Positions 1-227 of a stretch of 227 nucleotides of DNA are shown in pieces; positions within the stretch are counted from its first letter, which is position 1, and each line of letters begins with the position of its first letter. The notes beneath the pieces were generated by a model. The model saw only the letters and a list, made by a program, of their open reading frames with translations, did no database searches and had not been told where the DNA came from. The DNA lies in the NCBI RefSeq assembly GCF_003334335.1, contig NZ_QOWQ01000235.1; one strand, 5' to 3'. The position numbers and the translations under genes are program-made. This stretch comes from Escherichia coli. GTDB taxonomy: Bacteria > Pseudomonadota > Gammaproteobacteria > Enterobacterales > Enterobacteriaceae.

Positions 1-58
1 CTAGTGCGGCAATAATGTATGTTCCGATGCTGTAAATTTCCCCGGGTACCAGCCTTCC
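1..58 (-). other. Start of a non-collagenous C-terminal segment ([19 protein letters not shown]...) immediately after the last Gly-X-Y triplet; continues beyond window position 1.
   Basis: Gly periodicity is lost after G57 (next Gly are at residues 62 and 68). Composition switches to hydrophobic/aromatic residues (I, Y, L, A, V), and local GC falls from about 67% (positions 41-227) to about 40% (positions 1-40) by hand count. Confidence 0.55.
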
Positions 59-227
59 GGTTGGCCCTTGTGGTCCCTGTGGTCCGGGTTCACCTGTCGG
101 GCCCTGTGGACCTGTCGGGCCCTGTCTTCCTGTTTCTCCCTGCAAACCTCGTGGCCCCGTTTTACCCGCAGGACCTGCCGGACCAACCGGCCCCGGAACA
201 CCCTGTGCCCCCGCTGGTCCCCTTTCA
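1..227 (-). CDS. Partial CDS (both ends outside the window) for a collagen-like triple-helix repeat protein; reading frame has codons at window 226..224, 223..221, ... 4..2. No start or stop codon in the window.
   Basis: Hand translation of the reverse complement gives 75 codons with no stop. Gly occupies every third position for 19 consecutive positions (G3 to G57), giving 18 complete G-X-Y triplets, then periodicity ends at [19 protein letters not shown]. The truncated upstream codon ends in T, compatible with GGT (Gly), so the repeat probably continues beyond position 227. Such strict 3-residue Gly periodicity is not expected by chance. Confidence 0.8.
56..227 (-). repeat. Collagen-like Gly-X-Y coding repeat region (protein-level repeat, period 9 nt), probably continuing past the window edge at 227.
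   Basis: Triplets in order: [54 protein letters not shown], then a 19th Gly. X is Pro in 11 of 18 triplets; Y is Gln 6, Thr 5, Ala 3, Pro 2, Val 1, Arg 1. The + strand here is strongly C/T-rich, as expected for the antisense of GGN-CCN-NNN codons. Confidence 0.8.
93..125. repeat. Perfect 15-bp direct repeat (cctgtcgggccctgt on the + strand) at 93-107 and 111-125, separated by 3 bp (period 18 nt), lying inside the collagen-like CDS.
   Basis: Read directly from the sequence. On the coding (minus) strand the unit is cagggcccgacaggt, encoding Q-G-P-T-G twice within [12 protein letters not shown]. Confidence 0.85.

Follow-up and report, generated by a model that had tools for sequence, protein, structure and literature searches.

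A 227-nucleotide stretch of Escherichia coli DNA very probably lies inside the collagen-like tail-fibre gene of a lambdoid prophage

The stretch of DNA analysed here, a window of 227 nucleotides with a G+C content of 62.6%, is with a probability of about 0.93 an internal piece of a gene encoding the tail fibre of a lambdoid Escherichia coli prophage (phage PhiR5_1 and related ones), its coding frame being one of Gly-X-Y triplets on the minus strand. This kind of gene is already known, its right frame is already present in GenBank and RefSeq, and we found nothing that speaks against the gene call. The finding carries little weight for biology, the family having been described biochemically in 2012 and the gene being deposited in the right frame; it does hold a lesson for annotation, to which we return below.

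The mechanically produced ORF list of the window has a single entry (1..201, minus strand), which begins with a GTG codon and gives 66 residues, 11 of them arginine when counted by eye. The initial annotation had described this entry in the same terms and had set it aside in favour of a collagen-like frame next to it on the same strand, said to be open over the whole window. We found that this second frame (minus strand, codons 226..2) indeed lacks any stop in the window, and that its 75-residue translation consists of the dipeptide ER, an unbroken series of Gly-X-Y triplets (50..220) and 16 non-collagen residues (2..49). Of the claim that there are 18 perfect triplets, the uninterrupted repeat stands, but the count is a slight underestimate: there are 19 consecutive triplets, and 18 only without the terminal GRL. 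When the window was shuffled 5000 times by mononucleotides, no Gly-X-Y run in the six frames was longer than 7 triplets, as against the observed 19. The Pfam Collagen profile (PF01391), with which the initial annotation had proposed to scan the translation, matches the 75 residues with E=2e-10. The frame is absent from the ORF list because the ORF tool leaves out any ORF that extends past an end of the source; this is the end-truncation effect that had been suspected.

The identity of the gene becomes apparent from its full-length counterpart. The window is 100% identical to positions 46807-47033 of the Escherichia phage PhiR5_1 genome (PV340545.1), and four sister phages match it at 99.1% identity. 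In PhiR5_1 the Gly-X-Y frame is in phase with an annotated CDS of 523 aa on the minus strand (XSB41338.1; L001 3719..5290), of which the window (2..226, minus strand) is an internal in-frame fragment encoding residues 373-447, as established by the full DNA identity and the frame phase. The CDS opens with an ATG preceded by a Shine-Dalgarno sequence, GGGAGA, and closes with a TGA. Thus, the Gly-X-Y frame runs on to both sides of the window, and the true start and stop, which the initial annotation had hoped to find by extending the contig, were located via PV340545.1. The converse arrangement, in which the Gly-X-Y frame breaks just outside the window while the Arg-rich frame continues as a long ORF, is absent: the Arg-rich frame stops at position 1 of the window, and its full length in context is just 120 aa. 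While GenBank labels the PhiR5_1 product a 'hypothetical protein', the RefSeq/PGAP names for the Gly-X-Y frame are 'tail fiber protein' and 'prophage tail fiber N-terminal domain-containing protein'. The gene neighborhood has the order J (encoding the tail tip protein), lom, fibre gene and tail-fibre assembly gene, with the last of these, a 'tail fiber assembly protein' with a DUF4376 domain, beginning 19 nt downstream of the fibre gene. A literature search on phage PhiR5_1 yielded nothing relevant.

Among 5426 complete E. coli genomes the window is present in 36, in every case in the chromosome and frequently at more than one site per genome. Genomes that carry either the window or the DNA of the C-terminal tip described below usually match at more than one place (2-3 in the median and 8 at most), which fits co-resident prophages sharing fibre modules, a situation comparable to that reported for EPclA in O157:H7.

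The domain architecture of the 523-residue protein bears out the claim that the collagen-like frame is the real gene. At the N-terminus is a phage_tail_N domain (PfN, PF08400; residues 1-134, Pfam E=2.5e-42), directly followed by the first collagen-like domain, whose two segments (residues 136-192 and 194-256) are parted by a GDPGGPPG interruption. Next come a Phage_fiber_2 repeat (Pf2, PF03406; residues 263-304, E=8.7e-16), a short Ala/Glu/Lys-rich linker, and the second collagen-like domain (residues 315-431) with 39 uninterrupted triplets. The last 19 of these are the triplets in the window (50..220, minus strand), as delimited by the translation, the PF01391 match, the run lengths and the shuffles. 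The protein ends in a non-collagen tip of 92 aa (residues 432-523) that matches no Pfam family, and the first 16 residues of this domain are encoded by the remainder of the window (2..49, minus strand), a segment that is invariant in all the aligned relatives. As a whole, the protein matches the 'tail fiber protein' family PHROG 366 with E=5e-123. In searches against PDB sequences, residues 1-91 matched chain Ta of 9e7m with E=2e-30 and about 60% identity over 91 residues. A paper citing 9e7m (PMC12617516) uses the name gpStfN for the collar domain, through which the side fibres of Ur-lambda, with three chains in each, are attached to the tail; given this name and the residue range 1-91, we read chain Ta as gpStfN. 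The same PDB search recovered no chain of a T4 gp37 or lambda Stf distal domain, and a PfC domain (PF06820) was not found by the Pfam search.

These features match those of the E. coli prophage collagen-like proteins (EPclPs), which were described biochemically by Ghosh et al. in 2012 (PMC3368898). Of these, EPclA and EPclB were found by circular dichroism, analytical ultracentrifugation and electron microscopy to form trimers with a collagen signature and a dumbbell shape (PMC3368898). The composition of the repeats agrees closely: in the fibre studied here proline occupies 50.6% of the X positions (48.1% in the published EPclPs; PMC3368898), and the Y positions hold Arg or Lys (21.5%), Ala (26.6%), Gln (13.9%) and Thr (16.5%), while Cys, Phe, His, Trp and Tyr are entirely missing from both X and Y positions. 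These are the EPclP preferences, with proline in about half of the X positions, Lys/Arg, Ala, Gln and Thr in Y, and none of those five residues. The G-X-P-G-G-P-X-G interruption of the first EPclP collagen domain appears here as GDPGGPPG, and the variation of length by whole triplets and the location in a prophage tail module are likewise common to both. Within the family, the closest architecture is that of EPclC, with PfN, a collagen domain, Pf2, a second collagen domain, a C-terminus other than PfC and no long coiled coil (PCoil). Since the first collagen domain starts at residue 136, right after the PF08400 match, there is no room for the low-complexity PCoil of 88-116 aa. The EPclC-type example ECED1_2081 has 520 aa with collagen domains of 118 and 117 (PMC3368898), a length close to the 523 aa of the protein studied here. 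Its source strain, ED1a, is not among the 28 genomes that carry the tip studied here; hence, this tip may differ from the published EPclC C-terminus, and our assignment of the fibre to the EPclPs, closest to EPclC, is a match of sequence features that sets the C-terminal domain aside.

Two other systems throw light on how far the likeness extends. With lambda gpStf the fibre shares the Phage_fiber_2 repeat, a gene position between J and lom on one side and a fibre-assembly gene on the other, and the homologous collar domain (E=2e-30; about 60% identity over 91 residues). However, collagen triple-helix repeats stand in the place of the gpStf shaft, the downstream chaperone is a DUF4376 protein, and where lambda Stf has a gp37-like, OmpC-binding distal domain the present protein has a 92-aa orphan tip, so that the C-terminal half shares nothing with Stf. 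As the gp37-like distal domain is missing, we do not file the fibre as a whole-length orthologue of lambda Stf. The second system is the short-tailed Stx2 phage Sp5, whose collagen-like protein ORF67/ECs1228 is essential and was placed at the tail end by immuno-electron microscopy (PMC5155283). This EPclB-type protein also combines collagen-like domains with Pf2 (PMC5155283), but the PhiR5_1 fibre has the lambda-type PfN without a long PCoil, and the PfC domain (PF06820) that forms the C-terminus of ORF67 was not detected in it.

Collagen-like repeats are also the basis of another conceivable reading, namely a protein of the Scl/Lcl type, serving as an adhesin on the bacterial surface or as a lysogenic-conversion factor and not as a virion fibre. 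The NCBIfam models for SclB, SclA and Lcl (NF038329, NF038330 and NF046116) do match the protein with E-values from 1e-42 to 6e-34. The corresponding scores, though, are far under the curated cut-offs (146 of 325, 131 of 400 and 117 of 500 bits) and come from the repeat region alone, and we rejected membership in these families as all three scores fall short. Moreover, the N-terminus is a phage collar domain and not a signal peptide, and the gene sits inside a tail module with a fibre-assembly gene beside it. We therefore regard an adhesin of this type as highly improbable and the tail fibre as the preferred reading.

The Arg-rich frame deserves separate attention because it is the one that the ORF list reports. 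In its full context it is a 120-aa ORF (L001 3949..4311, minus strand) in the +1 frame relative to the collagen-coding DNA. It could in principle be an overlapping gene inside the fibre gene: it is open in all five relatives that we examined, and sequences resembling it exist as predicted proteins in public collections. Its openness can be compared with a permutation in which the synonymous codons of the fibre gene are shuffled while the protein and the codon usage are kept. The longest stop-free run in the +1 frame is 153-157 codons, at or below the 166±32 obtained in the permuted genes, with P(>=obs) of 0.66-0.68. Thus, the Arg-rich ORF is an expected by-product of coding by GGN-CCN-NNN, DNA of this form seldom yielding stops in its other frames, which is why neither the off-frame ORF nor the long antisense ORFs are to be taken as genes. 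It matched no Pfam family even at E<=10 and no PHROG.

The alignment of the five relatives over the window is equally telling. Both indels are exactly 9 nt, that is, one triplet, and the second collagen domain has these single-triplet gaps at two separate sites. In the middle of the alignment, a block of some 55 nt (window 77-131, minus strand) is replaced by other sequence in the relatives. Across this block each glycine of the Gly-X-Y frame is kept, the relative's version being QGPAGGRGPMGPPGLDGKT, whereas the Arg-rich frame turns into the unrelated sequence RALPEGEGRWDRPGWMVKP. Such a complete change of the Arg-rich sequence, with the Gly-X-Y register maintained, argues against an overlapping gene.

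As for the public sequences, 19 predicted proteins match the 120-aa Arg-rich ORF. The initial annotation had reckoned homology to this frame, with none to the Gly-X-Y frame, as evidence in its favor; matches to it do exist, but they are mostly unnamed ENA or Logan gene calls on contigs of about 0.5-1.7 kb, with neither a source name nor a precomputed Pfam domain, on which the true gene is cut short. Most of the calls P0019-P0036 are of this kind. On the one contig that was inspected in detail, of 538 bp (L007 1-538), the Gly-X-Y frame is open from end to end, yet just the 120-aa Arg-rich ORF is recorded. One named match, P0015, traverses all three reading frames and comes from a frameshifted assembly, GCA_900450425.1. 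In that assembly the fibre gene (L008 3062-4534) is broken up over three ORFs, and J too lies in several pieces, which looks like the result of sequencing indel errors and not of biology. Hence, these database matches are miscalls and not evidence of a protein, and we give practically no credence to the Arg-rich ORF as a gene. They also show the risk that the initial annotation had foreseen, that of miscalling the locus from the ORF track alone, to be a real one, since public gene calls on short metagenome contigs record the Arg-rich frame.

The opposite strand poses a similar question. All three plus-strand frames of the fibre-gene region are largely open, and two of them might be proposed as the real gene: a 406-aa ORF in the ORF list (L001 3967..5187, plus strand), whose start part lies at 19..227 of the window, and an imperfect pseudo-collagen frame with a 'GPx' pattern. 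The 406-aa ORF is longer than synonymous permutation predicts, with P of about 0.005 in the window's own gene; in six related and hence non-independent genes, the same length test gave P of 0.002-0.007 in five and 0.063 in L003. However, this excess openness accompanies a depletion in the sense gene: all the potential stops in the antisense ORF require a T-A or C-A junction between codons, and T-A junctions are scarcer in the sense gene than expected (14 vs 20.8±3.3; 27 vs 37.4±4.2). We accordingly judge the ORF, which belongs to no PHROG family, to be a by-product of the Gly-X-Y periodicity and of TpA avoidance and not a gene. The 'GPx' frame has weak matches to PHROG tail-fibre families (E from 1e-4 to 2e-3), but it finds no match in Pfam, and by eye it is Cys-rich and has glycine replaced at 7 of its 18 triplet positions, in which it is unlike any EPcl collagen domain. 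Moreover, all the matches to non-repetitive domains are on the minus strand. A plus-strand gene thus strikes us as vanishingly improbable, and the minus-strand Gly-X-Y frame is retained as the coding one.

Taken together, the off-frame and antisense ORFs make up the annotation lesson mentioned above: in DNA that codes for collagen, several frames stay open, and they do so on both strands. For this reason the wrong frame is what one obtains from an ORF list that excludes ORFs truncated at the ends, or from a gene caller applied to a short contig, and miscalls of this sort are by now deposited in public protein collections.

By homology and from the published work on relatives, the functional steps of the fibre can be proposed as follows. 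Three chains of the protein would, by analogy, assemble into one fibre, which attaches to the tail tip through its N-terminal domains. Stiff shafts would then be formed by the two collagen triple helices, with a hinge at the Pf2/linker region, while the C-terminal tip is predicted to trimerise and to bind a host surface receptor, probably aided by the downstream DUF4376 fibre-assembly protein. The window would accordingly encode the end of the second shaft that is farther from the tail, together with the place where this shaft joins the tip.

The tip itself has a narrow distribution. Its DNA is found in 28 of the 5426 E. coli genomes, and its relatives in E. coli all share more than about 90% identity; outside E. 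coli, an exhaustive phmmer search of 1.84 billion representatives returned only motif-level matches. There were five weak matches in the phmmer search (E from 2.5e-8 to 8e-4), and the four that were read are long Ig-like repeat proteins; we rejected homology to these, judging the resemblance to be confined to the motif I-K-D-x-N-G-N ... D-G. Among the PHROGs there was a single weak match (E=2.7e-4), between the tip and the C-terminal end of a 'tail protein' family. An AlphaFold2 monomer built from an 11-sequence alignment had a pLDDT of 37 and a pTM of 0.23, and the model is unusable.

The second collagen domain and the tip are also found on longer fibres of 653-677 aa, which have a different N-terminus and a long low-complexity coiled coil. 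The phages or prophages encoding these (L002-L004) have an N4-gp56-type capsid and are of the DUF6682 type. Their fibre genes lie at L002 4771-6804, L003 2771-4732 and L004 2771-4759, as against L001 3719-5290 on the lambdoid backbone; L002 contains the window at 100% identity. Hence, a module of the second collagen domain, the tip and the DUF4376 chaperone is common to two backbones, the lambdoid one with J, lom and fibre and that with the N4-gp56 capsid and DUF6682, which suggests that the cassette is exchanged through the collagen repeats. One may go further and see in the tip a previously uncharacterised receptor-binding and trimerisation fold, apparently restricted to E. coli prophages, that moves as a cassette by collagen-repeat recombination between phage types, namely long-tailed lambdoid phages and those with the N4-gp56-type capsid (which we read as Sp5-like and short-tailed); in this full form the proposal is tentative and we think it unlikely. 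The presence of the module on two phage backbones means that the tip and its chaperone could be of interest for the engineering of phage host range.

Some minor observations concern individual copies of the tip. In three predicted proteins, two from ENA and one from NCBI (P0012, P0013 and P0014), it is fused to unrelated non-collagen N-termini, that of P0013 beginning MRVAICDDNQQ; we suspect chimerism in the assemblies, or starts that were miscalled. The tip DNA of three RefSeq genomes (the E. coli matches H44, H58 and H69) bears no annotated feature, and in one of them the adjoining collagen part is annotated as a tail fiber protein; these copies may be truncated or pseudogenised. Finally, on both phage backbones the fibre-assembly gene is followed by a gene with a YadA C-terminal domain, resembling the trimeric autotransporter adhesins (L001 1252-2325, minus strand; L002 2250-3365; L005 565-1695; L006 284-1795), which may be a cargo gene of lysogenic conversion.

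Follow-up and report, generated by a model that had tools for sequence, protein, structure and literature searches.

A collagen-like stretch of Escherichia coli DNA and its probable place at the shaft-to-tip junction of a lambda Stf-type prophage side tail fiber

The collagen repeat and the gene that contains it

The window, meaning the whole 227-nucleotide stretch of Escherichia coli DNA analyzed here, corresponds to residues 373 to 447 of a 523-amino-acid (aa) protein. When all six frames were read, minus-strand frame 2 was the only one open from end to end, and it carries 19 unbroken Gly-X-Y triplets at positions 50 to 220 (plus-strand coordinates). The minus-strand reading enters the window with Glu-Arg and base 227, which belong to a GER triplet beginning upstream; once this triplet is counted, the repeat fills positions 50 to 227, and it extends upstream past base 227. 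The initial annotation had placed the repeat, with no strand given, at positions 56 to 227, and its true span is thus slightly larger. Across 5,000 shuffled versions of the window, with all six frames scanned, no Gly-X-Y run exceeded 6 triplets (mean longest run, 2.3), against the 19 observed, and the 75-aa translation of the window matched the Pfam Collagen family (PF01391) at residues 3 to 58 (E = 2e-10), bearing out the collagen-like character claimed earlier. Also as claimed, the repeat is continuous over at least 165 bp: whole triplets account for 171 nt of the window and, in the complete gene, run on for 351 nt (39 triplets), all within an uninterrupted coding sequence. Bases 1 to 49 are not collagen-like and encode the first 16 residues of a C-terminal domain, and the G+C content falls from 0.67 in the collagen part to 0.49 at these positions. 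The features of the window are as follows.

Positions 50 to 227, minus strand: C-terminal 59 residues of collagen domain 2 (Col2), the shaft segment adjoining the tip; last base of Gly372, Glu373-Arg374, and then Gly375-Leu431 (19 triplets) of the 523-aa protein (translation, triplet count, and Pfam)
Positions 1 to 49, minus strand: start of the tip domain, Val432-Leu447 followed by the first base of Gly448; the domain as a whole spans residues 432 to 523
Positions 92 to 126, minus strand: 18-bp tandem duplication, 1.9 copies, 94% match (Tandem Repeats Finder and codon table)
Positions 65 to 147 (approximate), minus strand: variable patch of Col2, about residues 399 to 426 (alignments of phage homologues)

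Among the 19 triplets of the window, Pro stands at X in 11 and at Y in 2, Gln or Thr occupies Y in 11, and Lys or Arg is found at X in GKT, GRQ, and GRL. With the last triplet, GRL, left out, the counts given in the initial annotation were reproduced exactly (Pro at 11 of 18 X positions and 2 of 18 Y positions), as was the dominance of Gln (6 of 18) and Thr (5 of 18) at Y. The 18-bp duplication encodes GPT-GPQ / GPT-GE(P), a two-triplet unit doubled at the DNA level.

The window is identical over its full length to Escherichia phage PhiR5_1 (PV340545.1, positions 46807 to 47033; 100% DNA identity) and to four complete E. coli chromosomes (100%); four sister phages match it at 99% identity and two more at 84 to 85%. 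It was found in 36 of 5,426 complete E. coli genomes, always on the chromosome. In PhiR5_1, the coding sequence that holds it (L001, 6886 to 8457; 523 aa) is uninterrupted and in frame with the window. The gene order there is M, L, K, I, J, Lom, the 523-aa coding sequence, and a "tail fiber assembly protein," and in an E. coli prophage it is L, K, I, J, the coding sequence (annotated as "prophage tail fiber N-terminal domain-containing protein"), and a DUF4376 protein. The 523-aa coding sequence therefore occupies the position of lambda stf, and the next gene occupies that of tfa. The GenBank phage record calls the product merely a "hypothetical protein," and the RefSeq names for identical sequences are "collagen-like protein," "tail fiber protein," and "prophage tail fiber N-terminal domain-containing protein." The downstream gene, which begins 19 nt after the fiber coding sequence, matches DUF4376 (Pfam, 7.9e-20) and phrog_1141, and DUF4376 was its only Pfam family; the tail-fiber-assembly family of lambda Tfa was not among its Pfam matches. 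An Eib-like gene with a YadA anchor lies near the fiber gene, and this may parallel the gene order of phage P-EibA.

The identity to phage and E. coli DNA, together with the tail-gene context, supports the earlier assignment of the repeat to a prokaryotic or viral rather than an animal collagen, and of the examples offered with that assignment it is the prophage tail fiber that is specifically supported. Similarity searches with the whole 523-aa protein gave the following anatomy.

Residues 1 to 134: PfN (Pfam phage_tail_N, PF08400; E = 2.5e-42)
Residues 1 to 91: StfN collar domain, matching residues 1 to 91 of PDB 9E7M chain Ta, "Tail fiber protein" (E = 4.6e-29)
Residues 100 to 134 (approximate; about 35 aa): short coiled coil, Ala/Glu/Lys-rich and helical in character
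Residues 136 to 256: collagen domain 1 (Col1), 121 aa, 40 triplets with one GDPGGPPG break at 187 to 194
Residues 263 to 304: Pf2 repeat (Phage_fiber_2; E = 8.7e-16)
Residues 315 to 431: collagen domain 2 (Col2), 117 aa, 39 unbroken triplets
Residues 432 to 523: non-collagen C-terminal tip, 92 aa

In the full-length scan, Pfam Collagen was reported at residues 135 to 249 (Col1; E = 3.9e-08) and Col2 was missed, probably through composition-bias correction. The best PHROGs match was phrog_366, "tail fiber protein" (5e-123), followed by many further tail-fiber families, and the Mu fiber protein S chains in the PDB matched residues 256 to 304 only. We consider it highly probable that the gene to which the window belongs encodes a trimeric side tail fiber of the lambda Stf type and is carried by a temperate lambda-like coliphage or prophage. 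We found no evidence contradicting the identification as a fiber.

Relationship to prophage collagens and to lambda Stf

Ghosh et al. (PLoS One 7:e37872, 2012; PMC3368898) defined the prophage collagen-like proteins EPclA to EPclD. Examples of EPclC are ORF-401 of phage P-EibA and ECED1_2081 of E. coli ED1a (520 aa; Col domains, 118 and 117 aa), and these authors described a G-X-P-G-G-P-X-G interruption conserved in the first Col domain (PMC3368898). The literature on P-EibA added nothing to their account. The fiber studied here resembles EPclC in having PfN, two Col domains split by Pf2, the break in Col1 (here GDPGGPPG), a PCoil that is short or absent, a C terminus that is not PfC, a prophage location, a nearly equal length (523 aa, with Col domains of 121 and 117 aa), and a bias toward Pro at X combined with Gln, Thr, Ala, and Lys at Y. 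It differs in the Lys and Arg residues at X (GKT, GRQ, and GRL), which are rare in the published prophage set (0.3%; PMC3368898). In addition, ED1a is not among the 28 complete genomes that carry the tip at the DNA level, and the tip may therefore be a different variant. EPclA and EPclB (ECs2717, and Z1483 of the Stx2 phage 933W) share PfN, a coiled coil, and a collagen helix with the present protein, and EPclB also has Pf2, but here PfC (PF06820) is absent and PCoil is about 35 aa long, compared with 109 to 116 aa in EPclA and EPclB. The window is the junction of collagen shaft and tip in an EPclC-type side tail fiber that is related to lambda Stf.

The relationship to lambda is clearest at the N terminus. 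PDB 9E7M is the virion of Ur-lambda, in which residues 1 to 91 of gpStf form a collar domain touching gpV and gpM, and its four trimeric side fibers bind OmpC ahead of the binding of J to LamB (PMC12617516). The lambda shaft consists of a coiled-coil proximal domain and distal domains, the distal part being T4 gp37-like, and the word "collagen" is absent from the main text of that paper (PMC12617516). The protein encoded here shares with lambda gpStf a homologous StfN domain, the Pf2 repeat, and a position after J and lom and ahead of an assembly gene, and like gpStf it would form a trimeric jointed fiber that speeds adsorption; it differs in having two collagen helices as its shaft, an unrelated tip, and DUF4376 downstream. 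No match to a gp37-like distal domain or to an OmpC-binding tip was found in the fiber protein beyond the Pf2 repeat, and the protein is thus a Stf homologue at its N terminus only, with a different shaft and tip.

These comparisons suggest how the fiber may be built and used. By homology with Ur-lambda, the PfN/StfN domain (residues 1 to 91) would dock the fiber on the tail tip as a collar. Recombinant EPclA forms dumbbell-shaped trimers that have a hinged stalk and a true collagen helix (Tm, 42°C), and its C-terminal domain nucleates refolding (PMC3368898). By analogy with EPclA, Col1, the Pf2 repeat or hinge, and Col2 would form a thin jointed rod. The collagen rise per residue is 2.88 Å (PMC3368898), and at 0.286 to 0.288 nm per residue each collagen helix would be about 34 nm long, with the 57 residues of the window contributing about 16 nm. 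The tip (residues 432 to 523), judging from its position and from the PfC domain of EPclA, most likely nucleates both trimerization and the folding of the triple helix from the C terminus. Its position and the same kind of analogy further suggest that it binds a cell-surface receptor, which would speed adsorption before J engages its own receptor, and the place and record annotation of the DUF4376 protein make it a probable chaperone of the tip. Without a prolyl hydroxylase, helix stability would come from Pro at X (about 50%) together with Gln, Thr, Ala, Lys, and Arg at Y, which would explain why Pro is rare at Y.

Variation among homologues and alternative readings

When four phage homologues were aligned, every Gly of the repeat was invariant, and the insertions and deletions in the collagen domains were all multiples of 3 aa (3, 6, 9, 12, 15, and 18). 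As read from the alignment, Gly conservation together with triplet indels is the signature expected of a constraint on triple-helix register. The variable patch is swapped for a different Gly-X-Y sequence in PhiR12_3 (equal length), PhiR5_2 (shorter by 3 aa), and PhiR12_5 (shorter by 15 aa), and the parts of Col2 and the tip that flank it are nearly identical among the homologues; in PhiR5_2, 218 nt align to the 227 nt of the window. A diversity-generating retroelement acting on the patch was considered and set aside, the differences being whole-segment swaps and triplet indels. In a codon comparison of PhiR5_1 with PhiR5_2, 111 of the 133 PfN codons differed, but all 58 codons of Pf2 and 84 of the 92 of the tip were the same, which indicates that the fiber gene is mosaic. 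The Pf2-Col2-tip cassette follows a long PCoil in PhiR5_2 and PhiR12_3, giving these fibers a layout like that of EPclB. In PhiR5_2 the fiber gene comes straight after the head genes, the arrangement of 933W-type phages. It appears that a Pf2-Col2-tip-DUF4376 cassette has been swapped between lambda-like and 933W-like E. coli phages.

A rival reading is decay, with the window lying in a prophage remnant whose collagen is shuffled by repeat recombination without selection as a fiber. In-frame deletions of collagen sequence do occur among relatives in the databases (proteins of 287 and 426 aa), many of the database entries are partial proteins, and lambda PaPa itself has a frameshifted stf (PMC12617516). 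Many of the partial proteins, however, come from short contigs of less than 4 kb, every indel keeps the triplet register, the tip is 94 to 100% conserved, and eight plaque-forming phages, propagated independently, carry the gene intact. We therefore think decay a very unlikely account of the locus.

The composition of the repeat bears on the kind of protein to which it belongs. We compared likelihoods under the X/Y class frequencies in Table 4 of Ghosh et al. 2012 (PMC3368898), in which the prophage class has 48.1% Pro at X and 7.4% Pro at Y, with Lys/Arg, Ala, Thr, and Gln at Y, and human collagens have about 34 to 42% Pro at Y. For the 19 triplets of the window, the log likelihoods (lnL) were −66.3 for the Gram-positive class, −72.0 for the prophage class (EPclP), −74.8 for the viral class, and −75.2 for human fibrillar collagen. 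For the 79 triplets of the whole protein, they were −273.8 for EPclP, −298.2 for human fibrillar, −301.7 for viral, and −303.0 for Gram-positive collagens. The whole protein has Pro at 50.6% of X positions, and its leading Y residues are Ala, Thr, Gln, and Lys. The whole protein thus separates the classes clearly and the window triplets do so weakly. The compositional argument of the initial annotation points in the right direction, but the window alone gives only modest evidence: a short Gly-X-Y stretch can indicate a non-animal collagen through its X/Y bias, but weakly. The origin of the window is settled by DNA identity and gene context, its composition not being decisive by itself.

The preference of the window for the Gram-positive class (lnL, −66.3), which follows its Thr/Gln bias at Y, would suit a bacterial surface adhesin or an exosporium protein resembling BclA, Scl, or Lcl, one that serves the bacterium and not the virion. 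Such proteins do resemble the fiber in having a hydroxyproline-free helix, Thr and Gln at Y, and a globular trimerization domain at one end; a possible link to virulence was raised by Ghosh et al. (PMC3368898); and the BclA structure 1wck matched residues 327 to 402 at 4e-06. The NCBIfam models for Scl2, Scl1, and Lcl of Legionella all scored below their curated cutoffs (146 versus 325, 131 versus 400, and 117 versus 500 bits, respectively), far short of them, and the Scl, Lcl, and BclA matches all lie inside the Gly-X-Y repeat. Outside the repeat there is no homology; flanking domains, cellular role, and host are all different. The host here is E. coli, the N terminus is a lambda StfN-like collar domain and not a member of a surface-anchoring family, and plaque-forming phages carry the gene within their tail module. 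We consider a surface protein even less probable than decay. The BclA and Scl proteins cited in the initial annotation hold as analogues of the fiber and fail as relatives, Scl2 reaching 146 bits where the cutoff is 325.

An animal origin, in which the window would be an exon of a collagen gene from a metazoan or another eukaryote or a contaminant, is scarcely credible, even if rat collagen alpha-1(I) and alpha-2(I) lead the PDB sequence matches of the full protein at about 1e-75. These matches consist of 10 to 13 overlapping repeat alignments with very high bias, and they stand at the top because the repeat is shared, which is not evidence of kinship. Queries with collagen repeats return animal collagens first for compositional reasons, so that a best hit to a metazoan collagen, which the initial annotation had named as refuting its view, is an unsafe criterion: rat type I collagen chains did come out on top in the PDB search, yet they are not related to the fiber. 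The DNA of the window matches a coliphage and E. coli chromosomes at 100% identity, and the complete repeat, 39 triplets without a break, is flanked by phage domains in one open reading frame. Enrichment of Pro at Y, the metazoan pattern, was found neither in the window (2 of 19) nor in the whole protein (10 of 79). If Pro occurred at Y with a frequency of 33.5%, 2 or fewer in 19 triplets would be seen with P = 0.023, and the 12.7% of the whole protein compares with about 34 to 42% in human collagens (P = 2e-5).

A different coding frame, either plus-strand frame 3, which also has a Gly-Pro periodicity ("GPCGPCGPG..."), or the 66-aa minus-strand frame 3 open reading frame at positions 1 to 201, which was the only one returned by the open reading frame lister since the true frame extends beyond the window on both sides, can be dismissed: plus-strand frame 3 is interrupted by a stop near base 30 and shows a Cys-rich pattern unfit for a triple helix, the annotated coding sequences in GenBank and RefSeq and the Pfam Collagen match are all in minus-strand frame 2, and it is in this frame that Gly recurs at every third residue and that many of the differences among homologues are synonymous. 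GGN-CCN periodicity accounts for the other open frames.

The C-terminal tip and its significance

The kind of protein encoded here, a prophage collagen-like fiber, and its X/Y bias were published in 2012, and sequences identical to the window have already been annotated; what novelty remains lies in the uncharacterized tip domain. We found no description of this particular fiber, and no experiment on it, in the literature. The four phage homologues agree at each of the 16 tip residues encoded in the window, and over the whole tip 84 to 92 of the 92 codons are identical among phage homologues. The tip had no match in Pfam, including none to PF06820 (PfC) at E ≤ 10, and its best match in the PDB, a water-soluble chlorophyll protein at E = 0.1, was rejected. 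In PHROGs it gave weak matches to the C-terminal ends of tail families (phrog_17472, 3e-4, and phrog_366, 0.027), which suggest at most a remote link to other fiber tips.

The distribution of the tip is narrow. A phmmer search of 1.84 billion representative proteins returned relatives that were all at least 91% identical, plus four weak matches (E = 3.6e-8 to 2.9e-4); the latter are long proteins with Ig-like repeats, overlapping the tip in a short hairpin-like motif, "IKDxNGN...DGNF," and were not treated as homologues. A word-index homology search with the tip found 17 near-identical E. coli proteins, most of them partial. Of 50,697 phage records, 8 contain the tip, all of them from the PhiR panel, and so do 28 of 5,426 complete E. 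coli genomes. Among these matches, the tip, which is the sole poorly known part of the fiber, is known only from E. coli prophages and phages. An AlphaFold2 model of the end of Col2 with the tip (116 aa, single sequence, no trimer) was unusable (mean pLDDT, 38.8; pTM, 0.21). That the tip is an undescribed receptor-binding and trimerization fold, one that nucleates the collagen helix and sets a new host range, is a tentative proposal that we think rather unlikely.

For annotation, the "hypothetical protein" label in the GenBank record could be corrected, and otherwise the finding has little importance beyond annotation. The tip and its DUF4376 partner might be of use in host-range engineering or in the design of hydroxyproline-free collagen with a compact C-terminal nucleation domain.

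Reading frames and annotation of the fibre gene

Two further readings of the window were considered:

Window 1-201, minus strand frame 3: 66-residue shadow ORF with a GTG start
Window, plus strand frame 3: Cys-rich pseudo-collagen reading (GPCGPCGPG...)

Both were rejected as genes, being artefacts of GGN-CCN codon periodicity. Annotation of the fibre gene itself is inconsistent, because its product in Escherichia phage PhiR5_1 (XSB41338.1 in PV340545.1; locus L001, 6886-8457) is labelled "hypothetical protein" in GenBank, whereas "tail fiber protein" is the name given to its homologues in PhiR5_2, PhiR12_3 and RefSeq genomes.

The C-terminal tip and the genes downstream

Three features lie at or beyond the 3' end of the fibre gene:

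Window 1-49, minus strand; L001 8179-8457: 92-residue tip, an orphan domain
L001 8477-9055: gene annotated "tail fiber assembly protein"
L001 9851-10924 (PhiR5_1), third gene downstream of the fibre gene; also L005 8737-10002: YadA-like membrane anchor gene

No Pfam family or PDB relative was found for the tip, and an AlphaFold2 single-sequence model gave no usable structure. Apart from near-identical proteins of E. coli prophages, it has no relatives; with Ig-like repeat proteins it has only a short motif in common, IKDxNGN...DGNF. Multiple matches occur in some E. coli strains: separate hits to window or tip DNA number a median of 2-3 per matched genome and a maximum of 8 (NZ_CM129862.1, with NZ_CP116067.1 at 7); one chromosome may carry several prophages bearing related fibres, and some of these places may be partial, collagen-only matches.

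The product of the adjacent gene matches only DUF4376 (PF14301, E = 7.9e-20) and phrog_1141; the Pfam search returned DUF4376 alone, without the tail-fibre-assembly family of lambda Tfa. DUF4376 may be a distinct fibre-chaperone family and the partner of this tip. Further downstream, the phage anchor gene product matches PF03895 (YadA-like membrane anchor) at residues 299-357 (E = 9.8e-16), and its E. coli homologue is named "YadA C-terminal domain-containing protein" in RefSeq. The gene appears to encode an Eib-like trimeric autotransporter and to be cargo adjoining the fibre genes. Phage P-EibA presumably has an Eib-like autotransporter gene and fibre genes arranged as in PhiR5_1. ORF-401 of P-EibA was classed as EPclC, a class of prophage collagen-like proteins, by Ghosh et al. 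(PMC3368898).

Shaft length and possible exchange of fibre modules

Two E. coli relatives, P0018 (287 residues) and P0020 (426 residues), are in-frame deletion variants of the fibre, which shows that shaft length is altered by recombination between Gly-X-Y repeats. In P0018, Col1 is joined straight to the end of Col2, without the Pf2 repeat.

The PhiR5_1 gene was also compared with two phage homologues:

L002 4487-6448: PhiR5_2 fibre gene
L003 1469-3457: PhiR12_3 fibre gene

The Pf2-Col2-tip cassette is nearly identical across the three phages. Codons identical to those of PhiR5_1 number 58/58 in Pf2 and 84/92 in the tip for both homologues, and 57/58 (PhiR5_2) and 47/58 (PhiR12_3) in Col2 upstream of the window. 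In PhiR5_2 and PhiR12_3 this cassette is attached to a strongly divergent PfN and a long coiled coil, and head genes (the phrog_334 major head protein and others) directly precede the fibre gene. Taken together, these observations suggest that fibre modules are exchanged between lambda-like and 933W-like tail types.

Follow-up and report, generated by a model that had tools for sequence, protein, structure and literature searches.

A PhiR5_1-type side tail fibre of Escherichia coli prophages with a collagen-like stalk and a putative tip from a widespread phage fibre-tip family

The 227-nucleotide stretch of Escherichia coli DNA analysed here (the window, taken at its full length) belongs, in our reading, to the gene for the side tail fibre of an E. 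coli prophage that is lambdoid and of the PhiR5_1 type, and we give this explanation as a whole, including the mechanism proposed below, a probability of roughly 0.85. The object itself is an ordinary prophage side tail fibre, whose exact sequence is already present in GenBank and RefSeq and whose protein class was described in 2012. The new point is a modest one: the C-terminal 94 residues of the fibre, labelled as "hypothetical" or left unassigned in current annotation, can be assigned to a widespread fibre-tip family that has neither a Pfam model nor a solved structure.

The fibre gene and the end of its collagen-like stalk

Six-frame translation identifies the minus strand as the coding strand, on which frame -1 is open throughout the window, with no stop. 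The features to which we refer, within the window and in the two phage loci used for comparison (L013, from PhiR5_1, and L012, P2-like), are the following.

Window 50..226, minus strand: C-terminal end of segment 2 of the collagen-like stalk (translation, Gly-X-Y run)
Window 1..55, minus strand: putative tip domain, first 18 codons plus one base (translation, family HMMs, AF2)
Window 1..195, minus strand: part of the window that belongs to the shared cassette (blastn of lambdoid against P2-like fibre gene)
L013:3886-5457: PhiR5_1 fibre gene, 523-aa product, the full gene carrying the window
L013:5477-6055: tfa, encoding the 192-aa E. coli Tfa, next gene 3' of the fibre gene
L012:145-1749, minus strand: P2-like gpH-type fibre gene, with myovirus baseplate V/W/J/I homologues upstream

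The stalk part of the window (50..226) encodes two residues (ER) and then 19 uninterrupted Gly-X-Y triplets (window 220..50), which in the 523-aa protein are residues 373-431. The final in-register glycine codon is at window 56..58, the next glycine (in VPG) being out of register, and after the stalk the window encodes 18 residues of the C-terminal domain, including what appears to be the conserved first core strand of the tip family (I-G-T-Y-I-I-A-A-L, within window 1..55). The sole open reading frame listed for the window (66 aa) lies in a different minus-strand frame, out of phase with the gene, and arises merely from the G+C richness of the repeat. Rfam gave no match on either strand of the window, and Tandem Repeats Finder reported only an 18-nt unit (two triplets) at window 92-126.

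The whole protein is composed, in this order, of a phage_tail_N domain (PfN, PF08400; residues 1-134, E 2.5e-42), a first collagen segment (Pfam Collagen, residues 135-249, best E 3.9e-8), a Phage_fiber_2 repeat (Pf2, PF03406; residues 263-304, E 8.7e-16), a second collagen segment and a 94-aa C-terminal domain, and its best PHROG is phrog_366, a tail fibre (E 5e-123). Gly-X-Y runs occupy residues 136-192, 194-256 and 315-431. The first collagen segment (~120 residues, 136-256) is broken by GDPGGPPG, and the second (315-431) has 117 residues in 39 triplets, a run that is far beyond chance. The periodicity characteristic of collagen repeats (PF01391) therefore extends over 19 triplets in the window and 39 in the segment, and precomputed PF01391 hits exist on C-terminal fragments bearing this second segment. 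The C-terminal domain is taken here to begin with R430, directly behind the final in-register glycine (residues 430-523, 94 aa).

The original prediction, made from the window alone, placed the end of the triple-helix repeat at window 56..58, which the frame -1 translation bears out, and expected a separate C-terminal module to follow the stalk. The identical PhiR5_1 gene agrees with the latter: 94 residues follow the last in-register glycine, the frame runs 76 codons beyond the window edge instead of stopping just past it, and the 92 residues after L431 contain no Gly-X-Y run before the stop, so the junction is not a mere interruption of the repeat. The accompanying fall in GC is also real, from 0.67 (window 59-227) to 0.50 (window 1-58), and arises because of the Gly (GGN), Pro (CCN) and Ala (GCN) codons of the collagen segment. 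By codon position, GC1/GC2/GC3 are 0.87/0.79/0.43 in the collagen segment and 0.49/0.46/0.53 in the C-terminal domain. Since GC3 thus rises across the junction, the drop says nothing of foreign origin, and its interpretation as a mark of foreign DNA is ruled out by the amino-acid composition together with the rising GC3.

Escherichia phage PhiR5_1 (PV340545.1, 46807-47033) and several E. coli chromosomes match the window at 100% identity, and five PhiR12 phages match it at 99%. An exact 35-mer from its non-repetitive part is present in 12 IMG/VR prophage contigs, and chromosomal prophage matches to the window were found in 36 of 5426 complete E. coli genomes. In PhiR5_1 the gene order is tail-tip protein J, Lom, the fibre gene and then, directly, a tail-fibre assembly protein gene, a place equivalent to that of lambda stf; among the heads that had been proposed for the stalk, the phage-fibre option is the one that this position, between J/lom and the assembly gene, bears out. 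RefSeq names the product "prophage tail fiber N-terminal domain-containing protein" or "tail fiber protein". Our literature search found no description of the PhiR5/PhiR12 phages, and an exact-sequence cluster look-up of the full proteins gave no match. An invertible segment (of the Mu G or e14 P type) was considered and dropped, no invertase being annotated downstream in PhiR5_1. Further 3' of tfa (L013:6851-7924), a 357-aa "putative adhesin/invasin" and a DinI-like gene are annotated, which look like moron-type cargo at a prophage end.

The tip domain, its relatives and the neighbouring assembly gene

The tip domain (residues 430-523) has no Pfam or NCBIfam hit, and PF06820 (PfC) in particular gives none even at E <= 10, with either the full protein or the isolated domain. 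A PDB sequence search with the tip gave no true match, a water-soluble chlorophyll protein (Kunitz) at E 0.11 being judged a chance match. A HMMER scan of 1.84 billion cluster representatives recovered only E. coli relatives (at least 91% identity) and repeat-inflated weak matches. The Ig-like repeat proteins P0018-P0023 were rejected as homologues, their similarity being weak, of the IKDxNGN hairpin-motif type and with repeat-inflated scores.

The relationship to other phages was found through phage-specific resources. The tip is matched by phrog_17472 (E 2.8e-4), specifically by the last 80 positions of this 872-position tail-protein profile, and a tblastn lead (E 0.2) pointed to Aeromonas phage 32 and the C-terminal end of its fibre at the gpH position, with which a pairwise BLASTP comparison of the tip gave E 1e-8 and 29% identity over 84 residues. 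Querying with the Aeromonas tip yielded the larger family, present in 253 phage records and 614 database proteins. The records are from phages of Pseudomonas (218, largely PB1-like) and Aeromonas (24), from those listed as Klebsiella (4) and Pbunalikevirus (4), and from single Hafnia, Stenotrophomonas and unnamed phages. Four motifs characterize the family: (A)VGTYxFA, PGxTVxGSxL, SGTWRCMG and, at the very end, TLWLRI(S/A)-COOH.

Several observations connect the E. coli tip with this family. A nine-member HMM built without E. coli sequences matches it end-to-end with 38.5 bits (E 4.6e-14), and a 118-member HMM gives it 29.2 bits, against a maximum of 8.0 bits among 2000 shuffles. In all 48 full-length matches the family tip is the exact C-terminus of the protein, with zero residues beyond it, and the E. 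coli fibre likewise has its stop codon right after ...LFQRAY. Motifs 1, 2 and 4 are present, and motif 3 is degenerate (GSWMVCN for GTWRCMG, keeping G, W and C). The identity between the E. coli tip and the family is 23-32%, and a 13-residue insertion, KANTDGIDGNLSS, is found only in the E. coli branch. Based on the profile comparisons, we regard the tip as a divergent member of a large tail-fibre tip family without a Pfam entry; Pfam matches neither the tip domain nor ten of its relatives. The only PDB sequence with a family tip is Pa193 gp47 (9B45, residues 878-962), in which gp47 is modelled for residues 1-340 only (PMC11456595). This excludes 9B45 as a solved homologue of the tip, and there is therefore no experimental structure of a family tip.

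Within E. coli the tip is strongly conserved (at least 87 of 94 residues identical), with the variation centred on a few positions, chiefly position 64 (N/K/R/I), whose loop, from this pattern, is a candidate receptor contact. This position corresponds to protein residue 493, outside the window and within the 13-residue insertion (L001-L013, P0001-P0017). Diversification of residue 64 by a DGR was dropped as an explanation, there being a single variable site and no reverse transcriptase annotated in the locus.

Additionally, a metagenomic sequence (ENA ERZ893790, L024:837-1349) encodes a complete 170-aa protein, P0073, with a short N-terminus, 22 Gly-X-Y triplets and a family tip of canonical form (GTWRCMG...TLWVRIS); the combination of collagen and tip therefore also occurs outside E. 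coli.

The gene that follows the fibre gene seems to be part of the same inheritance. In the nine other phages with a family tip that we compared, the next gene invariably (9/9) encodes a protein of 131-158 aa; four records annotate it as tail-fibre assembly, and Pfam and PHROG support this for most of them. Over its residues 6-62, the E. coli Tfa shows 40% identity with the chaperone of Aeromonas phage 32 (E 3e-15), and phrog_1141 and phrog_1795 match the N-domain of the E. coli Tfa and of three of the four other chaperones tested, the chaperone of Klebsiella phage Mexia having no match to either. Overall, the chaperone N-terminal domain is common to nine of the ten phages examined, E. coli included. 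The C-terminal halves differ: that of the E. coli Tfa is DUF4376 (PF14301; residues 72-182, E 7.9e-20), Pfam finding no Caudo_TAP (PF02413) in this protein, whereas those of the other chaperones are Caudo_TAP or Phage_tail_APC, with Caudo_TAP in four or five of the nine. This pattern fits the published modular model of Tfa, where the fibre tip is held by a variable N-domain and oligomerisation falls to the C-domain (North et al. 2019, as outlined in PMC9608196). Gene position, annotation and N-domain homology thus point to a probable chaperone role for the E. coli Tfa, and the best indirect argument for a distal tip assembled by a chaperone is that distant phages appear to have inherited tip and chaperone N-domain together. 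The DUF4376 of the E. coli protein may provide fibre chaperones with another kind of oligomerisation module.

Copies of the tip and exchange within the collagen repeats

Tip DNA is carried by 28 of 5426 complete E. coli genomes, at 86 places (median three and up to eight per genome), all copies being 95.8% identical or more; these 5426 genomes yielded no DNA relatives at a greater distance. In one IMG genome (643348545; L007-L010) the tip is present in four prophages, and this multi-copy state recalls the multi-copy EPclA genes of O157:H7.

Three N-terminal architectures carry the E. coli tip: the PfN type described above (493-523 aa), a PfN-like variant with three collagen runs (about 640-700 aa) and a myovirus fibre of the P2 gpH type, whose single collagen run has 20 triplets. 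Loci in which the tip is on one of the other fibre types (gpH-type or three-run PfN variant) are L012 and L004, and L001, L003 and L006. A blastn comparison of the PhiR5_1 (L013) and P2-like (L012) fibre genes matched nt 1148-1714 of the former to 1193-1749 of the latter with 94.9% identity. The shared block starts inside the collagen repeat (L013 gene nt 1148, about window 195) and takes in about 16 triplets at the end of the collagen run, then the tip and the spacer between the genes, and reaches ~20 nt into tfa, its 3' limit being the end of the P2-like locus sequence compared. Among the copies, the second collagen segment varies between 30 and 50 triplets, and the 18-residue sequence of the junction is invariant. 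Since the edge of the block lies inside the repeat and the junction does not vary, the junction between collagen and tip is not itself the recombination boundary; the alignments place the exchanges, as far as sequence comparison can locate them, within the collagen repeats.

Three sequences that could suggest a breakpoint at the junction were set aside. In L014 (JAPMDB010000075.1; P0004), an apparent mosaic breakpoint at LVPGE was rejected, the upstream 76 nt being the terminal inverted repeat of an insertion sequence inside which the contig ends. The element (L014:1-95) is of the IS629/IS1203 type (IS3 family), its inverted repeat being located at the junction, at a point equivalent to window ~53, where ...CGGTTCA is followed by GCTGGTACCCGGGG; the target resembles CCCCGGG in the IS end. 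This insertion truncates a fibre gene beside P2-like tail genes. The other two, P0010 and P0011 (from ENA contigs of 2641 and 641 nt, respectively), were set aside as possible assembly chimeras. In their open reading frames, unrelated N-termini (response-regulator-like in P0010, the N-terminal 55 residues of Tfa in P0011) meet the tip at one point, ...GE followed by IYSIG, where Tfa and the tip have GGGGAAATT in common, and they may be either assembly chimeras or real microhomology recombinants.

A more speculative proposal, which we hold as a tentative one and consider less probable than not in its entirety, would join these observations. The unnamed tip family would have a new fold, with each member co-evolving with its own Tfa N-domain, and the collagen repeats of E. 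coli would serve as in-frame recombination adaptors, which would let a cassette formed by the last collagen triplets, the tip and tfa move between the fibres of lambdoid siphoviruses and P2-like myoviruses, and become homogenised among up to eight prophages per genome.

Proposed assembly, alternative readings and known systems

Experimental data are available for the related EPclA, a trimeric, dumbbell-shaped collagen triple-helix protein whose C-terminal domain trimerises and nucleates refolding (PMC3368898). The triple helix was demonstrated by CD, AUC and EM for EPclA and EPclB, the only two proteins characterised by Ghosh et al. (PMC3368898), and by analogy we would expect triple-helix formation in the PhiR5_1-type fibre as well. 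In the mechanism that we propose, three chains would form a trimer, the PfN end would fix the fibre to the tail, and two collagen triple helices of ~33 nm each (at 0.286 nm/residue) would make up a slender stalk, with the Pf2 linker as its hinge. The downstream Tfa would bind the tip via its N-domain and set the three C-termini in register, after which the triple helix would zip up from the C-terminal end; the distal C-terminal tip, perhaps with bound Tfa, would then touch the host receptor. The hydrophobic run seen in the window would be the first buried beta-strand of the tip. The trimer, stalk and Tfa steps were derived from the EPclA experiments and the Tfa literature, so that trimer formation, chaperone dependence, folding direction and receptor binding are all put forward by analogy. 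Lambda PaPa is viable without functional side fibres, and the PhiR5_1-type fibre may therefore be dispensable on laboratory hosts.

Structure prediction is relevant both to this mechanism and to several of its rivals. An AF2 monomer model from a shallow alignment was all-beta, with the hydrophobic run as a strand, and was unusable (mean pLDDT 36.9). A second AF2 run, on a linker-joined triple copy of the tip with a 38-row family alignment, reached a mean pLDDT of 54.1 and a pTM of 0.35 (64-75 in the core blocks, <50 in the insertion loop), predicting the same secondary structure of six strands in all three copies, with strand 1 at tip residues 13-18 (YIIAAL, block pLDDT 64-74). The model gave no confident trimer packing. 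Foldseek of the low-confidence tip model against the PDB returned nothing at E <= 0.001, and against BFVD single copies superpose on predicted fibre tips with 3-4 A rmsd and a probability of ~1.0, these matches being phage fibre tips of Aeromonas, Pseudomonas, Aquamicrobium, Lentibacter and Celeribacter (roseophages included).

These models bear on the 12-residue hydrophobic run, for which the original prediction had left a choice between a buried strand and the start of a membrane-associated or transmembrane segment. The run aligns with the most conserved N-terminal motif of the family (VGTYxFA) and is a strand in both AF2 runs, so that the first half of that choice is favoured, and we consider with moderate confidence that it is the first buried beta-strand of the tip. 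A membrane segment we regard as wholly improbable: the run is locally hydrophobic, but it is broken by Ser, Gly, Thr and Tyr, and nowhere in the protein does the Kyte-Doolittle mean exceed 1.18 (residues 436-454), short of the usual transmembrane cut-off of 1.6 over 19 residues. Moreover, the strand motif with which it aligns is conserved among several hundred soluble fibre tips, and the protein is a virion fibre encoded between J/lom and tfa. The analogy with a C1q/TNF-like jelly-roll trimer (PF00386), as in Bacillus BclA, did not survive either and seems very improbable, its support being a general precedent, such as the fibre of cyanophage Pam3, in which a TNF-like domain at the C-terminus is paired with a chaperone (PMC9608196). 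The 94 residues with about six predicted strands are too small for the 10-strand, ~130-residue C1q jelly roll, and neither Pfam (residues 430-523 and the ten relatives), the PDB sequence search nor the Foldseek search of the PDB at the threshold given above returned such a head. Slightly less probable still is that the C-terminal domain is an auto-cleaved intramolecular chaperone of the Peptidase_S74 type, gone from the mature fibre. C-terminal chaperone domains of that kind do occur in phage fibres and spikes (PMC9608196), but here there is no Peptidase_S74 or other Pfam hit, a separate gene for an intermolecular chaperone comes directly next, and the members of the tip family are terminal tips, each followed by a chaperone gene.

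The rival that deserves most weight, although we think it unlikely, holds that the tip serves chiefly as a plug for registration and trimerisation, from which the collagen helix nucleates, with the receptor recognised by Tfa remaining attached to the end of the fibre, as it does in phage Mu. EPclA offers a precedent in its PfC domain, which trimerises and nucleates triple-helix refolding (PMC3368898), and, according to PMC9608196, the Tfa proteins of Mu and Ur-lambda stay in mature virions and Tfa proteins bind host surfaces (North 2019; North & Davidson 2021). The strong conservation of the tip core in E. coli would also suit a plug. Nevertheless, the concentration of the variation at a few sites, chiefly position 64 in the E. 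coli-specific loop, suits a contact surface, and the nucleation and receptor-binding roles are not mutually exclusive.

Comparison with characterised systems places the fibre closest to EPclC (Ghosh et al. 2012, PLoS One 7:e37872, PMC3368898), which is also a prophage gene at the side tail-fibre position. Both have the order PfN, Col, Pf2, Col and a C-terminal region that is not PfC, both are devoid of a long PCoil domain, and both have a GxPGGPxG interruption in the first collagen segment (GDPGGPPG here). The lengths are also similar: ECED1_1681 has 493 aa and ECED1_2081 has 520 (collagen segments of 118 + 117 residues), versus 493-523 aa and about 118 + 117 here. The fibre thus matches the EPclC class at the level of architecture, its C-terminal region being a possible counterpart of the "PfC2" of Ghosh et al.; by record label, no E. 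coli ED1a record is among the 28 complete genomes that carry the tip.

The lambda Stf/Tfa pair has in common with our system the place after J and lom, a PF08400 N-terminus, a PF03406 repeat and a downstream assembly gene, and differs in that the shaft is here collagen-like, the tip is of another family and the Tfa C-domain is DUF4376, not Caudo_TAP. The tips of Pbunavirus (PB1-like), Aeromonas and other P2-like phages (Pa193 gp47 878-962, phrog_17472) are a homologous terminal domain of ~80-95 aa, with common motifs (GTYxxA, PGxxVxGSxL, G(T/S)WxC and L(W/F)xRxx-COOH) and a chaperone gene next to them. They are carried on a beaded or HxH-containing shaft, whereas the E. coli tip is on a collagen stalk and has the 13-residue insertion, the degenerate GTWRCMG and another chaperone C-domain. 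The resemblance to Mu gpS/Tfa and Pam3 gp24/gp25 would be one of function, a chaperone N-domain gripping the tip and a C-domain oligomerising (PMC9608196), since no sequence similarity to the solved Mu or Pam3 fibre-chaperone complexes was detected. Bacillus BclA is alike in having a Gly-X-Y stalk capped by a C-terminal globular domain that forms trimers (as it presumably does here), and different in that its head is C1q-like and belongs to an exosporium filament, in contrast with a non-C1q head on a phage virion fibre.

For annotation, the value of these results lies in tying the tip to a widespread family and to a cognate chaperone domain, which is useful for host-range prediction and for fibre-swapping designs. 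If the tentative proposal of a new fold and of cassette exchange between fibres is true, the family of new-fold receptor-binding tips would include the fibres of therapeutic PB1-like Pseudomonas phages.

Follow-up and report, generated by a model that had tools for sequence, protein, structure and literature searches.

The window and its reading frame

The window, by which we mean the whole 227-nt stretch of DNA analysed here, is 100% identical (227/227 nt) to a segment of Escherichia phage PhiR5_1 (PV340545.1, 46807-47033). This segment lies inside a CDS (45692-47263) whose product, a protein of 523 aa, is annotated as 'hypothetical protein'. Six-frame translation of the window yielded a full-length open and sensible frame on the minus strand only, with codons at window positions 226..2. 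The codon counts listed in the initial annotation of the window are compatible with this frame alone. Codon 372 ends with window base 227, and codon 448 begins with window base 1. The features of the window are as follows:

2..226, minus strand: coding frame, codons 373-447 of the 523-aa collagen-like side tail fibre gene XSB41338.1 (Escherichia phage PhiR5_1)
50..226, minus strand: collagen triple-helix repeat, comprising the X-Y of one triplet and 19 complete Gly-X-Y triplets (57 residues)
2..49, minus strand: start of the non-collagen C-terminal domain, first 16 residues (aa 432-447); the domain extends to aa 523
86..150, minus strand: divergent cassette inside the collagen repeat, found in DNA and protein alignments with PhiR12_5, PhiR5_2 and PhiR12_3
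81..116, strand not assigned: imperfect 18-nt tandem direct repeat, two copies at 72% identity, found by repeat search

The window thus encodes aa 373-447 of the fibre protein, covering the final 19 triplets of the second collagen domain and the transition to the C-terminal domain. Pfam model PF01391 (Collagen) matches residues 3-58 of the window peptide (E = 2e-10), in the part that terminates the second collagen domain (aa 313-431). Pro occupies the X position in 11/19 of the triplets and the Y position in 2/19; Y is occupied by Gln (6), Thr (5) and Ala (3), so that 11/19 triplets have either Gln or Thr at this position. An Rfam search with both strands of the window gave no match at E <= 1.

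Alignment with the phage homologues shows two kinds of region. The stretch at 2..49, which opens the C-terminal domain, is invariant in four phage homologues. The cassette at 86..150 (~65 nt) is strongly different in PhiR12_5, PhiR5_2 and PhiR12_3, whereas the flanks on both sides are identical. Indels in the cassette among these three phages and PhiR5_1 measure 9, 27 or 45 nt and so correspond to whole numbers of Gly-X-Y triplets. Such a pattern suggests patchy recombination or slippage within the collagen repeat, and it agrees with the variation of collagen (Col) domain lengths by whole triplets in related proteins (Ghosh et al. 2012, PMC3368898). The 18-nt tandem repeat reflects the repeated GPT-GPQ / GPT-GEP coding units.

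Two other stretches of the window are open as well. The ORF listing predicted a 66-aa ORF with a GTG start in another frame of the minus strand (window 1-201), and frame 3 of the plus strand stays open between about base 33 and base 227. However, such alternative ORFs are expected by-products of a G/C-rich repeat that is poor in stop codons, and neither of the two has a family match. The collagen frame, on the other hand, shows strict Gly periodicity over 19 triplets, has a Pfam match, corresponds to an annotated CDS and is conserved as protein across the homologues, with indels in multiples of three residues. There is next to no chance that one of the alternative frames is the real one.

The fibre protein and its relatives

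The domains of the complete 523-aa protein are:

aa 1-134: PfN, PF08400 (Pfam E = 2.5e-42 in the PhiR5_1 gene)
aa 135-255: first collagen domain, about 121 residues, interrupted by GDPGGPPG (aa 187-194)
aa 263-304: Pf2 fibre repeat, PF03406 (Pfam E = 8.7e-16)
aa 313-431: second collagen domain, about 119 residues
aa 432-523: C-terminal domain (about 92-93 aa), without a Pfam match

Uninterrupted Gly-X-Y runs cover aa 136-192, 194-256 and 315-431, and the protein ends in ...GIGLFQRAY. Its top PHROG matches are all tail fibre families (phrog_366, E = 5e-123). In PhiR5_1 the gene order is ...H-M-L-K-I-J-lom-[fibre gene]-tail fibre assembly, with J at 41401-44874. The fibre gene therefore occupies the stf position of phage lambda (J-lom-stf-tfa).

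The resemblance to the side tail fibre (Stf) of lambda, or Ur-lambda, extends from this position after J and lom and before the fibre assembly gene to the sequence of two domains. Identity to lambda orf-401/Stf is 53% for the N-terminus (residues 1-129 of orf-401) and 56% for the Pf2 repeat. PDB chain 9E7M_Ta, the collar domain gpStfN through which the side fibre of Ur-lambda docks on the tail tip (PMC12617516), matches residues 1-91 (E = 4.6e-29). Outside PfN and Pf2, the fibre showed no similarity to lambda orf-401. In lambda, Stf has a coiled-coil shaft and a distal region that is gp37-like and binds OmpC (PMC12617516), whereas the PhiR5_1 fibre has collagen shafts and an unrelated tip of ~93 aa. 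The downstream genes differ too. The 'tail fibre assembly protein' gene of PhiR5_1 (20477-21055, in the numbering where the fibre gene is 18886-20457) encodes a DUF4376 protein (PF14301, E = 8e-20), whose similarity to lambda Tfa is not significant (E = 0.063). This protein may represent a different class of chaperone, paired with the C-terminal domain of the fibre.

A closer counterpart is found among the E. coli (EHEC) prophage collagen-like proteins, or EPclPs, for which four architectures have been described (Ghosh et al. 2012, PLoS One 7:e37872, PMC3368898). Like the EPclC type, the PhiR5_1 fibre has the domain order PfN (PF08400), Col, Pf2 (PF03406), Col and a C-terminal domain other than PfC. 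The published EPclC example, ECED1_2081, has 520 aa and collagen domains of 118 and 117 residues (PMC3368898), close to the 523 aa and about 121 and 119 residues found here. The first Col carries the conserved G-X-P-G-G-P-X-G break (GDPGGPPG, aa 187-194), and a long PCoil, which EPclC proteins often lack, is absent: PfN abuts Col1 at residue 135, without the ~110-residue PCoil. EPclP collagen has Pro at about 48% in X and rarely in Y, where Gln, Thr, Ala, Lys and Arg are found (PMC3368898); the window triplets likewise place Pro in X and Gln, Thr or Ala in Y, with little Pro in Y. As in EPclC, the gene occupies the side tail fibre locus of a prophage. EPclA and EPclB differ from the fibre in that they carry PCoil and the PfC domain PF06820, while the Pfam search of the fibre protein gave no PF06820 and no match at all for aa 431-523. 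Placed by published architecture and sizes, the fibre protein fits the EPclP class with EPclC architecture.

EPclA forms trimers; its CD spectrum is that of a collagen and melts at 42 °C, and its dumbbell shape would suit a side tail fibre (PMC3368898). The trimer, CD and EM work was done on EPclA and EPclB, and a trimer with a collagen triple helix (CD maximum at 220 nm, co-operative melting) was demonstrated for EPclA and its Col-PfC fragment alone; for the EPclC type and its C-terminal domain, the study gives a catalogue only (Ghosh et al. 2012, PMC3368898). By analogy, the PhiR5_1 fibre would act as a trimer, with the PfN collar as its anchor and the collagen triple helices as thin rigid shafts that would hold a C-terminal receptor-binding knob away from the tail. 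We infer the trimer, collagen-shaft and receptor-tip functions from the work of Ghosh et al. (2012) on the related EPclA, and the anchor from Ur-lambda Stf.

The C-terminal domain itself is presumably the trimerisation and receptor-binding tip, judging from these related fibres. A PDB sequence search with this domain returned a best match of E = 0.11, and an AlphaFold2 single-sequence model was unusable (mean pLDDT 37.7). Among 1.84 billion representative proteins it has eight relatives at >=91% identity, followed by six weak matches (E 2e-8 to 9e-4) to repeats in proteins of 758-3688 aa. In the one weak-match protein examined, the Pfam signals were invasin-D3-like but sub-threshold and the motif match spanned 35 residues, evidence too weak for a fold assignment. 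The clear and close homologues of the domain all come from E. coli prophages.

Two side observations concern this region. The C-terminal domain weakly resembles a motif of ~35 residues, present in 6-9 copies in large proteins whose Pfam signals are invasin-like but sub-threshold. In databases, the C-terminal region is represented mostly by 'partial' homologues of 110-177 aa, and the short contigs that encode them start within the collagen repeat. Gly-X-Y regions thus appear to interrupt short-read assemblies routinely, a point of minor practical relevance.

The window was also searched for in other phages and in bacteria. Four sibling phages match it at 99.1% identity. Among 5,426 complete E. 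coli genomes, 36 contain a match, four of them at 100% identity; all matches in these 36 genomes are chromosomal and are annotated as tail fibre or prophage tail fibre N-terminal domain protein. The exact 227 nt are also present in a prophage of E. coli DETEC-S792 (NZ_CP116067.1), within a fibre of 677 aa. This prophage is non-lambdoid: it has an N4-gp56-type major capsid protein and is without lambda J. The exact window is thus found on at least two different phage chassis, the lambda-like PhiR5_1 and the N4-gp56-capsid prophage. The N-terminal part of the fibre is divergent and longer in the DETEC-S792, PhiR5_2 and PhiR12_3 copies, whereas fibres that differ in their N-termini have a near-identical Pf2-Col2-C-terminal part. 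From these comparisons, the distal fibre module has evidently been exchanged between unrelated E. coli phages. In E. coli prophages, those of the Stx type included, collagen-like tail fibre genes are exchangeable host-range modules, which is of minor practical relevance. A search of a literature library for the PhiR5_1 and PhiR12 phages found nothing relevant.

These matches bear on two other possible sources of the window. Its raw GC of 62.6% could be read as the genomic composition of a high-GC source, for example an actinobacterium or a GC-rich proteobacterium. The plasmid search with the window gave, as its sole match, 54 nt at 83% identity on a Bradyrhizobium plasmid, a weak similarity at the level expected by chance between collagen repeats. 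Against this stand the 100% identity to an E. coli phage and to E. coli prophages, the window GC3 of 0.427 and the 51.2% GC of the matching phage genome, which together make a high-GC source extremely improbable. The other candidate is a Firmicutes-type collagen-like surface protein in place of a phage fibre. Streptococcus Scl1/Scl2 and Bacillus BclA share with the fibre a hydroxyproline-free, bacterial-type Gly-X-Y motif in which Thr and Gln occur at Y, and their trimeric stalk presents a globular head, as that of the fibre would. The NCBIfam SclB, SclA and Lcl models match the collagen parts at E 1e-42 to 6e-34, and the BclA chain 1WCK matches at E = 4e-6. However, the NCBIfam scores fall far under the curated cut-offs (146 against 325 for NF038329, 131 against 400 for NF038330, and 117 against 500), and the Scl/BclA matches are confined to the low-complexity Gly-X-Y region, whereas the non-collagen domains are phage fibre domains. 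The fibre has neither an LPXTG anchor (its C-terminus reads ...GLFQRAY) nor exosporium targeting, its flanking domains and host are different, and every close homologue is from E. coli. We therefore see hardly any prospect that the window encodes a surface protein of this kind. The initial annotation had loosely likened the codon usage to that of Firmicutes or phages and had pointed to a host of moderate or low GC: the leads to a moderate-GC host and to a phage held, but the Firmicutes lead did not.

No result contradicts the identification of the window as a fragment of a phage side tail fibre gene. We hold with high confidence that it is an internal piece, antisense on the plus strand, of a side tail fibre gene of the collagen-like class, carried by a temperate phage or prophage of E. 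coli, that its high GC comes from residue composition, and that the product would be a trimeric fibre with collagen shafts. As such, the window is a previously sequenced member of a described protein family and contains nothing new.

Residue composition and synonymous choice

The overall GC of the window is 0.6256 (62.6%), in line with the hand count of about 62% in the initial annotation. The 75 codons of the collagen frame have GC1/GC2/GC3 values of 0.76/0.69/0.427, and fourfold-degenerate sites are 38% GC; for the collagen part (50..226) the three values are 0.83, 0.79 and 0.42. Gly (GGN), Pro (CCN) and Ala (GCN) make up 41/75 codons, and the GC of the window is high because these codons fix G or C at positions 1 and 2; the third position is free and, at 0.43, is no higher than the 0.54 average of the phage genome. 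The codon counts reported initially were accurate for Glu (GAA 4/4), Lys (AAA 1/1), Ile (ATT 3/4), Thr (ACA 4/6) and Arg (AGG 2, AGA 1, CGA 1; n=4). Only the Pro count was slightly off: CCA accounts for 6 of 14 Pro codons, with CCG 5, CCC 2 and CCT 1, and not for 7 of 15.

The fibre gene stands out in the same way within its phage. In the PhiR5_1 genome (51.2% GC) it ranks first among 79 CDS in both GC (0.618) and GC2 (0.618), and all others have a GC2 of <=0.513. Its GC3, by contrast, is average at 0.524 (mean 0.536, sd 0.096 and maximum 0.707 for the other PhiR5_1 genes of >=100 codons). The GC3 of the neighbours, which the initial annotation had proposed to compare, is 0.69 for J, 0.58 for lom and 0.55 for tfa; with a genome maximum of 0.71, none lies above 80%, the level that the initial annotation had named as counting against its reading. 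The collagen segments of the four homologues, which are not independent, have a GC of 0.69-0.72 and a GC3 of 0.43-0.49.

The codon pattern goes beyond chance. Synonymous codons were redrawn for the 75 residues of the window from one of two tables, built from 17 E. coli core genes (6,461 codons) or from the other 78 PhiR5_1 genes (14,713 codons). These tables are small, and the P values are uncorrected for multiple tests. The redrawn peptide has an expected overall GC of 0.68, against 0.627 observed. Expected GC3 is 0.54-0.56 (sd 0.056), against 0.427 observed (P = 0.029 and 0.009, lower tail, uncorrected), and 14.8-16.6 A-ending codons are expected, against 30 observed (P <= 0.0002, uncorrected). 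Amino-acid composition creates the GC excess, and synonymous choice reduces it. The initial annotation was therefore right that synonymous sites are not GC-biased, that the GC-richness is imposed by amino-acid composition (the same peptide would be about 68% GC with host or phage codons) and that the fragment should not be placed in a high-GC taxon. If anything, it understated its case: the synonymous sites of the window are more A-rich than host-core or phage-average usage.

The codon adaptation check that had been proposed points the same way. Measured by a CAI-like index against host-core usage, the window scores 0.48 and other phage genes 0.62-0.74. The codons AGA, AGG and CGA account for 27% of Arg codons in PhiR5_1 and for 4/4 in the window, which is unusual even by the standards of this phage, and a search for phage-encoded tRNAs for the rare AGA/AGG found none in PhiR5_1 or in the prophage segment. 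As the 75-codon window is A-richer than host and phage, a host GC read from it would come out somewhat low. More generally, the raw GC of a short fragment is unfit for taxonomic binning when the encoded protein is compositionally extreme, as with this fragment of 63% GC from a phage of 51% GC.

A minor observation concerns the Pro codons of the whole fibre gene. CCA is used for 18/47 Pro codons when the next residue is not Gly and for 1/18 before Gly (Fisher P = 0.013). CCA followed by GGN creates CCAGG, a CCWGG site of the Dcm/EcoRII type. The fibre gene contains 3 CCWGG sites, against about 5 expected from base composition. The scarcity of CCA before Gly could be due to site avoidance or a codon-pair effect in this small sample.

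Origin of the A-ending codons

The excess of A at third positions (A3) is distributed unevenly along the fibre gene. The PfN segment (aa 1-134) has a GC3 of 0.66 and an A3 of 0.19, like the adjacent upstream tail genes; A3 is 0.08-0.14 in tail genes H to J. After residue 134, GC3 is 0.42-0.53 and A3 is 0.28-0.40, including the non-collagen Pf2 linker and C-terminal domain, with values of 0.42-0.49 and 0.33-0.40, respectively, from Col1 to Col2. The compositional break is sharp (18886-19287 against 19288-20457, where the fibre gene is 18886-20457) and would fit a recombination junction where PfN meets the collagen. In the C-terminal domain the A3 excess reaches z=2.8-4.3. Elsewhere in PhiR5_1, int (z=5.7), HipD (z=7.0) and Rha have an A3 excess as large as that of the fibre gene.

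One explanation for this bias is the regional or ancestral composition of an exchangeable distal fibre module. The module moves between unrelated E. coli phage chassis, and its A bias would reflect its compositional history. The other explanation is adaptive: A at position 3 would have been selected to offset the G/C imposed on the first two codon positions. Since GGN tracts pair with CCN tracts, A3 would weaken the folding of mRNA or ssDNA and so keep the gene translatable and replicable. The predicted mRNA minimum free energy (MFE) of the window is indeed weak, at -87.9 kcal/mol, compared with -108.7 for phage codons or -107.2 for host codons. This difference of about 20 kcal/mol corresponds to a z of about 3, and <=0.3% of redrawn sequences are as weak. 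In addition, all collagen segments of the four homologues have low GC3 and high A3, but these homologues are non-independent samples. When the window's own synonymous codons were permuted, the MFE was unchanged (mean -86.9, z=-0.23), so composition alone contributes and not codon placement. The length and number of G/C runs are no lower than expected (P=0.23-0.32). The A3 excess is moreover present where there is no GC load, in the Pf2 linker and the C-terminal domain, and also in unrelated genes such as int and HipD. As the excess is also present in the C-terminal domain and in unrelated early genes, we favour regional composition over a collagen-specific cause, although we would put the chances of this reading at only about even. 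The adaptive explanation we regard as unlikely; relief of RNA or DNA secondary structure would be a possible, unproven benefit of the bias.

Two narrower candidates were rejected. Codon placement that minimises RNA structure is ruled out by the synonymous-permutation control, and avoidance of long G/C runs is not significant.

A broader form of the adaptive idea would apply to enterobacterial phage collagen-like fibre modules in general. These might share a selected GC-compensating code that is A3-rich, tolerates AGA/AGG/GGA/ACA and avoids CCA before Gly. Such a code would limit the folding of GGN/CCN mRNA or ssDNA and possibly pace translation for trimer registration. If true, the codon pattern of collagen fibre modules would be functional and not historical, but we consider this generalisation quite improbable.

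A final observation concerns the early region of PhiR5_1. A toxin-antitoxin-like pair, HipA/'HipD', adjoins cI (7915-9488 in the locus numbering of PV340545.1). Its GC is 0.39-0.41, and the A3 excess of HipD is the strongest in the genome. The pair looks like a recently acquired moron.

Follow-up and report, generated by a model that had tools for sequence, protein, structure and literature searches.

The window, that is, the whole stretch of DNA that was analysed (227 nucleotides), is an internal fragment of a 523-codon tail fibre gene read from the minus strand, of which it covers codons 373–447 together with partial codons at both ends (window positions 1–227, minus strand). In a six-frame translation, frame 1 of the reverse complement is open across the entire 227 nt. 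Positions 50–220 (minus strand) encode 19 uninterrupted Gly-X-Y triplets, which correspond to residues 375–431 of the protein and form the last part of its distal rod, Col2; a 20th triplet is truncated at the window edge (G/ER at 221–227). Positions 2–49 (minus strand) encode the beginning of the non-collagen C-terminal domain, or head, with the first 16 (residues 432–447) of its 92 residues. The initial annotation of this DNA, which had proposed a fibre gene coding for a collagen-like stalk and a C-terminal head, is therefore borne out by the 19 triplets and the 16 head residues found on the minus strand. The Gly-X-Y repeat is not an artefact of base composition, since in 2000 base shuffles the longest triplet run in any frame was only 6 (mean, 2.25) versus the 19 observed.

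Within the window, Pro occupies the X position in 11 of the 19 triplets (58%), and the Y position is mostly Gln, Thr or Ala. The collagen-coding DNA also contains an in-frame tandem duplication of 18 nt, detected by TRF at positions 92–126 (minus strand; 1.9 copies, 94% match), which encodes GPTGPQ/GPTGEP. The high GC content of the window (62.6%) is a codon effect, because the value is 61–73% in the collagen-coding DNA and 47% in the head-coding part. The sole open reading frame reported by the mechanical lister (66 residues, minus frame 2) was discarded because it is out of frame and results from the scarcity of stop codons in the GGN/CCN repeat, and Rfam returned no family on either strand of the window.

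When compared by blastn with the phage collection, the window proves to be identical in all of its 227 bases (100%) to a segment of Escherichia phage PhiR5_1 (PV340545.1, 46807–47033, equivalent to positions 20001–20227 of the extracted locus L001), the genome of which measures 50,981 bp and the recorded host of which is E. coli C, and it matches four sister phages of PhiR5_1 at 99.1%. The initial view that the window cannot disclose the system to which it belongs needs one qualification, in that a database search with nothing more than these 227 bases already identifies the fibre. The identical 227 bases (100%) are also found in four complete E. coli chromosomes, and never in plasmids, so that the window may derive from an integrated prophage just as easily as from a virion genome. 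The complete fibre gene (L001 18886–20457, 523 codons) carries the GenBank label ‘hypothetical protein’ in PhiR5_1. Searching the literature by the PhiR phage names and accession numbers led to no paper; the names and the listed hosts invite the guess, and only a guess, that these phages were obtained from ECOR strains.

The whole protein falls in PHROG tail fibre families (best, phrog_366, E 5e-123). It begins with a PfN domain (phage_tail_N, PF08400, residues 1–134), matched over the full length of the model with an E value of 2.5e-42, and a short Ala-rich helical segment lies between PfN and the first collagen domain. The latter, Col1 (121 residues, 136–256), consists of 19 + 21 triplets around one break, GDPGGPPG at residues 190–197. 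Then follow Pf2 (Phage_fiber_2, PF03406, residues 263–304, E 8.7e-16), a short Ala-rich stretch (about residues 296–313), the distal collagen domain Col2 (117 residues in 39 triplets, 315–431) and the C-terminal head (92 residues, 432–523). The Pfam Collagen model, PF01391, also matches the protein, and each collagen rod would be approximately 34 nm long, as calculated by assuming a triple helix with 0.286 nm per residue.

Considering all 78 triplets, X is Pro in 51% and Asp/Glu in 23% of the cases, and Y is Ala (27%), Lys/Arg (22%), Thr (17%), Gln (14%) or Pro (13%). These preferences agree with those tabulated for the EPclP proteins among the E. coli prophage collagen-like (EPcl) proteins, with Pro in about 48% of the X positions, and Ala, Thr, Gln and Lys/Arg, but little Pro, at Y (Table 4, PMC3368898), and the Thr content at Y differs from the 48% reported for collagens of Gram-positive bacteria (PMC3368898). 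The initial annotation had maintained that the system could be assigned only from the neighbouring genes; it is indeed the neighbours that decide, but the X/Y preferences of the window by themselves resemble the E. coli prophage fingerprint more than the Gram-positive one.

With respect to the neighbours, the fibre gene of PhiR5_1 closes a complete lambda-type head and tail block, being on the same strand as, and directly 3′ of, the tail genes, in the order A-W-B-C/Nu3-D-E-FI-FII-Z-U-V-G-T-H-M-L-K-I-J-lom-fibre gene-tfa, where A is the terminase, B the portal and H the tape measure. The search for phage structural genes that had been advised from the window alone thus returned H-M-L-K-I-J-lom upstream and a gene of the tail-fibre chaperone type downstream. 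The arrangement J-lom-fibre-assembly gene parallels J-lom-stf-tfa of lambda, so that the gene occupies the stf slot, and the J proteins of PhiR5_1 and lambda share 65% identity along the full length. A lambda-like context is found again around the copies in the chromosomal prophages L003 and L007. In PhiR5_2 (L002) and in the chromosomal copy L006, the distal part of the fibre is instead found in a 933W-like module made of an N4-gp56-type capsid gene, structural proteins and the fibre, the gene order and gene sizes of which mirror those of phage 933W.

Among the possibilities initially listed for a collagen-like stalk protein, the first, a phage tail fibre, proves to be the correct one because the gene sits between J-lom and a chaperone-type gene in a lambda-like phage. 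The others, a spore exosporium component, a bacterial surface adhesin or a giant-virus fibril, are excluded: no sporulation, glycosyltransferase or rhamnose genes are nearby, the protein has neither a signal peptide nor an LPXTG motif, and its head is not C1q-like. That a surface collagen-like adhesin of the Scl/Lcl type or an exosporium nap of the BclA type lies next to phage genes by chance is exceedingly improbable. The NCBIfam models of SclB, SclA and Lcl and the BclA PDB chain do match the protein, almost wholly in its Gly-X-Y and Ala-rich regions, but with NCBIfam scores of 146, 131 and 117 bits against curated cut-offs of 325, 400 and 500, and the BclA match is confined to residues 327–402, leaving out the C1q-like head. 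Moreover, the protein starts with the PfN domain of phages, and its N-terminus is non-hydrophobic and so unlike a signal peptide; the neighbours are phage morphogenesis genes, with no sporulation, exosporium or secretion genes near the fibre gene and no glycosyltransferase, rhamnose or sortase genes within 20 kb; the frequency of Thr at Y, given above, is not that of Gram-positive collagens; and E. coli does not sporulate. The window thus very probably belongs to a tail fibre gene that is carried by a temperate E. coli phage or prophage and placed, in lambda-like genomes, in the stf slot. No evidence contradicting the tail fibre assignment was encountered.

A gene for an adhesin with a YadA anchor, similar to EibD, moves with the fibre gene in one cassette, beside which one of the prophages also carries a gene for an autotransporter protease of the S6 family (SPATE). 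The cassette of fibre, chaperone and Eib-like adhesin is found in both long-tailed lambda-like and short-tailed 933W-like phages; none of the three components gave a match to a defence system in PADLOC. The association with the adhesin and with the protease gene, along with the position just downstream of lom, which encodes an outer membrane protein expressed in lysogens, could be taken to indicate that the protein is a lysogenic-conversion factor, namely, a collagen mimic encoded by the prophage and acting on the animal host in adhesion or immune evasion rather than as a part of the virion. Such a role is very unlikely. The N-terminal domain corresponds to the collar by which Stf docks to the virion, no export signal is present, the gene is followed 3′ by one of the fibre chaperone type and lies on the same strand as, and directly downstream of, the tail morphogenesis genes. 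Furthermore, the homologous EPclB fibre of the Stx2 phage Sp5 was localized at the tail ends by immuno-electron microscopy, and plaque formation, thus infection, depends on it (PMC5155283).

Having assigned the protein to the phage tail, the comparison of its alleles is informative on how the stalk may vary. Forms of 287, 426, 499, 520 and 523 residues have PfN and the head in common, and a 653-residue version is carried on a 933W-type anchor. Within the collagen domains, the lengths of the insertions and deletions (3, 3, 18, 24 and 24 residues) are always divisible by three, which keeps the triplet register, and a deletion of 233 residues leaves Col1 in direct fusion with the end of Col2. Inside the span of the window lie three deletion endpoints (residues 396–419; the 233-residue deletion, ending at residue 409; residues 420–422). 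In about residues 1–170, which comprise the N-terminal anchor and the coiled coil, the fibre of PhiR5_2 closely resembles that of 933W; from the end of PfN onward it is 79% identical to that of PhiR5_1 (358/456), with Pf2, Col2 and the head identical or nearly so. From the length variants and from this joint between a 933W-type anchor and the Pf2-Col2-head portion, the collagen-coding repeat therefore seems to serve as an adjustable spacer and, at the same time, to offer a substrate for the recombination that swaps distal modules between phage types.

The same variability could be read as a sign of decay, with a fibre gene that is no longer functional, as stf of laboratory lambda, and that is kept only through recombination of its repeats. 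The large deletions in the 287- and 426-residue forms would agree with it, as would the facts that the side fibres of lambda are dispensable and that laboratory lambda has a frameshifted stf (PMC12617516), and that several frame-disrupted EPclA genes were listed by Ghosh et al. (PMC3368898). Decay is, however, very unlikely because the frames are intact, both over the 523 codons of PhiR5_1, for which propagation on E. coli C is recorded, and in chromosomal alleles of 520 and 499 residues, because the collagen indels preserve the triplet register, and because the head, at least 95.7% identical in the DNA of its 86 copies, is always paired with the chaperone gene. Given the dispensable side fibres of lambda, the fibre may perhaps be of little effect on laboratory hosts.

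The gene downstream of the fibre begins 20 nt past the stop codon, comprises 192 codons and is annotated as "tail fiber assembly protein". Its product contains a DUF4376 domain (PF14301) at residues 72–182 (E 7.9e-20), exhibits no detectable similarity to lambda Tfa (BLASTP E 0.063) and does not match any solved structure, of a chaperone or otherwise. Proteins with DUF4376 act, according to a report on Alteromonas phages, as chaperones of tail fibres, and in the CJIE1 prophages of Campylobacter the function of the fibre requires the co-expressed downstream DUF4376 gene; in the model proposed for these proteins, a variable N-terminus binds the fibre tip and precedes the conserved DUF4376 C-terminus (PMC10579305, PMC7882524). 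In the present set, the head is always paired with the first third of the downstream gene, in 28 genomes, and the DUF4376 part alone is found in about 110 further genomes at 83–88% identity. This pattern of co-occurrence, as read from genome comparisons, fits the model with a variable N-terminus, and the DUF4376 domain, along with the literature on its homologues, suggests that the downstream protein is a putative chaperone of the fibre.

The head is the part of the protein with fewest relatives. Profile searches assign it to no Pfam or NCBIfam family; comparison with PHROGs yields one weak match (phrog_17472, E 2.7e-4) and that with the PDB nothing below an E value of 0.1. Among 50,697 phage records, it is found only in eight PhiR phages. 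A word-indexed search of 5.8 billion sequences yielded matches in E. coli alone, at 91% identity or above and all partial except for one protein of 65 residues. When 1.84 billion representatives were searched exhaustively with phmmer, relatives were again found only in E. coli, with the same minimum identity, plus six weak matches. The latter are large repeat proteins and were judged uninformative: the two that were retrieved, P0018 and P0015, are repetitive, the former matching through a short resemblance of the ‘IKDxNGN...GxDGN’ type and the latter having no significant Pfam domain. At the DNA level, 28 of the 5,426 complete E. coli genomes (0.5%) carry the head, in several prophages each; it lies in 86 places, with a median of 3 per carrier genome, and no copy more diverged than those already mentioned was detected even in sensitive mode.

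An AlphaFold2 monomer model of the head preceded by four triplets, built on a very shallow alignment, was unusable (mean pLDDT 41, pTM 0.32). BLAST ran a few residues past the end of the collagen domain, and the head was accordingly considered as a distant relative of PfC, the C-terminal domain of other EPcl proteins; hhalign gave this relation a probability of 0.1%, and it was rejected. The position of the head, along with the behaviour of PfC in EPclA, suggests that it may serve as both trimerization nucleus and receptor-binding tip. Because it could not be modelled and has no relatives of known function, we infer the receptor-binding role from its position only. That the head is a previously undescribed receptor-binding and trimerization domain with a fold of its own is possible, but we regard it as rather doubtful; if true, it would represent a new host-range determinant for temperate phages carrying virulence genes.

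By analogy with the characterized homologues, three chains would associate to form a trimer, in which both Gly-X-Y domains would fold as collagen triple helices that replace the α-helical coiled-coil shaft of Stf. The PfN collar would dock the fibre on the tail tip region, as in the Stf homologue. At the opposite end, the head would nucleate trimerization and set chain registration, possibly helped by the DUF4376 chaperone, and would bind a receptor on the E. coli surface, making adsorption faster or enabling it. The collagen DNA, stop-free and self-similar, would permit in-register deletions and duplications, by which the fibre length changes, as well as recombination events that carry the stalk-head-chaperone cassette from one phage type to another.

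As for the consequences, the ‘hypothetical protein’ of PhiR5_1 can be named a collagen-like side tail fibre, of the EPclC type according to the comparisons presented below. Together, the head and the N-terminal, variable part of the DUF4376 protein make up a putative host-recognition module that is common to lambda-like and 933W-like temperate phages, and knowledge of the receptor would help to predict which E. coli strains can be reached by these phages, which carry adhesin and autotransporter genes. Beyond the correct annotation, the importance of the locus is small, the head being its only unexplored element.

With respect to known systems, the resemblance to BclA of Bacillus anthracis is in shape only, namely, a collagen stalk with a C-terminal globular trimerizing head. 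The C1q/TNF-like head, the Thr-rich GPT repeats, the spore-forming host and the glycosylation genes nearby, all features of BclA, are absent here.

The relation to lambda Stf is instead one of homology at defined points. PfN is 53% identical to Stf over residues 1–131 of the latter, and the identity between the Pf2 region and Stf residues 339–390, just ahead of the hinge, is 56%. Residues 1–91 of the fibre match chain Ta ("Tail fiber protein") of PDB entries 9E7M and 9MGH (phmmer E 2e-30), which was verified to be residues 1–91 of lambda orf-401 (Stf). Beyond the Pf2 repeat, no similarity to the window's fibre was detected in orf-401, the part of Stf to which the comparison was confined; the distal part of Ur-lambda Stf is encoded by orf-314. 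In Ur-lambda, which bears four trimeric side fibres, the Stf collar contacts gpV and gpM, and is followed by a linker, a proximal coiled coil (residues 102–393), a hinge (394–422) and the distal part; binding of the fibres to OmpC was reported, as was faster adsorption in their presence (PMC12617516). The two proteins therefore share a common logic of anchor, proximal rod, hinge region, distal rod and tip, but the lambda rods are Ala/Ser-rich coiled coils that end in a T4 gp37-like, OmpC-binding distal domain, whereas the present fibre has collagen rods and an unrelated 92-residue tip. The Stf anchor and the Pf2 region on the hinge side are thus retained, with collagen standing where lambda has a coiled coil.

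Closer in layout is the EPclB fibre of 933W and Sp5 (Z1483, L0121, ECs1228 = ORF67), which has the same Col-Pf2-Col arrangement with about 53% identity there. It differs in its other variant of the N-terminal anchor, in a PCoil of roughly 110 residues and in its PfC head. The PfC model (PF06820) does not match the present fibre even at E ≤ 10 in the same Pfam scan in which the 933W EPclB fibre, used as the positive control, scored 8.4e-35. The genes also differ in what lies 3′ of them, a small PfC-containing open reading frame in 933W and the DUF4376 gene here. It is an anchor of the 933W type that carries the head of the window's fibre in PhiR5_2 and in the L006 prophage.

The initial caution that the fibre should not be called novel without its context was well placed, in that the context reveals a known kind of fibre. 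Ghosh et al. (2012) described the EPcl proteins as combinations of the modules PfN, PCoil, Col, Pf2 and PfC in four architectures, of which EPclC and EPclD are set apart from EPclA and EPclB by a C-terminal region that is not homologous to PfC (PMC3368898). The biochemical characterization in that study was confined to EPclA and EPclB. EPclA forms dumbbell-shaped trimers, the collagen part of which is a true triple helix (Tm, 42 °C), and its C-terminal domain trimerizes and nucleates refolding (PMC3368898). The EPclC architecture comprises PfN and two Col domains split by Pf2, usually without PCoil and with a C-terminus unrelated to PfC; its first Col domain commonly contains a G-x-P-G-G-P-x-G break, and examples are ECED1_2081 of strain ED1a and ORF-401 of prophage P-EibA (PMC3368898). 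The present protein shares with EPclC the PfN domain, the Col-Pf2-Col succession, a break of the GDPGGPPG type, the lack of a long PCoil, a C-terminus that is not PfC and the location in a prophage. It is thus of the already known EPclC architecture, a class published in 2012, and not a new system. ECED1_2081 and the L003 allele are both 520 residues long, with Col domains of 118 and 117 residues, and, judging from such matching sizes only, the head of the window's fibre is probably that of the published EPclC examples. Finally, an adhesin gene of the Eib/YadA type lies downstream of the fibre in P-EibA as it does in the prophages described here.

In the fibre protein, two cysteines of the C-terminal head domain (residues 472 and 504; approx. 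20299 and 20395 of L001, the lambda-like phage PhiR5_1, and thus outside the window) are invariant in all the head variants that were aligned. In the same alignment the polymorphic sites of the head are few and cluster at residues 447-451, 465, 474 and 478-479; thin as the data are, these could be candidate receptor-contact positions.

Three head-bearing proteins from metagenome fragments (P0002, P0004 and P0005) were also encountered, in which unrelated N-terminal sequence is joined to the head domain exactly at the collagen/head boundary. In P0005, the N-terminal part corresponds to residues 1-57 of the DUF4376 chaperone, with the junction at a shared 'GEI' tripeptide. The sharing within the PhiR5_1 sequence at that point is limited to 6 nt; a chimera created during assembly would seem to call for a longer overlap. 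The fusions may be either an artefact or a real rearrangement.

The DUF4376 gene itself (L001 20477-21055), found directly 3' of the fibre gene, was revealed to be mosaic by comparison with other E. coli genomes: its first approximately 80 codons co-occur with this head only (28 genomes), and the DUF4376 part is common to approximately 110 further genomes at 83-88% identity, including two plasmid copies. The last 4 nt of the DUF4376 gene are shared with an open reading frame of 55 codons (L001 21052-21219), which has no PHROG family.

Other features were observed elsewhere in these phages and prophages. In PhiR5_1 the annotation divides the tape measure gene, H, into two adjacent coding sequences (L001 9426-11759 and 11759-11998). 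The gene could truly be split, or the division could stem from a frameshift or from an error in sequencing. In the lambda-like prophage of E. coli SW070917 (L007), Mu-type transposase and regulator genes adjoin lambda-like tail genes (1-920 and 2003 onward), and no annotated tail gene is present upstream of K in the stretch that was retrieved, an arrangement that would fit insertion of a Mu-like element into this prophage. In the 933W-like prophage of E. coli DETEC-S792 (L006), an IS200C transposase gene (2349-2807) lies inside the capsid head-gene block, between a 2145-nt gene, which has the size of the 933W portal gene, and a gene of 1008 nt, after which comes the gene for the major capsid protein.

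In lambda-like and 933W-like prophages alike, the fibre and DUF4376 genes are always followed by a gene for a YadA-anchor/EibD-like trimeric autotransporter adhesin (L001 21851-22924; L002, phage PhiR5_2, 7683-8942; L003 10843-12108; L006 10863-11978; L007 10851-11924), with PDB matches to 2lme (E 1.7e-18) and to EibD (2xzr, E 7e-8). In the prophage of E. coli S1-CAM-02-A (L003), a gene for an S6-family peptidase, a SPATE-type autotransporter protease (12941-16948), is found between the adhesin gene and a DinI-like gene at the prophage end, and is virulence-type cargo adjoining the fibre cassette. The fibre, DUF4376 and adhesin genes appear to form a single mobile cassette, as in P-EibA, an Eib-encoding prophage listed by Ghosh et al. 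(PMC3368898).

Follow-up and report, generated by a model that had tools for sequence, protein, structure and literature searches.

In-frame triplet indels at short direct repeats of a collagen-like stalk: an EPclC-type prophage side tail fibre gene of Escherichia coli

A collagen-like side tail fibre gene and its relatives

The window (the whole stretch of 227 nt analysed here) was matched at 100% identity by Escherichia phage PhiR5_1 (PV340545.1, 46807-47033) and at 99% identity by four PhiR12 phages and by prophages in 36 of 5,426 complete E. coli genomes. It corresponds to residues ~372-447 of the 523-aa PhiR5_1 protein XSB41338.1, the product of a 1,572-nt gene that is flanked by J/lom and a tail fibre assembly gene, an arrangement also found in E. 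coli prophages. This J-lom-stf-tfa slot, J being the tail tip gene, is the position of lambda stf. Minus-strand frame 1 is the sole reading frame open through the entire window. The initial annotation had read the stretch as coding for Gly-X-Y triplets; the coding nature was borne out, with the correction that the reading frame lies on the minus strand. An open frame on the plus strand is the antisense of the collagen frame and was rejected as non-coding, since the annotated gene and all domain evidence are on the minus strand. No family was matched in an Rfam search of the window. The main parts of the window are as follows.

1-227, minus strand: segment from within a lambdoid prophage gene for a side tail fibre (stf-like, EPclC-type), assigned from the 100% match to PV340545.1, the gene position and the Pfam families PF08400, PF01391 and PF03406
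1-49, minus strand: beginning of the C-terminal domain, which is not collagen-like and is the presumed tip for receptor binding and/or trimerisation
50-58, minus strand: transitional GRL triplet, after the collagen run in the window translation
59-227, minus strand: 3' end of the second collagen-like (Gly-X-Y)n region, from the translation (39 triplets in the whole gene)

The domain order of the 523-aa product is PfN, Col, Pf2, Col and then a novel C-terminus, with the following residue limits.

Residues 1-134: prophage tail fibre N-terminal domain (PfN, PF08400; Pfam, E = 2.5e-42)
Residues 136-256: first Gly-X-Y region, in two runs (136-192 and 194-256) with one GDPGGPPG interruption between them
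Residues 263-304: PF03406 repeat (Pf2; Pfam, E = 8.7e-16)
Residues 315-431: second Gly-X-Y run of 39 triplets, from a Gly-X-Y scan, with PF01391 matches in the protein
Residues ~432-523: 92-aa C-terminal domain without a Pfam match

Tail fibre families of PHROG match the product, and its residues 1-91 match the 'Tail fiber protein' chain 9e7m_Ta in PDB (E = 4.6e-29). The gene downstream of the stf-like gene matches phrog_1141 and DUF4376 (tail fibre assembly). Two further observations were made on this downstream side. A YadA-like adhesin gene, annotated as 'YadA C-terminal domain-containing protein' or 'putative adhesin/invasin', lies just 3' of the tail fibre assembly gene (L001:1252-2325, with equivalents in L002-L005, L008-L010, L052 and L053) and is probably an accessory (moron) gene of the prophage. 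In PhiR12_1 (PV340549.1, L006:1-2254) the tail fibre assembly gene right after the stf-like gene is shortened to 126 nt; transposase and ATP-binding helper genes come next, and an insertion sequence seems to have disrupted tfa in this phage.

The C-terminal domain (92 aa; L001:3719-3997, ending in GIGLFQRAY) was searched separately, with the last 94-98 aa of the protein. Pfam gave no domain, a PDB sequence search gave nothing significant (best E = 0.15) and neither did a PHROG search (best E = 2.7e-4). Among 1.84 billion cluster representatives, only 8 clusters were found at E <= 1e-10, and the close relatives were all from E. coli. The domain weakly resembles, in several stretches (E 1e-8 to 1e-3), repeated modules of the long unannotated proteins P0125-P0130; P0125 itself has no significant Pfam domain. 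An AlphaFold2 model of the C-terminal domain had a mean pLDDT of 39.6.

The window thus very probably covers the end of the second collagen-like triple-helix stalk and the start of the C-terminal tip of an Stf homologue of the EPclC type, the stalk being subject to in-frame triplet indels via short direct repeats. Given the unbroken Gly-X-Y register, the fibre would be expected to form a trimeric collagen triple helix.

The EPclA-D family of collagen-like proteins of E. coli prophages was described by Ghosh et al. (2012, PLoS One 7:e37872, PMC3368898), who saw trimeric collagen stalks by EM and demonstrated the collagen trimer biochemically for EPclA and partly for EPclB; their biochemistry covers EPclA and EPclB, not the EPclC proteins. 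In the same paper, the EPclC example ECED1_2081 of E. coli ED1a is listed with 520 aa and Col domains of 118 + 117 aa, a G-X-P-G-G-P-X-G interruption in the first Col domain is described and Col domains are reported to vary in length among proteins of one EPcl architecture, usually by a multiple of three residues. The gene studied here resembles EPclC in having a PfN (PF08400) N-terminus and two (Gly-X-Y)n domains split by a Pf2 repeat (PF03406), a single G-X-P-G-G-P-X-G interruption in the first Col domain (here GDPGGPPG) and a C-terminus without a PfC (PF06820) match. As in EPclC, the long PCoil domain is missing, the collagen beginning at residue 136 right after PfN, the gene occupies a prophage side-tail-fibre locus and its Col lengths vary by multiples of three residues. 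Alleles L006 and L009 are of the same size as ECED1_2081, 520 aa with 118 + 117 collagen residues. At the sequence level, the locus has every defining feature of EPclC and no essential differences from it. Ghosh et al. already reported Col lengths differing by multiples of three, and therefore in-frame triplet length variation has been known for the EPcl family since 2012 and only the mapping of indels to sites is new: their paper tabulates domain lengths, whereas the 18-nt QGPTG duplication and the one-copy alleles described below are site-level detail added here.

Lambda Stf (with Tfa) shares with this locus the gene order J, lom, stf, tfa, a homologous PF08400 N-terminus (9e7m_Ta, residues 1-91), the Pf2 repeat and a downstream gene of the DUF4376 type. 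Lambda Stf is, however, not known to have a collagen-like stalk, and its distal receptor-binding part is different. The distal part of the present fibre is also set apart from known Stf/gp37-type fibres in that no homology of the C-terminal domain was detectable in the Pfam, PDB and PHROG searches.

Outside phages, the arrangement of a trimeric collagen-like stalk between an N-terminal anchor and a C-terminal globular domain recurs in BclA of Bacillus anthracis and in Scl1/Scl2 of Streptococcus pyogenes, which likewise have strain-specific numbers of Gly-X-Y triplets and alleles differing by whole in-frame units. The homology to these proteins is, however, confined to the Gly-X-Y repeat, and the fibre studied here belongs to a phage virion and not to a spore or cell surface. 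Their stalks consist of near-identical units in long arrays, with copy numbers that range widely, whereas here the 18-nt unit described below has at most two copies and the variation is spread over many short repeats. The NCBIfam models NF038329, NF038330 and NF046116 (Scl1/Scl2/Lcl) scored 146, 131 and 117 bits, far short of their curated cut-offs (325, 400 and 500), and membership in the Scl/Lcl adhesins was rejected because these matches are sub-threshold, compositional and cover the Gly-X-Y repeats alone.

An 18-nt tandem duplication and its one-copy alleles

A perfect tandem repeat of a 15-nt unit, CCTGTCGGGCCCTGT, had been proposed at 93-107 and 111-125. The unit is found at both places with the proposed period of 18 nt, and the exact match is one base longer, 16 nt (ACCTGTCGGGCCCTGT, at 92-107 and 110-125). 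It codes for QGPTG twice, and the five codons CAG GGC CCG ACA GGT are the same in both copies.

92-107, minus strand: copy of the 16-nt repeat that is 3' in the gene; plus strand ACCTGTCGGGCCCTGT, coding strand A CAG GGC CCG ACA GGT = QGPTG
110-125, minus strand: copy of the 16-nt repeat that is 5' in the gene; one 18-nt unit (e.g. 92-109) is missing from one-copy alleles

Tandem Repeats Finder reported a period of 18 with 1.9 copies and 94% matches in the window; its period-10 row is another description of the same array and was discarded as a separate feature. A weaker GGNCCN periodicity is also present, as the initial annotation had noted, but it is not limited to 72-131, given that the Gly-X-Y coding extends from ~50 to 227 and beyond, 39 triplets in all. 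Hairpin potential that would favour slippage was nothing special in the region (DNA fold z = 0.15), and a search of a plasmid collection gave only weak collagen-like matches, to Bacillus and Bradyrhizobium.

Whether a repeat of this length exceeds chance depends on the null model used. In mononucleotide shuffles of the window the longest repeat was 12 nt and 16 nt was never attained. Two collagen-aware null models were also used, one in which the same protein was given resampled synonymous codons and one in which random Gly-X-Y sequences were drawn from position-specific codon frequencies. Under both, an exact 16-nt repeat anywhere in the 351-nt collagen region had P ~0.065, and one at a distance of <=18 nt, that is in tandem, had P ~0.005-0.009. 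A permutation of 9-nt units gave P = 0.079 for a 16-nt repeat, and the synonymous identity of all five codons in both copies had P ~0.006. Based on these four null models the repeat is real and modestly exceeds the chance expectation for collagen-coding sequence, and it has the appearance of a genuine short tandem duplication, the unit being two triplets or 18 nt long (P/R-QGPTG).

It had also been predicted that related strains or metagenomes would hold alleles whose length at this site differs in frame, by multiples of 9 or 18 bp. Such alleles were found: copy numbers of the 18-nt unit differ, with one or two copies per allele, the one-copy alleles lacking exactly 18 nt, and a neighbouring 9-nt GPQ unit is variable as well. 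In the protein search, the shortened repeat stretch (10 instead of 16 residues) was carried by the fragments P0001, P0004, P0010 (17 member sequences) and P0018. In three independent draft assemblies (L012, L013/L014 and L015) the DNA is the same as the window save for one missing 18-nt unit, L013 additionally lacking one 9-nt GPQ unit. A synthetic one-copy query was matched without gaps in 5 complete E. coli genomes, at 100% in EC2 and three related SW0716xx isolates and at 99.5% in JNEC-KY204, and all five also hold a two-copy allele in another prophage. The one-copy gene of EC2 (NZ_CP058571.1, L052) is an intact ORF of 505 aa, the second collagen region of which has 37 triplets, 39 minus 2. 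Given that these are complete genomes, each with a two-copy allele elsewhere, and that they include an intact one-copy ORF, an assembly artefact is ruled out for practical purposes.

Close matches to this region among database proteins are nearly all marked 'partial', being pieces of 150-210 aa taken from the ends of contigs. Short-read draft contigs routinely end within these collagen-like prophage genes, which are repeated and multi-copy, and allele surveys of draft genomes are therefore biased. Less biased counts were obtained from IMG/VR and metagenomes, with patterns anchored in the flanks and loci that keep both flanks. IMG/VR contained 6 two-copy loci and 1 one-copy locus (1/7) and the gut metagenomes 28 and 1, respectively (1/29), and the one-copy share is ~5-14% of alleles. 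Three-copy alleles were found neither in IMG/VR with an exact three-copy pattern nor in the metagenomes with a flank-anchored pattern for 1-3 copies. The repeat is not perfect in every allele: among 34 two-copy alleles it was perfect in 23, and the other 11 have GGA for GGC in the second copy (92-107). With two copies only and ~5-14% of one-copy alleles, the 18-nt site is a weak hotspot rather than a hypervariable array.

The flanks of the one-copy alleles differ from those of the nearest two-copy allele at 0-9 positions per 588 flanking nt and from each other at 22-41 positions per 588, and the one-copy alleles occupy at least three haplotype backgrounds. This closeness to two-copy alleles, combined with the distance among the one-copy alleles, indicates that the event recurred, or was moved, on at least three backgrounds, and points to recurrent events. 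By parsimony, the direction was probably from two copies to one, as a deletion from the common two-copy state. What is documented at the 18-nt site is loss or an ancestral single-copy state only, not bidirectional slippage.

Length variants across the second collagen region

The 18-nt repeat is one of at least six polymorphic sites in the second collagen region. Among alleles with the same tip domain this region varies from 31 to 46 triplets, all differences being multiples of 9 nt, and the indels have their junctions in short direct repeats. The variants other than the 18-nt unit are listed here, by window position where they fall within the window and otherwise by the loci (L) or proteins (P) in which they were seen.

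68-85, minus strand: tandem 9-nt GPQ-GPQ repeat, plus strand TTGTGGTCC/CTGTGGTCC; 1, 2 or 3 copies in related alleles
86-157, minus strand: 72-nt block (24 residues), deleted in strain 2013C-3033, where the direct repeat GGGCCAC/GGACCAC contains the junction
152-187, minus strand: 36-nt block (12 residues), missing in phage PhiR12_5, where a GGGCC direct repeat contains the junction
L018: indel of a 9-nt GPA unit
Nine loci: 54-nt indel between GCAGGYCCGGCAGG repeats, the junction bearing the C of the left copy
L024 and P0001: 45-nt indel
L028, L045, L053 and P0014: fusion of both collagen domains with loss of Pf2

The GPQ unit is present in one copy in L002, L013 and L020 and in three copies in L008, P0006, P0008 and P0009. 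The 72-nt block of 86-157 is in other alleles replaced by an unrelated collagen block of 63 nt (GPQGPAGGRGPMGPPGLDGKT).

Larger changes of the stalk were also seen. The Pf2 repeat and the linker are gone in some intact alleles (L053:2271-3479, L028, L045 and P0014), including a form of 402 aa and one of 287 aa, in which no more than a very short piece of collagen lies between PfN and the tip. Even very large in-frame deletions of the stalk thus appear to be tolerated by the fibre. The database protein P0022, from a 4.25-Mb E. coli contig, begins out of frame (minus-strand frame 2 of the window, ~60-227) and continues as the in-frame C-terminal domain, which indicates a frame-shifting indel near the end of the collagen in that genome and that not all indels are in frame. 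Frame-lost, 'defective' EPclA genes were also listed by Ghosh et al. (2012, PMC3368898).

Origin and consequences of the length variation

The collagen-coding DNA is rich in G+C and contains many short direct repeats, at spacings that are multiples of 9 nt. In E. coli, loss of the DNA between repeats of this kind is well established. Replication slippage or short-homology recombination between these repeats probably removes, and presumably sometimes adds, whole triplets, and the recombination could act within one gene or between several stf paralogues of one chromosome. Selection would then remove the indels that break the frame or the register of glycine at every third residue that the triple helix needs. 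As only events that keep both frame and register would yield a functional trimeric fibre, surviving alleles would be expected to differ by multiples of 9 nt.

The paralogues themselves could be the main source of the variation, which would then be mosaicism. According to this explanation, recombination or gene conversion between the stf genes of co-resident prophages, and not local slippage, shuffled a single ancestral one-copy patch onto several backgrounds. Complete E. coli genomes with a match have a median of 3 related places, and up to 8, in different prophages, and one-copy and two-copy alleles occur in the same genome, as in EC2, where the 505-aa one-copy allele (L052) and a 402-aa two-copy allele (L053) are on one chromosome. 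Several stf paralogues per chromosome that differ in repeat state (EC2, SW0716xx and JNEC-KY204) are ample substrate for recombination between prophages. Exchange of whole blocks (the 24-residue block against GPQGPAGGRGPMGPPGLDGKT) and the Col1-Col2 fusions without the Pf2 repeat are in line with such exchange, and prophage recombination was discussed by Ghosh et al. (PMC3368898). However, the one-copy alleles closest to particular two-copy alleles differ from them, the repeat unit aside, at only 0-1 positions per 588 nt, which has the look of a local event, and a patch could be transferred only by crossovers lying no more than some tens of bases away to either side. We therefore consider it unlikely, though worth keeping in mind, that paralogue exchange was the main source, and favour in-frame indels via the short direct repeats of the stalk.

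The effect of these indels on the fibre can be estimated from the geometry of the collagen triple helix, which has a rise of ~0.29 nm per residue. One 18-nt unit would change the length of the stalk by ~1.7 nm of ~33 nm, and the observed range of triplets would correspond to a stalk of roughly 27-39 nm. A single 18-nt change is probably close to neutral.

A second alternative explanation is that selection acts on the short repeats as sites for tuning length. They would form a contingency-type locus by which the tip would reach its receptors through O-antigen or capsule of differing thickness. The spread from 31 to 46 triplets among alleles with the same tip would suit this idea, and in BclA the length of the filament is set by the number of triplets (Sylvestre et al. 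2003, cited in PMC10470788). Against it, the 18-nt site has two copies only, without expansions, the variant is rare, a third of the alleles have the repeat in a decayed, imperfect form and 1.7 nm is a small change. We regard selected tuning sites as improbable, and give a slightly smaller chance still to the proposal that the short direct repeats are kept because prophage side tail fibres could thereby change length fast and in frame, tuning the reach of the tip through O-antigen or capsule. If the repeats were kept for this reason, host range and the spread of prophage-borne genes would be affected, and they would be a phage counterpart of bacterial contingency loci.

It is scarcely credible that the repeat arose by chance from low-complexity, Gly-Pro-rich coding sequence and that the one-copy alleles are assembly or sequencing artefacts: a 16-nt exact repeat somewhere in the region is not very rare (P ~0.065-0.079) and the database proteins for the region are nearly all 'partial' where draft contigs break, but tandem placement has P ~0.005-0.009, the repeat of 34 nt in all is far below read length and typical assembly k-mers, and the one-copy allele was found in five complete genomes, several drafts, IMG/VR and a metagenome, from different projects and haplotypes.

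In-frame loss of whole triplets at short direct repeats is of little importance beyond annotation; the useful addition is that short direct repeats mark recurrent in-frame indels in this gene. This is relevant when multi-prophage E. coli genomes are typed or assembled; draft contigs of such genomes break at the gene.
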